A stretch of 64,000 nucleotides of DNA from Bryobacteraceae bacterium (GTDB lineage: Bacteria; Acidobacteriota; Terriglobia; Bryobacterales; Bryobacteraceae), in assembly GCA_035546955.1 (NCBI GenBank), contig DASZVV010000251.1:18353-82352 (forward strand). The letters run 5' to 3'. A program made the translations under genes and the position numbers. Of this stretch, positions 1-64,000 are shown piece after piece. The stretch's first letter is position 1. Each line of letters begins with the position of its first letter. Under the pieces are notes generated by a model. The model was not told the DNA's origin. It did not search any database and worked only from the letters and a program-made list of their open reading frames with translations.

Positions 1-1
1 C

Positions 2-3000
2 CTGATCTGCGAAGGCATCATTGAACGCGTCGTCCGCGAGGAGGGCCTCACCGTCCTTGGCTGGCGCGACACGCCGGTTGATGTCAACGCCATCGGCCGG
101 GTGGCGCGCGCTTCCCAGCCCTATATTGAACAGCTCTTCATTCGCGGTGCGTCCGGAATGACGCAGGACGCTCTGGAGCGCAAGCTGTTCGTCATCCGCA
201 AGCGTGTTGAGGCGGAAGTCGCCGCGAGCGATCTGCGGGAGAAGGGCTTCTTCTACGTCCCATCCCTTTCTTCGAGGGTGGTGGTCTATAAAGGACTCCT
301 GCTGGCGGGACAGATGGGCTCGTTTTACAACGAACTTCTGGATCCCGATACCACCAGCGCTCTCTGTCTGGTCCACCAGCGTTTTTCCACCAACACCTTT
401 CCCACCTGGCCTCTCGCCCATCCTTACCGCTACATCTGCCACAACGGTGAAATCAACACTGTCCGGGGTAACGTCAACTGGATGGCGGCGCGGGAAAGCG
501 TGCTGAGCTCGCCCCTTTTCGGCGACGACATAAAGAAGCTGATGCCGATCATCCAGCCCGGCGGCTCGGATTCGGCGGCGCTCGACAATGCCGTGGAACT
601 TCTCACGTTATCCGGCCGCAGCCTGCCGCACGTGATGGCCATGTTGATTCCCGAGGCCTGGGACGCCGACGAGAACATGGATCCGGCGAAGAAGGCGTTC
701 TACGAGTATCATGCGTCGTTGATGGAGCCCTGGGACGGACCTGCCGCCGTGGCTTTTACCGACGGCCGCGTCATCGGCGCCACTCTGGACCGCAACGGCC
801 TGCGCCCGGCGCGCTACCTCGTCACCAAGGACGACGTGCTGATCATGGCGTCCGAGACCGGCGTGCTTCCCATCAAGCCCGAGGACGTCCGGTTCAAGGG
901 GCGCCTGCAGCCCGGGCGAATGCTACTCGTCGACACCGTGGAGAAGCGCATCATACCCGACGAGGAGATCAAGGCCTCCCTTGCCGCCCGGCAGCCGTAC
1001 GGGGACTGGCTGAAGGAAAATCAGATCACGCTCGACCATCTTCCCGAGCCGCCTCGCGTCTATGAGTCGGATCGCGATTCGATCATCGCCCGGCAGCGTA
1101 TGTTCGGCTACACCGACGAAGATCTGAGAACTCTGCTGACCCCCATGGCGACCGGCGGGCAGGAGCCCGTGGGTTCGATGGGAACGGATACGCCGCTGGC
1201 CTGCCTTTCCGACCGCCCCCAGTTGCTGTTCCATTACTTCAAGCAGATGTTCGCGCAGGTCACCAATCCGGCGATCGACCCGATTCGCGAAGAGCTGGTC
1301 ATGTCGCTCACCAGCTACATCGGCACCGAGCGCAATATCCTGGCGGAGACGCCGCAGCACTGCCACACGATGAAGCTGCCGCATCCCATCCTGACCAACC
1401 GGGATCTCGAAAAGCTGCGCCGCGTCTCGCAGGGCGATTTTCTCGCCACCACCCTTTCCATGTTGTTCCGCGCCGACGGCGGCGAGGAAGAACTGGAGCG
1501 CGCCCTGGAAGGGCTGTGCCGCAAGGCTTCCCTCTCCATCAAATCCGGCTACACCGTCTTGATCCTGTCTGACCGCGGCACCGACCAGGAATACGCTCCC
1601 ATTCCCAGCCTGCTCGCGCTCTCCGCCATTCATCATCATCTGGTCCGCGAAGGCTCGCGTACCCAGGTCGCTCTGATCATCGAATCCGGCGAGCCGCGCG
1701 AGGTGATGCATTTTTGTCTGCTCATCGGCTACGGCGCGAGCGCCGTGAACCCATATCTGGCCATCGAGACTCTGGAGGATGAGGCGCTTCGCGGCCATCT
1801 GCCGGACACCACCTTCGAAAAAGCCCTGAAAAACTACAAGAAAGCAATAAATAAGGGGCTTCTCAAAGTGTTCTCGAAAATGGGCATCTCCACGCTGCAA
1901 AGCTATCGGGGCGCGCAGGTGTTCGAAGCGATCGGCCTCAGCCGTCCGCTCGTCGACCGCTACTTCACCGGCACTTCCTCGCGCATTGGCGGCGTCGGCC
2001 TGGGAGTGATCGCGCGCGAAGCCCAGATGCGGCACGAATTCTCGCGGCAGCCTCTCGATGAATCTCACACCGAACTCGACTCCGGCGGCAGCTATCATTA
2101 CCGCGTAAACGGCGAGTACCATCTCTATAACCCGCTTACGGTCAGCAAGCTCCAGCACGCCGTGCGGCAATCGAGTTTTTCCACCTTCCAGGAATACACG
2201 TCGCTCATCAACGACCAGAGCGAACGGCTCTGCACTTTGCGCGGCTTGATGAAATTGAAGACTCTGCCCGCGCCAATCCCCATTGACGAAGTCGAACCGG
2301 CGAAAGAAATTGTCCGGCGATTCGCCACCGGAGCCATGTCTTTCGGCTCAATCAGCAAGGAAGCGCACGAGACGCTCGCGATCGCGATGAACCGCATCGG
2401 CGGACGTTCCAACACCGGAGAGGGAGGGGAAGACGAAGCGCGTTTCCGGCGCGACGACAATGGTGATTGGCGCCGCAGCGCCATCAAGCAGGTCGCCTCC
2501 GGCCGCTTCGGCGTCACCACCAACTACCTGGTGAATTGCGACGAGTTGCAAATCAAGATCGCCCAAGGCGCCAAGCCCGGCGAGGGCGGCCAGTTACCCG
2601 GGCACAAGGTGAATGAGGAGATCGCCCGCGTGCGGCACTCTATTCCCGGCGTCCCTCTGATTTCGCCGCCGCCGCACCACGACATTTATTCCATCGAAGA
2701 TCTCGCGCAGTTGATCTACGATTTGAAGAATGTAAATCCGGCTGCGCGGATCTCCGTCAAGCTGGTGGCCGAGGTGGGGGTTGGCACGGTCGCCGCCGGC
2801 GTCGCCAAAGCGCATGCCGACGTTGTCCTGATCAGCGGCTACGACGGAGGCACCGGCGCTTCGCCGCTCACTTCCATCCAGCATGCCGGCATCCCCTGGG
2901 AGCTTGGGCTGGCCGAAACCCAGCAGGTTCTCGTGCTGAACGACCTGCGCAGCCGCATCCGCGTGCAGACCGACGGAAAGCTGCAAACCGGCAGGGACGT

Positions 3001-4267
3001 TGTCATTGCCGCCCTGCTTGGCGCCGAAGAGTTCGGCTTCTCCACCGCTCCCCTGATCTCGATGGGCTGCATCATGATGCGCAAATGCCATCTGAACACA
3101 TGCCCGGTGGGTGTGGCGACGCAAGACCCTCTCCTGCGCGCCAAGTTCCAGGGCCAGCCCGAACACGTCATCAATTTCTTCTTCTACATCGCCGAAGAGG
3201 TGCGAGCCATCATGGCGTCCATGGGCTTCCGGAAGCTCGATGAACTGGTTGGACGCGTCGACATGATCGAGATGCGCCACGCCATCGACCACTGGAAGGC
3301 GAAAGGGCTCGATTTCTCCACCATCCTGCACAATCCGCAGGTTCCCGGCCGTGTCGGACGCCGCTGCACCATCGCCCAGGATCACGGTCTCGACCAGGCG
3401 CTCGATTACAAGCTGATCGACCACGCCCGCGAATCGATCGAGAGTGGATCGCCGGTCGAGTTCAAGCTTCCCATCCGTAACGTCCATCGAACCGTGGGCG
3501 CGATGCTCAGCGGAGAGGTCGCCCGCCGGCACGGCTCAAACGGGCTGCCGGAAGACACCATTCGTTTTGAATTTTCCGGCTCCGCGGGACAGAGCTTCGG
3601 AGCGTTTCTCGCCAAGGGCGTAACCCTGGCGCTCGAAGGCGATGCCAACGATTACATCGGCAAGGGCCTCTCCGGCGGGCGTCTGATCGTCTACCCGCCG
3701 AAGACTTCGAATTTCCTGCCGGAGGAAAACATTCTCATCGGCAACACGGCCCTCTATGGCGCCACCAGCGGCGAGGCGTTTTTCAATGGCGTCGCCGGAG
3801 AGCGTTTCGCAGTCCGGAATTCGGGAGCTAATGCCGTCATCGAAGGCGTGGGCGATCATGGCTGCGAGTACATGACCAAGGGACTTGTGGTCTGCCTTGG
3901 CCGGACCGGCCGGAATTTTGCGGCGGGCATGACCGGAGGCATCGCGTTCGTGCTCGACGAGAGCGGCGCGTTCCGTTCCGTTGGCTGCAACCGCGCCGGG
4001 GTCGATCTCGAAGAGGTCACCGAGCAGGACGATGTGCAGGCGCTGCGCACGCTCATCTCGCGCCACGCGGAATATACCGACAGTCCCAGGGCGCGCTGGA
4101 TTTTGGACAATTGGGGGGAAATGCTGCCGCGTTTTGTGAAAGTGTTTCCTCATGAATTTAAGCGGGTGCTGGGTGTTCCGTTAAAACAGGCGTCTCCGCA
4201 TCCGGCTATCGTGAATGCCCGCGTGGCGGCGGCAGGGGAAATGAAACAGGAGGCCGCCCGTGGGTAA
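2..4267 (+). CDS. gltB: Glutamate synthase large subunit (5' end cut by window edge)
   Basis: The frame is open from nt 2 ([27 protein letters not shown]...). It shows the FMN and GXGXG-domain regions typical of GltB. The stop at 4265-4267 overlaps the gltD start. Confidence 0.95.
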
Positions 4268-5669
4268 GCTGACCGGGTTCATGGAGTATGCGCGGGAGAC
4301 GCCCCAGCGGCGTCCCGTTCCTCAGCGCATTAACGATTGGTTTGAGGTCTACCAGGAGTTCCCGGAGGACAAAGTCCGCACCCAAGGCGCGCGCTGTATG
4401 GATTGCGGCGTACCCTTCTGTCACACGGGCTGCCCCGTAAACAACATCATTCCCGATTGGAACGATCTGGTCTATCGCGGCCGCTGGCACGAAGCCATCC
4501 GCGTCCTGCATTCCACCAATAATTTCCCCGAATTCACCGGACGCATCTGCCCCGCTCCCTGCGAGGCGGCGTGCGTGCTCGGCATCAGCGAGCCGCCGGT
4601 TACTATTAAGCTCATTGAAAAAAGCATCATTGAGCACGCCTTCCAGGAGGGTTGGATCACTCCCGAAACCCCTCGCGAGCACACTGGCCGGCGCATCGCC
4701 ATTATCGGTTCCGGACCCGCCGGCCTGGCAGCCGCGCAGCAGCTCGCGCGCGCCGGGCACAGCGTCACCGTCTTTGAGAAAGCCGACCGTCCCGGCGGTC
4801 TCCTTCGCTATGGAATCCCGGAATTCAAGCTGGAAAAGTGGGTTGTCGATCGCCGTCTCGATCAAATGCGGGCGGAGGGAGTCGAGTTTCGCTGCGGCGT
4901 CCACGCGGGCGTGAATATTTCCGCGCAAGAATTAAGGCGCGCTTTCGATGCCGTTCTTTTGACCGGCGGCGCCGAGCATCCCCGGGACCTCAACGTGCCG
5001 GGCAGGGACCTGGACGGCATTCACTTTGCCATGGATTACCTCCCCCAAGCCAACCGTGTGAGCGCGGGCGAAACGGTTCCCGGACAGATCCTGGCGACCG
5101 GGAAAAATGTGGTCATCATTGGCGGCGGCGACACCGGCGCCGATTGCCTTGGCACCGCACATCGCCAAAAGCCGGCCTCGGTGCGCCAGTGGGAAATTAT
5201 GCCGACGCCTCCCGGCGAACGCTCGCCTCTGACGCCTTGGCCCCTCTGGCCTCTCAAGCTCCGGGTCGAAAGCGCGCATGAGGAAGGCGGCATGCGGGAG
5301 TGGAGCATTGCCACCACGCACTTCGAAGGTGAAAACGGCCGGGTCCGCAAACTTCACGCCGTGCAGGTGGGTCCCGCGCCCAAGTTCGAGCCGGTTCCGG
5401 GCAGCGCCTTCTCGATCGACGCCGATCTCGTTCTGCTGGCAATGGGCTTCACCGGGCCGGAGAAAAAAGGACTCGTCGAGCAGATGGGCGTCGAACTAGA
5501 CGCCCGCGGCAACGTCAAGACAGGTAAGGATTATCAGACCTCCGTCCCGGGTGTATTCGCCGCCGGCGACATGCGGCGCGGGCAATCACTGGTCGTCTGG
5601 GCTATCGCCGAAGGCCGCCAAGCGGCCGCTTCCATCCACCGTCACCTGGCGGTTGCCGCGAAGCGCTAA
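4260..5669 (+). CDS. gltD: Glutamate synthase small subunit (NADPH)
   Basis: The GTG start overlaps the gltB stop. An N-terminal Cys cluster ([15 protein letters not shown]) is followed by the dinucleotide fold [14 protein letters not shown] and a second [13 protein letters not shown]. Confidence 0.93.
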
Positions 5670-5701
5670 GCAACTCTCACTCATAGACGTCACCACATCG
5701 G

Positions 5702-6508
5702 TCAACGCGCGGTCGCGTTCGCTGACTGGCGATAGCGTTTTGCCAGCAATCCGGTGGCTTCTTCAATGTCAATGACGGCAAACAGTATGCCAGCCTTTCC
5801 GTAGGGCTGAGAGCAAAGCAGCGTACCATCGGGGCGCGCCACCGCCGACGTTGTAGGCGAGCCCGCGCTCGCGCAGTTCACCGACGCGAAATAGCAGGTG
5901 TTTTCCGCCGCGCGGCACAAGATTGCTTTTTCGTGAAAAGAATTCGCTGGATCGGCGAAGCTCTTCGGCTCATAGCCCCCGGGCGCGGCTTCATGAAAGT
6001 GGGGATGGAACACGATATGCGCTCCTCTGCGCGCCGCCCACCGGACGGTCTCCGGATAGCGCCATCCTTCGTGGCAGATGGAAATGCCAAAGGTAAGCGG
6101 CCCGCGGGAAAAAACGCGCCGCCCCGAACCGGCTGAGTAGAGGCTCTCTTCCGAGGGGTCAAGCTGGACTTTGTCCTGCCATCCCGCGCGCGTTCCATCG
6201 CGGTGGAAGACCAGGGCCGTAATCAGAAGCGTCCCCTCATGAACTCGCTCCGTCCCCAGAATGACCGAAAGCTCGGCCTTAGCGGCCGCCGCTCCGACCC
6301 TGCTCCAGGCGCGCTCCAGGAACACCGGATCGGGCGGCGCAGACGTTCGACCCGCGGTCCGGTAGCCGGGGATGAAACACTCCGGAAAGCAGATAATACC
6401 AGCGCCCTCCCGCCCCGCGTCGTGGATCGCCTCCTCGGCCAGCGCAACCGACTCGTCCCGATTCACCGGATACGGCATATTGGCCAGCGCAATTCGAAAC
6501 GGGGTCAT
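5702..6508 (-). CDS. Carbon-nitrogen hydrolase (nitrilase superfamily) amidohydrolase
   Basis: CFPECFIPGY (catalytic Glu region) and ISICHEGWRYPE (catalytic Cys region). The length of 268 aa is typical. Confidence 0.85.
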   Translation of the reverse strand: MTPFRIALANMPYPVNRDESVALAEEAIHDAGREGAGIICFPECFIPGYRTAGRTSAPPDPVFLERAWSRVGAAAAKAELSVILGTERVHEGTLLITALVFHRDGTRAGWQDKVQLDPSEESLYSAGSGRRVFSRGPLTFGISICHEGWRYPETVRWAARRGAHIVFHPHFHEAAPGGYEPKSFADPANSFHEKAILCRAAENTCYFASVNCASAGSPTTSAVARPDGTLLCSQPYGKAGILFAVIDIEEATGLLAKRYRQSANATAR

Positions 6509-6617
6509 TTGTCCTAAATTCTAACCGCAACGCGCTCGGCGGACGGTCATTCGCTCCAACCTCCCGGCGGCCCGAACGGCGGCGGGCGACGTTCTTGTAT
6601 ACTACTCACCCAGCACC

Positions 6618-7649
6618 ATGCGATCGATTCAACTCGTAGCACCGCGTACGCTTGAAGAGCGCGAAATCGAATTTCCCCACGATCCCGGTCCGGGCGAAAT
6701 CCTCGTGAAACTGCATTCGGTAGGGGTTTGTGGTAGCGACCTCCACTGGTATCTCGAAGGCCATATCGGTGCAATGCAGGCCGCCTATCCCATGGTGTTG
6801 GGACACGAACCGGCCGGGGAAGTGGTGGGCGCAGGTCCGGGGGTCACCGCCTTTCAGTCCGGCGACCGCGTCGCCATTGAGCCAACGCTCAGTTGCGGTC
6901 ACTGCGAGTTCTGTCTGGTCGGCCGCCACAACAACTGCCTCAATTCAACGTTCATGGGCTCGCCGCGGACGTTCGGTTTCTTCCGTGAATTCGCAGTCGT
7001 CCCCCAGCATAACGCCACACACTTCCCCAAGGAATTCAGCTACCGGCAGGCAACTCTGATCGAGCCGCTCGCCGTTATCATGCACATGCTGGAACTGATC
7101 GAAATTCGAACGCCCGATACGGTCGCTGTTCTTGGAGCCGGCCCCATCGGAATGCTGGCGGCGGCCGTGGCGCGTGCGTCCGGCGCTTCCCAGGTGATCG
7201 TCGCCGACCGGGTCCCCCACCGCCTCGCGCTAGCCCGTGAGATGGGCGCGTCGTGCGCCGTTGACGTGAACTCGTTTCCGGATGCCGTGCGCGACCTGAC
7301 TCGCGGCCGCGGCGTCGATGTCGTAATCGATGCGGCGGGAATGCCGCAGACCATCAACATGTCGCTTGCCATCGCGCGCCCTTCCGGCACCGTTGTACTG
7401 GTCGGAATCCCCTCGGAGACAGGCTTTGGGGTAGACTTGCACGCCGCCATGGCGAAGGAGCTTCGCATCCAGACGCTGAAGCGCTCCAATCATCGCTCCC
7501 GTCCGGCCATTGACATGCTCGCGTCCGGCGCCGTTAAAGATACGCTCATTACGCACGCGCTGCCGCTTTCAAAAACGCCCGAAGCCTTCGAAACAGTTGC
7601 CGAATATCGCGACGGCGTGGGTAAGCTGGTCATTGGACTGGATCTATGA
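6618..7649 (+). CDS. Zn-dependent medium-chain polyol/alcohol dehydrogenase (sorbitol or threonine dehydrogenase-like)
   Basis: GVCGSDLHWY and GHEPAGEVV zinc-ligand motifs, the structural-zinc Cys cluster CGHCEFC, and the Rossmann motif VLGAGPIG. Confidence 0.85.
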   Translation: MRSIQLVAPRTLEEREIEFPHDPGPGEILVKLHSVGVCGSDLHWYLEGHIGAMQAAYPMVLGHEPAGEVVGAGPGVTAFQSGDRVAIEPTLSCGHCEFCLVGRHNNCLNSTFMGSPRTFGFFREFAVVPQHNATHFPKEFSYRQATLIEPLAVIMHMLELIEIRTPDTVAVLGAGPIGMLAAAVARASGASQVIVADRVPHRLALAREMGASCAVDVNSFPDAVRDLTRGRGVDVVIDAAGMPQTINMSLAIARPSGTVVLVGIPSETGFGVDLHAAMAKELRIQTLKRSNHRSRPAIDMLASGAVKDTLITHALPLSKTPEAFETVAEYRDGVGKLVIGLDL

Positions 7650-9097
7650 CCGTGAATCAGTTTCTTGCAATTGATCTGGGCGCCGAGAGCGGCCGGGCAA
7701 TGCTGGGCACTTTGGAAAATGGGAAGCTTTCGCTCGAAGAATTGCACCGTTTCCCGAATACCGCCGTGCGGCTTCCCACGGGCCTCTATTGGGACACTCT
7801 CCGGCTTTTCTACGAAATCCGCCGTTCTCTTGAAATCTGCGGGCGCCGCCGCGGCGTTCGCCTTCAGGGGATCGGCATTGATACCTGGGGTGTCGATTTC
7901 GCGCTTCTGGGCTCGGATGGCGCACTTGTCGACAATCCCCGGCATTATCGGGATGCCCGCAATGCCGGCATGCTGGAGAAAACCTTCGCCGTAATTCCGC
8001 GCGAGGAAATCTTCGCCGAGACGGGCGTGCAATTGATGGCGATCAATTCGCTCTATCAGTTGTATGCCATGAAACTGGCGGCATCGCCCGCGCTCGCCTC
8101 CGCCACCCGGCTTTTATTCATTCCCGACCTTCTGAATTACTGGCTCACCGGAGTGCCGCGCGCCGAGCAGACAATCGCCAGCACGTCGCAGTTCTACAAT
8201 CCGCGCACCAGAACCTGGGCCACAACGCTCTTCGATCGCCTTGGTCTTCCCACGTCCATTCTTCCGGAAATTGTCGCGCCCGGAACCCGTATTGGGAACC
8301 TGTTGCCCGAAATCGCGGAAACCAGCGGTTTTGACGCTCCGGTTCCGGTCTACGCCACCGCCTGCCACGACACCGCTTCAGCCGTCGCCGCCGTGCCCGT
8401 TTCCGGAGACAAGGGCTGGTGCTACATAAGCTCCGGCACCTGGTCTCTGCTCGGCGCCGAAATCGACGCGCCTATCGTGAACGATCGCGCTCTGGAGTTG
8501 AACTTCACCAATGAAATGGGCGCGGATGGAAAGGTCCGTCTGCTAAAAAACATCGCCGGACTTTGGCTGTTGCAGGAATGCCGGCGGGCATGGGCTCTCG
8601 AAGGGAAGGAGTATTCTTATGCCGATCTGGCGGCCATGGCGGAGGCCGCTCCACCTTCCCGTCTGCGCATTGATCCGGACGAATTCCTGTCGCCCGGGAA
8701 TATGCCCGAGCAGATTGCCGGTCATTGCCGCGAGCGCGGAGAACGTGCGCCGGAAGATCCAGGAGCGTTTTGCCGTCTGATCCTCGAAAGTCTCGCCGAG
8801 TCATACACCCGGGTGCTGCACCGCCTGGAGAGTCTTCTGGGCCGGCCCATCGACGTCGTGCATATCGTTGGCGGAGGCTCGCGCAATCGTCTGCTGAACC
8901 AGCTCACGGCCGACTTTTCCGGCAAAACCGTCGTCGCCGGGCCTACCGAGGCTACCGCCGCGGGAAATATTTTGGTCCAGGCGCTGGGCGCGGGCGTCGT
9001 GTCCGGCCTGTCTGAGGTTCGTGCCATTACTCGCGCGTCGTTCGATCTCGAAACGTTCGTCCCGAAGGCGAAACCGGGCGCTGTGGCATCACGCTGA
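7646..9097 (+). CDS. FGGY-family carbohydrate kinase, rhamnulokinase-like
   Basis: N-terminal FLAIDLGAESGRAMLG...LEELHRFPN...LYWD pattern typical of RhaB-type kinases, plus C-terminal VHIVGGGSRN. The start overlaps the upstream dehydrogenase stop. Confidence 0.8.
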   Translation: MTVNQFLAIDLGAESGRAMLGTLENGKLSLEELHRFPNTAVRLPTGLYWDTLRLFYEIRRSLEICGRRRGVRLQGIGIDTWGVDFALLGSDGALVDNPRHYRDARNAGMLEKTFAVIPREEIFAETGVQLMAINSLYQLYAMKLAASPALASATRLLFIPDLLNYWLTGVPRAEQTIASTSQFYNPRTRTWATTLFDRLGLPTSILPEIVAPGTRIGNLLPEIAETSGFDAPVPVYATACHDTASAVAAVPVSGDKGWCYISSGTWSLLGAEIDAPIVNDRALELNFTNEMGADGKVRLLKNIAGLWLLQECRRAWALEGKEYSYADLAAMAEAAPPSRLRIDPDEFLSPGNMPEQIAGHCRERGERAPEDPGAFCRLILESLAESYTRVLHRLESLLGRPIDVVHIVGGGSRNRLLNQLTADFSGKTVVAGPTEATAAGNILVQALGAGVVSGLSEVRAITRASFDLETFVPKAKPGAVASR

Positions 9098-9142
9098 TCC
9101 CGCTACAATAGGAATTCCCAGCCTCAAATCGGGACCCTTAAT

Positions 9143-10324
9143 ATGAACAAACGCATCGGCATATTGACTGGGGGCGGAGATGTCCCCGGACTCAATTCAG
9201 TGATCAAAGAAGTCACCTACCGCGCCACCGAGAACGACCGCGAGGTTATCGGCATCCGCCGCGGATGGGAAGGATTGACGCACGTCAACCTGGACGACCC
9301 GGCCAGCAAGAGCCGCTACGTGCTCCCGCTCAACCGCGACAACACGCGCACCGTGGACCGCACGGGCGGGACGTTTCTCCACAGCAGCCGCACCAATCCG
9401 CTTCGCATGAAGGCCGCGCCGGACTTTCTGGCCGGAGTGGATTTCCCCAAGGCGATCAGCGTCAAGAAGGGCGTCTCCTCCGAGACCATGGACCTTAGCT
9501 CGCAGGTCGTAAAGAACATCGAGCGTCTCGGCATCGACTTTTTGATCGCCATCGGCGGCGATGACACTCTCAGCTATGCTGCCCATTTGGACAAGCTGGG
9601 CGTTCCGGTGGCCGCCGTGCCCAAGACAATGGACAACGATGTCCGCAACACCGAATATTGCATCGGCTTCTCCACCGCCATCAACCGTGCCACGGATGCC
9701 ATCAATCGCCAGCGCACAACCATAGGCTCCCATGAGCGCGTCGGCCTTTTCCGCGTCTTCGGCCGCGATGCCGGTTACACGGCCTTATATACCGCCTACG
9801 TCACCAATATCCGCTGCGCAATTCCCGAGTTCAAGGTGGACCTGGAGAAGCTGGTCGAATTGCTCGTGGCCGACAAGCGCCATAACCCCAGCAACTATTG
9901 CCTGCTGGTGCTATCTGAAGGCGCGCAATGGGAGGGGTATGTTCAGCGCGAATTCGGAGAGCCGGATGGCTACGGGCACCGCAAAAAATACAACATCGCC
10001 GAAGCGCTCGCCGAGGAAGTTCAGGCGCGCACCAAAGAAGAGACTGTTGTCAGCGACCTCACCTACGATCTGCGGAGCGGCGCTCCGGATTTTGTGGACA
10101 AACTGGTAGCGTCCACCTTCGGCACCATGGCCCTCGATTGCGTTCTCGAAAACCGCCACGGCCTGATGGCTGCCATTGTGGACGGGAAGTACGACATGGT
10201 CCCCATTCCGGACCCCAAGCTCGGACCGCGGAAAGTGGACATCGAGAATATGTACAACACCGAGCGTTATCGTCCCAACTACGCCAATAAATCGGGCCTG
10301 CCGATCTTTTTGACTCGCGCCTAG
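9143..10324 (+). CDS. pfp: Phosphofructokinase (PfkA family) with PPi-dependent-type active-site signature
   Basis: IGILTGGGDVPGLN, IAIGGDDTLS (GGDD rather than GGDG) and VPKTMDNDV (Lys rather than Gly before T-x-DND). Confidence 0.85.
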   Translation: MNKRIGILTGGGDVPGLNSVIKEVTYRATENDREVIGIRRGWEGLTHVNLDDPASKSRYVLPLNRDNTRTVDRTGGTFLHSSRTNPLRMKAAPDFLAGVDFPKAISVKKGVSSETMDLSSQVVKNIERLGIDFLIAIGGDDTLSYAAHLDKLGVPVAAVPKTMDNDVRNTEYCIGFSTAINRATDAINRQRTTIGSHERVGLFRVFGRDAGYTALYTAYVTNIRCAIPEFKVDLEKLVELLVADKRHNPSNYCLLVLSEGAQWEGYVQREFGEPDGYGHRKKYNIAEALAEEVQARTKEETVVSDLTYDLRSGAPDFVDKLVASTFGTMALDCVLENRHGLMAAIVDGKYDMVPIPDPKLGPRKVDIENMYNTERYRPNYANKSGLPIFLTRA

Positions 10325-10359
10325 CAGTCCCCGCGGGTTGGTGTGGATGTTGGAAAACC

Positions 10360-10390
10360 GGGGCCGCGGAGGCGGTCCCCGCGTTTTTTC
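10360..10390 (+). terminator. Intrinsic terminator after the phosphofructokinase gene
   Basis: GGGGCCGC (10360-10367) pairs with GCGG(T)CCCC (10372-10380) across a GGAG loop with one bulge. A T6 run follows at 10384-10389. Confidence 0.6.
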
Positions 10391-10424
10391 CACCCTCATG
10401 GAGCGGCTATTCTGGAGTCAGTCA

Positions 10425-11657
10425 ATGAAGATACAAGAAGTCGTGGAGGCCGAAGGACATCTTGTCGATTCGCATGTTCTCGAACAGATTTTCGACACGG
10501 TGGTTGAGTGTCAGGGCAAATTTGAAGTAGACGATTTTCGCATTGGGCGCACCAATAGCGAGCAATCCTATTTGCGTCTGAAGGTGGAGACACCGACCGC
10601 GGAATTGATGGATCAACTGCTCTCGCAGTTGATCGGGTTGGGTTGTACGCCGGCCGATTCGGGCGACGCGGAACTCCGGACGGTGGAACGCGACTGTTGC
10701 GCGCCGGAGGATTTTTATTCCACCACCAATCACCGCACGCTGGTGCGTCACCGGCAGCACTGGCTGGAGGTTCAGGACCAGAGGATGGACGCCCTGGTGG
10801 TGGTGAAGGACGGGGAAGCGCATTGCCGCCGCCTGCGCGATTTGCGCGCGGGCGACCGTGTGGTGGTGGGCATGCGGGGCATCCGGGTGGCCCCGGAATC
10901 GAAGGAGCGGGATCGACTTTCGTTCGCTTTCATGAGCAACGGGATCTCGTCGGAGCGCCAGGTGGAAACCGCGGTACGGCAGACCACCGCTTTGATCCGT
11001 CAGGCTCGCGAGGCCGGTCAGAGAATCGTGGTGGTGGGCGGTCCGGTGGTGGTTCATACCGGTGGCGCCGCCGCGTTGTCCCAGTTGATCCGCGAAGGCT
11101 ATGTGGACGCCTTGCTCGCGGGCAATGCCCTGGGAGTTCACGATATCGAAGCGGCGCTGCTCGGCACGTCCCTTGGCGTTCGCCAAAGCGATGGGCGGCA
11201 GGAGGAGCACGGGCATCGCAATCATATGCGCGCCATCAACGCGATTTTCCACGCCGGCAGCATACGTGGCGCGGTTGAGAGCGGACGGCTCACTCGGGGT
11301 GTGCTATACGAATGCGTGAAGGCCGGGGTTCCGTTTGTGCTCGCGGGAAGTCTTCGCGACGACGGTCCTCTCCCCGATACCATCACCGATATGAATGCGG
11401 CTCAAGACGCTTATGCCCGGCAACTCAAGGGGGCCGGCTTGGTTCTCTGCCTCGGCTCCATGCTACACTCCATCGCGGTAGGCAATATGCTGCCTAGCTG
11501 GGTGAAAATTGTTTGCGTGGACATCAACCCCGCCGTTGCCACCAAGGTTAGCGACCGGGGCACCGGGCAGGCGATTGGCGTCGTCACCGATGTCGGTCTG
11601 TTTCTCGATCAGTTAGCGCGGCATCTCGAAGTGCCCGCCAAGGAGATTCCGCAATGA
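10425..11657 (+). CDS. TIGR00300 / LOR-SDH-conserved-region family protein (ornithine cyclodeaminase-like family)
   Basis: The N-terminus MKIQEVVEAEGHLVDSHVLEQIFD...FRIGRT resembles the LOR/SDH N-domain family. I chose the ATG at 10425 (GGAG 7 nt upstream) over the track start at 10338, which lies across the upstream terminator. Confidence 0.75.
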   Translation: MKIQEVVEAEGHLVDSHVLEQIFDTVVECQGKFEVDDFRIGRTNSEQSYLRLKVETPTAELMDQLLSQLIGLGCTPADSGDAELRTVERDCCAPEDFYSTTNHRTLVRHRQHWLEVQDQRMDALVVVKDGEAHCRRLRDLRAGDRVVVGMRGIRVAPESKERDRLSFAFMSNGISSERQVETAVRQTTALIRQAREAGQRIVVVGGPVVVHTGGAAALSQLIREGYVDALLAGNALGVHDIEAALLGTSLGVRQSDGRQEEHGHRNHMRAINAIFHAGSIRGAVESGRLTRGVLYECVKAGVPFVLAGSLRDDGPLPDTITDMNAAQDAYARQLKGAGLVLCLGSMLHSIAVGNMLPSWVKIVCVDINPAVATKVSDRGTGQAIGVVTDVGLFLDQLARHLEVPAKEIPQ

Positions 11658-12064
11658 AGAAGCCGCGAGGTTATACCGATGAGCACGCCGCCGCCGGCGT
11701 AAGCGCCGAGCTGCCGGAGATCGAAACGTGGCCGAACCAGTACCGGCAGGGCTACGAGATTGAGATCATAATGCCGGAGTTTACCTCCGTCTGCCCGAAA
11801 ACGGGTCTGCCCGATCATGGCGAAATCACTCTTCGCTACGTGCCGGACAAGGATTGCCTGGAGCTGAAATCACTGAAGATGTATACGATCGCGTATCGCA
11901 ATCTCGGCATTTTTCAGGAAAATGCCGTCAATCGCTTTCTGCGGGATGTGGTGAAGGCCTGCCGTCCCGTATCGGCGACGGTGATCGGGGAGTTCACTCC
12001 GCGCGGTGGCATCTACTCGAAAATCACTGCCTCCTGGAATCGGAAGAATGGATCCAAACGCTGA
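11654..12064 (+). CDS. queF: NADPH-dependent 7-cyano-7-deazaguanine (preQ0) reductase, unimodular type
   Basis: Catalytic-Cys motif FTSVCPKTGLPD and QueF motif ELKSLKMY. The ATG overlaps the upstream stop (ATGA at 11654-11657). Confidence 0.9.
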   Translation: MKKPRGYTDEHAAAGVSAELPEIETWPNQYRQGYEIEIIMPEFTSVCPKTGLPDHGEITLRYVPDKDCLELKSLKMYTIAYRNLGIFQENAVNRFLRDVVKACRPVSATVIGEFTPRGGIYSKITASWNRKNGSKR

Positions 12065-13442
12065 CCAGTTAACGGCGATGGTCGAAGAAATCCGGACGCG
12101 TGTGCGCGCCCGCTATCCGAACGGCCAAACGCCGTCCGGCGCGTTTCTTCCCGATTTGTCCCCGCTGCTGCATGCCCGGGATGCCGCCGAAGGTAAGGTC
12201 GCCGCCATCGGGACGGTGAACCCCAGGCCCGGCGGGTGGATGAATTCCCTCGTCCAATCAGTAAAACGGCTAGTGTCGCGCGCCCTGGACTGGCATGTTC
12301 GCGAACAGGTCGAGTTCAACCGCGCGGTAATGCGCTGCGTGCAGGCGACCTTCGATGCGCTTGCTGAAACGAACCGCGCTCTCGTCCGGGTCGGCGCGGC
12401 CGGCGAAATGGACCTTCAAACCCAGCTCTCCGAATGGCGCAGGGGTTGGGAGGAACAGATAGCGGCAAAGGAGATAACCTACCTTCGCAACCTGTCCGAG
12501 ATTCAAACCGCCTTCCAGCATCGCGTCGGAATTCTGGAGGCGGGCATGAACGAGCGCGACGCCCTGTTCCGCGAGTTGGTGAAGTCTCAGCATGAGGGAT
12601 TTCAAAATGAGCTCGGCAGGACGGCAGTCGAAATTCAGCAGAAGCTTTGGAAGGATCTCGCGCAGGTGCGCGCGGACCTGGATGCCGTCATTCATGCCGA
12701 GCTGCGCGTGTTGCGGCAGAGGGTATCCATGCAGCCGCCTCCCGCTGCGGTGAGCACCCCGGCGGCCGCTGCTTCGAGCGCCCCTCCCCCGTCTGCTCCC
12801 GATTGGAGCCATGTCGATTGGCTTCGTTTTTCCGATCGCTTCCGCGGATCGGACGACTATGTACGGAGGCAGCAAGCCATCTACGCTCAGCGCTTCGCGG
12901 CCTGCACGGACGTCCTGGATATCGGCTGCGGCCGCGGCGAATTGCTCGAAACCCTGAAGCATGCCGGAATCCCGGCGCGCGGGATTGAGCTTAGCGCCGA
13001 ACTGGCCGCCATCTGCCGCGCCCGCGGCCTCTCCGTGGAGCAGGCCGACCTCTTCGAGCATCTGAACGGGCTGCCAGCCGAATCTCTCGGCGCGCTTGCC
13101 TGCATGCAGGTGGTGGAACATCTGCCTCGTCCGCGCGTTCCGGAAATGATCCAAGCCGCGTTCGTAAAACTGCGGCGCGGCGGCATCATCGCCATCGAAA
13201 CGCCGAATCCCGAGTGCCTGGCGATTTTCGCGACGCACTTCTACATAGATCCCACTCACCGCCATCCCGTGCCCCCGGCGCTGATGGCGTTCTACCTCGA
13301 AGAGGTGGGATTTACGGCGATAGAAGTGGAGCGTCTTTCGCCAGCGGTGGAAACAATCCCCGAAGTTGCTTTGCTGCCGGATGCCTTCCGGGACAAATTC
13401 TTTGGCGGGATGGACTACGTCATCTTCGGGCGCAAACCGTAA
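12048..13442 (+). CDS. Class I SAM-dependent methyltransferase with long N-terminal coiled-coil-like region
   Basis: VLDIGCGRGELLETL (motif I), VVEHL and IETPNPE...DPTHRHP in the C-terminal half. The start is uncertain (12006, 12048 or 12078); starts at 12048 or earlier overlap the queF 3' end. Confidence 0.8.
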   Translation: MDPNADQLTAMVEEIRTRVRARYPNGQTPSGAFLPDLSPLLHARDAAEGKVAAIGTVNPRPGGWMNSLVQSVKRLVSRALDWHVREQVEFNRAVMRCVQATFDALAETNRALVRVGAAGEMDLQTQLSEWRRGWEEQIAAKEITYLRNLSEIQTAFQHRVGILEAGMNERDALFRELVKSQHEGFQNELGRTAVEIQQKLWKDLAQVRADLDAVIHAELRVLRQRVSMQPPPAAVSTPAAAASSAPPPSAPDWSHVDWLRFSDRFRGSDDYVRRQQAIYAQRFAACTDVLDIGCGRGELLETLKHAGIPARGIELSAELAAICRARGLSVEQADLFEHLNGLPAESLGALACMQVVEHLPRPRVPEMIQAAFVKLRRGGIIAIETPNPECLAIFATHFYIDPTHRHPVPPALMAFYLEEVGFTAIEVERLSPAVETIPEVALLPDAFRDKFFGGMDYVIFGRKP

Positions 13443-13463
13443 ACCACGATAAAGTAAAAGGCC

Positions 13464-15329
13464 ATGACCGGGTTCCGATCCATTCTGCTCGGAGGCGTGG
13501 TTCTCTGTGCTGCGCTTCCCGCCGTGCCCCAAAAGAGGAGCGCGCTCCCAGTTCCGCTGTCACATTACGACCGGCAGGCCAGGGCCTTGCTTGCCCGCAT
13601 GACGCTCGATGAAAAAATCGGCCAGATGACGCAGGGCGATCAAATGTTCATCAAGGACATCGATGACGTCGAGAAGTATCACCTGGGGTCGGTGCTGAGC
13701 GGGGGCGATTCAGATCCGGCCTCCGGCAACGATCTCCAATCCTGGACCACGCTCTACGATCGTTTCCAGTCGCGGGCTCTGAAGACCCGCCTGCGCATTC
13801 CGCTGCTCTACGGAATCGACGCCGTTCACGGAAACAATAACGTTGTCGGCGCGACCATATTTCCCCACAACATCGGCTTGGGCTGCACCCGCGACGCCGC
13901 GTTAGTGGAGCGCATCGGGAAGATTACGGCGTTGGAAGTCCGCGCCACCGGCATCAACTGGGCCTTTGCGCCGTGTGTCGCGGCGCCAAGGGACATTCGC
14001 TGGGGGCGCACCTACGAAGGTTTCAGTGAATCGCCGGAGATCGTGAAAGAACTGGGAGGAGCGGCGGTGCGCGGGCTGCAGCAAGGCGGATTGGATAATC
14101 CGCTGGCGGTGCTCGCCTGCGCCAAGCATTTCGCCGGCGACGGAGGCACGGAATGGGGGACGGGAACGGCGTATCGCAATGGCGTGCGGGTTCCGCTCGA
14201 CCATGGAGACCTCCGCTCCGATGAAGCGGTTCTAAAACGCGTCCACCTGCCCGGGTACGCCAGCGCCATTCGCGCCGGAGTCGCCTCCATCATGCCGTCC
14301 TACAGCAGTTGGAATGGAATCAAGGATTCCGGCAACCACCGTCTGTTGACGGGAATCCTGAAAGAGGAAATGGGATTTCAGGGATTCCTGATTTCCGATT
14401 ACAACGCCATCGACGAATTGCCGGGCGATTACCGGCATCAGGTAGCCGAATCCGTCAACGCCGGAATGGACATGGTGATGACGCCGGAGCACTATGCCCG
14501 GTTCTTCGAAACGCTCAAGGAATTGGTCAAGGATGGCACGGTTCCTCAATCGCGAATTGACGACGCTGTGCTGCGCATCCTGCGCGTGAAAGCCGCGATG
14601 GGTCTGCTGGATTCGGGCCGCTCGTTTCTGGCGGACCGGAGGCTGCAGGCGTCGTTCGGATCGGCGGCTCATCGCAGCCTTGCACGGCAGGCGGTTCGCG
14701 AGTCCCTGGTGGTGCTGAAAAACGATCGCCACATGCTGCCGCTGTCCCCGGATGTGGCGCGCATTCACGTCGCGGGGAAAAGCGCGGATGATCTGGGTAT
14801 TCAATGCGGTGGTTGGACAGTGACGTGGCAGGGCGGCGGACGCTCCACGAAATGGGGGGGCAAGCTCAAAGGCACAACGATCCTCCATGGCATCGAAGAC
14901 GCCGTGGGGAAGAACACCAAAGTGACGTATACAAGCGACGGAACCGGGGCGGAAGGAGCCACCACCGGGATCGTAGTGGTGGGCGAAAGGCCCTACGCGG
15001 AAATGTTCGGCGATACGGAGAATCTTGCGCTCGACGATGCAGACCTGGCCGCGATCCGCAATATGAAGCGCGCCGGCATTCCGATGGTGGTTGTGATCGT
15101 TTCCGGACGCCCGATGTTTATTGACGCCATTCTCGACGAAGCTCCCGCCTGGGTCGCCGCCTGGCTTCCCGGTAGCGAAGGCGCGGGCGTGGCCGATGTG
15201 CTCTTTGGAAAGGCCGCGCCGCGCGGGAAGCTCTCCTTCACCTGGCCGCTGGCGGCGTCGAAGACGCTAAATCGGGATAGCGCCGGCTACCAGACCCTGT
15301 TCCCGCTGGGCTATGGCCTGACGTACTGA
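13464..15329 (+). CDS. Glycoside hydrolase family 3 (beta-glucosidase-like), signal peptide
   Basis: [23 protein letters not shown] and [10 protein letters not shown] (nucleophile Asp region), plus an N-terminal hydrophobic signal sequence. Confidence 0.9.
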
Positions 15330-15355
15330 CCAGGCCTTTCGCACATTCCACTTGA

Positions 15356-15399
15356 TTACCGAGGGGAGTTTTGTGTATGCTGATCTCGGTAACCGAGGG
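15356..15399. promoter_or_regulatory. Inverted repeat TTACCGAG / CTCGGTAA plus direct repeat ACCGAGGG; candidate PadR operator
   Basis: TTACCGAG at 15356-15363 and its exact reverse complement CTCGGTAA at 15385-15392. ACCGAGGG occurs at 15358-15365 and 15392-15399. The element lies directly upstream of the padR-family start at 15407. Confidence 0.35.
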
Positions 15400-15406
15400 A
15401 TAAAGA

Positions 15407-15742
15407 ATGAGCAAGCCTACGACTTTGGTTCAGGGAACTCTGGATCTTCTGATTCTGAAGATCGTCGCGCTGGAGCCTCAGAATGGCTGGTCCATTAGCC
15501 AGCGTTTGCAGCAGGTTTCGGGCGAAATTCTGCGAGTCAGCGACGGTTCGCTTTACCCGGCTCTCCACAAACTGGAGTTGGATGGCCTGGTAAAAGCCGA
15601 ATGGAGGACCACCGATAACAAGCGCCGCGCCAAGTTCTACACGTTGACGCGCTCCGGCAAGCAGCGGCTGGCGCGCGACGCGAAGGATTGGGAGCGGCTC
15701 TCCGGCGCCATCTCACACGTCATCCGGCTGGAGGAGATTTGA
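15407..15742 (+). CDS. PadR-family transcriptional regulator
   Basis: The winged-helix pattern LDLLILKIVALEPQNGWSISQRL...SDGSLYPALHKLELDGLV...YTLTRSGK is classic PadR. GAGGGA Shine-Dalgarno 6 nt upstream. Confidence 0.9.
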   Translation: MSKPTTLVQGTLDLLILKIVALEPQNGWSISQRLQQVSGEILRVSDGSLYPALHKLELDGLVKAEWRTTDNKRRAKFYTLTRSGKQRLARDAKDWERLSGAISHVIRLEEI

Positions 15743-15746
15743 CGCC

Positions 15747-18446
15747 ATGCGGCTGTTCCGAAAACTACGCGCCCTGTTCCGACGCAAGCAGGCGGAACGC
15801 GATCTCGACGACGAGCTGCAGTATCACCTGGAGCAGAGGATCGGTCTGGAACGGGACAGAGGGCTGAGCGCGGAAGAGGCGCGCGCCGCCGCTCTACGCT
15901 CGATGGAGGGGTTGTCACAGAAGAAGGAGGAATGCCGCGATCTGCGGGTATTCAGTCTCCTGGAAGGATGCGCGCAGGATCTCCGCTACGCGGCCCGTAC
16001 ACTGAGCAGGAACCGGTCGTTTGCCGCCGTCGCCGTGCTGTCGCTGGCGTTGGGCATCGGCGCGAACACGGCGATTTTCAGCCTGATGGACGTGCTTCTG
16101 CTGCGCCCTCTACCGGTGCCCGAGTCGCAGAACCTGATACGGATCGAAGCGAACCGGGGAGATCCGCAGGCCCAAACCTATCTCACCTATCCGATTTTTG
16201 AACAGATCCGCGATCGGAACGACTTTTTGGCGGGAACCTTCACCTGGTCGGATCACTGGTTTCAAATGTTGTCGGGTTCGGAGATGACGCATGTGAACGG
16301 CGCGCTCGCGAGCGGCGACTATTTCCGCACTCTCGGAGTCCAGGCGCAGATCGGCCGGGTCTTCACGCCGGAAAATGACCAGCCCGAGGGCGGCAAAGAT
16401 GGTCCGGTGGCAGTGATCAGCGACGCGTTTTGGAGCGCTCATTTTCAACGTAGCCCGGCGGCCGTAGGGGCGGGGATCACGTTGGACGGTGTGCGCTTCA
16501 CCATCATCGGAGTAATGCCGCGCGGCTTCTTCGGCGCGGATGTAGGCATGCGCCCCCAAATCTGGGCGCCGCTTTCCCTAGCGGCGAGACTTGACTCGCC
16601 GGGATGCATTACCAGCCGCAGTTGCTGGTGGTTGATTGTCATGGGACGGAGAAAGGATGGCGTATCGCTTCAACAAGCCAATGCGCGGCTGGCGGTGCTG
16701 TCGCCTCAAGTGCTCCGCGATACGCTGCCCGACTGGGACTCGGCCGGACAAAAGCGCTATCTTGGATGGCGCTTCCAGGCGCGCTCCGGCGCCAACGGAT
16801 GGACCAGTCTTCGAGGTACGTTTAACAATCCCCTTGCCGTCCTCATGATTCTGGTCGGCATCGTGCTGCTGATCGCGTGCGCGAATATGGCCAATCTACT
16901 GCTGGCTCGCGCCACCGCGCGGCAGCGGGAGATCGCCGTGCGAATGGCAATGGGCGCGGGGCGCGGACGTGTGATCCGCCAGTTGCTGACCGAGAGTCTC
17001 CTGCTCTCGGTTCTTGGCGGCGCCGCGGGGCTGGCATTTGCCGTCTGGTCGGCGAGGCTGCTGGTTTCTTTCCTCACCTCCACCCAACGCCTCGCGGGGC
17101 AGGAGACGGGAATCCAGCTCGACCTGCATCCCGACTGGCGCGTGATGTTATTCACGCTGGCTGCGGCTCTCCTGTGCGGCTTGATTTTCGGGTTGGCGCC
17201 CGCTCTGCGAGCGACGCGGGGCGGCGTAAACGCCGCCTTGAAGGAGCGGACCGCCGGATTGCAAGCAGGCAGAGCGGGAACCCGGCTCGGGAAAGTGATC
17301 CTTAGCGTTCAGTCCGCGCTCTCTGTGCTGCTGGTTTCCGGCGCGGGTCTCTTCGCCGGCAGTTTGTGGCATTTGCTGACCCTCCATCCCGGCTTTAATC
17401 CCGATAACGTGATGCTCATTTCAGTCGACACCGCCAAGCGTCCTGAACGGGGAGCCGCGCTGGCGCGGCTCTACGAGAGACTACTGGAGCGCGCGCAGGC
17501 GATCCCCGGCGTGAAAGCCGCCAGCGCCGTCTGGATCACACCGCTCAGCAACGGCGGGTGGGATCAGTATGTGAAAGTTCCGGGAAGGCCGGACCTCACA
17601 CAGGAGCAGACCGACACCTATATGAATTTGATTGGCGAGCGGTATTTCGAGGTGATGCAAACGCCAGTCCTCGCGGGCAGGGAATTCAGCGCCGCGGACA
17701 ACGGGTCCTCGGACAAAGTGGGGATTTTGAATTCCATGGCGGCGCGACGGTTCTTTCCGGGCGGGAACGCGCTCGGCTCGCATGTCGAAGTCAACGGGAA
17801 GCCGGTCCGTATCGTCGGAGTGGTTGGAAACGCCAAGTACCTGAATCTTCAGGAGGCGGTGCCGCCGACGCTGTATTTTCCCTTCATGCAATCGGATCAG
17901 GGGAATCAGTCCATGACGATCCTGTTGAAGATCCGGGGGAATGTTGCCGGGATCTATCCCGCATTCCACGATGCCTTGCGCGGCGTCGCTCCGGGCGTTC
18001 CGATTCGCGTCGTAAAGACGATGCAGGACCAGGTGGACGATTCGCTGGGGCGCGAGAGATTGCTGGCGAGTCTGTCGGTGTTCTTCGGGGTACTGGCGCT
18101 GCTGCTGACGTCGGTGGGTCTGTATGGCGTACTCGCCTATTCGGTGACGCGGCGCACCGGAGAGATCGGACTTCGGATGGCTCTGGGGGCGCATCGGCGA
18201 AACGTGGTGTTGTTGGTGGTGCGGGGAACGTTAGGGCACGTCGTGGCCGGCATCGCGGTGGGTGTGATGCTGGTTCTGCTGCTGTCGAAGCTGGTGGCGG
18301 GTTTGCTCTACGGTATCCGGCCGAACGATCCGGGGAACCTGGTTCTCGCCGTGGCTGTGTTTCTCGTGGTGGCCGCCGGAGCGGCCTATCTCCCGGCCCG
18401 GCGCGCGAGCCGCCTGGATCCAATGATGGCGCTGCGGGAGGAATAG
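15747..18446 (+). CDS. Duplicated MacB/FtsX-type ABC permease without adjacent ATPase (acidobacterial duplicated orphan permease type)
   Basis: Two FtsX-like 4-TM modules, each preceded by a large periplasmic domain. The N-terminal LSRNRSFAAVAVLSLALGIGANTAIFS and C-terminal REIGLRMALGA...DPMMALREE are hallmarks. It starts 5 nt after the PadR stop. Confidence 0.9.
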   Translation: MRLFRKLRALFRRKQAERDLDDELQYHLEQRIGLERDRGLSAEEARAAALRSMEGLSQKKEECRDLRVFSLLEGCAQDLRYAARTLSRNRSFAAVAVLSLALGIGANTAIFSLMDVLLLRPLPVPESQNLIRIEANRGDPQAQTYLTYPIFEQIRDRNDFLAGTFTWSDHWFQMLSGSEMTHVNGALASGDYFRTLGVQAQIGRVFTPENDQPEGGKDGPVAVISDAFWSAHFQRSPAAVGAGITLDGVRFTIIGVMPRGFFGADVGMRPQIWAPLSLAARLDSPGCITSRSCWWLIVMGRRKDGVSLQQANARLAVLSPQVLRDTLPDWDSAGQKRYLGWRFQARSGANGWTSLRGTFNNPLAVLMILVGIVLLIACANMANLLLARATARQREIAVRMAMGAGRGRVIRQLLTESLLLSVLGGAAGLAFAVWSARLLVSFLTSTQRLAGQETGIQLDLHPDWRVMLFTLAAALLCGLIFGLAPALRATRGGVNAALKERTAGLQAGRAGTRLGKVILSVQSALSVLLVSGAGLFAGSLWHLLTLHPGFNPDNVMLISVDTAKRPERGAALARLYERLLERAQAIPGVKAASAVWITPLSNGGWDQYVKVPGRPDLTQEQTDTYMNLIGERYFEVMQTPVLAGREFSAADNGSSDKVGILNSMAARRFFPGGNALGSHVEVNGKPVRIVGVVGNAKYLNLQEAVPPTLYFPFMQSDQGNQSMTILLKIRGNVAGIYPAFHDALRGVAPGVPIRVVKTMQDQVDDSLGRERLLASLSVFFGVLALLLTSVGLYGVLAYSVTRRTGEIGLRMALGAHRRNVVLLVVRGTLGHVVAGIAVGVMLVLLLSKLVAGLLYGIRPNDPGNLVLAVAVFLVVAAGAAYLPARRASRLDPMMALREE

Positions 18447-18468
18447 AGGCGCTGCCAAAGGGCGTCTG

Positions 18469-19572
18469 TCACATAGGAACGACGTGGGTTTGCGGGTCGT
18501 GCAGATTCCAGCCGCTTTTCGCAAGATGCTGCGGCGACGGGCTGAACACCACACGGTAATGGCTGGCATTGTCGGGCAGCGGCAGCGGCTTTCCGGGACG
18601 TCCTTCGGTGAGAGCCAGATATCGCAACACCCGGTGCACCGCGCCGTCGTTCGGGACGGTAGAGTCGAAATCCACCGTGCGAAAGCGGAAGGAGGCATCG
18701 GTTTCGCTCAGCCTCCACACAAGGAAGGCGCAGCAGGCGATGGCTCTCTCCAGCCACTCCAAATGCTCCAGGCCGGCGTCCAGGTCGAGATAGATTTCCA
18801 CCATCTTGTCTTCTTCGCGCGCGAACTCGCGGACCTGGAGGTCTCGCACATGCGCGGTGGCCTTCCAATCGACGTGGCGGACGCTCTCCAGGACTTCGTA
18901 GGGCCGGACGCGATAAAAATCGTGGCCGAGCCCTTGTCTCCGCGCCTCCAGTTCGCCGAAAAGAGAGAGCATCAGGGCTTCGTCGCCAGGAGGCTCGTCG
19001 ATCGAAGGGTAGACGATGACGTCGTGACGAAAATGGACCGGCGTCTTCCGCTCGGCAAAGCCGAAGGGAAAGCGCGTGGAGAAGAGAAACTTGCTGTCCC
19101 GGTAGGAGCCGCGCCGCGGGAAGAGCAGTTCGACCGTGGCGCCGACAGTCTGTCCACCTGGAAGCACCGGAAAATAGAGGGGCGATAGAAGCCCGTGTCC
19201 GGATGAGCCAATCTCCTGCGACGCCACGTGCACCGAGAAAGACGGCATCCATGCTTTCGCGTTGTGGATGGAAATGCGCCCCGCCACGCGCCGGCCGGCG
19301 CTGATGTATTCGGGCAAATCGAGTTCGATCTCAAGGCCCGAGAGCGTCAGGCGGCTCACCAAGCCGGAGATCAGCAGAGTGCTCAGCATGGCCGCAAGAA
19401 TGAGGAAAAGCAGATTGTTGGCGGAGGCGAACGCGGCGAAGCCGACCAGAGTGCAGGTGATCGAGAAGATGAGCCCCGCGCGGGTGATCTGCTGCCGCGT
19501 ACCCGCCTGGATGGCCGCCCGCAGCGCCTCCAGCGAACGGCGCCAGAGCCTGGATGCGCCAGCAAAGCTCAT
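18469..19572 (-). CDS. DUF58 domain membrane protein
   Basis: Two N-terminal TM helices and the DUF58 core HDFYRVRPYEVLESVRHVDWKATAH. Confidence 0.85.
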   Translation of the reverse strand: MSFAGASRLWRRSLEALRAAIQAGTRQQITRAGLIFSITCTLVGFAAFASANNLLFLILAAMLSTLLISGLVSRLTLSGLEIELDLPEYISAGRRVAGRISIHNAKAWMPSFSVHVASQEIGSSGHGLLSPLYFPVLPGGQTVGATVELLFPRRGSYRDSKFLFSTRFPFGFAERKTPVHFRHDVIVYPSIDEPPGDEALMLSLFGELEARRQGLGHDFYRVRPYEVLESVRHVDWKATAHVRDLQVREFAREEDKMVEIYLDLDAGLEHLEWLERAIACCAFLVWRLSETDASFRFRTVDFDSTVPNDGAVHRVLRYLALTEGRPGKPLPLPDNASHYRVVFSPSPQHLAKSGWNLHDPQTHVVPM

Positions 19573-19617
19573 GCCTTCAAGATCGCACGGCGGCAGTGCG
19601 CGGCGCAGGAGAGGGGA

Positions 19618-20940
19618 TTAGGGCTTCAACCACCGGTCGAGCCACTCGAAGGCTTCTTCCTGCATGGCGATGCTGAAGGTGTGCGGCTGGTCGTAAAATC
19701 TGCCTTGAAACATTTCGGGCGCGCCGGCTTTCCGGTAGATGGCGGAAATGCGCTCTACCGACTCCCGCATGCCTTCGAGCGTGTAGAGACCATCCCGGCT
19801 GCATTGCTGCACCATCAGAGGCTTAGGCGCTACGCAACCCGCCAGATCCGGCAAATCCATGAAACGGGTGAGCCCGGGGAGAAAATGCAGGAAGCTGTGG
19901 GTGGTTACACGGTTCTTCAACAAGGGCTGCAGCGCCGACATCCAGCCCACCGAAATGGAGCACCGGATGCGTTCATCGAGGGCGGACAAAAAGTCGCTGC
20001 GATAACCGCCCAGGGAGATCCCCACACACCCGATCCGTTCCCGATCTACCTCGGGACGCGTCAATAAATAATCGACCGTGCGAATGTCGTCCCAATGGAC
20101 GATGCCTTGCCAGGTCGTCCCGGCCCAAAATAGGGTTTTGGCCAGCTCCTCTTCGCCGTTTGAGCACTGTTTGTTCAGATAGGCGACATCCGCGACGCTA
20201 TATTTGGAACGGTCCGGCCCAAGCTTTGCGAGGGCGCCGGGCGGCATGCTCCGGCGCTCTCCAAAATAGAACGCGTCAATCGAAACGACGACGTAGCCGC
20301 GCTCGCACAGCGCGAGAGAAGTGGAGCGTCCCTGATAGTTTTCCTGGCGATATTTCACGATCGCCGGAGGGTCGCCGCCTGGCATCGGCATTACCTTTTC
20401 CTTGCCGTAGACGAACATCCCTCCGTGAGAGTGCAGATCGACGATGGCGGGTCTGCGTCCGGGTCTATTTTTGGGGATCAGTACATAGGCGGTGGTGGGG
20501 AACCAGGGAGTCGGATGGAATATTATTTTCTCTTGAATATAGTTCGGATATTCCCAGCGCTTCACCAGAGTCGGAGCCGGCGAGAACTTCCCGGGGTCGT
20601 AGAGCAGGAGCGAAAAAATCTTCTCGCGCGCCTCCCTTTGATAAGCGGCAATGTCTCTATACCTGGCGTTCAGGAAGGATAACGGGTAAGCATTCCGGCC
20701 CGCAAATGCGGCGATCTCCCCGTAGAGCGACCCCACATCTCCCATCGAGTCAACGCCGCCGATCAAGCTGTTGTCTTCTTCGAAGAGGGTGGATTGTGGC
20801 GCACCCTCGGCCTGCGGCAGCCCCGCGGCTCCGGCGGCAGTGAGAGATTTCAGCAAGATGCGGCGGGTGAGTCCTTCGCGATCCAAGTTCGTAGAGTCAT
20901 CCCTCATCAGTCCGTTTGACGCCTTCGGACTATCATACAA
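19618..20940 (-). CDS. Alpha/beta hydrolase (acetyl-xylan-esterase / dienelactone-hydrolase-like) with Tat signal
   Basis: Twin-arginine motif TRRILLKSLTAAGAAG, nucleophile elbow GISLGG and VDLHSHGG. The track start at 20940 is TTG; an alternative ATG lies at 20907. Confidence 0.8.
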   Translation of the reverse strand: MYDSPKASNGLMRDDSTNLDREGLTRRILLKSLTAAGAAGLPQAEGAPQSTLFEEDNSLIGGVDSMGDVGSLYGEIAAFAGRNAYPLSFLNARYRDIAAYQREAREKIFSLLLYDPGKFSPAPTLVKRWEYPNYIQEKIIFHPTPWFPTTAYVLIPKNRPGRRPAIVDLHSHGGMFVYGKEKVMPMPGGDPPAIVKYRQENYQGRSTSLALCERGYVVVSIDAFYFGERRSMPPGALAKLGPDRSKYSVADVAYLNKQCSNGEEELAKTLFWAGTTWQGIVHWDDIRTVDYLLTRPEVDRERIGCVGISLGGYRSDFLSALDERIRCSISVGWMSALQPLLKNRVTTHSFLHFLPGLTRFMDLPDLAGCVAPKPLMVQQCSRDGLYTLEGMRESVERISAIYRKAGAPEMFQGRFYDQPHTFSIAMQEEAFEWLDRWLKP

Positions 20941-20971
20941 GGTGCTCCGCCCGGCTTGCCCCTGACGCCCC

Positions 20972-20986
20972 TTTACCGAGATTTAC
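20972..20986. promoter_or_regulatory. TTTAC-N5-TTTAC direct repeat (reverse complement GTAAA-N5-GTAAA, the CpxR-type box)
   Basis: TTTACC occurs at 20972-20977 and 20982-20987, with a third copy at 21003-21008 (offsets of 10 and 21 bp). The site is in the divergent region between the hydrolase gene and the Spy/CpxP-like gene. Confidence 0.35.
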
Positions 20987-21064
20987 CCAAACTGAAGCTG
21001 GATTTACCTAAAACAAGACACCATGGTGGATGTGCGTGCGTTACTTATAGCAGGAGACATGTCC

Positions 21065-21520
21065 ATGAAGTCTTTCATCCGATCCACTCTCGCGGTTTCC
21101 GCGGCAACCATTTTTTCGGCTGTGTGCTTGCTGGCCCAAGGGCCCGGCGCCGGGCATTTCGGCCGCGGGGGCAACCATTTTCTCGCCACTGCGCTGGATA
21201 TGACGGATGCCCAGCAAGCTCAGATGAAGACGATCCGGGCCAATGAGCGCGCGGCATCGAAGCCGATCATGCAGCAACTGAGGACGCAGCGCGAGGCAGT
21301 GGAAGCGGCGATCCAGAGCGGCCAATCGGCGGAGCAGGTTGCGGAGCTCGCCGCTCAGCAAGGCGCCCTGTTGGGCCAACTCGAAGGAATTCGAGCCTCG
21401 GCGCGGCAACAACTCTTCAGCATCCTCACGCCGGCGCAACAAAAGAAAATGCTCGCGATGCGCCCCCAACGCGGCCAGCGCGGGCAGGGCGCACCCGGCG
21501 GTCCGCCCGCGACGGAATAA
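21065..21520 (+). CDS. Spy/CpxP-family periplasmic protein (LTxxQ motifs)
   Basis: Signal peptide MKSFIRSTLAVSAATIFSAVCLLAQG, then MTDAQQAQMKTI and LTPAQQKKM LTxxQ-type motifs. AGGAG at 21052-21056 favours the ATG at 21065 over 21059 or 21023. Confidence 0.8.
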   Translation: MKSFIRSTLAVSAATIFSAVCLLAQGPGAGHFGRGGNHFLATALDMTDAQQAQMKTIRANERAASKPIMQQLRTQREAVEAAIQSGQSAEQVAELAAQQGALLGQLEGIRASARQQLFSILTPAQQKKMLAMRPQRGQRGQGAPGGPPATE

Positions 21521-21545
21521 ACTCCCAACAATTCTCTCCGGTAAT

Positions 21546-21587
21546 CGGCCGCCCGGGATTTCCCAGGCGGCCGTCCTTTTGTCCTTT
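21546..21587 (+). terminator. Intrinsic terminator after the Spy/CpxP-like gene
   Basis: CGGCCGCC (21546-21553) pairs with GGCGGCCG (21566-21573), followed by the T-rich tract TCCTTTTGTCCTTT. Confidence 0.6.
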
Positions 21588-21606
21588 GCGATAGCATGAA
21601 CGGGAT

Positions 21607-21957
21607 ATGAAGCAATATTCCTGGGATGAGCTTCCCCTCGACGCGCTCAGCAGCACCATATCCCGAAAGATGATCACCGGCGAACGGGCAATGGTCGCTC
21701 AGTTGTTTATCAAGAAGGGCGGGATCGTGCCCCTGCACCATCACGAGAATGAACAAATCTCCTACATCCTCGAAGGCTCGCTCGAGTTCGAACTGGGCGG
21801 CGAGAAGGTGGTTCTGAACAAGGGCGGCGTTCTGGTGATTCCCTCCAACCTCCCTCACCGGGTGGTAGCGCTCGAAGACACGGTCGATATCGACATTTTC
21901 ACCCCTCCGCGCCAGGACTGGCTTTCCGGGGACGACGCCTACCTGCGGGGAAAATAA
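21607..21957 (+). CDS. Cupin domain protein
   Basis: A small beta-barrel pattern with PLHHHENEQISYILEG...VLVIPSNLPH (cupin motifs 1 and 2). Confidence 0.8.
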   Translation: MKQYSWDELPLDALSSTISRKMITGERAMVAQLFIKKGGIVPLHHHENEQISYILEGSLEFELGGEKVVLNKGGVLVIPSNLPHRVVALEDTVDIDIFTPPRQDWLSGDDAYLRGK

Positions 21958-22018
21958 CTCCCAACTTTTGGGGAACCTGCAGCCGGAACGGCCGTATTCC
22001 TCTAGGGGGGGCCTGTTC

Positions 22019-24490
22019 ATGGGAGCGTTGCGGATTCAGCTCAATCCAGTGTTTCGCCGGCTGCGGCGATCGCCGCTATTTACAGCCGTGGCGCTCATCA
22101 CGCTGGCTGTCGGAATTGGCGCAAACACGGCCATTTTCAGCATTGTCAACGCCGTATTGCTGAACCCCCTGCCGTATCCGGACGCCAACCGGCTTATCGG
22201 CATTTGGGAGACCGCCCCCGGTCTCGGACTTCACGAAGACTTGAACACCTCGCCCTCCGCGTATTTCACATTTCGGGAGGAAGGCCGGTCGTTTGAAGAC
22301 CTCGGAATCTGGCAGGGCGATGCGGTAAGCGTTACGGGCATTGGCGAGCCGGAACATGTTCCGGCCGTGAACGTGACCGATGGCGTGCTCCCGGCTCTGG
22401 GGGTGACGCCGCTCCGGGGCCGCTGGTTTACGCGCAAAGACGACTCAGCGGGCAGCCCGGGAACCATATTGCTGAGCTACCCTTACTGGCAGCGGCGCTT
22501 CGGCGGCGATCCGGGTATTTTGGGGAAACGGCTGGTGATCGACGGGCAGGCCCGGGAAATCATCGGCGTCATGCCAAAGGATTTCCGTTTTCTCAACCGG
22601 AAGCCGGACATCATCATTCCAATGCAGCTCGATCGCGGGAAGGCATTTGTCGGCGACTTCAGCTACCAGGCGGTTGCGCGGCTGAAGCCTGGCGTATCGC
22701 TGGCGCAGGCAAGCGCCGACGTGGGGCGGATGCTTCCCATGATGCTCGACAAGTTTCCGATGGCCCCGGGAATCAGCATCGAGATGTTCAAGCAGGCGAA
22801 GTTCGGTCCGAGCATCCATCCGTTGAAACAGGATGTGGTGGGCGATGTGGGCAAAGTGCTCTGGATTCTGATGGCGACCGTGGGGATTGTTCTTTTCATC
22901 GCCTGCGCGAATGTCGCGAATCTGCTTTTGGTGAGAGCGGAAGGACGGCAGCAGGAACTGGCGATTCGCGCCGCGCTGGGCGCGGGTTGGCGGCAAATCG
23001 CTCGTGAGTTAATGCTCGAAAGCGTGACGCTAGGAGTTCTCGGCGGGGCGCTCGGGCTGGCGCTGGCCTATGCCGCGCTGCGCGCGCTCGTCGCGATCGG
23101 ACCGGCCGATCTTCCGCGCCTGGACGAAATTTCGATCGATCCGGCGGTGCTTGGGTTCACGCTGGCCGTATCCCTGGCGGCGGGCTTTCTATTCGGATTG
23201 ATTCCGGTGCTGAAGTATGCCGGCCCGCACCTGGCAACTACGCTTCGGGAAGGTGGGCGTAGCCTGAGCGAAGGCCGCGAGCGGCATCGCGCCCGGAGCG
23301 CGCTGGTGATTATTCAGGTCGCGCTCGCGCTGGTCCTGCTGATCAGTTCGGGATTGATGATCCGGACTTTGCGAGCGCTGCGCGAGGTGAAACCCGGGTT
23401 CAGCTCCCCACAAACGCTGCTCACCCTGCGGCTCTATATTCCCGAATCTCAGGTTAAAGATCCCATCGCGGTGGTGCGGATGGACGAGGCGATTCGCGAT
23501 AAGATCGCCGGATTGCCCGGCGTGAGGGCGGTCTCCATTTCCAACTCCGTTCCGATGGATGGGGCAAATGAGAACGACCCGGTATTTCCGGAAGACCGCC
23601 CCTATGCGGCGAACCAACTGCCTCCTCTGCGCAGGTACAAATATGTGACTCCCGGATACTTTCACACGCTAGGTATTCCGCTGCTTGCCGGGCGCGACAT
23701 GAGCTGGACTGATATTTATGAGAAAAGGCCGGTAGTCCTGGTGTCCGAGAGTCTCGCGCGCGAATACTGGCGAAGTCCCGGAGGGGCGTTGGGGAAGCGG
23801 GTGCGGGAGACCGGCACCGGGACGTGGCGGGAAATTATCGGCGTAACCGGCGATGTTCGCGACAATGGCGCGGACCAGAAGGCGCCGCCGATGATTTATT
23901 GGCCGGTGCTGGTGACCGGTTTCTGGGGACAGCCGGTGCAGTTGCAGCGGTCGGTGGCCTTTGCGATTCGTAGCGACCGGACGGGGTCGGCTGGATTTCT
24001 CAACGAAGTGCGGAAAGCAATCTGGTCTGTGAATTCGAATCTACCGCTTGCGGATGTGCAGACGCAGCAGGAGATCTTCTCGCATTCGATGGCCCGGACG
24101 GCGTTCACGCTGGTGATGCTGGCGATCGCCGGCGGCATGGCCCTGCTGCTGGGTTTGGTGGGGATCTACGGCGTGATTTCGTATTCGGTTTCGCAGCGCA
24201 CCCGCGAAATCGGGATTCGAATGGCGCTGGGCGCTCAGCATCGGTCGGTGCAGCGGATGTTCGTGAAGCACGGCCTGACGCTGACGCTGACCGGCGTGGG
24301 GATTGGACTCATTGCGGCGGTGGGGCTGATGCGTCTGCTGAAGTCGCTTCTATTTGAGGTGAGCCCGGTCGATCCGTTGACGTACATCGCAGTGCCGGTG
24401 GTGCTGGCGCTGGCGGCGCTGCTCGCGAGCTATCTGCCGGCGAGGAAGGCGACGACCATCGATCCGGTGGACGCGCTGCGCGCCGAATAG
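22019..24490 (+). CDS. Second duplicated MacB/FtsX-type orphan permease (paralogue of 15747-18446)
   Basis: Same architecture and hallmark strings (LRRSPLFTAVALITLAVGIGANTAIFS; REIGIRMALGA...DPVDALRAE). I chose the ATG at 22019 (G-rich Shine-Dalgarno 7 nt upstream). No PadR gene or ATPase gene is adjacent. Confidence 0.9.
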   Translation: MGALRIQLNPVFRRLRRSPLFTAVALITLAVGIGANTAIFSIVNAVLLNPLPYPDANRLIGIWETAPGLGLHEDLNTSPSAYFTFREEGRSFEDLGIWQGDAVSVTGIGEPEHVPAVNVTDGVLPALGVTPLRGRWFTRKDDSAGSPGTILLSYPYWQRRFGGDPGILGKRLVIDGQAREIIGVMPKDFRFLNRKPDIIIPMQLDRGKAFVGDFSYQAVARLKPGVSLAQASADVGRMLPMMLDKFPMAPGISIEMFKQAKFGPSIHPLKQDVVGDVGKVLWILMATVGIVLFIACANVANLLLVRAEGRQQELAIRAALGAGWRQIARELMLESVTLGVLGGALGLALAYAALRALVAIGPADLPRLDEISIDPAVLGFTLAVSLAAGFLFGLIPVLKYAGPHLATTLREGGRSLSEGRERHRARSALVIIQVALALVLLISSGLMIRTLRALREVKPGFSSPQTLLTLRLYIPESQVKDPIAVVRMDEAIRDKIAGLPGVRAVSISNSVPMDGANENDPVFPEDRPYAANQLPPLRRYKYVTPGYFHTLGIPLLAGRDMSWTDIYEKRPVVLVSESLAREYWRSPGGALGKRVRETGTGTWREIIGVTGDVRDNGADQKAPPMIYWPVLVTGFWGQPVQLQRSVAFAIRSDRTGSAGFLNEVRKAIWSVNSNLPLADVQTQQEIFSHSMARTAFTLVMLAIAGGMALLLGLVGIYGVISYSVSQRTREIGIRMALGAQHRSVQRMFVKHGLTLTLTGVGIGLIAAVGLMRLLKSLLFEVSPVDPLTYIAVPVVLALAALLASYLPARKATTIDPVDALRAE

Positions 24491-24649
24491 CCGGGAGCGG
24501 GAGCCACGAATTTCCCGGGCGGGATTCCGGTGTCGTAAACGACACTGGTTGCCCAGTGGAGCACCGCCGCGATCCGCCGCGGCTACCGGGTGGCCGACGG
24601 CATCCGAAAGCTCCAAAAAGCGCAATGGGGATAAGATAGGGGCAAAGTG

Positions 24650-26014
24650 ATGCGATCCTCAGTTTTGTTCCTGTTCGTGACCTTTTCCGCATTCACCGTG
24701 TGGGGTGGAAGCGTCGCGGAGAAGCGGGTCACGTTCAATAAAGACATTGCGCCGATTTTCTTTTCCCATTGCACTCAGTGCCACCGGCCCGGCGATATCG
24801 CGCCGATGTCCCTGATGACCTACAAAGAGGCGAGGCCATGGGCGGCCGCTGTTCGTGAAGCGGTACTCAAGCGGAAGATGCCGCCATGGCACGCGGATCC
24901 CCATGCCGGCGAATTTTTGAACGATCCGCGTCTCACGAATGCGCAAATTGAGGCGATCGACGCATGGGCCAAGTCCGGCGCGCCGGAAGGCGATCCGGCC
25001 GATCTGCCGCCGGCTCCGCAATACACGGAAGGCTGGCACATCCACCCCGACTTGATTCTTTCTATTCCGGAAACTAAGGTCGCCGCAGCGGAACAGGACG
25101 AGTACGACTATATCTATGTGCCCACGAACTTCAAGGACGATATGTGGGTACAGGCCGCGGAGGTGATGCCGGGCGACCGGCGCGTCGTGCACCACGCTAC
25201 GGTGAGCGTTGTGACCGCGGAGACCGCCGAGCGGGCGCGCAACCGCAAACGCAACGGAGACAAATATCGCTATCAAACCGGCAAGGTGTCCCACCTGCGG
25301 CCCGAGGTCCCGGTGCTCGACGATGGATGCTCGTCCCCGGACGGCGGCGCGCTGCCGGGTGAAACCAACATCCGCCCGGGGCGCGTGCCCGCCATCTATC
25401 TTCCCGGACATCTGGCCGAAACCCGTCCCGAGGGATATGCCTTGCGCATCCCCGCCGGATCGTATTTGCAATTTCAGATTCATTACCATAACCGGCTCGG
25501 CAAGGATACTACCGATCGGACAAGCATCGGACTCACCTTCGCCAAGGAACCGGTGAAATATGAAGTTCAGCAGTACGAGATTTGGAACAACATGTTTCTG
25601 ATTCCCGCCAACGACAGCAATCACCGCGTGACGTCCTGCTTCACGCTGCCGCAGGACGTGACCGCCGTGGCCTACACCGCGCACATGCACTTTCGCGGCA
25701 AGAGCATGAAGACGGAAGCCATCTACCCGGACGGGCACACTCAACTGCTGTTCTCCGTGCCACATTACAGCTTCAACTGGCAGGAGACTTATTTCCTGAA
25801 GAACCAGTTTGTTCTTCCCAAGGGTACCCGGCTGGTCACCGAGGCATATTTCGACAACTCGGCGAATAACCCTCTGAATCCGGACCCTTCGCGGGATATC
25901 CGCTGGGGTGAGCCGAGCGGAGAAGAGATGATGGGTTTCTGGCTTGCCTTCGCCCGTCCCGTCGAACCTACCGGCGTCCAAACAGCCACGCCAGCAGCGA
26001 TAGCACAACGCTGA
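24650..26014 (+). CDS. Secreted protein with an N-terminal CxxCH heme-c motif fused to a copper type II (PHM/DBH-like) monooxygenase-like region
   Basis: A signal-like N-terminus is followed by FNKDIAPIFFSHCTQCH (CTQCH at 24770-24784) and RKMPPWHADP. His/Met ligand-like strings come next: VVHHATV, QIHYHN and AHMHFRGKSM. The start could be GTG 24647 or ATG 24650. Confidence 0.75.
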   Translation: MRSSVLFLFVTFSAFTVWGGSVAEKRVTFNKDIAPIFFSHCTQCHRPGDIAPMSLMTYKEARPWAAAVREAVLKRKMPPWHADPHAGEFLNDPRLTNAQIEAIDAWAKSGAPEGDPADLPPAPQYTEGWHIHPDLILSIPETKVAAAEQDEYDYIYVPTNFKDDMWVQAAEVMPGDRRVVHHATVSVVTAETAERARNRKRNGDKYRYQTGKVSHLRPEVPVLDDGCSSPDGGALPGETNIRPGRVPAIYLPGHLAETRPEGYALRIPAGSYLQFQIHYHNRLGKDTTDRTSIGLTFAKEPVKYEVQQYEIWNNMFLIPANDSNHRVTSCFTLPQDVTAVAYTAHMHFRGKSMKTEAIYPDGHTQLLFSVPHYSFNWQETYFLKNQFVLPKGTRLVTEAYFDNSANNPLNPDPSRDIRWGEPSGEEMMGFWLAFARPVEPTGVQTATPAAIAQR

Positions 26015-26183
26015 CGATCAGACACGTCACGACGGGAAAGTAGAACGTCGAATTTCTCCGGCGGATCACGATGTCGCCGGGCAGGCGGCCAAGCGGGAAC
26101 GGCAGGCGTCCGCTGAAGGTAATCAGAACGCCTGCCGCCACAAGAATCAATCCGAGAACAATGAGCGCGCGCCCGAGGCTCAT
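25968..26183 (-). CDS. DUF2905 small membrane protein
   Basis: A 71-aa protein with two TM segments and the characteristic GRLPGDIVIRRRNSTFYFPV core. It overlaps the 3' end of the convergent upstream gene. Confidence 0.75.
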   Translation of the reverse strand: MSLGRALIVLGLILVAAGVLITFSGRLPFPLGRLPGDIVIRRRNSTFYFPVVTCLIVSVVLSLLAWLFGRR

Positions 26184-26187
26184 TCTG

Positions 26188-27432
26188 TCAAATAGAGAAG
26201 GTTCGTCCGCGATGCTGCCCGATGAGAATCTGAACCATGCGGTGCGCGATCAATTCGTGAAGCGTGAGCAGTTCGCGATTCGCCGCCGCGACTGCCGCCG
26301 CGTCGTGAGGATCGGAAACCGCGCCGCCGCCCGCCCGCAGCGCCGCATTGGCCTCCGTGATTACCGGATCGGAGCTGACCTCACCGGCCATTTCCCAAAG
26401 CGTGATGAAACGGTCCACCGCGGTCGGAAAGCTGACGGCGAAGACGCCGTGGTTGCTGGTGGTGCGGGGCGGTTTGTAGTCGAGATTGAACGGGCCGTTG
26501 TAGCCGTGGCTGCGCAGCAGCACCAGCACATTCAGCCAGTCGAGCGGATTCACCAGAGCCACGGCGATGTCCACGTCGTGCTTCAGGCGATAGCCGTCGT
26601 TGATGTCGAAGTGCCAGAGTTTGCCGGCCAGAATCGCCCTGGCGAGCGCCGCTCGCGGAGCCGTTCCCCACATCAATTCGTGCAGATATTCGGGATTCAG
26701 ACCCACCATCTCCGGGTGTTCCAGCACTCCCGAATTGATGAATGCAATCATGGCGTCGCTGGTGGGCAGGAGAATTTCCGCTTGGGGCTCGAACGGTTTG
26801 GCTTCGAGGCAATGCTTCAGCGTTGGCCGGCCAAGCTGCTTGGCGACTTTGATGTCCTCACGGCAGGCGGCGTTCAAGCCGTCCGCGTACCAGCGGAGCG
26901 TGTCTGTTTCTTCCACCGCTCCCTGGGTGTAATAGCCCAGCGATCCGGGCCAGTACACGCAATACTTCGCTCCCAGCTCATGGCCGATGCGAACGGTATT
27001 CTCCAGACGCCATGCGGCGTACTCGCGGACTTCGAGCGATTCGGCCGCTGGGCTGGCCGCCCATACCGCATGGTGAAAGGTCTCGGTCGTCACCATCGAG
27101 CACTCGAGCCCGTTCGCCGAAAGCGATTTCCGAATGCGCGCGACGATCTCGGCCTGCCGGTCCTTACCGAGAGCCTCGGTGGGAATCACGTCCGTGTCGT
27201 GAGTGCACCAGTGGCCGATGCCGATTTCGGCGTAGCGGCGCATCACCTCTTCGAACGCCACCGGCTGGCGGGTAGGCGCGTGAAACAGCGCCTGCCCCTC
27301 GTAGGAGGCCGCCCACTGCGGACCCGTAATGAAATACTTTCGCCGGGTCTCGGGGGAATAAGCGCCGCCACAGGCCTGCATCAGGCGCTCGACTAGGGAT
27401 TGTTGTTGTCCGGGGGGAACTGGTTTCATCAT
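26188..27432 (-). CDS. Xylose-isomerase-family (TIM barrel) sugar isomerase, divergent
   Basis: WCTHDTDVIP, CLEAKPFEP, LNPEYLHEL and HFDINDG resemble XylA-family metal and active-site blocks. I chose the ATG at 27432 (MMKPV...) because the longer track ORF (to 27684) overlaps the YkgJ-like gene. Confidence 0.7.
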   Translation of the reverse strand: MMKPVPPGQQQSLVERLMQACGGAYSPETRRKYFITGPQWAASYEGQALFHAPTRQPVAFEEVMRRYAEIGIGHWCTHDTDVIPTEALGKDRQAEIVARIRKSLSANGLECSMVTTETFHHAVWAASPAAESLEVREYAAWRLENTVRIGHELGAKYCVYWPGSLGYYTQGAVEETDTLRWYADGLNAACREDIKVAKQLGRPTLKHCLEAKPFEPQAEILLPTSDAMIAFINSGVLEHPEMVGLNPEYLHELMWGTAPRAALARAILAGKLWHFDINDGYRLKHDVDIAVALVNPLDWLNVLVLLRSHGYNGPFNLDYKPPRTTSNHGVFAVSFPTAVDRFITLWEMAGEVSSDPVITEANAALRAGGGAVSDPHDAAAVAAANRELLTLHELIAHRMVQILIGQHRGRTFSI

Positions 27433-27459
27433 CGTGATTATCCGATATGCTGGAGTCCT

Positions 27460-27867
27460 ATGGATGGCCTGCGCTTTACCTGCGTACGCGGTTGCACACG
27501 CTGCTGTGAGCGCGATGGGTTCATCTACCTCACCGAAGAAGATACCACGCGCATTGCCGCATTCCAGGGAATGAGCCAGCCGGAGTTCGAAGCCAGGCAC
27601 GTTTACCGAACCCGGCGCATGCGGCGCTTGCGCATGAAGGGCGGCAAGTGCCCGTTTCTCCTCGCCGATGGTTGTTCCATACACGCCGTCAAGCCAACCC
27701 AGTGCCGCCTGTTTCCGTTCTGGCCGGAATTGGTGGAGGATCGCAAGGAATGGGCTCGCGCCGGACGGTATTGCCCCGGAATCGGAACCGGAAAGCTGAT
27801 CCAGATCGGCACGGCGGTGGAGCGCGCCGCCGAAATGAAGACCGCGTATCCGTCCATGTATGAGTAA
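27460..27867 (+). CDS. YkgJ-family Cys-cluster (CxxCxxCC) protein
   Basis: FTCVRGCTRCCERDGFIYLTEED and KCPFL...GCSIH...KPTQCRLFPF. The ATG at 27460 has GGAG upstream. Confidence 0.8.
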   Translation: MDGLRFTCVRGCTRCCERDGFIYLTEEDTTRIAAFQGMSQPEFEARHVYRTRRMRRLRMKGGKCPFLLADGCSIHAVKPTQCRLFPFWPELVEDRKEWARAGRYCPGIGTGKLIQIGTAVERAAEMKTAYPSMYE

Positions 27868-27873
27868 AGTTCG

Positions 27874-30510
27874 ATGACCAGCCGGATTTCACGGGTGCTG
27901 GTTCTCTGCGCCCTATGCCTGCCCGCCGGGGCGGGGAACGCTCCACCGAAACTGCGTTTGCCGGACAACATCCGCCCGGTCCGCTATACTGCCGACCTGC
28001 GGATAACCCCGGGCGAGGATCGTTTTCGCGGCCGCATTGAAATTGATTTAGACATCCGAGAGGCGACGCCGGTCCTTTGGCTGCACGCCAAGGCCCTCCA
28101 ATTCGAGAAGGCGGCCATCCGCGACGCTAAGAGCGAGCGCCCCGTGCGCATCGAATTGGGCGCTAATGATTTTACGGCCGTCACGGTGGAAGGAGGCTTC
28201 ACGCCCGGTCCCGCTGTACTGGATATTCGCTATTCCGGCGAAATCAGCCGTAAGCTCACCGATGGAGCGTTCCAGCAGCGGGAGGGAAACGATTGGTATG
28301 TCTTTACCAAGTTCGAGCCCGTCACGGCGCGCCGGGTTTTTCCGTGCTTCGATGAGCCATCCTTCAAAGTGCCGTGGCGCCTGACGCTGCATTTCCCGGA
28401 CGGGCTACGCGCTTTTTCGAACACGCCGCCGGTTTCCGAGGAGCGGGAATCCGGCTGGCGAGCCGTGCGGTTTGCCGAGACCAGGCCGCTGCCTACCTAC
28501 CTGGTAGCGTTCGCCGTGGGGCCGTTCGACGTGGTGGAGACTAAGCCGGTGGGGATCAATCATATTCCCAGCCGCATCGTTGTTCCCAAGGGCCGGAGCA
28601 GGGAAGCCGAGTACGCCGCCTCGGTGACGCCCGAGTTCATCGCTCTGCTCGAAAGCTATTTCGGAACCCCTTATCCGTACGAAAAGCTCGATCAGATTGT
28701 CGTGCCTGTGACGACCGCGTGGGGCGCGATGGAGAACGCTGGTCTGATCGCCTACGGACAATTTCTTCTGAACCGGCCGGAGACGGATACCGGCCTGCGC
28801 AAACAGAAAGCCAGCGGAACCATGTTGCATGAGTTGTCTCATCAATGGTTCGGTGATTTGGTGACCACGGCGTGGTGGGACGACATCTGGCTGAATGAAG
28901 GCTTCGCAAGCTGGCTTTCGGCCAAGCTGATAAAGCAATGGAAACCGGAGTGGCAGTCCGGGCTGGCCGCCGCGGCCACCACATCCGTGCTGGAGGCGGA
29001 CAGCTTTATCGCGGCGCGCCGGGTGAGACAGCCGATTGAGGTTCCCGGTGACATCGGCAATGCGTTCGACGGCATTACCTACGGCAAAGGGTCGGCGGTG
29101 ATAGCGATGTTCGAGCACTACGCCGGCCCCGAGGCGTTCCGGAAAGCCGTGCAGCTATATTTGAAGCGCCACGCCTGGGGCAACGCCACTTCCAGCGATC
29201 TTCTGGCGGCGCTCGACGCGGTCGCCGGCGATGGGAAGGGCGAGGCGTTCGCGACATTTCTGAACCAGGGTGGGTTTCCATTGATTCGGGCCGATGTTCG
29301 ATGCGGGAGGGGCAATCCCGTTCTGCATCTGGCGCAGCAGCGCTTCCTCCCGTTGGGCTCCCAGGGGAGCGCGGAGGAAACCTGGCGCGTGCCGGTGTGC
29401 GTCAAGTGGGGAGGTCCCGGTGGAACGCGCAGCCAGTGCGTGCTGCTCTCGAAGGCGGAACAGGAGTTCGCTTTGGACGGCGCGAAAAGCTGTCCGGACT
29501 GGTTTTTTGCGGACGAGGACGCGGCTGGATACTACTCGGTGATGTACTCGAACGGATGGCAGGACCGCCTTTTCGAGAAAGCGTTCGCCGAGCTCAGCCC
29601 CGAGGAGCGGACGGCGGCGATTCGCAATTTGCAGGTCCTGTTCTTCGCCGGACTGGGCGCCGGAGAGAAGACCCTGGCGATTGCAGCGCGCCTCTCGAAG
29701 ACGGGGGAAGCGGAGAATGTCAGGCAGAGCGCCGCGCTGCTGTCATCGATCTACGACATGCTCCCGCCGGCATTCCACGCACAATTCCTCGGTTTCATGC
29801 GGGCGCATTTCGATGCACGCGCCCGGTCGCTCGGCTGGAAGCCGGATGCGCGGGATTCTCCATCCACCCTGCTCCTGCGGGATCAAATCGCGCTGTGGAT
29901 GGCGACGCGGGGAGAGGACCGGAAACTGCGCTCGCAAGCGAGCCGGCTGGCCGATGAATGGCTGAAGAATCGCGGCGGAGGCCTGGATCCGGACAGCGTC
30001 ACGCCGGTGCTGCAGGCGGCGGCGTGGGAGGGAGGGCGCCCTTTTTACGAGCGCCTGGTGGAGGCCATCCGGAAATCGAAACTACAGCGCGACCGGAAGG
30101 TCATGATCGCAGCGATTCCCTGGTTTCGGGATTCGTTCGTGATTCGCTCCGCCCTGGGGCTGTTATTTGAGCCCGGTATCGAGCCTCGGGAGTTGCAGAC
30201 GGTTCTATTTGACACCCGGGACGGCGGACGCCAGGTGGTTTGGCAATTCGTCAAAGAGAACTTCGAACGGCTGAATTCCACCCTGCCTGGAGCCCGCGGT
30301 ATTCCCTTCGGCGCAACGCTGCCCCGCGCCGCGATGGATTTCTGCGATACGGAAAGCGCGGATGACGTGGAGACGTTCTTCCGGAACAGGATCGCAAAGT
30401 TGAGCGGCGGCCGCCGGAATCTCGCCAATGTGCTGGAGCGCATCCGCGTCTGCGCGGCCCGCGCCGACGCCATGCGCCCGGCGGCGATTGCCTTTCTCCA
30501 ATCGCAATAG
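27874..30510 (+). CDS. M1-family aminopeptidase (aminopeptidase N-like), secreted
   Basis: GAMENAGLI exopeptidase motif, HELSHQWFGDLVT...WLNEGFASW zinc motif, and a signal peptide. Confidence 0.92.
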   Translation: MTSRISRVLVLCALCLPAGAGNAPPKLRLPDNIRPVRYTADLRITPGEDRFRGRIEIDLDIREATPVLWLHAKALQFEKAAIRDAKSERPVRIELGANDFTAVTVEGGFTPGPAVLDIRYSGEISRKLTDGAFQQREGNDWYVFTKFEPVTARRVFPCFDEPSFKVPWRLTLHFPDGLRAFSNTPPVSEERESGWRAVRFAETRPLPTYLVAFAVGPFDVVETKPVGINHIPSRIVVPKGRSREAEYAASVTPEFIALLESYFGTPYPYEKLDQIVVPVTTAWGAMENAGLIAYGQFLLNRPETDTGLRKQKASGTMLHELSHQWFGDLVTTAWWDDIWLNEGFASWLSAKLIKQWKPEWQSGLAAAATTSVLEADSFIAARRVRQPIEVPGDIGNAFDGITYGKGSAVIAMFEHYAGPEAFRKAVQLYLKRHAWGNATSSDLLAALDAVAGDGKGEAFATFLNQGGFPLIRADVRCGRGNPVLHLAQQRFLPLGSQGSAEETWRVPVCVKWGGPGGTRSQCVLLSKAEQEFALDGAKSCPDWFFADEDAAGYYSVMYSNGWQDRLFEKAFAELSPEERTAAIRNLQVLFFAGLGAGEKTLAIAARLSKTGEAENVRQSAALLSSIYDMLPPAFHAQFLGFMRAHFDARARSLGWKPDARDSPSTLLLRDQIALWMATRGEDRKLRSQASRLADEWLKNRGGGLDPDSVTPVLQAAAWEGGRPFYERLVEAIRKSKLQRDRKVMIAAIPWFRDSFVIRSALGLLFEPGIEPRELQTVLFDTRDGGRQVVWQFVKENFERLNSTLPGARGIPFGATLPRAAMDFCDTESADDVETFFRNRIAKLSGGRRNLANVLERIRVCAARADAMRPAAIAFLQSQ

Positions 30511-30513
30511 CCA

Positions 30514-32199
30514 TTAGCGGGTGCGCCTGCAGAAATCTTCAAGTAGGTCCCGATTCCGGGCGGTGGGCGCCAAGCGGACGAAGCCGTCTTCTTCACCGGT
30601 TGCGGCATCGGTCTCGAACTGCCGGAAAAAGGCCGGGAGATCGGTCCAATGCACGCGGTCGTCGTCATGCTCCGCCCAATTCCACTCCGGTTTGGGTTTT
30701 GATGCCAGAAGGCGCACGGAGAGCCACGCGTCCCCACCCTTTTTCCAGGTTTGCAAAACGCCGCAGGCCGCATCCCGGCGCCAGGTGGGGACATGATCGG
30801 AGCCGGGTTCAATCACGTGAAAGAAGGGGAGCGAATGCTGCCGGTATTCGGCAACAAACGGATCCCGCTGGAAGTATGTGGAGAGCGGGTCGCGGAACGA
30901 AACCAGGAACGCGACGCCGCGATTTTCGATCCTGGGTTGGATGAGCTTCACACGCGCGGAGGCTTGTGCGGCCGCTCCACGCAGTTCCCAGCCGAAGGCA
31001 TATAGATTTACGGCAATCATCGCCGCCAGAAAAACGGCCATCCATCGCCGGACATTCGGGGCCGGCGTCGGAAGCGTGAGTGAGGCGCAGAGGGCGGCAA
31101 TCAGCGCCGGATAAAGCGTCTCATAGCGGGCTGGCTCGCTTGTTTCGAACAGAAAGACGGCGAACAGTAGGGTAGGGGCAAAGCCGGTGATCATGACGGC
31201 GAGTCCGCTCCACCCTTCGCGGCGGCGGACGAGCGACCAGCACAAGGCCGTCAGCGAAGCGAACGTAAGCACCACTTTCCACAAACCCGCGGTGAGCAGA
31301 TCGTACCAGCGCACCGGCGCATAGGGATCGCCGAAGACGAAGCGTTTGACCAGGAGTCCGTCATCGCCAAAATAAAAAAAAGTGCGGGTGATGCCCGTGG
31401 GAAGGCGGATGAATTGCCGGCCCTGATGAACCCCATGCGCGCTGCCGGAAATCCACTCCGCAAGTAGCGCAAGCGAAGTGATTCCAGCCAGCCAGCCGCC
31501 TATTGCGAAGAGAATGAAACCGGCTGCGCTGGTGGAGACGAGAGAGATGCAGAGGGGGCGGATGCGCCCTCGCCCGGCCGCTCCACCAAACCAGCCGATC
31601 AGGAACGCCGCGGGCAAGCTAAGGACATAGGGAAACCAGATGGCGACGGAGAGCGCCAGCAGGACGCCGCTCGCAATCGCGCGGGCGGTCGAATGCTTCC
31701 GGCGCGCGGCGGCATCCAGGAGGAGAATCTGGCCGCCGAGGTTGAGGGCCAGTCCGGGGTTGTAGGCCGACCCGGAGTGCGTGTAATTCAAAACGGTGGC
31801 GGATAGCAGCAGTCCGGCGGTTATCGCCCAGGCGTGTTGGTTTTGAATGCCAAGCCGGCGGCAAAGCGTATAGCAGAGCGGTACAAGCGCCATGCCGGAG
31901 AGAAAACAAAGGACGAAAAGAACGGCGGTGATTTCGAGAACCGCGCTGCCGTGGAACCACGGCGACAGGGCGCTGTGCCCGGCGCGCCACAGAAAGAAAC
32001 CGAGGGGGCGCCAAAGCAGGTGTCCGAATTCCCACAGCGTCCGGTTTCCGGCGGTCCCCTGGAAATAGCGCAGAATGTCGTCCGCATAAACGGTGGTGTC
32101 GCCGGTCTTCTCCTCCACGGTGAACGCGTAAAGGATCACGTAAAGCAGAATCGCTCCGGGCATCGCGAAGCGCCGGCCCCGCGCTGCGCTTACTGACAT
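30514..32199 (-). CDS. Polytopic membrane protein of unknown function (possibly GT-C-like) with soluble C-terminal domain
   Basis: About ten hydrophobic segments are visible in the translation. No diagnostic motif was recognised. Same strand as smc, 86 bp downstream of it. Confidence 0.6.
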   Translation of the reverse strand: MSVSAARGRRFAMPGAILLYVILYAFTVEEKTGDTTVYADDILRYFQGTAGNRTLWEFGHLLWRPLGFFLWRAGHSALSPWFHGSAVLEITAVLFVLCFLSGMALVPLCYTLCRRLGIQNQHAWAITAGLLLSATVLNYTHSGSAYNPGLALNLGGQILLLDAAARRKHSTARAIASGVLLALSVAIWFPYVLSLPAAFLIGWFGGAAGRGRIRPLCISLVSTSAAGFILFAIGGWLAGITSLALLAEWISGSAHGVHQGRQFIRLPTGITRTFFYFGDDGLLVKRFVFGDPYAPVRWYDLLTAGLWKVVLTFASLTALCWSLVRRREGWSGLAVMITGFAPTLLFAVFLFETSEPARYETLYPALIAALCASLTLPTPAPNVRRWMAVFLAAMIAVNLYAFGWELRGAAAQASARVKLIQPRIENRGVAFLVSFRDPLSTYFQRDPFVAEYRQHSLPFFHVIEPGSDHVPTWRRDAACGVLQTWKKGGDAWLSVRLLASKPKPEWNWAEHDDDRVHWTDLPAFFRQFETDAATGEEDGFVRLAPTARNRDLLEDFCRRTR

Positions 32200-32285
32200 T
32201 CGTCCATTGTACTCAGGGAGAAAAGCCAGGAAACGCTTTCGCCCGGAGCTATTCGAATGAGGGCAGCAACCGGGTTGTACTACCG

Positions 32286-35200
32286 TTATGCGCGAGCGCC
32301 CACGAGTTCGCGGCGCGATGTCGCGTGCGTTCCGTTTTCGCCCGCCGGTTGGAATTTCACCGATACCAGCTTCGAAACTCCGGGCTCTTGCATCGTTACG
32401 CCATACAGCGCCTGGGCTACTTCCATCGTGCGCTTGGAGTGAGTGATGACGACGAATTGCGTCTGGCTCGACATGTCCTGCAGCAGGCGCGTGAGGCGCA
32501 CGATGTTCGGATCGTCGAGCGGCGCATCCACTTCGTCCAGGATACAGAACGGGCTGGGCTGGTAGCGGAAAATCGCCATCAGCAGCGCCATCGCCGTTAA
32601 CGACTTCTCGCCGCCGGAAAGCAGCAGCACGTTCTGAAGCTTCTTGCCCGGGGGCGACGCAACGATATCGATTCCGGACTCGTTGACGTTCAGCTCATCG
32701 GTGAGCCGCATCTCGGCCGCGCCGCCCGAGAACAGCGTGGTGAACATCTCCCGGAAGTTGATGTTGATGGCTTCAAACGCTTCGGCGAACCGCTTGCGCG
32801 TCTCGACGTCAATTTCCTGAATGGCCTTCTCGGTGTCGCGGATCGAATCCAGCAGGTCCTGGCGCTGGGCGTTCAGAAAATCGTAGCGCTGCTGCGCTTC
32901 CTGGAACTCCTGCAACGCGTCGGGGTTCACCGCGCCAAGCGCTTCGATGCGCGCTCGCACCTCCTGGTACTTGGCTTCCGATTCCTCAAGTCCCACTTCA
33001 TCCGGAACAATCTCTTCGCCGGATGCCAGTTCTTCGGCGGCGACACCCAGCTCCTTGCGGCTGGTTTCGTCGAGGAACTTTAACTCGGCCTGGAGCCTCA
33101 CCAGGGCAAGCTCGGTTTGGGATCGATTCTCCTGGGCAGCCTGCGCTTCCGCGCGCAGTTGCTTCAGGGACTCATCCAAGGCGGAAACCGATTCGCGAAA
33201 AGCGGTTTCCGAGCTGGCGAGCTGTTCGACCTCGACCGTCAGCTTTTCAATGGAGGTTTTCAGCTCTCCGGCGCGGCCACCCAAATCGACGTTGTCGGAG
33301 AGCAGACGGGTGCGCTCCACGCCGAGACGCGCCATCTCAGAGGCAAGACCCTCGCGGCGGCGCGAAATTTCACGAAGCTGATCTTCCTTCCGGGCCCGTT
33401 CGCTTTGTGCGGCGCGCCGGCGTTCATCGAGACCGGCGACCTCCGCGCGAAGAGCCGAGTGTTCCTCGGACAGCCGTGTGGCGTCCGCCTGAAGAACTTC
33501 CAATTCGGCGCGCGCCTGTTCCAGCGCCTGCTCCTGCGCGGCGCGGGACTGTTCTTTCTCTTCCACCAGCACCTGGCTCCGGTCTCGCTGTTCGAGCGAG
33601 CGCTCCCGGTCCTTGTTCAGGCGGTCCAGTTCGAGGCGCGACACCGAAAGGCGAGACTGGGTGCGCGAAAATTCCTCCGCTAACTTGCGCGCCTCGTGAT
33701 CGAGGGCAAGGACTTCCTTTTCCTGGGATTGCTGGGTGGCCCGCGCGGCTTCCAAACGCTCGGCGAGAGCCGCGATGCCGGCATCGAGTTCATTCAGGGA
33801 CTCGGTTTCGGCTGCTACTTCCGCCTGCTTTTCGCGCATCAGGCGGGTCAATTCGCGAAGCTCGCGCTTGAGTTGGAGCGGTCCGCTGCCGGTCTTCTTT
33901 CCGCCGCTCACGGCGTGTCCGTGATAGCTAACGCCATCGGGAAGCAGGAAGTAATAGTCGGGGAACTCGGTGGCAAGACTTTGGGCGGCGTCGCGGTCGG
34001 CCGCGAGAAAGCAGTTGCCCAGGCGGGGGAGAAGTCCGGCCGGGGAGTCGGAGAGCCCGTTGGTAAGGCGGACATGGTCGCGGAGGAGCCCGGTGACGCC
34101 GGCGCGAGACCGAATCTCTTCGACACGGCCCGCGCCATGGTTCGCGCTGCCCGCTTCGGGATGGACCAGGAAGGTAGCGCGGCCATCCACGTCTTCCCGC
34201 AGGAGCTGAATGCCTTGGCCTGCCTCCTGCCAGTTGTTTACAACAACATATTCGAGTTCTTCATGAAGAAATTCTTCGGCTGCTTTTTCAACGGAGGGCT
34301 CCACTTCCACAAAATCCGCCAGAACGCCGGACGGGCGGAAATCCGCGCCGCCCTTTTCAATGGCGGTAAAGAGACGCTTCACACCTTCCGCCGTATAAGC
34401 ACGGTGGGAAAGGACTTCGGATAACGAATGATGGCGCGCCTGAAGGCCGGAGGCCGCGGTGCGCAGCTCCTCCAGCTTTTTCCGAGTGGCGGCGGCCTGG
34501 GAGCGCTGTACACTGAGATTTTCTTCGAGGGAGCGCCGTTCCTCCATCACGGAGGCGAGCTGCAACTGGCGGGCGGAAGTGCTTTCGGAAAGCTCCGCCT
34601 TCCGCTGTTCCAGACGCTGCATTTCGGAAACAGCGGAAGCTTCCTCCTGGCGCGCCCGGGTGGTGTCGCGTTCGATGGCCGCGAAATACTCATCCAACTT
34701 GGCGACCTGATTCCGGAGTGAGGAAGCCTCGCCGAGCAGACGGAGGATCTGCTGACGGCCGGCTTCGAGTGTCCGGTTGCGTTCCTGAAGCGAGCGCTGC
34801 AGTTCTTCCCGGCCGGCGCCTTTCGCGGCCAGCCGCTCGCGCCCGGACTGAACCTGTTGTTCCAATTCCGCAACGCTTTGCAGCGCACTTTCAAGTTCCT
34901 GCCTGAACTGGAGCTCGCGCTGTTCCAGGGTCGCCGATTCGGTCTCGCCCTGTGCGAGGCGGGTTTCCATCGACGCAATCTGCTTCGACTGGTAATCGAG
35001 CTTCCCGCGTGTCCGCTCCTCCTCCAGGCGGCATTCGTGGAGCTTGGCCCGCGCTTCGGTGAGGAGCGCTTCCGTGCGATAGCACTGCTCCTGGGCGGCT
35101 GCGTATTCCTTTTCGCTGGAGCCCACCCTATCGTTCAACGATTGGAAAACCGTCTGCGCCTGGCTAAGGTCGAGCGCGGTTTTGGCCGCTTCGCGCTCAA

Positions 35201-36074
35201 TCATGCGGAACTTCCCGGTGAGGGCACGGCGGAGGTGAGCCACCATCTCCACCTTCAATTCTTCGTAGCGCTTCGCCTTGGCGGCCTGGCGCTTCAACGA
35301 ATTGACCTGCCGGCTGACTTCTTCGAGAATGTCGAAGACGCGGCTCAGGTTCTGCTTGGCGCCTTCCAGTTTCGCCTCCGCCAGCCGGCGGCGCGTCTTG
35401 AATTTAGTGATGCCCGCGGCTTCCTCGATCACCGCGCGCCGGTCCTGCGGGCGGTTGCTCAGAATCTGCCCGATGCGCCCCTGTTCGATGATGGCGTAGC
35501 TTTCCGGCCCCAGTCCGGTGCCCAGGAAGAGATCCTGAATGTCGCGCAGGCGCGCGGGGCGGCCGTTGATCAGATATTCACTCTCCCCCGAGCGGTAAAG
35601 CCGGCGGGTGATGGTGATTTCCCGCTCCTTGGAGGGGGTAGCGGCGGTGACAGGGATGCCGTTCGCGGCGGCCACGCCGTTCTGATGCCCATTCCGGTGA
35701 CCATTTTGATGGCCGTTCTGGCTGCCGTTTTGGTGTTCGTCCGAAGCGGCGCCGTCCTTAAAGAGCGGGGGAACGTCGGAAATCGCATTGCTGTCGGGGA
35801 GGACCGTGGGATCCATCAGCGTCATCGTGACAGACGCCATGCCGAGGGGCTTCTTTTGGCCGGTGCCGGCGAAAATCACGTCCTCCATCCGCACGCCGCG
35901 GAGGTTCTTGGCGGACTGCTCGCCCAGGACCCAACTCATCGCGTCGCTAAGATTGGACTTACCGCAGCCGTTCGGCCCTACGACAGCGGCAATGCCGGAG
36001 CCGTTGAACCGCAGTTCGGTCTTGTCGAAGAAGGATTTGAAGCCGTGGATTTCGACTCGTTTGAGTTTCAGCAA
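32286..36074 (-). CDS. smc: Chromosome segregation protein SMC
   Basis: N-terminal MLKLKRVEIHGFKSF...GPNGCGKSN Walker A, long coiled coils, a hinge, and C-terminal LSGGEKSLTAMALLMAIF...ILDEVDAPLD. TTG start with GGGAGG upstream. Confidence 0.95.
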   Translation of the reverse strand: MLKLKRVEIHGFKSFFDKTELRFNGSGIAAVVGPNGCGKSNLSDAMSWVLGEQSAKNLRGVRMEDVIFAGTGQKKPLGMASVTMTLMDPTVLPDSNAISDVPPLFKDGAASDEHQNGSQNGHQNGHRNGHQNGVAAANGIPVTAATPSKEREITITRRLYRSGESEYLINGRPARLRDIQDLFLGTGLGPESYAIIEQGRIGQILSNRPQDRRAVIEEAAGITKFKTRRRLAEAKLEGAKQNLSRVFDILEEVSRQVNSLKRQAAKAKRYEELKVEMVAHLRRALTGKFRMIEREAAKTALDLSQAQTVFQSLNDRVGSSEKEYAAAQEQCYRTEALLTEARAKLHECRLEEERTRGKLDYQSKQIASMETRLAQGETESATLEQRELQFRQELESALQSVAELEQQVQSGRERLAAKGAGREELQRSLQERNRTLEAGRQQILRLLGEASSLRNQVAKLDEYFAAIERDTTRARQEEASAVSEMQRLEQRKAELSESTSARQLQLASVMEERRSLEENLSVQRSQAAATRKKLEELRTAASGLQARHHSLSEVLSHRAYTAEGVKRLFTAIEKGGADFRPSGVLADFVEVEPSVEKAAEEFLHEELEYVVVNNWQEAGQGIQLLREDVDGRATFLVHPEAGSANHGAGRVEEIRSRAGVTGLLRDHVRLTNGLSDSPAGLLPRLGNCFLAADRDAAQSLATEFPDYYFLLPDGVSYHGHAVSGGKKTGSGPLQLKRELRELTRLMREKQAEVAAETESLNELDAGIAALAERLEAARATQQSQEKEVLALDHEARKLAEEFSRTQSRLSVSRLELDRLNKDRERSLEQRDRSQVLVEEKEQSRAAQEQALEQARAELEVLQADATRLSEEHSALRAEVAGLDERRRAAQSERARKEDQLREISRRREGLASEMARLGVERTRLLSDNVDLGGRAGELKTSIEKLTVEVEQLASSETAFRESVSALDESLKQLRAEAQAAQENRSQTELALVRLQAELKFLDETSRKELGVAAEELASGEEIVPDEVGLEESEAKYQEVRARIEALGAVNPDALQEFQEAQQRYDFLNAQRQDLLDSIRDTEKAIQEIDVETRKRFAEAFEAININFREMFTTLFSGGAAEMRLTDELNVNESGIDIVASPPGKKLQNVLLLSGGEKSLTAMALLMAIFRYQPSPFCILDEVDAPLDDPNIVRLTRLLQDMSSQTQFVVITHSKRTMEVAQALYGVTMQEPGVSKLVSVKFQPAGENGTHATSRRELVGARA
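35676..35738 (-). repeat. Imperfect 12-nt tandem repeats encoding (H/S)(Q/R)NG tetrapeptides inside the SMC head domain
   Basis: The translation reads HQNGSQNGHQNGHRNGHQNG. It sits within a low-complexity insertion (about aa 89-150) between conserved SMC head blocks. Confidence 0.6.
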
Positions 36075-36245
36075 TGGAACATCGTCCTCCCTAATTCTTA
36101 TTCTCGGGGGATGACATCATCGTAGTCGGAACGGGTTCGAAAGTAAAGCAGATGAACCCCTAAATTTAGACATCATTTTGCAAGCCCTACTAAATATAGT
36201 AGTGTGTGCGGGGTAGCGGCGCCATTTTCCGCCAGCGGAGGCGGG

Positions 36246-36274
36246 CCTCGGACGCGGCCGGACCGCGGCCGAGG
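36246..36274. other. GC-rich extended hairpin in the smc / DAHP-synthase divergent intergenic region
   Basis: CCTCGG-A-CGCGG-(CCGGA)-CCGCG-G-CCGAGG. The outer pairs GCGG (36235-36238) / CCGC (36277-36280) and GTGTGC (36204-36209) / GCACAC (36290-36295) could extend it. Confidence 0.5.
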
Positions 36275-36312
36275 ATCCGCAGCGGGGATGCACACCACCA
36301 CGAGGTAGGGAC

Positions 36313-36341
36313 TTGCATCGGCTTTTCGAGATATCTATACT
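36313..36341 (+). promoter_or_regulatory. Sigma70-like promoter TTGCAT-17 bp-TATACT
   Basis: TTGCAT at 36313-36318 and TATACT at 36336-36341 with an exact 17-bp spacer. The leader ORF ATG lies 8 nt downstream of the -10 element. Confidence 0.5.
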
Positions 36342-36349
36342 AAAACTTC

Positions 36350-36403
36350 ATGCGTTCCGCCTATTGCAATTCCTTTCGATTTTGGTTCTGGTTTAGCACC
36401 TGA
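36350..36403 (+). CDS. Candidate aromatic-rich leader peptide MRSAYCNSFRFWFWFST (17 codons)
   Basis: ATG at 36350 and TGA at 36401-36403. Seven of 17 residues are Y, F or W, including the run F-R-F-W-F-W-F. It lies between a promoter and an intrinsic terminator, upstream of the DAHP synthase gene. It is too short for the ORF track. Confidence 0.55.
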   Translation: MRSAYCNSFRFWFWFST

Positions 36404-36449
36404 ATCGAGACGGGTGGCGTTGGCGCGATTTTAGATTTGGAAGTAAGCG

Positions 36450-36480
36450 ACCCACTCGAAAGAGTGGGTTTTTTGTTGTT
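36450..36480 (+). terminator. Intrinsic terminator (attenuator) 26 nt upstream of the DAHP synthase start
   Basis: ACCCACTC (36450-36457), a GAAA loop and GAGTGGGT (36462-36469) form a perfect 8-bp stem, followed by TTTTTGTTGTT. Confidence 0.75.
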
Positions 36481-36506
36481 CAGTCAGCCTTTTCAGGAAG
36501 AAAAAA

Positions 36507-37544
36507 ATGATCATCTCGATGAAGCTACAGTCGACGCGGCAGGAAATTGACCAGGTATGCGAGAGAATTCGCGAGTTTGGCTATAAGGTTCACTCCATTG
36601 AGGGAGAGGAGCGGGTCGTCATCGGCGTAGTGGGTATGGGCGATGTGACGGCGTGTCTCGAATCGGTGGAAGCGATGCCTCAAGTGGAGAAAGCGATGCG
36701 CATTTCCGCGCCGTACAAATTTGTGAGCAAGGAATTCAGACCGCACAAGTCGCAGATCCGGGCGAACGGGGTCGAGATCGGCGGCGACGAGTTTATCGTC
36801 ATGGCGGGTCCGTGCTCGGTGGAGAGCGAAAAGCAGATTATGCAGGCCGCCGAGGGCGTGGCGCGCTCGGGCGCCAAGTTCCTGCGCGGCGGAGCGTTCA
36901 AGCCGCGCACTTCGCCTTACGATTTTCAGGGCCTCGAAGAAGAGGGGCTGAAGCTGATGGCCAAGGCCAAGGCCGCGACCGGGTTGGGAATTGTCACGGA
37001 AGTGATGAGCGACCGCGACGTGGATCTGGTGGCCGGATACGCCGATATTCTGCAAATCGGTGCACGCAACATGCAGAACTTTGCGCTCTTGAAGACGTTG
37101 GGGCGCTGCGGCCGGCCGGTGCTGTTGAAGCGCGGCATGAGCTCGACCATTAAAGAACTGCTGATGTCCGCCGAGTATGTCGTGGCGCACGGCAATCCGG
37201 ACGTTATTCTCTGCGAGCGCGGTATTCGCACGTTTGAAACCGCGACCCGCAACACTTGCGACATCACGGCGGTGGCGGTGCTGAACGAGCTGACGCATCT
37301 CCCGGTGATCCTTGACCCCAGCCACGCGACCGGGAAGCGTAGCTTGGTTCCGGCGCTGTCACGCGCGGGCGTGGCGATTGGCGCCGATGGTCTGATTGTC
37401 GAAGTGCACCCGGCGCCCGAAAAGGCAGTCAGCGACGGCGCGCAATCGCTCGACCTGGCGCGTTTTCATACCATGATGGAAGAGTTGAAGCCCTACGTGG
37501 CGCTGTGGAGCACGGCTCGGGCAAGCGAGCTCGCGGCAGTGTAA
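36507..37544 (+). CDS. aroF: 3-deoxy-7-phosphoheptulonate (DAHP) synthase, type I-beta with N-terminal ferredoxin-like regulatory domain
   Basis: [47 protein letters not shown] and ILDPSHATG. An extra domain of about 70 aa at the N-terminus resembles that of the Thermotoga-type enzyme. AGGAAG Shine-Dalgarno. Confidence 0.93.
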
Positions 37545-37557
37545 TCATTAACTAACG

Positions 37558-38520
37558 TTGCATCGCTTCCGCTTCCATCCCTGGCATCTCGCCACCGGGC
37601 TCGTTCTGGTGTGCGTTGTCATTTTGGGGGTGACGTACTGGCTGCAGTTCAACTCCGGGACATCGGCGGGAGAACTGGCCGGCTTTTTACCGGAAGAGAA
37701 TGCAACGCTCCTTTATATCGATGTAGCGTCGTTGCGGGCGGGCGGGTTTCTGGATTTGTTTTCCGGATCGCCCGCCGCGCGCGACCCCGACTATCAGCAA
37801 TTCGTTTCGCGCACGCAGTTCGACTACACCACCGATCTCGACGCGCTGGCTGCGTCCTTTCGCGGGCGCGAGCGATTTCTGGTGCTGCGCGGCCGGTTCA
37901 ACTGGCAGGCGTTGATCTCGTATGTCAACCGGCAGGGCGGGAGTTGCGGCAAAAGCTTCTGCCAGCTCGAGGGCAGCGTCCCTGACCGGAGGATTTCGTT
38001 TTATCCGCTGCGCCGGGATCTAATGGCGCTGGCGGTGAGCCCGGACCCTTTGGCTGCCTACCAGATCCGAAAAGGCGCCCAGGCGGCGCTGGCGATGTTT
38101 CCCCGGGAACCGGCCTGGCTGATCATTCCATCAACTGCGCTCCAGGGGACCGACGCCGTGCCGGAGCGGGCCCGCCCGTTCGTCGAAGCACTACGCGGAG
38201 CGCAGCAGATTGAATTCACGGTCAGCGCGGTTCAGAAGGATCTGCGGCTTTCGGCGTCGATCCGCTGTGACAGTCCCGCGTCGGCCTCCCAGATCGCGAT
38301 GGAAATGGTGAGCGCGCAAGCCTCCCTGCGCGACTTGATGCTGAGGCAGCATCTTCAACCGGGGCCGGCCGATCTCGCGGGTATTTTACTGAACGGATCG
38401 ATCCGCGACGAAGGGAAGCGCGTGGTGGGCCGCTGGCCGGTGCCTCACGAATTTCTGGCCGCCGTCGCATCGGCAACGCCAAGTGAGTCCGTCGATCCGA
38501 TGAACACCCCCAGCCGATGA
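37558..38520 (+). CDS. Hypothetical membrane-anchored protein
   Basis: One N-terminal TM helix and no recognised motif. TTG start per the track. The stop overlaps the next gene's ATG (ATGA at 38517-38520). Confidence 0.6.
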   Translation: MHRFRFHPWHLATGLVLVCVVILGVTYWLQFNSGTSAGELAGFLPEENATLLYIDVASLRAGGFLDLFSGSPAARDPDYQQFVSRTQFDYTTDLDALAASFRGRERFLVLRGRFNWQALISYVNRQGGSCGKSFCQLEGSVPDRRISFYPLRRDLMALAVSPDPLAAYQIRKGAQAALAMFPREPAWLIIPSTALQGTDAVPERARPFVEALRGAQQIEFTVSAVQKDLRLSASIRCDSPASASQIAMEMVSAQASLRDLMLRQHLQPGPADLAGILLNGSIRDEGKRVVGRWPVPHEFLAAVASATPSESVDPMNTPSR

Positions 38521-39500
38521 GCACGCGAAAAGGTGTCCTGGTGGCGGGGAACCTGGTGCTGGACACCGTGGTACTGCCCGTTCCGGATTCGCCGCCGTGG
38601 AATACCAGCTACTGGGTGGACGCGATTGAGCACCACCTGGGCGGAAACGGCGCAAACACCTCGCACGCCATCGCCAAACTGGGAGTGCCGGCGCGCGCGC
38701 TCGGATACGTGGGTGAGGACCCTGCGGGAGACCGGGTGCTGGCGATTCTTCAAGGCGCGGGCGTGGATACGAGAGCGGTGGAGCGAGTGGACTTGCCGAC
38801 CGCGGCGACCGTCGCCCTGGTAAGGGAAGACGGCGCGCGCTGCTTTCTCCATTGCCCTGGAGCAAGCACAAAGGCGTTCCAGCAGGCTCCCGCGATCACG
38901 GCCGCGCTGGCGGAAGGGTGCGGATTCTTTCATCTGGCGAATCCATTCGGAGTACCCGGGCTACGCTCGAACGCGCCGGAGATTTTGCGGCAGGCGCGGG
39001 CGGCCGGGCTGTGCACATCCATCGATGCCGGGTGGGATTCGCGCGGAGAGTGGATGAAAGTGTTCGGCCCGTGCCTCCCGGCGGCCGATGTTGTGTTCGT
39101 CAACGCCGAGGAGGCGCGGCTACTCACCGGGTTGGACGATCCAAACGCGGCAGCGCGAGCCCTGCGGGCAGGTGGGGCGGGCTGCATTGTGCTGAAGCTG
39201 GGGGCACGCGGCTGCTCGGTTCACGCGGAGGGCGGGGAGTGGACGGCGGCCGGCTTTCCGGTAAAGGCCGTGGACACCACCGGAGCGGGCGACTGTTTCG
39301 CTGGAGGATTTATCGCCGCGCTGGCGCGAGGCTACACTCTCCCCGAAGCGGCGCGTTTTGCCAACGCCGTGGGCGCGCTCAGCGTGGGTAAGGCGGGCAG
39401 CACCGCCGGGCTGCTTTCGTTCGAGGGGACGCTCGCGTGGATGGGAGGCGGTTCAGCGGCGCTGCCGGAACGAATCGATGGAGGGCGATCCGGCGCCTGA
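38517..39500 (+). CDS. PfkB-family carbohydrate kinase
   Basis: N-terminal GNLVLDTV...GGNGANT and the C-terminal ATP/anion-hole motif DTTGAGDCFAGGFIAAL. Confidence 0.85.
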   Translation: MSTRKGVLVAGNLVLDTVVLPVPDSPPWNTSYWVDAIEHHLGGNGANTSHAIAKLGVPARALGYVGEDPAGDRVLAILQGAGVDTRAVERVDLPTAATVALVREDGARCFLHCPGASTKAFQQAPAITAALAEGCGFFHLANPFGVPGLRSNAPEILRQARAAGLCTSIDAGWDSRGEWMKVFGPCLPAADVVFVNAEEARLLTGLDDPNAAARALRAGGAGCIVLKLGARGCSVHAEGGEWTAAGFPVKAVDTTGAGDCFAGGFIAALARGYTLPEAARFANAVGALSVGKAGSTAGLLSFEGTLAWMGGGSAALPERIDGGRSGA

Positions 39501-39863
39501 GAACGTGAGGTAAAGAAAGAAAAAGCAGTACAGGACCGCGAGTTCTCCGCCGTTTTGAATGGGCCACCAACCGTTCTTCGCGTGCACGAGGAAATAAGCG
39601 GCCGCCATTTCCCCGCACAGGATGAACGCGACCGGGCGGGTGAATGCTCCCGTAATGATGAGGACGCTTCCCACGGTCTCGATGAGCCCGGCGATCCAGA
39701 ACATCGAGCCGGTGGGCGCCGCCGCACCATGGCCTCCCAGGCCGCCGAACAATCCCAGTAGCTTCTGAACCCCGTGGCTGAAAAAAAGAAATCCGGCGAC
39801 GATGCGCAGAAGCGCGAGAGCGTGCACGGACAGGGCGGATCCGACCGGCGTTGGACGTGACAT
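39453..39863 (-). CDS. DoxX-family membrane protein
   Basis: LLRIVAGFLFFSHGVQKLLGLFGG and the C-terminal GAGSPSIDSF are typical of DoxX. It overlaps the 3' end of the convergent kinase gene. Confidence 0.85.
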   Translation of the reverse strand: MSRPTPVGSALSVHALALLRIVAGFLFFSHGVQKLLGLFGGLGGHGAAAPTGSMFWIAGLIETVGSVLIITGAFTRPVAFILCGEMAAAYFLVHAKNGWWPIQNGGELAVLYCFFFLYLTFSGAGSPSIDSFRQRR

Positions 39864-39919
39864 GCAGCCAAGTTAGCACGTAGCGGGCGCCGTGCCGCAT
39901 TGCGATAAACTTTCTGGCG

Positions 39920-41143
39920 ATGCGCCGATTTCTGGTTGGTTTCCTTCTCGCTCTTCCGGCAGTCTGCCAGTCTCCCGTCCATACGGGCCTCGATCCGGAT
40001 CGCCTGAAGCAGATTCGGCCGCGGCTTCAGGATCTCGTGGATCACCATAAGATTCCGGGAGCGGTGGCGCTGGTGGCGCGGCATGGACACATAGGGCTGG
40101 TCGAAGCGGTGGGGTGGCGGGATGTGGAGCACCGGAAGCCGATGACAGCGGACTCCATCTTCCAGATTATGTCGATGACGAAGAATTTCACCGGCGTGGC
40201 GGCGATGATGCTGGTGGAGGAAGGGAAGCTCGAACTGCGGCGTCCGGTGGAGTTTTATTTGCCGGAGTTCAAGGGGCAGCTCCTGGTGGAGCAGTCTCCG
40301 GACGGAAACACCATCTCGCGCGCGCCGCGGACCCCGCCCGCGGTGTGGGAACTGATGTCGCACACCGCGGGCTTCGGCGGCGATCCCGGAGGAGATCTGA
40401 AGGACAATCCGCGGACCATGCGCGCCTCGCTTGCGGATGCGGTGCGCGAGTACGCGCACGAGCCTCTGCGGTTTGAACCCGGCACCAAGTGGTCCTACAG
40501 CAACATGGGGATTGCGGCGCTGGGGCGGATTATCGAAGTGGTGTCGGGCGAGGATTACGAGCATTTCATCCGCGCGCATATTCTCGATCCCCTCGGGATG
40601 AAGGACACTTTTTTCTTCGCGCGCGGCGACAAGGCCGACCGGAAGGACCGGATTGCGATGGTATACCGGCGCGAGAGCGGGAACCTGGTGAGAGCGGGAA
40701 GCGAGATTCTCGCGGGCGACCCGGCCAAATATCGCGAAGGAGCCAATTACCCAGCGCCGGAGTTTGGCCTTTATTCGACCGCCGGCGATTTGTTCCGGTT
40801 TTATCAGATGCTGCTAAACGGCGGGAAATGGAATGGGCGCCGCTATCTTTCGCGGCAAGGAATTGACACGATGACGCAAGTCTTCACGCCCGATGTCTCC
40901 CCGTCGGGATGGCTCGGCGGAACGGGGTACGGATTGACATTCGAGATCGTCAACCAGCCGAAGGGCACGCTGCTGCTGCATTCGATGGGTACGTTTGGAC
41001 ATGAAGGCGCATTCGGCACGGAGGGCTGGATCGATCCAAAGAATGACCTTGTCCGGATTCTGCTGACTCAGGTTTCGGGCGGAATCGACGGCGATGCGCG
41101 CTCGGTGGTGATGCAAATCGGCGAGGCGGCTGTCGAGCGCTGA
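39920..41143 (+). CDS. Serine hydrolase of the beta-lactamase / penicillin-binding (class C-like) family
   Basis: SxxK motif in FQIMSMTKNFTG, a YSN motif (WSYSNMG) and a C-terminal HEGAFG region. Confidence 0.88.
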   Translation: MRRFLVGFLLALPAVCQSPVHTGLDPDRLKQIRPRLQDLVDHHKIPGAVALVARHGHIGLVEAVGWRDVEHRKPMTADSIFQIMSMTKNFTGVAAMMLVEEGKLELRRPVEFYLPEFKGQLLVEQSPDGNTISRAPRTPPAVWELMSHTAGFGGDPGGDLKDNPRTMRASLADAVREYAHEPLRFEPGTKWSYSNMGIAALGRIIEVVSGEDYEHFIRAHILDPLGMKDTFFFARGDKADRKDRIAMVYRRESGNLVRAGSEILAGDPAKYREGANYPAPEFGLYSTAGDLFRFYQMLLNGGKWNGRRYLSRQGIDTMTQVFTPDVSPSGWLGGTGYGLTFEIVNQPKGTLLLHSMGTFGHEGAFGTEGWIDPKNDLVRILLTQVSGGIDGDARSVVMQIGEAAVER

Positions 41144-41193
41144 TCCGGGCGTGCGTTACCGTCCCGGCGGCGGCGCCGATCTATAATGGCCGA

Positions 41194-42870
41194 ATGCGCA
41201 GTACGCTCGTTCTCATTGCGGCGGTAGGCCTGGTCGCGATTCCCGCGGCGCCGCAGGAGCGCGTCGATTTGACGGTGGTGAACCGCATCCGCTCGGAAGA
41301 GTTCGATCAATCGAAGGTCATGGATACGATGGCGTGGCTGAGCGACCGCTACGGTCCGCGCCTTACTGCATCGCCGGAATTTCTGGAGGCCGCCAACTGG
41401 GCGATGGGCCGGCTGAAGGAGTACGGGCTGGAGAACGTGAAACTGGAGAAATGGGGACCGTTCGGACGCAGTTGGTCGCTGGAACAGGCTTCGGTGGAAA
41501 TGTTGGAGCCTCGGTATTCCGCGCTGACGGCCGCGCCGCTCGCCTGGACCGCGAACACCGCCGGACCCGTGACCGGCGAGGCGATCTTCGCGCCGCTCGA
41601 GCGCGGACGCACGTACAACTTCAAGAAGGCGGACGAGGACCTCGCCAAGTACGCGGAGAAGTGGAAGGGCAAGCTGAAGGGCAAGATCGTTCTCATCAGT
41701 ACGCCGATCGAGCTGAAGCCATGGACCGACCCGCCGTTCCGCCGGGATACCGATGCCGAACTCGCGGAGATTGCCAAGGCGCCGGAGCCGTTTTTAAAGA
41801 TGGACGTCGATCCCAGGAAACTGGAGGTTCCGGACGATCCCGAGGAAGCGCGCCGGTATCTCCGTAGCTTGCCGGACTGGGCGGTGGACCGGATATACGA
41901 ACGGCGCGATGAGTACCGGGCCAGGCGGAGCAAGTTTTTCGAGACGGAAGGCGTGGCGGCGATTCTGACGGCCGACGCCCGGGCGCACGGTGGATTGCTG
42001 TTTGCCGAGGCCGGCGGATCGTTTCACGCCAAAGATCCCCTTGCGCCGCCATCCTTCGTGGTTACCCGCGAACAATACGACCGTATGGTGCGGCTGCTTG
42101 AAAAGAAAGTCCCGGTGCGAGCGCGGGTGAATCTGAAGGCCAAAACTTCCGATCGGGATGTGGATTCCTACAACGTGATCGCCGAGATTCCCGGGACCAC
42201 GAAACCGGACGAAGTCGTGATGCTGGGCGCGCACTTCGACTCCTGGCATACCGCTACCGGGGCGACGGACAACGGTGCGGGCAGTGCTGTGATGATGGAG
42301 GTGATGCGCTTGCTCAAGACGCTCGATCTGAAAATGGATCGGACGGTCCGGCTGGCTTTATGGGGCGGGGAAGAGCAGGGGCTGTTCGGATCGAAGGCGT
42401 ACGTGAAGGAACATTTCGGCGATCCGAAGACCATGCATCTCACCGCAGCGCACGCGAAGCTGTCCGGTTATTTCAATCTCGACAACGGAACGGGAAAGAT
42501 CCGCGGCGTTTACTTGCAGGGAAACGACGCGATGCGTCCCATTTTTGAGAAATGGCTCGCTCCCTTCAAAGACTTGGGCGTGACCACGATCACGATTCGC
42601 AATACGGGAGGCACCGATCATCTTTCGTTCAACGCGGTGGGCCTGCCGGGATTTCAATTTGTGCAAGACCCGATGGACTATGGCACCATCACGCACCACT
42701 CCAGCATGGACACGCTGGATCATATTCAACCAGCCGATTTGATGCAGGCCTCGGCTGTCATCGCTTCCGTGGTTTATGACGCGGCCACGCGCCCGGACCT
42801 GCTGCCGCGTAAAGCACTGCCGAAGCCGGTTCCGGCCATGGAAGACGAAAAACCACAACCCTCTGAATAA
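41194..42870 (+). CDS. M28-family metallopeptidase with PA-like insert, secreted
   Basis: GAHFDSWHTATGATDNGAGSAVMMEV, LWGGEEQGLFGS and HHSSMDT metal-ligand blocks, plus a signal peptide. Confidence 0.9.
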   Translation: MRSTLVLIAAVGLVAIPAAPQERVDLTVVNRIRSEEFDQSKVMDTMAWLSDRYGPRLTASPEFLEAANWAMGRLKEYGLENVKLEKWGPFGRSWSLEQASVEMLEPRYSALTAAPLAWTANTAGPVTGEAIFAPLERGRTYNFKKADEDLAKYAEKWKGKLKGKIVLISTPIELKPWTDPPFRRDTDAELAEIAKAPEPFLKMDVDPRKLEVPDDPEEARRYLRSLPDWAVDRIYERRDEYRARRSKFFETEGVAAILTADARAHGGLLFAEAGGSFHAKDPLAPPSFVVTREQYDRMVRLLEKKVPVRARVNLKAKTSDRDVDSYNVIAEIPGTTKPDEVVMLGAHFDSWHTATGATDNGAGSAVMMEVMRLLKTLDLKMDRTVRLALWGGEEQGLFGSKAYVKEHFGDPKTMHLTAAHAKLSGYFNLDNGTGKIRGVYLQGNDAMRPIFEKWLAPFKDLGVTTITIRNTGGTDHLSFNAVGLPGFQFVQDPMDYGTITHHSSMDTLDHIQPADLMQASAVIASVVYDAATRPDLLPRKALPKPVPAMEDEKPQPSE

Positions 42871-42896
42871 CGACTCAAGGAGCTAATACACTCATC

Positions 42897-43856
42897 ATGA
42901 AAGTTGGCGTTTTCACCGCGCTGCTCGCGCAGCTTCCTCTCGATAAGGTGCTGGAGAAGCTGAGGTCGCTCAATATCGACACCGTCGAGCTTGGCACCAG
43001 CAACTTCCCCGGCGACCCGCACATCAAGCTTTCTCTGCTGGAGAGCGCGCGGGACCTGAAGGAGTTCAAATCCAAGCTGGATGGAGAGGGATTCCACATC
43101 AGCGCGCTTAGCTGTCATGGCAACCCGCTGCATCCGAACCCGGCCATCGGCAAGCTGCACGCGGAGAACAGCCGCAAGACGATTCGTCTGGCGGAGAAGC
43201 TGGGCGTGCCGGTGGTGATCGATTTTTCGGGCTGCCCCGGCGATAGCGACAACGCCAAGTATCCGAACTGGGTAACGTGCCCGTGGCCGCCGGATTACCT
43301 GGATGTGCTCGACTGGCAGTGGGAAAAGAAGGTCACTCCCTACTGGACCAAGCACGGCAAGTTCGCCGCGGATCACGGCGTGAAGATCGCGATTGAGATG
43401 CATCCCGGATTTGTCGCCTATAGTCCGGAGACCATGCTGCGGCTGCGCGCGATCGCCGGCAAGAACGTCGGCGTGAATTACGATCCGAGCCACATGTTCT
43501 GGCAGGGCATTGACCCGATCAAAGCGATTCGCGTGCTGGGCGATTCGATTTTCCACGTGCATGCGAAGGATACGCAAATCTACGATACGAACCTGCCGAA
43601 GACGGGCGTGCTCGATACGAAGAAATACACCGACGAGCGTAACCGGTCGTGGATCTTCCGCACGGTAGGCTATGGACACGCCTATGGCTGGTGGAAAGAA
43701 TTCATCTCCACGCTGCGGATGTACAACTACGACTACGTGCTGTCGATCGAGCACGAAGATTCGCTGATGTCTCCCGACGAAGGGCTCACGAAAGCGGCCA
43801 ATTTCTTGAACTCGATCGTGATTCGAGACAAGCCGGGCGCGGCCTGGTGGGTTTAG
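42897..43856 (+). CDS. Sugar phosphate isomerase/epimerase (xylose-isomerase-like TIM barrel)
   Basis: KIAIEMHPG, NYDPSHMFWQG, HVHAKD and LSIEHED metal-ligand pattern. AAGGAG Shine-Dalgarno. Confidence 0.85.
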   Translation: MKVGVFTALLAQLPLDKVLEKLRSLNIDTVELGTSNFPGDPHIKLSLLESARDLKEFKSKLDGEGFHISALSCHGNPLHPNPAIGKLHAENSRKTIRLAEKLGVPVVIDFSGCPGDSDNAKYPNWVTCPWPPDYLDVLDWQWEKKVTPYWTKHGKFAADHGVKIAIEMHPGFVAYSPETMLRLRAIAGKNVGVNYDPSHMFWQGIDPIKAIRVLGDSIFHVHAKDTQIYDTNLPKTGVLDTKKYTDERNRSWIFRTVGYGHAYGWWKEFISTLRMYNYDYVLSIEHEDSLMSPDEGLTKAANFLNSIVIRDKPGAAWWV

Positions 43857-43901
43857 TTTAGCGAGGCGGGGACGGCCAGTTGCTGTCCCCGCCGTGTCTG
43901 A

Positions 43902-44606
43902 ATGTCAGATCCGTTCGTTCCCTCCAATCCCTGGCTCGCCATACCCCTCGAAGACTATGAAGGGCATATGGGGCCGGCCGGCGTGCGGCAGTTGACCACC
44001 CTGGCGGAACTCTTCCGGTGTGCTCTGGAACACCCTCCACCAGAGAGCGTTGCCATTCTGGGCGTAGCCGGGGGGAACGGTCTCGAAGAGATCGACCAGG
44101 CGATCACAAAGAAGATCGTGGGCGTGGATATCAACCAGCGGTATCTGGATGAGGTTCGGCAGCGATTCGATACACTTCCCGGCCTCGAACTCCACTGCCG
44201 CGACCTCGCGAATCCGGACTTTCGTCTGGCCCCTGTGGCGTTGGTCCACGCGGCGTTGATCTTCGAACACGCCGGGCTGGGTGTTTCGCTGACCAATGCC
44301 CTTTCACTCGTCGCGCCCGGCGGCCGCTTGTCGGTCGTGCTGCAGCGGCCCAGCGAAGCTGAACCGGGCGTCGCGTCCACCAATTACGCCTCGATGCAGA
44401 CGCTCAAGAAGGACTTCGCGCTAATCGACCCTGGTGAGTTTCAACGCATACTGGAGCGGCAGGGATTCCAAATGGTTCGGCAGGAAAACAGAGCTCTGCC
44501 GATGGGGAAAGCCCTTTGGTGGGGAGTGTTCGCTCGCCGTAACGAATCAGGCGCGGTGCAGGCTGGCGTGAACCGTGGGAGTAATGATCAGCGAGAGCGG
44601 CAGTGA
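43902..44606 (+). CDS. Class I SAM-dependent methyltransferase
   Basis: VAILGVAGGNGLEEI (motif I), VGVDIN, and ALIFEHAG...APGGRLSVV. The 3' end overlaps the convergent RND gene. Confidence 0.75.
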   Translation: MSDPFVPSNPWLAIPLEDYEGHMGPAGVRQLTTLAELFRCALEHPPPESVAILGVAGGNGLEEIDQAITKKIVGVDINQRYLDEVRQRFDTLPGLELHCRDLANPDFRLAPVALVHAALIFEHAGLGVSLTNALSLVAPGGRLSVVLQRPSEAEPGVASTNYASMQTLKKDFALIDPGEFQRILERQGFQMVRQENRALPMGKALWWGVFARRNESGAVQAGVNRGSNDQRERQ

Positions 44607-47585
44607 CGCCAGCACTCCGCCGATCACCGCGATGGCCAGAGGTTGCAGCATTTGCGCACCTGCTCCGAAGCCGAGCGCCAGCGGAAGCATACCAGCCACT
44701 GTGGCCAGGGCGGTCATGAGGATAGGGCGCAACCGGCGCTCACCGGCGCGGATCATCGCTTCCATCGGCGCAGCGCCTTCGCGCCGGAATTTCCCGTCCG
44801 CGTCGATTAACAGAATGCCGTTCTTGGCGACAATGCCCACCACCATCACCAGCCCCATGAACGAGGAGATGTTGAAGGTGGCGCCAGTGAGAAATAACGC
44901 GAAAAATACGCCGGACGTGGAGAGCAAAGCCGAAGTGAGAATCGAAACCGGCGCCGAGAAGCTGCCGAATTCAAACAGCAGAACAGTGAAGACAAGCAGC
45001 ACGGCGAGAATCAGGACAAGAATCAAATCGCCGAAAGCTCGCTGCTGTTCCTGGTAGCCGCCGCCAAACTCAACGCGAATCGCCGGGGGGATGCCGAGCT
45101 TGGCCAGCGCTTGCTTCACGTTGGCGATCCCCGTGCCCAGGCTCACTCCCTCCAGCCGCCCGGTGACCCGGGCCACGCGCTGCAAATTCTCTCGAATGAC
45201 TTCATTCTGGCCGGGATCGTTCACCTGCGTGGCCACCGAGCCGAGTGTGATGGTGCGCCCGCTGGAGCTGGTCAGAATCGTGTTGCGAATATCGTCGAAA
45301 CTCGCGCGCGCCGCCTCCGGGAAGCGTACGCGAATGGTATAGGCGCGATCGCCAAGCACGACCGGCGTCGGAGCCGGCTCGCCCTGGAGCATCGCGGACG
45401 CGTCCAGCTCAATCTCCTCGGCGGTAAGGCCGGCCCGCGCGGCGGCTTCGGGGTCGACCTGAAATGTGACCGCGGGGCCGCTAATGGTATTTTCGATTCC
45501 ATCCAAAACGTCCACGACACCATGAACCTTCCGAATGGAGTCGCCTACCTTCGGGGCCCACTCGCGAAGGAGGCCCGCATCCTGTGCGAAGAGTTTAATC
45601 ACGATGGGCTCCGGGGCGCTGGTGAGGTCCCCGATCATGTCCTGAAGCAGTTGAACGAATTCGATATCGAGGGCCGGAACAGCCTCATTCACGCGATGCC
45701 GGACGTCGGCCATTATCTCGTCGACGCCCCGGCTGCGCCGGCGTTTCAGACGGACCGTGAAATCCCCGCGGTTCGCCTCGGTTACCGCGGCCAGCCCCAG
45801 CTCCAGTCCGGTACGCCGGGAGGTGGATTCCACTTCCGGAATGCGCCGCAGAATCGCTTCCACTTGATTGAGCATCCGGTTGGTTTCGTCGAGCGAGGTT
45901 CCGGCGGGCGAAAGATAGTCGAGAATAAAACCGCCCTCGTCCATGAACGGCAAAAGATCGGAGCCCGACGCACGGTAGCAGACGATGGAAAGACAGACGA
46001 CGCCGGCCATCGCCACGGCCGCGGACCAGCGGTGCTTCGGCACGGCGCGCAGCGCCCGTTCGTAGAACGCGAGAATGCGGCCCATGACGGGTTCCTTTCG
46101 CGCGGGGCGGCTGCCGCGGAGCAGAAAACGGCTCAAGGCTGGAGTCCAGGTGAGGGCCAGCGCAAGCGACGTAAGAAGCGCCATCGCCACCGTGACGGCG
46201 AGGGCGCGAAAGAATACTCCGGTAACGCCGTTGACGGCGATGAGGGGAATAAACACCACGATAGGCGTCACCGTGGACCCGACAATCGGCAGGGTGATTT
46301 CCTGAATAGCGCTGCGAATGGAGTCGCTGCGGGATTGCCCGCCTTCGCGATGGAGCACAATGTTCTCCACCACCACGATGGCGTCGTCAATCACCAGTCC
46401 GACGGCGGCGGCAAGGCCGCCCAGCGTCATGATGTTGAAGGTCTGGCCGAACGCGCGCAAAAAGAGGAAGGTCAGGGCGATGGTCGCCGGGATGACGAGA
46501 CCGGCCACGAGCGAACTTCCCCAGTCGCGCAGAAAGGCGACCATGATGAGCGACGCGAGAATAATGCCGATGACAATGGCGTCCCGCACGCTGGTGATCG
46601 AATCGCTGACGATGTCGGACTGGTCGTAGAAGGGAGCAATCTCGACCCCGGGCGGAAGAGAGGCGCGCAAGTTCGCAATTTCGGCGTGAACGGCGCGGCC
46701 GATTTCGAGTGTATTGCCGTCGGGCTGCCGTTTGATGTTGAGAAGGACGGCCGGGCGGCCATTCGCGGTGACCAGCGTGTAGACCGGCATCACCGACGGG
46801 CTCACCTGGGCAATGTCTCCGATCCGGACGGGCAATCCGGCGGCCGTCGTCTTCACGATCACGTTGGAAATCTGCTCCGGGGTGCGCGCCTGGCCGCTTA
46901 CCAGCGCCATGACGAGTTGATGGTTTTGTTGGAACAATCCCGGTGAATCGACGAGATTGCTCCGCCGCAGCGAGTCAAGAATATCGGGAATAGTCACTGA
47001 GGCGCGAAGCAGTTTCGCCGGCTCGGGCCGAACCTCGAATTCCGGCGTCTGCCCGCCTTGCACGATCACCGAGGCGACGCCGCGGAGCCGGTTCAGGCGT
47101 GGTTTCAAATCGTAGGTTGCGAGTTCCCAGAGCCGTGTCTGTGGGACGGTATTCGAAGTAAGGCTGTAGCCGGCGACGGGAAACGCGGCAAACGTCAGCC
47201 GGTTGGCGCTCAGCTTTACGGTAGGCGGGAGAGAGGACTGTACGCGTGCGAGCGCCGCATTGACCAGTTCCAACGTCCGGTACATATCGACGCGCCAATC
47301 AAAGAAGAGGTCGATTTCGGCTGACCCCCGGCTGGTGACCGATTGAACCAGATTCAAGCCCTGCACAGACCGAAGCGCGTCTTCCAGTGGGCGCGTAATC
47401 ACAACTTCCATCTGATCGATGGGCATGACGCCATTGTCGGCGCCGACAAGAATGCGGGGAAAATCGGTGGAAGGGAAGACGGCCACCGGTACTGAAAACG
47501 AGAAATATGAGCCGATCACGGCGAGCGCCACCACGACGAACAGAATCGACTTCGCGTGGCGTGTGGTCCAGTGCGGGCCGTTCAT
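44547..47585 (-). CDS. RND efflux transporter permease (AcrB/HAE-like)
   Basis: A 12-TM RND architecture. TM4 shows GLVIDDAIVVVEN (the DD proton-relay type of AcrB-like pumps, not the DFG..DGA..VEN heavy-metal type). Confidence 0.93.
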   Translation of the reverse strand: MNGPHWTTRHAKSILFVVVALAVIGSYFSFSVPVAVFPSTDFPRILVGADNGVMPIDQMEVVITRPLEDALRSVQGLNLVQSVTSRGSAEIDLFFDWRVDMYRTLELVNAALARVQSSLPPTVKLSANRLTFAAFPVAGYSLTSNTVPQTRLWELATYDLKPRLNRLRGVASVIVQGGQTPEFEVRPEPAKLLRASVTIPDILDSLRRSNLVDSPGLFQQNHQLVMALVSGQARTPEQISNVIVKTTAAGLPVRIGDIAQVSPSVMPVYTLVTANGRPAVLLNIKRQPDGNTLEIGRAVHAEIANLRASLPPGVEIAPFYDQSDIVSDSITSVRDAIVIGIILASLIMVAFLRDWGSSLVAGLVIPATIALTFLFLRAFGQTFNIMTLGGLAAAVGLVIDDAIVVVENIVLHREGGQSRSDSIRSAIQEITLPIVGSTVTPIVVFIPLIAVNGVTGVFFRALAVTVAMALLTSLALALTWTPALSRFLLRGSRPARKEPVMGRILAFYERALRAVPKHRWSAAVAMAGVVCLSIVCYRASGSDLLPFMDEGGFILDYLSPAGTSLDETNRMLNQVEAILRRIPEVESTSRRTGLELGLAAVTEANRGDFTVRLKRRRSRGVDEIMADVRHRVNEAVPALDIEFVQLLQDMIGDLTSAPEPIVIKLFAQDAGLLREWAPKVGDSIRKVHGVVDVLDGIENTISGPAVTFQVDPEAAARAGLTAEEIELDASAMLQGEPAPTPVVLGDRAYTIRVRFPEAARASFDDIRNTILTSSSGRTITLGSVATQVNDPGQNEVIRENLQRVARVTGRLEGVSLGTGIANVKQALAKLGIPPAIRVEFGGGYQEQQRAFGDLILVLILAVLLVFTVLLFEFGSFSAPVSILTSALLSTSGVFFALFLTGATFNISSFMGLVMVVGIVAKNGILLIDADGKFRREGAAPMEAMIRAGERRLRPILMTALATVAGMLPLALGFGAGAQMLQPLAIAVIGGVLASLPLSLIITPTVHASLHRA

Positions 47586-48829
47586 TCCTTGCCATCCGCC
47601 TTTGGAGCGTCCGCCGTGACCCGAATTTTGGCGCCATCCTCCAGCCCAACACCGCCTCGGGTGACTACCTGCTCACCCGGTTTGATGCCGCTGAGGATCT
47701 GAACTTCGCCGTTCGCGTGAATGCCGGTTTCTACCTGGCGTTCGTGCGCCACGCCGTCCGTGCCGGCCAGTAGAACGGTCAGTTCGCCCTCCTTCGAAGA
47801 GAGAAGCGCGCTTTCGGGAACCACCAGGGCATCGGGAACAGAGCCCGCCTGGAAGATCACGCGCACGTTCGCGCCGGGCTTGAGAAGCGAGCGCGGATTT
47901 GGGGCTTCCGCCCAAATCTCAACCGTAGTGCTGTTGGCATTCACCGCGGGACTGATCACCGTGACTTTGGCCGCGGAGGATCCTTCTGGTGAGAGAATTT
48001 CCGCGGGATCACCGATTTTTAGGTAAGAAGCCTGATCCTGCGTCAGGTTGACTTTGGCGATAACACTTGAAGTGTCCATCACCGTAATCAGGGCCGCACC
48101 GCCGGACGCCATTTCACCTTCATAGAGTGGGCGGTCGGCAACCACACCGGAGATCGGGCTGCGGATCTCGGAATAGGAAAGCTGTGCCTTGGCGGCGTTG
48201 TAGCGTGCCCGCGCGGCTTCCTGCTGCGCCTTGGCAGCCCGGATCTGCTCCTGCTGTCCGACGTTTTGTATGGTTTGGAGTTGTTTCAGCGCAATGTCGT
48301 ACTGGCTCTGAGCCTGCGTGAAGGCGACGTTCGCTTCGTCCACCTGGCGGCGCGCCAATGCGCCCTGTTTTAGGAGAGCCTGCCGGCTTTCGTAGAGTTT
48401 GCGCGCGGCATCCAGCGCTTCGCGGGCGGCATGAACATCGGATTGAGCCTTGGCGACTTCCTGCGGCAGAGACCCGGTGGCGGTGTTGCGGTAAGCCGAA
48501 TCGGCCTGTTCCACCAGGCTCTGGTTTTCACTGACCGCTGCTTCCAGGTCGCGGTTTTCGAGAACGGCCAGCAATTCCCCGCTTCGAACGCGATCGCCGC
48601 GATTGACGTAGAACTTCTTTACCGGAGCGCTGATTTTGGGGGCGATCGCGGCTTGGTCCTTCGGCCAAAGAATGCCGGAGCCGGCGATGGTGCGTGGAAT
48701 GGGCCGCTTCGTCGCAACGGCCACCTGAACGGGCGCCACCGGAACAGCGTCCTTCTCCTCCGGAGCGGAGCAGCCCGCGAGCAGAGCCGAGCATACGGCG
48801 GCGATCAAAAGCGAAGGGCGATGCGTCAT
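47582..48829 (-). CDS. RND efflux periplasmic adaptor (membrane fusion protein)
   Basis: Lipoprotein-like N-terminus (LLAGCS), a coiled-coil hairpin and beta-barrel regions. Its stop overlaps the RND start by 4 nt. Confidence 0.9.
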   Translation of the reverse strand: MTHRPSLLIAAVCSALLAGCSAPEEKDAVPVAPVQVAVATKRPIPRTIAGSGILWPKDQAAIAPKISAPVKKFYVNRGDRVRSGELLAVLENRDLEAAVSENQSLVEQADSAYRNTATGSLPQEVAKAQSDVHAAREALDAARKLYESRQALLKQGALARRQVDEANVAFTQAQSQYDIALKQLQTIQNVGQQEQIRAAKAQQEAARARYNAAKAQLSYSEIRSPISGVVADRPLYEGEMASGGAALITVMDTSSVIAKVNLTQDQASYLKIGDPAEILSPEGSSAAKVTVISPAVNANSTTVEIWAEAPNPRSLLKPGANVRVIFQAGSVPDALVVPESALLSSKEGELTVLLAGTDGVAHERQVETGIHANGEVQILSGIKPGEQVVTRGGVGLEDGAKIRVTADAPKADGKE

Positions 48830-48832
48830 GTC

Positions 48833-50122
48833 TTAGATTCCGGTAAGAGTCTGCAAGGCCGCAAGGGCAAGGCGGTAGCGGCTGAGCCCGTCGTCGTGCG
48901 CGTTGCGCGCTTGAGCGAGCGTGGACTGCGCGTCGGTGACTTCCAGCGCGGTGGCCTCGCCCGCCTGGTAGCGAAGCAGCGTCAAGCGCAAGGATTCGAC
49001 GGCGAGGTCCAGTGAGTGCTGGAGAGACGCCAGTTGCAGATGGGCGGATTCGGCCTCGCGATAGCCGGCGTCCAGGTTGGCGAGTAGCTCGCGCTGCGTG
49101 AGGGTGAGATCGAGGCGTGCCTGCTCGCGCCGTAGCTTGGCCTGCCGGACGCGGCTTTGGGTGGCGCCCCAATTCCAGAGCGGAATAATGAGGGAGCCCT
49201 GCGCCGAATACGCCAGATTGCGCGCGCCATCCGGCGCATGGATGGCGAATTGGTTGGCGTTGATGCCATAAAACACATCGAAGGAGAGAGTGGGTAGGTA
49301 CTCCGCGCGGGCGGAAGCAACCGAATAGTCCTCCTGGCGCAGAGTAGCCTGGGCCGCGCGAATGGTGGGGTTATTTCGCGCGGCCAGCGCGCGGACCTCG
49401 GGGAGCGTGGCGAGGTCCGGCGGCCGGTCCAGATCATCCACGATGCGGAAGGGTGTGGTGTAATCCGGGAAAAGCAGAATCGCGAGCGTGATGCGCGCTT
49501 TCTCGCCCGCAAGCTCGGCATCCTGGAGATCCCGGCGGCGCTGCTCCACCGTGAGCTGCGCCTTGACGACATCCGCTCGCGCCACTTCGCCGCCTTGCTC
49601 CTGCCTGCTGGTAAGAGTCGCGAACTCTTCGGCCTCGGTGAGAGTTTTACGGGCGTTTGCGGATTTGCGATCCGCCAGCACGAGGGCATAATAGCTGCTG
49701 GTAACGGTGGCGACCAGGCCGCGGGCGGCGATTTCCTGCTTTGCGAACGCCGCGGATTCGGCGGCCACCGTTTGGAGGTATCCGGCGCGTTTGGCGAATG
49801 AAAGCTCTTCGTGCACCACCCCCTGGCTGTTGTAAACATGCACGCCGTCGTTTGAGATGAACGCTCCCGAGGGGCGGAGGCCGTCGCCCTGGGTGTGGAT
49901 GTACTGATTGAGATAGTTGAGAGAAGGGAGCAATGAATCCTTGGCCTGTCTCCGGTCTTCGTGCGCGATTTGTGCGGACAGGACAGCCGATTGAAACGAG
50001 GGGCTGTTTTTCCGGGCCAGATCGAGCGCGGTGTTGAGGTCTATGACCCGCGCATCCTGCGCGTGCAAAGGGCCAAAAGACGGGGCGGCGGAAAGGAGAA
50101 GGAATACAAGGCCGGAACGCAT
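48833..50122 (-). CDS. TolC-family outer membrane efflux protein
   Basis: Signal peptide and duplicated OEP repeats. It is first in the TolC-MFP-RND operon, 3 nt upstream of the MFP start. Confidence 0.88.
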   Translation of the reverse strand: MRSGLVFLLLSAAPSFGPLHAQDARVIDLNTALDLARKNSPSFQSAVLSAQIAHEDRRQAKDSLLPSLNYLNQYIHTQGDGLRPSGAFISNDGVHVYNSQGVVHEELSFAKRAGYLQTVAAESAAFAKQEIAARGLVATVTSSYYALVLADRKSANARKTLTEAEEFATLTSRQEQGGEVARADVVKAQLTVEQRRRDLQDAELAGEKARITLAILLFPDYTTPFRIVDDLDRPPDLATLPEVRALAARNNPTIRAAQATLRQEDYSVASARAEYLPTLSFDVFYGINANQFAIHAPDGARNLAYSAQGSLIIPLWNWGATQSRVRQAKLRREQARLDLTLTQRELLANLDAGYREAESAHLQLASLQHSLDLAVESLRLTLLRYQAGEATALEVTDAQSTLAQARNAHDDGLSRYRLALAALQTLTGI

Positions 50123-50149
50123 CCCAAAGGATAGGAGAACAGGCGAAGC

Positions 50150-50165
50150 TGAAAATTAGATGAAA
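50150..50165. promoter_or_regulatory. Direct repeat TGAAA-N6-TGAAA in the efflux / two-component divergent region
   Basis: TGAAA at 50150-50154 and 50161-50165 (11-bp periodicity) in a locally AT-rich patch between the TolC start (50122) and the response regulator start (50234). Confidence 0.3.
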
Positions 50166-50233
50166 CCACGCGGATGCGCTGGCGGTCTTCAGCGGAGATT
50201 CATGTTCCGGCGGTATCTTACAAACGGAGCCGT

Positions 50234-50914
50234 ATGCAGATTCTGGTGGTGGAGGACGAGGCGAAGATGGCGGCATTGCTCCGCCGCGGCCTGGAAGAGG
50301 AGGGGCATGCGGTGGTGCTGTCGTCGAACGGGCAGGAAGGTCTATCCATCGCCCTGACGCATCCCTTCGACGTGATCGTCCTCGATGTCATGCTCCCGAT
50401 GCTCGATGGCATCTCCGTCGCGCGCCGGCTGCGCGAACGGGATAACCGGACACCGATTCTAATGCTGACCGCCCGCGACGCCGAGGGAGACGTCATCGCC
50501 GGGCTTGATTCAGGCGCGGACGACTATCTTACGAAGCCGTTTCCATTTCGCGTTCTGCTGGCGCGCATTCGCGCTGTGTCCCGCCGCGGTCCGATCCCGC
50601 GCGAATCGCTTTTGCGGTTCGAGGATCTTACGCTTGACCCCGCTTCGCGCACCGTCACCCGCGGTGGACGCTCCATCAGCCTTACCCGTACCGAGTTTGT
50701 GCTGCTCGAAACGCTGCTGCGCCGGGCGGGAATGGTGGTGCAGCGGGACGACCTGATCCAGGCCATTTGGGGCTTTGATGGCGAGGTGCAGAACAACACC
50801 CTGGATGTTTTCGTGCGCCTGTTGCGAACGAAGGTCGAATCGGCGGGCGAATCAAAGATTATCCAAACGGTACGTGGCGTAGGGTACTGCGTGAAGGCCG
50901 GGACGGAGGGATAG
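50234..50914 (+). CDS. OmpR/PhoB-family response regulator
   Basis: MQILVVEDE...DVIVLDVMLP...LMLTA receiver domain and a winged-helix C-terminus (TLDVFV..LR.K...IQTVRGVGY). I chose the ATG at 50234 (ACGGAG Shine-Dalgarno) over the track start at 50174. Confidence 0.92.
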   Translation: MQILVVEDEAKMAALLRRGLEEEGHAVVLSSNGQEGLSIALTHPFDVIVLDVMLPMLDGISVARRLRERDNRTPILMLTARDAEGDVIAGLDSGADDYLTKPFPFRVLLARIRAVSRRGPIPRESLLRFEDLTLDPASRTVTRGGRSISLTRTEFVLLETLLRRAGMVVQRDDLIQAIWGFDGEVQNNTLDVFVRLLRTKVESAGESKIIQTVRGVGYCVKAGTEG

Positions 50915-50915
50915 C

Positions 50916-52241
50916 GTGGCGAGCTTTTCCATTCGCTTGCGTCTCACCTTCTGGTATTCGGCCGTGCTGCTGGCCGGCATGGCGCTGTTTGCGGTGAGTT
51001 CCTGGGTCTCGCTGCGGCACGTCTTGTTGTCTTCGCTACGCGCGGAGGCGGAGCGGATCTCCCTCGGTGCGATGAGCATAGTCCGGGAAGAAGGGCTTGA
51101 GGGCGCTCCCATACCGGAGTTCCGCGCGTCTCTTGAATCCTTTGCCGCATCGGCAAAAGATGCCAGGATCGAGGTCCGTAGCGCGGATGGAGCGCTGATT
51201 TTTCCGGAATTCCCGGCGCGGCCGCGGAGCGGGGTTGTGACGGCACGCAACACCGCCGTGGTTCGGGGCCGCGAATATTCGGTCGTGGCGAGCGTCTCAC
51301 GCGCGGAGGTGGACAGCTTGCTCTGGAGTTTTATTTTGGTGTTGTTCGGCGGGTTGCCGCTAACTCTTCTGGCAGCGGCGTTTGGTGGATATTGGATCAG
51401 CCGCCGCGCGCTGGCGCCGGTAGACGCCATGACCGAGGCGGCGAGATCGATCGGCGTTCGCAATTTGTCGCAGAGACTGGCGACGCCCGGAACGGGTGAC
51501 GAGCTTCAACGCCTGGCCGAAACGTGGAATAAAATGCTCGACCGTTTGGAATCCGCGGTAAACCGGCTGGCGCAGTTCACGGCCGATGCGTCTCACGAGC
51601 TGAGAACTCCGGTGGCGCTGATTCGCACCACCGCGGAGTTGACCCTGCGCCGCCGGCGCACCACGGAGGAGTATTGTGAAGCGCTGACGGAAATCCAGGC
51701 GGAATCGGAACGGACGTCGGAGTTGATTGCCGATCTTCTCACGCTTGCGCGCGCCGACGCGGGACAAGGGTCCTTGCCGTTGGAGCCCGCGGACCTTGCG
51801 CCGCTAGTCGAAGAGGCGTGCCGGCAGGGACGTTTACTGGCGGGGGCAAAGCAGGTGCGGCTGGAGGCGTCGGCGCCGGAAGAGGCCGTTTTCGTGGATG
51901 CCAACCCGCCGGCGCTCCGCCGGTTGCTGCTTATCCTGCTCGACAACGCGGTGAAGTACACGCCACGCGGGGGTACGGTTCGCATTTCGGTGAGTGCGGG
52001 CCCTCCGGCGGCGATCACGGTTACCGATACCGGAACGGGCATTCCCGAAAAGGAGCTTTCCCGCATATTTGAACGCTTCTACCGGGCGGATCCTTCGCGC
52101 AATCGCGAGACTGGCGGCAGCGGACTGGGGCTGTCGATCGCGCAATGGATCGCCGAAATGCACGGGGCCGAGATCGGCGCGGAAAGCGCGGAGGGCCAGG
52201 GTTCGGAATTCCGGGTGCGCTTCTCCCGGAGTTCCGCCTAG
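50916..52241 (+). CDS. Sensor histidine kinase (two TM, HAMP, HisKA, HATPase_c)
   Basis: H-box FTADASHELRTP, N-box LLDNAVKYT, G-boxes DTGTGI and GGSGLGLSI. GTG start 1 nt after the regulator stop. Confidence 0.9.
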   Translation: MASFSIRLRLTFWYSAVLLAGMALFAVSSWVSLRHVLLSSLRAEAERISLGAMSIVREEGLEGAPIPEFRASLESFAASAKDARIEVRSADGALIFPEFPARPRSGVVTARNTAVVRGREYSVVASVSRAEVDSLLWSFILVLFGGLPLTLLAAAFGGYWISRRALAPVDAMTEAARSIGVRNLSQRLATPGTGDELQRLAETWNKMLDRLESAVNRLAQFTADASHELRTPVALIRTTAELTLRRRRTTEEYCEALTEIQAESERTSELIADLLTLARADAGQGSLPLEPADLAPLVEEACRQGRLLAGAKQVRLEASAPEEAVFVDANPPALRRLLLILLDNAVKYTPRGGTVRISVSAGPPAAITVTDTGTGIPEKELSRIFERFYRADPSRNRETGGSGLGLSIAQWIAEMHGAEIGAESAEGQGSEFRVRFSRSSA

Positions 52242-52290
52242 GGTCCTGAGACGGCCGGCCCGGGTTTGCTGATCCGCGAGAGAATATAGC

Positions 52291-53766
52291 ATGTCCGATT
52301 CCGAGATTACGCGGCGGCAGGCTGCGGGTATCGTGGGCGCGGCGCTCGCCGCTCCCATGCTGGCGGAAGGCGCTCCCGAGATTTGCTCCCTGACCGCCGT
52401 CGAGATGGCGCGGTTGATTCGTGAGAAAAAGCTCAGCGCCCGCGAGGCGATGGCGGCGCATCTGAAGCGGATCGATCAAATCAATCCCAAGGTCAATGCG
52501 ATCGTGACGCTGGCGGCGGGTCCGGCGATGGAAAATGCCCGCAAAGCCGATGAGGCGCAGGCGAGAGGGGCGGAGTTAGGCCCACTGCACGGGCTTCCGG
52601 TGGCGCACAAGGATCTGGTGGAAACCAAGGGGATGCGCACCACGTTCGGGTCCCTGCTGTTTCGCGATAACGTTCCGGCGCACGATGAGTGGATTGTCGA
52701 ATCGATCCGGAACGCCGGAGCGATTGCCTTGGGCAAGACAAATACGCCGGAATTCGGGGCCGGGTCGCAGACGTTCAACCGCGTCTTTGGAGCCACCAGG
52801 AATCCTTATAACCTGGCCAAAACCTGCGGCGGGAGCAGCGGCGGCGCGGCCGTGAGCCTGGCCTGCGGGATGCTTCCGATCGCCGACGGCAGCGACGCGG
52901 GAGGTTCGCTGCGGAATCCGGCAGCGTTCTGCAATGTCGTGGGTTTTCGCCCATCGCCGGGCCGGGTCGCGTCGCACGGGTGGTCCACGATACCGGTTTA
53001 CGGGCCCATGGCGCGCACCGTTTCCGACGTGGCCCTTTTCCTGAGCGCGATTGCCGGTCCCGACTCTCGATGCCCCATTTCTCTGAGCGAGCCGCCCCAG
53101 CAATTCCGCGAACCGCTCGATCGCGGCTTCAAGGGCACGCGGGTGGCGTGGTTCCGCGACCTGGGTGGAGTCCCCTTCGACCGGCGGGTTCGCGCGGTGG
53201 TGAACTCGCGGCGCAAGGTGTTCGAAGACCTGGGTTGCGTGGTGGAGGAGGCGGAGCCGGATTTCACGGGAGCCGACCAGGCATTCAAGACGTTGCGCGC
53301 CTGGGGATTCGCGGCCGCTCAGGAGGACAATGTCCGGCGTCACCGCGATCTCTTCAAAGACACACTCTTGTGGGAAGTGGATCGCGGCGTGAAGCTGAGT
53401 TCCATGGAGATCGCCCGCGCCGAACTGCTCCGCCTGGAAATCTGGGAGCGCATGCGCGTGTTTATGGGGAAATACGAATACTTCATTCTGCCGACGACGC
53501 AGGTGCCTCCCTTCGACGTGAATCTTCCCTATCCGGAGGAGGTGGACGGAGTCAGAATGGCTACCTACATTGACTGGATGAAAGCGTGCTGGTACATCTC
53601 GACGGTGGAGAATCCGGCGATCTCGGTACCCGCCGGGTTTACTCCCGAAGGCTTGCCGGTGGGTCTGCAGATCGTAGGGCGGCACCGGAAAGACCGGACC
53701 GTGCTTCAGCTTGCCCATGCCTTTACGCAGGCCGTGAACGTGGGGGCGAAGCGGCCGGACGTGTAA
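52291..53766 (+). CDS. Amidase-signature family amidase with Tat-like N-terminus
   Basis: GGSSGGAAVSLA signature and Ser-cisSer-Lys context (AHKDL...GGSLRNPA). N-terminal TRRQAAGIVGAALAAP. Confidence 0.9.
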   Translation: MSDSEITRRQAAGIVGAALAAPMLAEGAPEICSLTAVEMARLIREKKLSAREAMAAHLKRIDQINPKVNAIVTLAAGPAMENARKADEAQARGAELGPLHGLPVAHKDLVETKGMRTTFGSLLFRDNVPAHDEWIVESIRNAGAIALGKTNTPEFGAGSQTFNRVFGATRNPYNLAKTCGGSSGGAAVSLACGMLPIADGSDAGGSLRNPAAFCNVVGFRPSPGRVASHGWSTIPVYGPMARTVSDVALFLSAIAGPDSRCPISLSEPPQQFREPLDRGFKGTRVAWFRDLGGVPFDRRVRAVVNSRRKVFEDLGCVVEEAEPDFTGADQAFKTLRAWGFAAAQEDNVRRHRDLFKDTLLWEVDRGVKLSSMEIARAELLRLEIWERMRVFMGKYEYFILPTTQVPPFDVNLPYPEEVDGVRMATYIDWMKACWYISTVENPAISVPAGFTPEGLPVGLQIVGRHRKDRTVLQLAHAFTQAVNVGAKRPDV

Positions 53767-53792
53767 GCCGTGTTCGCTATCCTGAGATTTGC

Positions 53793-54821
53793 ATGTTTGA
53801 CGATTTCTATGGCAATGCCGGGGCGGCCGGGACGCTATTCCAGATCGCGCAGAGCGGGCGGATTCCCCAGACGCTGCTCCTGGCCGGTCCGGAAGGGATA
53901 GGAAAGGCGACTCTCGCCCGCCGTTTCGCGGCAGCGGTGCTGGGCGGCGCGGACAAGATTGAACGCGACGATCTCAGTCTCGACGCAAACATCGAGGCGA
54001 TCGCCGAGCGTGAGAAGTGGACCGCGGAGAAACGCAACGAAGACCCGCTGCTTTTTTCGTCGCATCCCGATTTTGTAACTTTTCCGCCCGACGGCCCGCT
54101 GCGGCAGATTTCGATTCCTCAAATGCGTCTGCTGAAAGAGCGGGCGCAATTTCAGCCTCTGCAGGGTGGCAGGCGGATCTTTCTGATCGATCACATCGAT
54201 CGCGCGAACGAGCAGGCGGCAAACTCCCTGCTCAAGACGCTGGAGGAGCCGCCTGGGTATCTGGTGATTATCATGACGGCGGAAAACGCCTACGACCTCT
54301 TGCCGACCATCCGGTCGCGCTCGGTGCAAGTTCAACTGGCTCCGCTGGGCGATGAAGAGATGCGCGGTTTTGTGAAGGCCAGGGGGCTCGGCGACCCGGA
54401 GCGGCGAATCGCGCTGGCGGGAGGCAGCCCGGGCCGCGCGGTGACCCTCGATCTCGATGGATACGACCAGCGGCGGGCGGCGATGCTGCGGCTGCTCGAA
54501 ACCGCCGCGGGATCCGCACGCTTCGGGGATTGGGCGAAGGTCGCCGAGACCCTGGCGGCGCGGCGGACGGAAAAGCTGGACCAGTATCTGAAGGTGCTAT
54601 ACCTGCTGTTGGAGGACCTGCTGCTGCTCCTCAACGGCCGGAACGACATTCGCAACCGGGATATCGAGGCCAACCTGAGGGCTCTGGCGGGCAAGGTCAG
54701 CTTCCATTGGATTCGCAACGCGGTGAAAAAATCGGATGAATTAATGGAGTTGATGCGCAGGAATATTCAGAAAAGCATTGCCTTGGATGCGCTCGCCGTA
54801 GAGATGCGGCGGGCGCTGTAG
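53793..54821 (+). CDS. holB: DNA polymerase III subunit delta-prime
   Basis: LLLAGPEGIGKATLARRFA and NSLLKTLEEPP...TIRSRS. I chose the ATG at 53793; the longer track ORF (53586) overlaps the amidase gene. Confidence 0.85.
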   Translation: MFDDFYGNAGAAGTLFQIAQSGRIPQTLLLAGPEGIGKATLARRFAAAVLGGADKIERDDLSLDANIEAIAEREKWTAEKRNEDPLLFSSHPDFVTFPPDGPLRQISIPQMRLLKERAQFQPLQGGRRIFLIDHIDRANEQAANSLLKTLEEPPGYLVIIMTAENAYDLLPTIRSRSVQVQLAPLGDEEMRGFVKARGLGDPERRIALAGGSPGRAVTLDLDGYDQRRAAMLRLLETAAGSARFGDWAKVAETLAARRTEKLDQYLKVLYLLLEDLLLLLNGRNDIRNRDIEANLRALAGKVSFHWIRNAVKKSDELMELMRRNIQKSIALDALAVEMRRAL

Positions 54822-55069
54822 CCCCCTGGTCCCGGCCGGCGCGGTTCCATGCTGGCGCCTCTTGCTTTATGCCGCGCCGGCCCCGGCAGTCCAACCCGCA
54901 CCGCGCCGTCGCGGAAATAATCTGGTGCATAATCTTCTTTTACAGAGCCGGTCCGAACTACTTTTGCAGGAGCTGCAAGGGTGTGGTTCAATAGGGAGTA
55001 GCAGACGCGTAGATACCTGTCCCCTGGCTGAAAAGCCCGGCTAGTTAACACCCTCAAGGGAGTGTTTCC

Positions 55070-55366
55070 GTGGAAACCGCAAACCGTAAGCTCATACGTC
55101 CATCCCTAACTGAAGTGAAAGAACAAATCACCGCAAGGCGCCCGCCGCAAAAGAAGGTCACACCGCCCGAGCAGACCAATGCTGAAAACTTTTACTACAT
55201 GAAACAGATGCAGTCGAAGACGCCGATGGTCATTGTGCTCAAGGACGGAGAGACCCTGAACGGCGTCATCGAGTGGTACGACAAATGTTGCATTAAAGTG
55301 AACCGGGACGAGGGCCCGAATCTTCTGCTCTTTAAATCAAACATCAAATACATGCACAAGGCGTAA
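55070..55366 (+). CDS. Hfq-like Sm-fold protein with N-terminal extension
   Basis: [27 protein letters not shown]......[11 protein letters not shown] fits the Sm1/Sm2 spacing of Hfq. GTG start with AGGGAG upstream. Confidence 0.6.
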
Positions 55367-55369
55367 GGC

Positions 55370-55789
55370 TCAGGAGCGCGGACGTCGTTTTACCCACGTT
55401 TTGACGAACGCGGTTATCTGATCGCCAAGCAGGGAATTTTCGGGGGAGGGACTCAAGAGTCCGGTGCTCACGGAAAATTCGGTAACGCCGTGCCCGGCGG
55501 GCCAGCATTCATTTTCGAAGACGTAGCGGATGAGCAGGCGGTCGCCTCTGTCTTCCACCACGTGAAAACGCACCGAATCGCGCGGCGAATCTTTCGGGAA
55601 ACGCGAGCATCGCGCGCGGCCCTGCCCGGTGTTGCAAACCTCAAACAATAGCGCCCCTTGCGGCGCAAAATATTCCGGAGCGGATGGGTCCGCCGCGCAC
55701 ACGCCGTTCCACGCTTCGCCTAGCGGCAGGCGGGGGTAGGAACCCGACCAATCGGCGGGCGAGCACGGACGAAAATAAGAGCACGGCAT
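55370..55789 (-). CDS. Hypothetical Cys-containing protein
   Basis: I chose the ATG at 55789 so the ORF does not overlap the divergent TPR gene. No recognised motif. The coding call is tentative. Confidence 0.45.
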   Translation of the reverse strand: MPCSYFRPCSPADWSGSYPRLPLGEAWNGVCAADPSAPEYFAPQGALLFEVCNTGQGRARCSRFPKDSPRDSVRFHVVEDRGDRLLIRYVFENECWPAGHGVTEFSVSTGLLSPSPENSLLGDQITAFVKTWVKRRPRS

Positions 55790-55816
55790 CGGCGAGTATA
55801 GTAACAAAAGGGAACC

Positions 55817-56134
55817 ATGGCAGCCAATCGTATAGAGATACTGAAGGCGATGCTGGAGCGGAATCCGGCGGATACTTTCGCGGCATACGCCCTCGCGCAG
55901 GAGTTCGCCAACAGCGGACAACTTGACGCGGCAGTGGAGCAATACCGCCAGGTGATCGCGTCGAATGCCGACTATGCCGCGGCGTATTATCACGGCGGGC
56001 AGGCGTTCGAAAAATTAGACCGTATCGAGGAAGCGCGGGAGATGTACGAAAAGGGAATCGAAGTAACGCGGCGCACCGGCGACGGGCACACGCGCTCGGA
56101 ATTGGAAGCGGCGTTGAGCATGCTTCCCCTATGA
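55817..56134 (+). CDS. Small tetratricopeptide-repeat protein
   Basis: TPR-like helical repeats (AAYALAQEFANSGQLDAAVEQYRQVI; AAYYHGGQAFEKLDRIEEAREMYEKGI). Confidence 0.75.
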   Translation: MAANRIEILKAMLERNPADTFAAYALAQEFANSGQLDAAVEQYRQVIASNADYAAAYYHGGQAFEKLDRIEEAREMYEKGIEVTRRTGDGHTRSELEAALSMLPL

Positions 56135-57762
56135 TCCGGCGGCTCTTTTTCTGGTGCATGATGTCCACGCTGTTGGCAGCGGCCGCGGCCGGTTTTCAGG
56201 AACTGGAGCGCATGACGAAGCGGTTTGCGCCGGTGACCCTGCATCCCGATGAGAGCCGTTTATCCGAGGGCGACCGGAAGGCGCTGGCTAAGCTCAAGGA
56301 GACGGCGGGCGTGATCGACGATATATTCCTCGATCAGCTGTGGAGCGGGAATCAAAGCCTGTACGCGCGCCTGAAGCGGGATCACTCCGCGCTGGGCCGT
56401 GCCCGGCTGCACTATTTTTGGATCAACAAAAGTCCGTGGTCCGATCTCGACGGCCATAAGGCGTTCCTGGACGGCGCGCCGCCGGTGAAGCTTCCCGGCG
56501 CCAATTTCTATCCGGAGGACATGACCCGCGGCGAGTTCGAGGCGTGGGTGAAGACCCTGACCCCCGCGGAAAAAGCGGTGGCGACAGGCTTTTTCAGCGT
56601 GATTCGCCGCGAGAACGGAAAGCTGAAGGCGATTCCTTATAGCCAGGCGTATCGTGCGAACCTCGAACGCGCCACGAAATTGCTGCGGGAGGCGGCCGCG
56701 CTCACCGGGAACGCTTCGCTCCGGAAGTTTCTGACCTTGCGCGCGGAAGCGTTTCTGTCCGACGACTATTATGCGAGCGACCTCGCCTGGATGGACCTGG
56801 ATGCGCCGATTGACGTGACGATTGGCCCCTATGAGACGTACAACGACGAGATCTTCGGCTACAAGGCGGCGTTTGAGGCTTACATCACGCTGCGCGACGA
56901 TGCCGAGACGGAAAAATTGAAATCGTTTGGGAGCCATTTGCAGGAAGTGGAGAATCACCTTCCGATTGAGCCGCGATACCGGAATCCGAAGCTGGCGGCG
57001 CAAGCGCCCATCCGGGTGGTGAACCAGGTTCTGGCGGCGGGCGACGGGGATCATGGCGTCAAAACGGCCGCTTTCAACCTGCCCAACGATGAACGCGTGG
57101 TGGCGCAAAAGGGCAGCAAACGGGTGATGTTGAAGAACGTCCAGGAAGCCAAGTTCGAGACGATTCTGACACCCATTGCGCGGCGAGTGCTCGCGCCGCA
57201 GGCCCGGAGCGATTCGAATTTCGAGGCATTTTTCACGCATATTCTGGCGCACGAACTCAGCCACGGTATCGGGCCGCAGCAGATCCGTGTAGACGGCAGG
57301 GATACGACGCCGCGGCAGGAGATGAAGGAACTCTACAGCGCGATCGAGGAGGCGAAAGCCGACATCACGGGGCTCTTCATGCTGCAGTATTTCTATGATC
57401 ATGGAATTCTGAAGGGCGGGGCGGACGCGGAGCGGCGGCTTTACACGACCTATCTCGCGTCCTCGTTCCGCACGCTGCGCTTTGGGCTGAAGGAAGCGCA
57501 CGGCAAGGGGATGGCGATGCAGTTCAACTACCTGGCCGATCATGGGGCGTTCGTGGAAAATCCGGACGGCACGTTTGCCGTGGACTTTTCGAAGATCAAA
57601 GACGGAGTGCGCGGCCTCACCCACGAACTGTTGACGCTGGAAGCCACCGGGGATTACGCGGGCGCCAAGAAGATGCTGGATAAGCTGGGAGTAATCCGTC
57701 CGGGGATGGCGAAGGCGATTCAAGGGATGAGTGACATCCCGGTGGATATCGACCCCCGTTAG
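56131..57762 (+). CDS. M49-like (dipeptidyl-peptidase III-like) zinc peptidase with pentapeptide HEXXH motif, secreted
   Basis: AHELSHGIG and a downstream EEAKADITG second zinc motif. Signal peptide. The ATG overlaps the TPR gene stop. Confidence 0.8.
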   Translation: MIRRLFFWCMMSTLLAAAAAGFQELERMTKRFAPVTLHPDESRLSEGDRKALAKLKETAGVIDDIFLDQLWSGNQSLYARLKRDHSALGRARLHYFWINKSPWSDLDGHKAFLDGAPPVKLPGANFYPEDMTRGEFEAWVKTLTPAEKAVATGFFSVIRRENGKLKAIPYSQAYRANLERATKLLREAAALTGNASLRKFLTLRAEAFLSDDYYASDLAWMDLDAPIDVTIGPYETYNDEIFGYKAAFEAYITLRDDAETEKLKSFGSHLQEVENHLPIEPRYRNPKLAAQAPIRVVNQVLAAGDGDHGVKTAAFNLPNDERVVAQKGSKRVMLKNVQEAKFETILTPIARRVLAPQARSDSNFEAFFTHILAHELSHGIGPQQIRVDGRDTTPRQEMKELYSAIEEAKADITGLFMLQYFYDHGILKGGADAERRLYTTYLASSFRTLRFGLKEAHGKGMAMQFNYLADHGAFVENPDGTFAVDFSKIKDGVRGLTHELLTLEATGDYAGAKKMLDKLGVIRPGMAKAIQGMSDIPVDIDPR

Positions 57763-57781
57763 CCTCAGCTAAGCGCGATTC

Positions 57782-59386
57782 GTGTTGTACACTTCCACTG
57801 TGCGAACTCGGGTGTGCGGTGGTTTCTTTTTCGCGTTCCTGGCGGCCGTTTCGTTACCCGGCCAACAAAGCGTGCTGACCAATCGTTACGACAACCTTGG
57901 TACCGGTGCGAACCTCCAGGAGCGCGTCCTCAACGTCTCAAACGTAAATCCCACGCGGTTTGGCAAGCTGTTCCATTATTCGGTGAGCGGTTCCGTGTTC
58001 GCGCAACCGCTCTATTTGCCGCGCGTAAACATTGCTGGCCGGGGCGTTCACAACGTGATCTACATTGCCACCATGGACGACCGGGTCTATGCCTTCGATG
58101 CGGATGGTCCCGGCGATCCACTCTGGCAGCGCGACCTGACCAACGCGGCCAGGGGAATCACGCCCATGCCGGTTGCCGACGTCACTGGAAACAATAACCT
58201 CAATATTGTCGGGAACGTCGGGATTCTTTCCACTCCGGTGATCGATTCCGCCACCGGCACGCTGTATCTTGTCGCCCGCACCAAGGAACGAGAGGGCTAT
58301 TTCCAAAAGCTCTACGCGCTCGACGTCCACACGGGGAAGGATCGAATGCCGCCTGCTCTCATCCGCGCCCGTATTGCGAGCATGGCAAACGATGCCGTGG
58401 ACGGCTACCTGTATTTCAACTCCAAAACAAATAATCAGCGCCCGGCGCTCACTCTGGCCAACGGTCAGATTTTCATTGCGTGGGCTTCCCACGAAGACAT
58501 CCTTCCCTATCACGGGTGGATTATGGCCTACGACGCGAAGACGCTCAGGCAAACCGCCGCCCTTTGCATCACGCCGGCTGGCTCGGAAGGCGGCGTCTGG
58601 CAATCGGGGCGCGGGGCGGTGGTCGATCGGGAAGGGAATGTCTACTACGAGACCGGCAACGGAAGCTGGAATGGAACCACCGATTTCGGCGAAACGCTGC
58701 TGCGGTTGCGGGTTCGCGGCGGCAAACTTGAAATCTCGGACTATTTCACGCCCGCCAACTACTCCGCACTGAATGACCGTGACGCGGATTTCGGATCTAC
58801 CGGTCCCATGCTGATCCCCGGGACAAATCTCATCGTTTGTGGCGATAAAGACGGAGTGATCACCCTGCTCGACACCAGGAAGCTGGGGAAATTGAGCGGG
58901 AATTCGAACCAACCGCTGCAAGCGCTCCCCTTGAACGGCGGTCTGGTGATGAATGGACCCGCCTGGTGGGCCGGACCACACGGGCCGTCCCTCTATATCT
59001 GGAATCAGGCGGACGTGCTCAAGGTCTTTCACTTTAACGGGTCCGTGTTTGACGCGCAACCCGCCGCGAAGGGCAAGGTTGCCTCGCACGGTTCGCCGGG
59101 CGGTGCACTCACGATCTCGGCGGATGGGGCAGAGGCCGGCACCGGGATCGTTTGGGCCATGCTGACCGTGGACAAGAGCGCCGATCATGGTTCCGTTCCG
59201 GGTGTGCTTCGCGCATTTAATGCGGAGACGCTCGAAGAGTTATGGAACAGCGATGAAAATCCGGGACGCGACCGCCTGGGCACTCTCGTGAAGTTTGTGC
59301 CCCCCGTGGTGGTTGACGGAAAGGTTTTCGCAGTTACTTACGACAATGCGGTGAACGTTTACGGCTTGCTTCCGGCCGGCCACTGA
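57782..59386 (+). CDS. PQQ-like beta-propeller repeat protein, secreted
   Basis: Repeated V-Y-x-A-T-x-D-x-x-V-Y-A-F-D type blades (VIYIATMDDRVYAFDADG, GTLYLVART) and a signal peptide. Confidence 0.8.
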   Translation: MLYTSTVRTRVCGGFFFAFLAAVSLPGQQSVLTNRYDNLGTGANLQERVLNVSNVNPTRFGKLFHYSVSGSVFAQPLYLPRVNIAGRGVHNVIYIATMDDRVYAFDADGPGDPLWQRDLTNAARGITPMPVADVTGNNNLNIVGNVGILSTPVIDSATGTLYLVARTKEREGYFQKLYALDVHTGKDRMPPALIRARIASMANDAVDGYLYFNSKTNNQRPALTLANGQIFIAWASHEDILPYHGWIMAYDAKTLRQTAALCITPAGSEGGVWQSGRGAVVDREGNVYYETGNGSWNGTTDFGETLLRLRVRGGKLEISDYFTPANYSALNDRDADFGSTGPMLIPGTNLIVCGDKDGVITLLDTRKLGKLSGNSNQPLQALPLNGGLVMNGPAWWAGPHGPSLYIWNQADVLKVFHFNGSVFDAQPAAKGKVASHGSPGGALTISADGAEAGTGIVWAMLTVDKSADHGSVPGVLRAFNAETLEELWNSDENPGRDRLGTLVKFVPPVVVDGKVFAVTYDNAVNVYGLLPAGH

Positions 59387-59393
59387 GCGGACG

Positions 59394-59924
59394 ATGGGCC
59401 AGAATCCTGTTTGGTTTGAGCGCAAATTCGACTTCACATTTCCGGTGGAGCAATATCCGGGTCTCTGCGTCCGCTTGTCGGGAACGCCAGGGCGGCTGGA
59501 AGAAACTTTGCGCGGCATATCGTGCGATGTGCTGGTTGCGAAACCGGAAGGGAAATGGTCCCCGCAGGAACACGCTGGACATCTGCTGGACCTGGAAGGG
59601 CTTTGGATGGCGCGGGTGGAAGATTTTCTCGCTGGCGGACAAACCCTCACGGTGGCCGACCTCGGCAATCGCAAGACGCATGAGGCCAATCACAACGCCC
59701 GGGACCTGCGAGAGATTCTGGCTGAGTTCCGGGCCGCGCGGAGCCGGCTGGTCGATCGGCTGGAGAGCTTCGAACCCGCCGTCTTTGGCCGCTCCATGCT
59801 GCATCCGCGTCTGAAGCAGTCCATGCGCCTGGTGGATCATTTGTACTTCGCCGCGGAGCATGACGACCACCATCTGGAGAGGATCAGGGAGATGTGCCTT
59901 CCGGGAGACAGGGAAACCCGGTGA
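59394..59924 (+). CDS. DinB-family (four-helix bundle, His-triad) protein
   Basis: QEHAGHLLDLE and FAAEHDDHHLERI His-rich motifs. Confidence 0.85.
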   Translation: MGQNPVWFERKFDFTFPVEQYPGLCVRLSGTPGRLEETLRGISCDVLVAKPEGKWSPQEHAGHLLDLEGLWMARVEDFLAGGQTLTVADLGNRKTHEANHNARDLREILAEFRAARSRLVDRLESFEPAVFGRSMLHPRLKQSMRLVDHLYFAAEHDDHHLERIREMCLPGDRETR

Positions 59925-59971
59925 GTGTTCGCTGGTTTTGGGAATAAACTGGAAGTAGCGAGAGGGGCATC

Positions 59972-60502
59972 ATGACCAGACGCAACTTGATTCTCTTTGC
60001 CGCCGGCGGCGTTTCCGCCCTGGCTGGCTCAAAGCAACGCCGGCATACCGTCAAAATCGCGGAATTTGATGCTTTGGGGCAAAAAACGGGCGATGTCGAG
60101 GTGGAGAAGATTGTAAAGACGGACTCGGAATGGAAGCAGCAGCTCTCCAAACAGCAATTCGAAGTCACCCGGCGTGAAGGCACTGAGCGGGCCTTCACCG
60201 GCAAATATGCCGAGACGCATGACGATGGACTGTATCTTTGCGTCTGCTGCGGGACCACGCTCTTCGATTCGAAAACCAAGTTTGAATCCGGGACCGGGTG
60301 GCCAAGTTTCTGGCAGCCGATTGCGCCGGAGAATATTGTCAAGGCGGTCGATACGAGCTTCGGTTCGATACGGACGAAGGTGTCGTGCGCCCGCTGCGAT
60401 GCGCACCTGGGGCATGTTTTTGACGACGGACCGCCGCCCACTCACCTGCGCTACTGCATGAATTCCGCTTCACTCAACTTCAAGCCGCGCGGCCACAGCT
60501 AA
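59972..60502 (+). CDS. msrB: Peptide-methionine (R)-S-oxide reductase with Tat-type signal
   Basis: CVCCGTTLF and CARCDAHLGHVF zinc CxxC pairs, GTGWPSFW, and RYCMNSASL (catalytic Cys). N-terminal TRRNLILFAAGGVSALAGS. Confidence 0.92.
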   Translation: MTRRNLILFAAGGVSALAGSKQRRHTVKIAEFDALGQKTGDVEVEKIVKTDSEWKQQLSKQQFEVTRREGTERAFTGKYAETHDDGLYLCVCCGTTLFDSKTKFESGTGWPSFWQPIAPENIVKAVDTSFGSIRTKVSCARCDAHLGHVFDDGPPPTHLRYCMNSASLNFKPRGHS

Positions 60503-60518
60503 GCCGGATGGAGATGCG

Positions 60519-61622
60519 ATGCCGCTGCTCCCTCCTGCTATCGAATCGCTGCGCCCTTATGAAGCAGGGCGGAGCGCGGAGGAAGTGCGGAGCGCCTATG
60601 GCCTTTCGAGTGTCGTAAAGCTTGCATCGAACGAGAATCCGCTAGGCCCTTCTCCGCGCGCGCTCGAGAAGATGGCGGAGGCGGCTGGTAGCCTGCACTT
60701 GTATCCGAACGGCGGGCTCGACCTGCGGCGCGTGCTGGCGCACAACTTCGATGTCAAGGTTGAGAACGTAATTGCCGGAAGCGGTTCGGAAGGCATCATT
60801 TCGAATATCATCCGAACCTTTCTCTGCGATGACGACGAAGTGCTGACCACCGAGGCCGCTTTTATCGGATTTCAAGTGCTGGCGAAATCGCGCGGGGTCG
60901 CATACCGGACGGTTCCCTACCGCGCGTGGCGCTACGACCTTCCCGCGTTTGCCGCCGCCATTACGAAGCGCACAAAGATCATCTATCTGGCGAATCCCAA
61001 TAATCCGACGGGCACGATTTTCACCCGCCAGGAGTTCGACGAATTCTACCGGCACGTGCCCGAGCGTGTGCTGGTTCTGCTCGACGAAGCCTACTTCGAA
61101 TACGCCAAGGATAACCCGCGGTATCCCGATTCGATGCACTACCGGTACGACAATGTGATCACCCTCCGGACCTTTTCCAAGGTTTACGGACTCGCCGGCG
61201 CCCGGATCGGATATGGATTCGCGCATGAAGAGCTCATCCGGAACCTGCTCAAGGTGAAGCTTCCATTCGAGCCGGGGACGCTGGGGCAGGCGGCTGGAAT
61301 CGGCGCTCTGGCCGATAAGGAATTCCTTCACCGGTCGCTCGAACTGAATGCTCGCGGAATGAAATTCCTTTCCAGCGCGATGGCTGAGATGGGATTTCGC
61401 GTGACGCCTTCGGAAGCCAATTTTCTGATGGTGGAGTTGGCCGATGCCGCGCAGGCTTCGAAGCTGGTGGAAGATCTGCTGCGGCAGGGCGTAATCGTCC
61501 GCCCCCTGGGGGCGTTCGGGTTGCCGCAATGTGTCCGCATTTCAATCGGAACGGACCAGGATAACCAGCGCGCCGTGGATGCGCTATCGAGTGTTGCACC
61601 GCTGCAGCGAGTACAGGAGTGA
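60519..61622 (+). CDS. hisC: Histidinol-phosphate / aromatic aminotransferase (class II PLP aminotransferase)
   Basis: KLASNENPLGPSP, YLANPNNPTG and RTFSKVYGLAGARIGY (PLP Lys). Confidence 0.88.
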   Translation: MPLLPPAIESLRPYEAGRSAEEVRSAYGLSSVVKLASNENPLGPSPRALEKMAEAAGSLHLYPNGGLDLRRVLAHNFDVKVENVIAGSGSEGIISNIIRTFLCDDDEVLTTEAAFIGFQVLAKSRGVAYRTVPYRAWRYDLPAFAAAITKRTKIIYLANPNNPTGTIFTRQEFDEFYRHVPERVLVLLDEAYFEYAKDNPRYPDSMHYRYDNVITLRTFSKVYGLAGARIGYGFAHEELIRNLLKVKLPFEPGTLGQAAGIGALADKEFLHRSLELNARGMKFLSSAMAEMGFRVTPSEANFLMVELADAAQASKLVEDLLRQGVIVRPLGAFGLPQCVRISIGTDQDNQRAVDALSSVAPLQRVQE

Positions 61623-61624
61623 AA

Positions 61625-62755
61625 ATGCCTCAAGCCTTGGAAACATCAGGTTCAACAGGAACCACGGCCGACTTCCTTCCGCTGAATGGAACCGATCATG
61701 TCGAGTTCTACGTAGGAAATGCCCGCCAGTCTGCCTACTACTACCGCAGCGCTTTCGGAATGAGGTTGACGGCTTACCGGGGGCCGGAAACGGGCACGCG
61801 TGACCGGGTTTCCTACGTCCTGGAGCAAGGCAAGATCCGCTTTGTTCTGACTACTCCGCTGCGGGCCGGCACTCCGGCCGCGGCCCATATTCAAAAGCAC
61901 GGCGACGGCGTGAAGGCAATCGCGCTGGAAGTGGACGACGCGGAGGCGGCTTGGCGGGAGACGACGAAGCGCGGGGCCCAATCCGTCCAGGAGCCCGCGG
62001 TCGACCGCGATGAGCACGGGGAGGTGCGCACTTCGTCGATTGCCGTCTACGGAGATACCATTCACACCTTTGTTGAGCGGAAGGCCTATCACGGCACATT
62101 TTTTCCCGGCTACGTGGCAACGCCAAACGACGGGCTGGCCCGTCCGGCCGGGCTTTTGCACATCGACCACATGGTGGGCAATGTCGGCTGGGGCGAGATG
62201 AACCGCTGGGTGGATTTTTATCGGACCGTGATGGGCTTTTCCCTCTATCAACATTTCGACGACAACGACATTAGCACCGAGTATTCGGCTCTGATGTCGA
62301 AGGTGATGGCCAACGGAAATGGGAGAGTGAAGTTCCCCATCAACGAGCCGGCGGAGGGGCGGAAGAAATCGCAGATTGAGGAATATCTCGATTATTACGA
62401 CGGTCCCGGAGTTCAGCACGTCGCCCTCGCCACCGGCGACATTGTCGCAACCGTATCGAAGCTTCTGGAACAGGGTGTGGAGTTTCTCAGGGTGCCGCAC
62501 ACTTACTACGAGGACTTGGAGGCGCGCATCGGCAAAATTGACGAACCGGTGGAGCGTCTGGCGCAGCTTGGCGTCCTGGTGGACCGGGACGAGGAGGGCT
62601 ACATGCTGCAGATCTTCACCCGGCCGGTAGAGGACCGTCCGACGTTGTTCTACGAGATCATTCAACGGAAAGGTAGCCGGAGCTTCGGTAAGGGCAATTT
62701 CAAGGCATTGTTCGAAGCGATAGAGCGCGAGCAGGCTCTGCGGGGCAATCTATAG
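61625..62755 (+). CDS. hppD: 4-hydroxyphenylpyruvate dioxygenase
   Basis: IDHMVGNV, GVQHVAL, and LLQIFTRPVEDRPTLFYEIIQRKGSRSFGKGNFKALFEAIEREQALRGNL. I prefer the ATG at 61625 (AGGAG 5 nt upstream) over GTG 61619. Confidence 0.93.
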   Translation: MPQALETSGSTGTTADFLPLNGTDHVEFYVGNARQSAYYYRSAFGMRLTAYRGPETGTRDRVSYVLEQGKIRFVLTTPLRAGTPAAAHIQKHGDGVKAIALEVDDAEAAWRETTKRGAQSVQEPAVDRDEHGEVRTSSIAVYGDTIHTFVERKAYHGTFFPGYVATPNDGLARPAGLLHIDHMVGNVGWGEMNRWVDFYRTVMGFSLYQHFDDNDISTEYSALMSKVMANGNGRVKFPINEPAEGRKKSQIEEYLDYYDGPGVQHVALATGDIVATVSKLLEQGVEFLRVPHTYYEDLEARIGKIDEPVERLAQLGVLVDRDEEGYMLQIFTRPVEDRPTLFYEIIQRKGSRSFGKGNFKALFEAIEREQALRGNL

Positions 62756-62808
62756 CGAAAATGACACGGTTTGCCCTGTTCAGCGCAGTATACTGAAGGA
62801 CCGGTGCC

Positions 62809-64000
62809 ATGATTCAGCTTCCCAAAGTCGCGCTGCCGCCCCTCACCGCGGAATGTGAAACGCTGGTGACCAAGCCGCCCGCTCCCCCGGAGGTAACTGA
62901 GGCGCTGGCGAAGAGCAAAGAGGCTCTGGCGAAACTGGAGAAGATACCGGAGATGGCGCCAGAGGCGAAACCCCCGGCCGCGCCCGCTCCAACCGCCTCG
63001 CCGACTCCTCCCGCGGGCTCGCCGCCGCAGCCGCAGAGCATACCCGGCAAGCTGTTCCGCGCGAGCGATGGAAAGATGCGCAGAGATAGCGGGAACCTCA
63101 CGGTGATTACCGACCCGCACGCGCAGGAGGTGATTTCCATCGATCATCTTAAGAAAGAATACCGGCGGATTCCGATGGCGGAGTTGCAGCCGCCGGAAGT
63201 TCCGAAGGCACCGGGCGGGACAGCGCCCGCTCCGAAGATGGACATCGTGGACCTCGGCTCGAAAACAATCCAGGGGATGGATGTCGTGGGAAAACAGATT
63301 ACGTTTCATCCACCGGAGATCCCCCACCTGACGGCCCCCGAACTGCCAAAGGCTCCGCAGACTCAGGGTCCCGCGCTGCCGAAAATTCCGAAGTTGGAGC
63401 TCCCTCAGCTTCCGCAATTGAAGCTGCCGCCGCTGCCGAAGGCTCCGTTTGTTCCGACGGCGATTCTGCCTCAACCGCCGGCTCCTCTCAAGCCGCCGGA
63501 CGTCCAAATGCCACAGGCCCCCAAGCCGCCGGAGCTGCCGCAGGCGAAAATGCCGGATATGCCCGCCGCCCCCAAAATGCCGGACGCCCCGCAAGCGCAA
63601 ATTCCCAAGATCCCGGAACCTGGCAAGCTGGACCTGTCGAAGCTAAAGCTGCCGAAACTGCCGAAGCCGCCAGTGGTTCCCACCGAGATCATCCCGCAGA
63701 GCGCTGCCGGAGCGGCCGCGCCGCAGGCGCCACCGGCCCCGCAGGCGCAGGCTCCCCAGGTTCCGAAGCCGGAGATGGCGGAGTTAAAGCCTCCCGCGCT
63801 GCCGGAATTAAAAATTCCGGGCGTGAAAGCGCCCGAGCTAAAAGCGCCCGATGTGAAGATTCCCGGCCTTAAGCCGCCGGAGGTGAAAGCGCCCGATATC
63901 AAAGCTCCGGATGTAAAGGCTCCGGAACTAAAGGCTCCCGAAGTGAAAGTTCCCGGCGTCAAGGCCCCGGATGTCAAGCCTCCCGACGTAAAAGCCCCGG
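62809..64000 (+). CDS. Proline/lysine-rich repeat protein, 3' end beyond window (not in supplied ORF track)
   Basis: The ATG at 62809 has GAAGGA 9 nt upstream. The frame is open for 397 codons to the window edge and does not overlap hppD. The composition is P/K/A/E-rich, ending in xKxP(D/E/G) pentapeptide repeats. The two minus-strand track ORFs here are antisense shadows. Confidence 0.7.
   Translation, partial: MIQLPKVALPPLTAECETLVTKPPAPPEVTEALAKSKEALAKLEKIPEMAPEAKPPAAPAPTASPTPPAGSPPQPQSIPGKLFRASDGKMRRDSGNLTVITDPHAQEVISIDHLKKEYRRIPMAELQPPEVPKAPGGTAPAPKMDIVDLGSKTIQGMDVVGKQITFHPPEIPHLTAPELPKAPQTQGPALPKIPKLELPQLPQLKLPPLPKAPFVPTAILPQPPAPLKPPDVQMPQAPKPPELPQAKMPDMPAAPKMPDAPQAQIPKIPEPGKLDLSKLKLPKLPKPPVVPTEIIPQSAAGAAAPQAPPAPQAQAPQVPKPEMAELKPPALPELKIPGVKAPELKAPDVKIPGLKPPEVKAPDIKAPDVKAPELKAPEVKVPGVKAPDVKPPDVKAP
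63808..64000 (+). repeat. Tandem 15-nt (pentapeptide) coding repeat, at least 12 units and continuing off the window
   Basis: LKIPG VKAPE LKAPD VKIPG LKPPE VKAPD IKAPD VKAPE LKAPE VKVPG VKAPD VKPPD VKAP..., read directly from the sequence in the frame of the ATG at 62809. Confidence 0.85.

Follow-up and report, generated by a model that had tools for sequence, protein, structure and literature searches.

The closest precedent for the element described here is the aroR leader peptide, which precedes aroF in Corynebacterium glutamicum (Neshat et al. 2014, through PMC11802643 and PMC4046766). As these sources describe it, aroR is a leader ORF with aromatic codons located before a DAHP synthase gene, stalling within it relieves premature termination, and translation of leader peptides that lack a ribosome-binding site is frequent in this organism. 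In these respects it resembles what we propose for a locus within a 64-kb stretch of acidobacterial DNA, the whole of which is referred to here as the window. However, the same sources describe a single Phe-Tyr-Phe triplet and a Phe-responsive switch, whereas the leaders reported here contain 4-10 aromatic residues each (38 loci), with Trp in nearly all of them. Furthermore, no sequence relationship was detected between the two, one belongs to the Actinomycetota and the other to the Acidobacteriota, and, unlike in the aroR-aroF case, the enzyme here is a type I-beta DAHP synthase bearing a ferredoxin-like domain at its N-terminus. A sequence-only reading of the window had pointed to a leader-peptide attenuator upstream of aroF in Corynebacterium, and rightly so, since this is aroR-aroF.

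Comparison can also be made with pheL-pheA (RF01859) and trpL-trpEDCBA (RF00513) of Escherichia coli, which share with our locus an intrinsic terminator, 2:3 and 3:4 helices that exclude each other, and a four-segment layout whose regulatory codons lie within or beside segment 1 and whose stop codon adjoins segment 2. Nevertheless, the element reported here is not a sequence or structure homologue of either, with a score of 17.7 bits for Phe_leader and no match to Trp_leader. In addition, pheL and trpL are led by a Shine-Dalgarno sequence, sense one amino acid and control terminal branches, whereas our leader is apparently leaderless, would sense three amino acids and precedes the gene of a common-pathway enzyme. 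Leaderless attenuators are known from ilvB of C. glutamicum (Morbach 2000) and from trpL1, leuL and ilvL of Streptomyces lividans (PMC8079986); as is predicted here, the leader occupies the extreme 5' end of its mRNA, lacks a ribosome-binding site and precedes a hairpin with a U-run. These actinobacterial examples differ in phylum and in regulated gene, and their transcription starts were mapped by RNA-seq, whereas we infer a leaderless start from spacing and from the lack of a Shine-Dalgarno sequence. Finally, T-box leaders before aromatic biosynthesis genes of Firmicutes, as far as Panina et al. (2003) are cited in PMC1262725, are a functional analogue, in that terminator and antiterminator control aromatic genes according to tRNA charging. 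However, a T-box binds uncharged tRNA directly without a translated ORF, and no T-box match was found at our locus.

Acidobacteriota are abundant in soil, yet almost no gene regulation has been characterized in them. A 2010 survey remarked that hardly any of the predicted acidobacterial attenuators had an assigned function, and a literature search combining leader peptide or attenuator with Acidobacteria or Solibacter found the element undescribed; Lopatovskaya et al. (2010), the likeliest source, lay outside the scope of this search. To judge from this search, such a switch has not previously been described for Acidobacteriota. On the basis of sequence comparison, we consider it very likely that the region analyzed below is a ribosome-mediated (leader-peptide) transcription attenuator controlling the DAHP synthase gene, a new family within a class of regulators that is already known. 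The element is a clear conserved regulatory RNA placed at the committed step towards the aromatic amino acids, in which one peptide would sense all three end products atop an allosterically regulated enzyme, and it would imply both transcription-translation coupling and leaderless initiation in Acidobacteriota. As the mechanism is a textbook device, the conceptual advance is modest.

Leader region of the DAHP synthase gene

The smc gene starts at 36074 on the minus strand, leaving a 432-bp gap to the DAHP synthase ATG at 36507. GC content is 0.45-0.47 at 36300-36600 versus 0.60-0.66 in the flanks, which bears out both the size and the AT-richness that had been noted for this divergent smc/aroF region. 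The gene encodes a type I-beta DAHP synthase. The catalytic domain matches DAHP_synth_1 (PF00793, E = 8e-81), and the protein scores 488 bits against NCBIfam NF006421, for which the cut-off is 335. The N-terminal regulatory domain that had been claimed for the enzyme was found as well, with residues 1-67 matching DAHP_snth_FXD (PF18152, E = 1e-17). Downstream, no family match and no link to aromatic metabolism was found for 37558-38520, and 38517-39500 is a pfkB kinase for which no such link was seen. The features of the region are as follows.

36313..36318, + strand: -35-like hexamer TTGCAT, matching 3 of 6 consensus positions (absent from the consensus-scan list)
36336..36341, + strand: -10-like hexamer TATACT, 8 nt 5' of the leader ATG (read from sequence; conserved in orthologues)
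36350..36403, + strand: leader ORF MRSAYCNSFRFWFWFST, 17 codons and a stop (intact at this position in 38 loci)
36358..36390, + strand: segment 1, the 5' strand of a 1:2 hairpin, overlapping the aromatic codons (minimum-free-energy folds)
36374..36394, + strand: regulatory codon cluster TTT CGA TTT TGG TTC TGG TTT, F R F W F W F (read from sequence)
36405..36423, + strand: segment 2, partner of segment 1 or of the terminator 5' arm (folds, RNAduplex)
36446..36458, + strand: segment 3, AGCGACCCACTCG, the terminator 5' arm plus four upstream nucleotides that pair with segment 2
36449..36480, + strand: intrinsic terminator, GACCCACTC-GAAA-GAGTGGGTT plus T-run (sequence, terminator scan, conservation)
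36495..36500, + strand: Shine-Dalgarno-like AGGAAG of the DAHP synthase gene (read from sequence)
36507..37544, + strand: type I-beta DAHP synthase with a ferredoxin-like N-terminal regulatory domain (Pfam, NCBIfam)

The sequence-only reading had placed a promoter (TTGCAT-17-TATACT) at 36313-36341, a 17-codon ORF with seven aromatic codons at 36350 with its stop at 36401-36403, and an 8-bp GAAA-capped hairpin with a T-run at 36450-36480, 26 nt before the DAHP synthase ATG, and each of these is present exactly there. The two hexamers are 17 nt apart and together match 8 of 12 consensus positions. A consensus promoter scan did not list the pair, and it is called a promoter because of conservation in orthologues rather than consensus match. 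In 36 of 37 loci a TAnAcT-type hexamer precedes the leader start codon by 6-12 nt (median 9), and most of the 37 orthologous loci for which this stretch is available have TTGnnn 16-18 nt before the -10. A -10 hexamer so close to the start codon would imply a leaderless or near-leaderless transcript. In addition, none of 38 leaders has a Shine-Dalgarno-like motif, compared with 38 of 38 DAHP synthase genes. The spacing and the absent Shine-Dalgarno sequence suggest that the leader transcript is probably leaderless or nearly so, in line with the earlier suggestion to that effect. In Acidobacteria, 13% of genes are predicted to be leaderless.

The leader ATG at 36350 is 8 nt past the -10, and no earlier start is available because of an in-frame TAA at 36341-36343. 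The ORF reads ATG CGT TCC GCC TAT TGC AAT TCC TTT CGA TTT TGG TTC TGG TTT AGC ACC TGA, with the stop codon at 36401-36403, and 7 of its 17 codons specify aromatic residues. It has the highest aromatic density among 1516 small ORFs (10-40 codons) of the window, with six aromatic residues inside an eight-residue stretch compared with four for the runner-up, and an ORF as aromatic as this arises in 0.3% of 5000 dinucleotide shuffles of 36342-36506. Further downstream, the hairpin consists of a perfect 8-bp core, ACCCACTC-GAAA-GAGTGGGT, at 36450-36469 (8-9 bp in all), followed by TTTTTGTTGTT to 36480; it is listed independently by a terminator scan, and 26 nt separate the end of the T-run (36480) from the DAHP synthase ATG (36507).

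No Rfam family matched anywhere in the 64-kb window at its gathering score. Between 35500 and 37200, a search at E<=10 that covered Trp_leader (RF00513), T-box (RF00230) and other families gave only Phe_leader and chance terminator matches, and Phe_leader (RF01859), at 36362-36477, scored 17.7 bits (E = 8.3) against a gathering score of 55.

Conservation among acidobacterial orthologues

A -10 hexamer, leader ORF, terminator and stop-adjacent segment 2 occur in the same layout at 38 distinct acidobacterial loci, which are phylogenetically related, such that counts across them are not counts of independent events. The DAHP synthase orthologues at these loci are 75-85% identical to the window protein. 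The spacer sequence cannot be aligned, and no conservation was found in the spacer between segments 2 and 3 of the orthologous leaders. Conservation of an upstream ORF with clustered F/W/Y codons had been put forward as a check on the sequence-only reading, and all 38 distinct loci carry one. The element is not special to this genome, but widespread in Terriglobia. A covariance model, R1, built from 15 seed sequences recovers 23 members that were not used in building it, with E values from 1e-15 to 3e-6, and could serve as the seed of a new Rfam family and improve annotation of soil metagenomes. The whole element is absent in five close orthologues (L083, L087, L090, L095 and L103).

Across the 38 leader ORFs, F/W/Y account for 33.9% of codons (243 of 717), compared with 4.9% in the DAHP synthase genes and 10.5% expected from base composition; when the leader ORFs are read in their two remaining frames, the figures are 7.4% and 5.3%. 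All three residues are present in 36 of 38 leaders, which suits an enzyme of the common pathway, and they replace one another at homologous positions. Leader length varies from 14 to 27 codons, as do the termini. When the last 11 codons of the window leader are compared with those of the L081 leader, there are three synonymous and no non-synonymous differences.

Of the 38 leaders, 35 contain R[F/Y], and there are 28 occurrences of the hexamer CGATTT. The share of CGA among Arg codons is 42% in the leaders versus 7% in the DAHP synthase genes, and that of TTT among Phe codons is 77% versus 31%. An explanation of CGATTT as a pairing partner of AATCG was set aside because it is true of the window's subgroup alone and is not general. 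The conservation of R[F/Y] and CGATTT, for which a base-pairing partner is not conserved in all subgroups, together with the use of the rare CGA codon, is what might be expected if the aromatic-Arg-Phe-Trp core were an arrest peptide that stalls the ribosome through the exit tunnel, perhaps modulated by aromatics (compare TnaC), and not through tRNA shortage. However, the residues beside the R-F core vary freely, F, Y and W are interchangeable, the leader peptide of the Terriglobales (see below) differs although the architecture is the same, and it would be illogical for a biosynthetic enzyme to be induced by its own product. Rare codons, moreover, are a known means of sensitizing classical attenuators. 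Arrest by the nascent peptide is a very unlikely account of the element, and tRNA-dependent attenuation is preferred.

The terminator is also conserved. Its near-invariant CCCACTC/GAGTGGG stem has seven inner pairs that are almost unchanged in 39 sequences; the stem is 97-99% paired (98.9% for the 39), the outer pairs covary, and covariation exceeds that of all 500 shuffles, in agreement with the expectation that the terminator be kept in relatives. It is part of the minimum-free-energy fold in at least 34 of 38 loci. The hairpin motif is a single copy in 64 kb (0 expected), and each orthologous locus likewise has one copy, every time in front of the DAHP synthase gene; on these grounds we rejected the idea that the hairpin is a REP-like sequence or a terminator of a generic, repeated sort. 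As a separate observation, the near-invariance of both CGA-UUU and the hairpin exceeds the needs of the classical model.

Given that the unit owns promoter-like hexamers and a terminator, we considered whether it is an independent small gene, either for a micropeptide or for a trans-acting small RNA, with DAHP synthase transcribed separately and the aromatic residues reflecting peptide function. The R-F motif and CGATTT, which are conserved beyond what counting codons needs, would fit such a gene, and in Sinorhizobium both small RNAs derived from attenuators and trans-acting leader peptides are said to exist. However, in many loci the hairpin ends 21-30 nt before the DAHP synthase ATG, leaving no space for a separate promoter, so that the gene can be reached by read-through alone. 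Across 0.96 Mb, R1 found the element only directly before this gene, with nothing elsewhere save weak or palindrome-echo matches near the same site. The interchange of F, W and Y and the variable length (14-27 residues) and termini of the peptide are not what a peptide function would favor, and the conserved antiterminator described below would be pointless in a stand-alone gene. We give an independent small gene very little credence, although it is not a strict alternative, as a role in trans could coexist with attenuation.

Alternative pairings and the proposed switch

Alignment of 19 mixed leaders with MAFFT and RNAalifold recovered the terminator alone. As the 1:2 and 2:3 strands are unalignable across subgroups, constrained folds of each sequence and an alignment of one subgroup were used instead. 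In the constrained folds, with the ribosome footprint masked and the RNA cut before segment 4, every one of the 38 loci forms the 2:3 helix, and for the window the truncated RNA adopts the 2:3 structure at -18.4 kcal/mol. Segments 2 and 3 of the window pair at -15.8 kcal/mol (z = -2.5) according to RNAduplex, and across the 38 loci duplex energies average z = -2.95 relative to dinucleotide shuffles, with 31 of 38 at p<=0.05. Over 15 aligned sequences, in which segment 2 of the window is aligned with GAGTGGCGTTGG of the orthologues, the helix is 92% paired compared with 31-46% in slid registers. In L017, segments 2, 3 and 4 are altered in concert (GAGCGG / CCGCTC / GAGCGG). Covariation within the antiterminator is weak, consisting of two double changes that are matched by 60-109 of 500 shuffles, and it is the conserved complementarity that suggests this putative helix. 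The pairing of 36411-36417 with 36452-36458 proposed in the sequence-only reading stands as the core of the conserved 2:3 helix, but not in its extent: the helix is longer than 7 bp, at about 11 pairs, and the antiterminator also extends into bases on the 5' side of the terminator stem.

In 33 of 38 minimum-free-energy folds, segment 2 is paired with part of the leader ORF, and an inverted repeat detected at 36376-89 and 36395-408 is consistent with 1:2 pairing. The region does not fold better than dinucleotide shuffles overall (mean z = -0.76, with 7 of 38 below -2), and we regard the modeled 1:2 helix as present rather than proven. This hairpin did not form part of the earlier description of the locus and was seen in the folds made here.

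The position of the stop codon next to segment 2, which is central to the pheL/trpL logic, holds geometrically in 38 of 38 loci, where the start of segment 2 falls between -23 and +9 nt relative to the stop codon's first base. In the window it starts at +4 to +9 nt, and a terminating ribosome would therefore cover segment 2 partly. In the same geometric test, more than 12 nt separate the end of the aromatic cluster from segment 2 downstream of it. When a stalled ribosome was masked on the full-length RNA, the terminator was still the most stable structure in many loci, including the window, and antitermination must consequently be kinetic. Antitermination at the E. coli trp leader is also kinetic.

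Taken with the above, the pheL/trpL logic that had been applied to this locus is supported in silico, as all comparative predictions set beforehand came out positive. In the switch that we propose, transcription would begin on the leader AUG (36350) or no more than a few nucleotides away from it, and the leader would be translated without a Shine-Dalgarno sequence. With Phe-, Trp- and Tyr-tRNAs charged, the ribosome would reach the UGA at 36401 and cover the start of segment 2; segments 3 and 4 would then pair and polymerase would stop at the U-run at 36470-36480, yielding an RNA of about 125-130 nt. If any of the three charged tRNAs were short, the ribosome would stall within F-R-F-W-F-W-F (36374-36394), breaking the 1:2 hairpin and freeing segment 2, which could pair with 36446-36458 before the 3' arm of the terminator is made and so allow read-through into the gene. 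If the leader were not translated, the 1:2 hairpin and the terminator would both be expected to form, and transcription would stop. The N-terminal regulatory domain of the enzyme would add allosteric feedback on top of attenuation.

Some orthologous loci retain only part of this arrangement. In L014, L016 and L086 the promoter-like -10 and the hairpin are kept but the leader ORF is absent. A leaderless ORF running through the hairpin was considered for these loci and rejected: L014 and L016 give MPT..EWVF, and L086 has no in-frame start. Retention of the hairpin just past a -10-like hexamer without an ORF, and the almost invariant inner stem pairs, could mean that the terminator is under the control of a trans-acting factor or small molecule, through a hairpin-binding protein or a riboswitch-like fold, and that the ORF is incidental. 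Such control would leave unexplained the frame-specific aromatic residues, an ORF kept intact at all 38 loci and a stop codon located at segment 2. Furthermore, invariance of the stem is already expected because segment 3 has to match segment 2 as well as segment 4, the unconserved spacer between segments 2 and 3 offers no candidate ligand pocket, and no Rfam family, T-box and riboswitches included, matched at a useful score. We therefore find it highly improbable that a factor or ligand acts in place of the translating ribosome. Somewhat less improbable, though still unlikely, is a hybrid in which the attenuator is supplemented either by a programmed stall, assisted by codon or peptide and setting sensitivity, or by a second factor that recognizes the hairpin. 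It is suggested by the near-invariance of CGA-UUU (Arg-Phe, both rare codons here) within the aromatic cluster and by the persistence of a near-invariant hairpin right after the promoter in ORF-less loci.

Finally, an unrelated second leader family (MTRF...) is found before the same gene in Terriglobales, in the same layout. Look-alike leaders also occur in other phyla. Together with the Terriglobales family, these indicate that this regulatory solution arose or was replaced repeatedly.

Architecture of the element upstream of the DAHP synthase gene

The region between smc and the type I-beta DAHP synthase gene very probably contains a leader-peptide transcription attenuator. The promoter, short ORF and hairpin that the sequence-only reading had described were confirmed by direct reading of the sequence, with all coordinates correct, and are arranged as follows.

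36313-18, plus strand: TTGCAT, -35-like hexamer (direct reading)
36336-41, plus strand: TATACT, -10-like hexamer, after a 17-nt spacer
36350, plus strand: leader ATG, 8 nt past TATACT
36350 to stop at 36401-03, plus strand: leader ORF MRSAYCNSFRFWFWFST (direct reading)
36450-69, plus strand: canonical intrinsic terminator, ACCCACTC-GAAA-GAGTGGGT, then TTTTTGTTGTT (direct reading, with which a terminator scan agrees)
36507, plus strand: next ATG, that of DAHP synthase (345-residue product)

An in-frame TAA at 36341-43 means that the leader ORF has no earlier start, and because smc is divergent, beginning at 36074, there is no upstream gene able to use the terminator. The promoter hexamers fit the consensus at only 8 of 12 positions and are unlisted by a consensus scan. 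The 345-residue protein combines a DAHP_synth_1 domain with an N-terminal ferredoxin-like DAHP_snth_FXD domain, and matches NF006421, a DAHP synthase subfamily of NCBIfam. Directly 3' of its gene lies a 320-codon ORF (37558-38520, plus strand) that has no Pfam or NCBIfam match, followed by a pfkB-family sugar kinase at 38517-39500. As no aromatic-pathway gene is found downstream, the attenuator seems to act on DAHP synthase only, or on an operon of obscure logic.

Chance does not explain the observed layout. The leader ORF has the highest aromatic density among 1516 small ORFs of the 64-kb window, with six aromatic residues in an 8-residue stretch compared with four in the second-ranked ORF, and when 36342-36506 was dinucleotide-shuffled 5000 times, a comparable ORF arose in just 0.3% of cases. 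The terminator hairpin motif occurs once in the 64-kb window. The element region is AT-rich (GC content 0.45-0.47; flanking DNA 0.60-0.66). The interval from the smc start to the leader promoter also includes a GC-rich inverted repeat at 36246-36274 (CCTCGGACGCGG / CCGCGGCCGAGG), with 12-nt arms that are 92% complementary, a 5-nt loop and a T-run on neither strand.

Conservation of the leader in related loci

Homologues were sought with the enzyme sequence in one genome per GTDB species and in JGI metagenomes. The best matches (75-85% identity) are titled Bryobacteraceae, Bryobacterales, 'Candidatus Acidoferrum' or Terriglobia, the window itself belonging to Acidobacteriota, class Terriglobia. 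One layout is common to 38 distinct loci, window included, all of which keep the short aromatic-rich ORF and the terminator, so the conservation in orthologues envisaged by the sequence-only reading is present. Leaders span 14-27 codons, with 109-136 nt from leader ATG to hairpin end and 21-160 nt from hairpin end to enzyme ATG; in some loci the latter distance is just 21-30 nt, leaving the gene accessible by read-through only. The closest locus to the window, L081, has the leader MQHQPYNSFRFWFWFST, the last 11 codons of which differ by three synonymous and no non-synonymous changes. A covariance model, R1, built from 15 sequences of the window's subgroup, finds 23 of 23 members outside its seed with E-values, rough by construction, of 1e-15 to 3e-6. 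It additionally matches L016 and the truncated L099, and weakly L026 and L113. Within the window R1 detects 36350-36478 only, and on 0.96 Mb of fetched DNA it gave nothing significant outside the DAHP synthase upstream region. The hairpin motif is present in one copy per locus in 36 loci, every time on the strand of the gene.

Phe, Trp and Tyr make up 33.9% of leader codons (243/717; 38 loci), compared with 4.9% in the matching DAHP synthase genes, 10.5% predicted from base composition, and 7.4% and 5.3% in the remaining two frames of the leader DNA. All three residues are present in 36/38 leaders, the design expected for an enzyme supplying all three branches, and they are interchangeable at homologous positions, the N- and C-termini being variable. 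By its composition, the leader ORF is a putative sensor of aromatic codons. The leaders favour rare codons: TTT accounts for 77% of leader Phe codons versus 31% in the DAHP synthase gene, TAT for 52% of Tyr codons versus 22%, and CGA for 42% of Arg codons versus 7%. Arg-Phe or Arg-Tyr lies within the aromatic cluster of 35/38 leaders, and the hexamer CGATTT appears 28 times. This hexamer (36374-36379 in the window, homologous site in 28 leaders) is conserved at the nucleotide level, both of its codons being rare and the genomes GC-rich. Leader folds and the alignment gave no base-pairing partner for it that all subgroups share, and its conservation is unexplained.

Of the 37 loci for which the sequence before the leader is available, 36 carry a TAnAcT-type hexamer 6-12 nt (median 9) 5' of the leader start codon, mostly with TTGnnn 16-18 nt further 5'. 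A Shine-Dalgarno-like motif precedes none of the 38 leaders, versus 38/38 DAHP synthase genes. Together, this spacing and the missing motif support a leaderless or nearly leaderless transcript, as the sequence-only reading had suggested; leaderless initiation, predicted from geometry, is well supported. Corynebacterium and Streptomyces (PMC8079986) provide documented cases of leaderless leader peptides, and an in-silico survey predicted ∼13% of acidobacterial genes to be leaderless.

Alternative RNA structures

The unconstrained fold of 36343-36485 (-45.8 kcal/mol, z = -2.2) contains two structures. One is a long hairpin between segment 1 (36358-90, the aromatic codons and preceding sequence) and segment 2 (36394-36427, the stop-codon region and beyond); the other is the terminator, formed by segments 3 and 4. 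A stalled ribosome was represented by masking its footprint at an aromatic codon and ending the RNA before the terminator 3' arm. Under these conditions segment 2 of the window pairs with the terminator 5' arm and a few upstream nucleotides (-18.4 kcal/mol). The RNAduplex register, CGGGUGG.GUUG with CGAC-CCACUCG (-15.8 kcal/mol, z = -2.5), has at its core the pairing put forward in the sequence-only reading. Masking the stop codon instead leaves the terminator as the sole remaining structure. With the stall mask and full-length RNA the terminator remains the most stable structure, and hence the antiterminator must work kinetically. The E. coli trp leader has the same kinetic requirement.

The terminator core, CCCACTC/GAGTGGG, is almost invariant, with covariation at the outer pairs (A-U, G-C, C-G). 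Its pairing is 97% in 15 sequences, with covariation exceeding all 500 shuffles, and 98.9% in 39 sequences. For the antiterminator, covariation is thin (two double changes in the 15-sequence alignment, not significant) because both strands are conserved. Pairing of the 11-pair antiterminator in that alignment reaches 92%, and falls to 31-46% in shifted registers. The best single covariation event is at L017, where segments 3 (CCGCTC), 4 (GAGCGG) and 2 (GAGCGG) are altered together. Segment 2 takes three forms (GAGTGGCGTTGG, GCGAGGGGCG and GAGTGGG), and its duplex with segment 3, which reaches upstream of the terminator stem (GTTGG with CCAAC), is more stable than with shuffled spacers (mean z -2.95; p<=0.05 in 31/38 and p<=0.01 in 20/38).

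In 38/38 loci segment 2 starts between -23 and +9 nt, counted from the first stop-codon base; one subgroup has an ORF that continues through it (…R-G-A…), another a UAG stop that directly adjoins it. It pairs back into the ORF, mainly codons 3-10, in 33/38 minimum-free-energy folds, and RNAalifold pairs codons 5-7 with segment 2 in a CCAGC:GTTGG helix. Overall, the 1:2 region is no more stable than shuffles across the 38 loci (mean z = -0.76). A separate complementarity (89%, 20 nt apart) links the terminator T-run TTTTTTGTT (36469-36477) with A-rich AAGAAAAAA (36498-36506), which overlaps the Shine-Dalgarno region immediately 5' of the DAHP synthase ATG; such pairing could influence translation initiation on read-through transcripts.

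Known attenuators, incomplete elements and other leaders

Every comparative test available supports the predicted attenuator, the interpretation proposed in the sequence-only reading. Attenuators that work alike are pheL and trpL of E. coli; the element scores 17.7 bits against Phe_leader (gathering score 55), and is therefore not a member, and has no other Rfam match. The nearest functional precedent is aroR-aroF of C. glutamicum, where aroR is described as a Phe-responsive leader peptide with Phe-Tyr-Phe before a DAHP synthase gene (PMC11802643, PMC4046766). Full-text searches turned up no acidobacterial leader-peptide attenuator; the comparative study of Lopatovskaya et al. 2010 was outside their reach, and an earlier in-silico mention is possible. 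With this element a well-known type of regulator gains a new, conserved family. The mechanism is textbook, yet the element provides a clean, testable regulatory RNA from a little-studied phylum, with some conserved details unexplained.

Three orthologues have the hairpin and T-run without a typical aromatic leader ORF or segment 2 (L014:846-864; L016:3950-3967; L086, about 120 nt 5' of the gene ATG at 648). Their hairpin, CCCACTC...G(A/G)G(T/G)GGG, lies 10-15 nt 3' of a TAnACT hexamer. An ORF (…EWVF…) runs through it in L014 and L016 and none does in L086; R1 retains residual similarity in L016. How the gene could be expressed behind a promoter-proximal terminator that lacks any visible antiterminator is difficult to see, and these variants are unexplained. 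In five further, close orthologues (L083, L087, L090, L095 and L103; 77-83% identity to the window enzyme) leader ORF and terminator are absent within 300 nt upstream, indicating repeated loss or replacement inside the clade. Neither group contradicts attenuation in the remaining loci.

A second leader, MTRF[T/S]…F…(R)YWF…AAAA…, unrelated in sequence to the window family, is found 30-62 nt 5' of the gene ATG in 12 loci (L028, L033, L036, L051, L120, L123, L128, L136, L142, L152, L155 and L158). Four are genome-derived, titled Terriglobales, Acidobacteriota or 'Candidatus Aquilonibacter', and eight are metagenome contigs without an organism title, grouped by the common leader only. The terminator differs (GCCGCGAT…ATCGCGGC); the predicted segment 2, or antiterminator strand, is made up of the poly-Ala codons (GCGGCnGCGG). 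Single loci of other lineages also have an aromatic-rich ORF followed by a terminator-like hairpin before the I-beta DAHP synthase gene: L026:3778-3935 and L121 (both Syntrophaceae-like), L113:14-187, L055, L139 and L151. These sequences suggest that the attenuator solution may recur across phyla. Examples of such leaders are MDSTHIRNFSFWFSTYYFYG.. (Syntrophaceae MAG) and MHTRGYRYYRF.. (Longimicrobiales).
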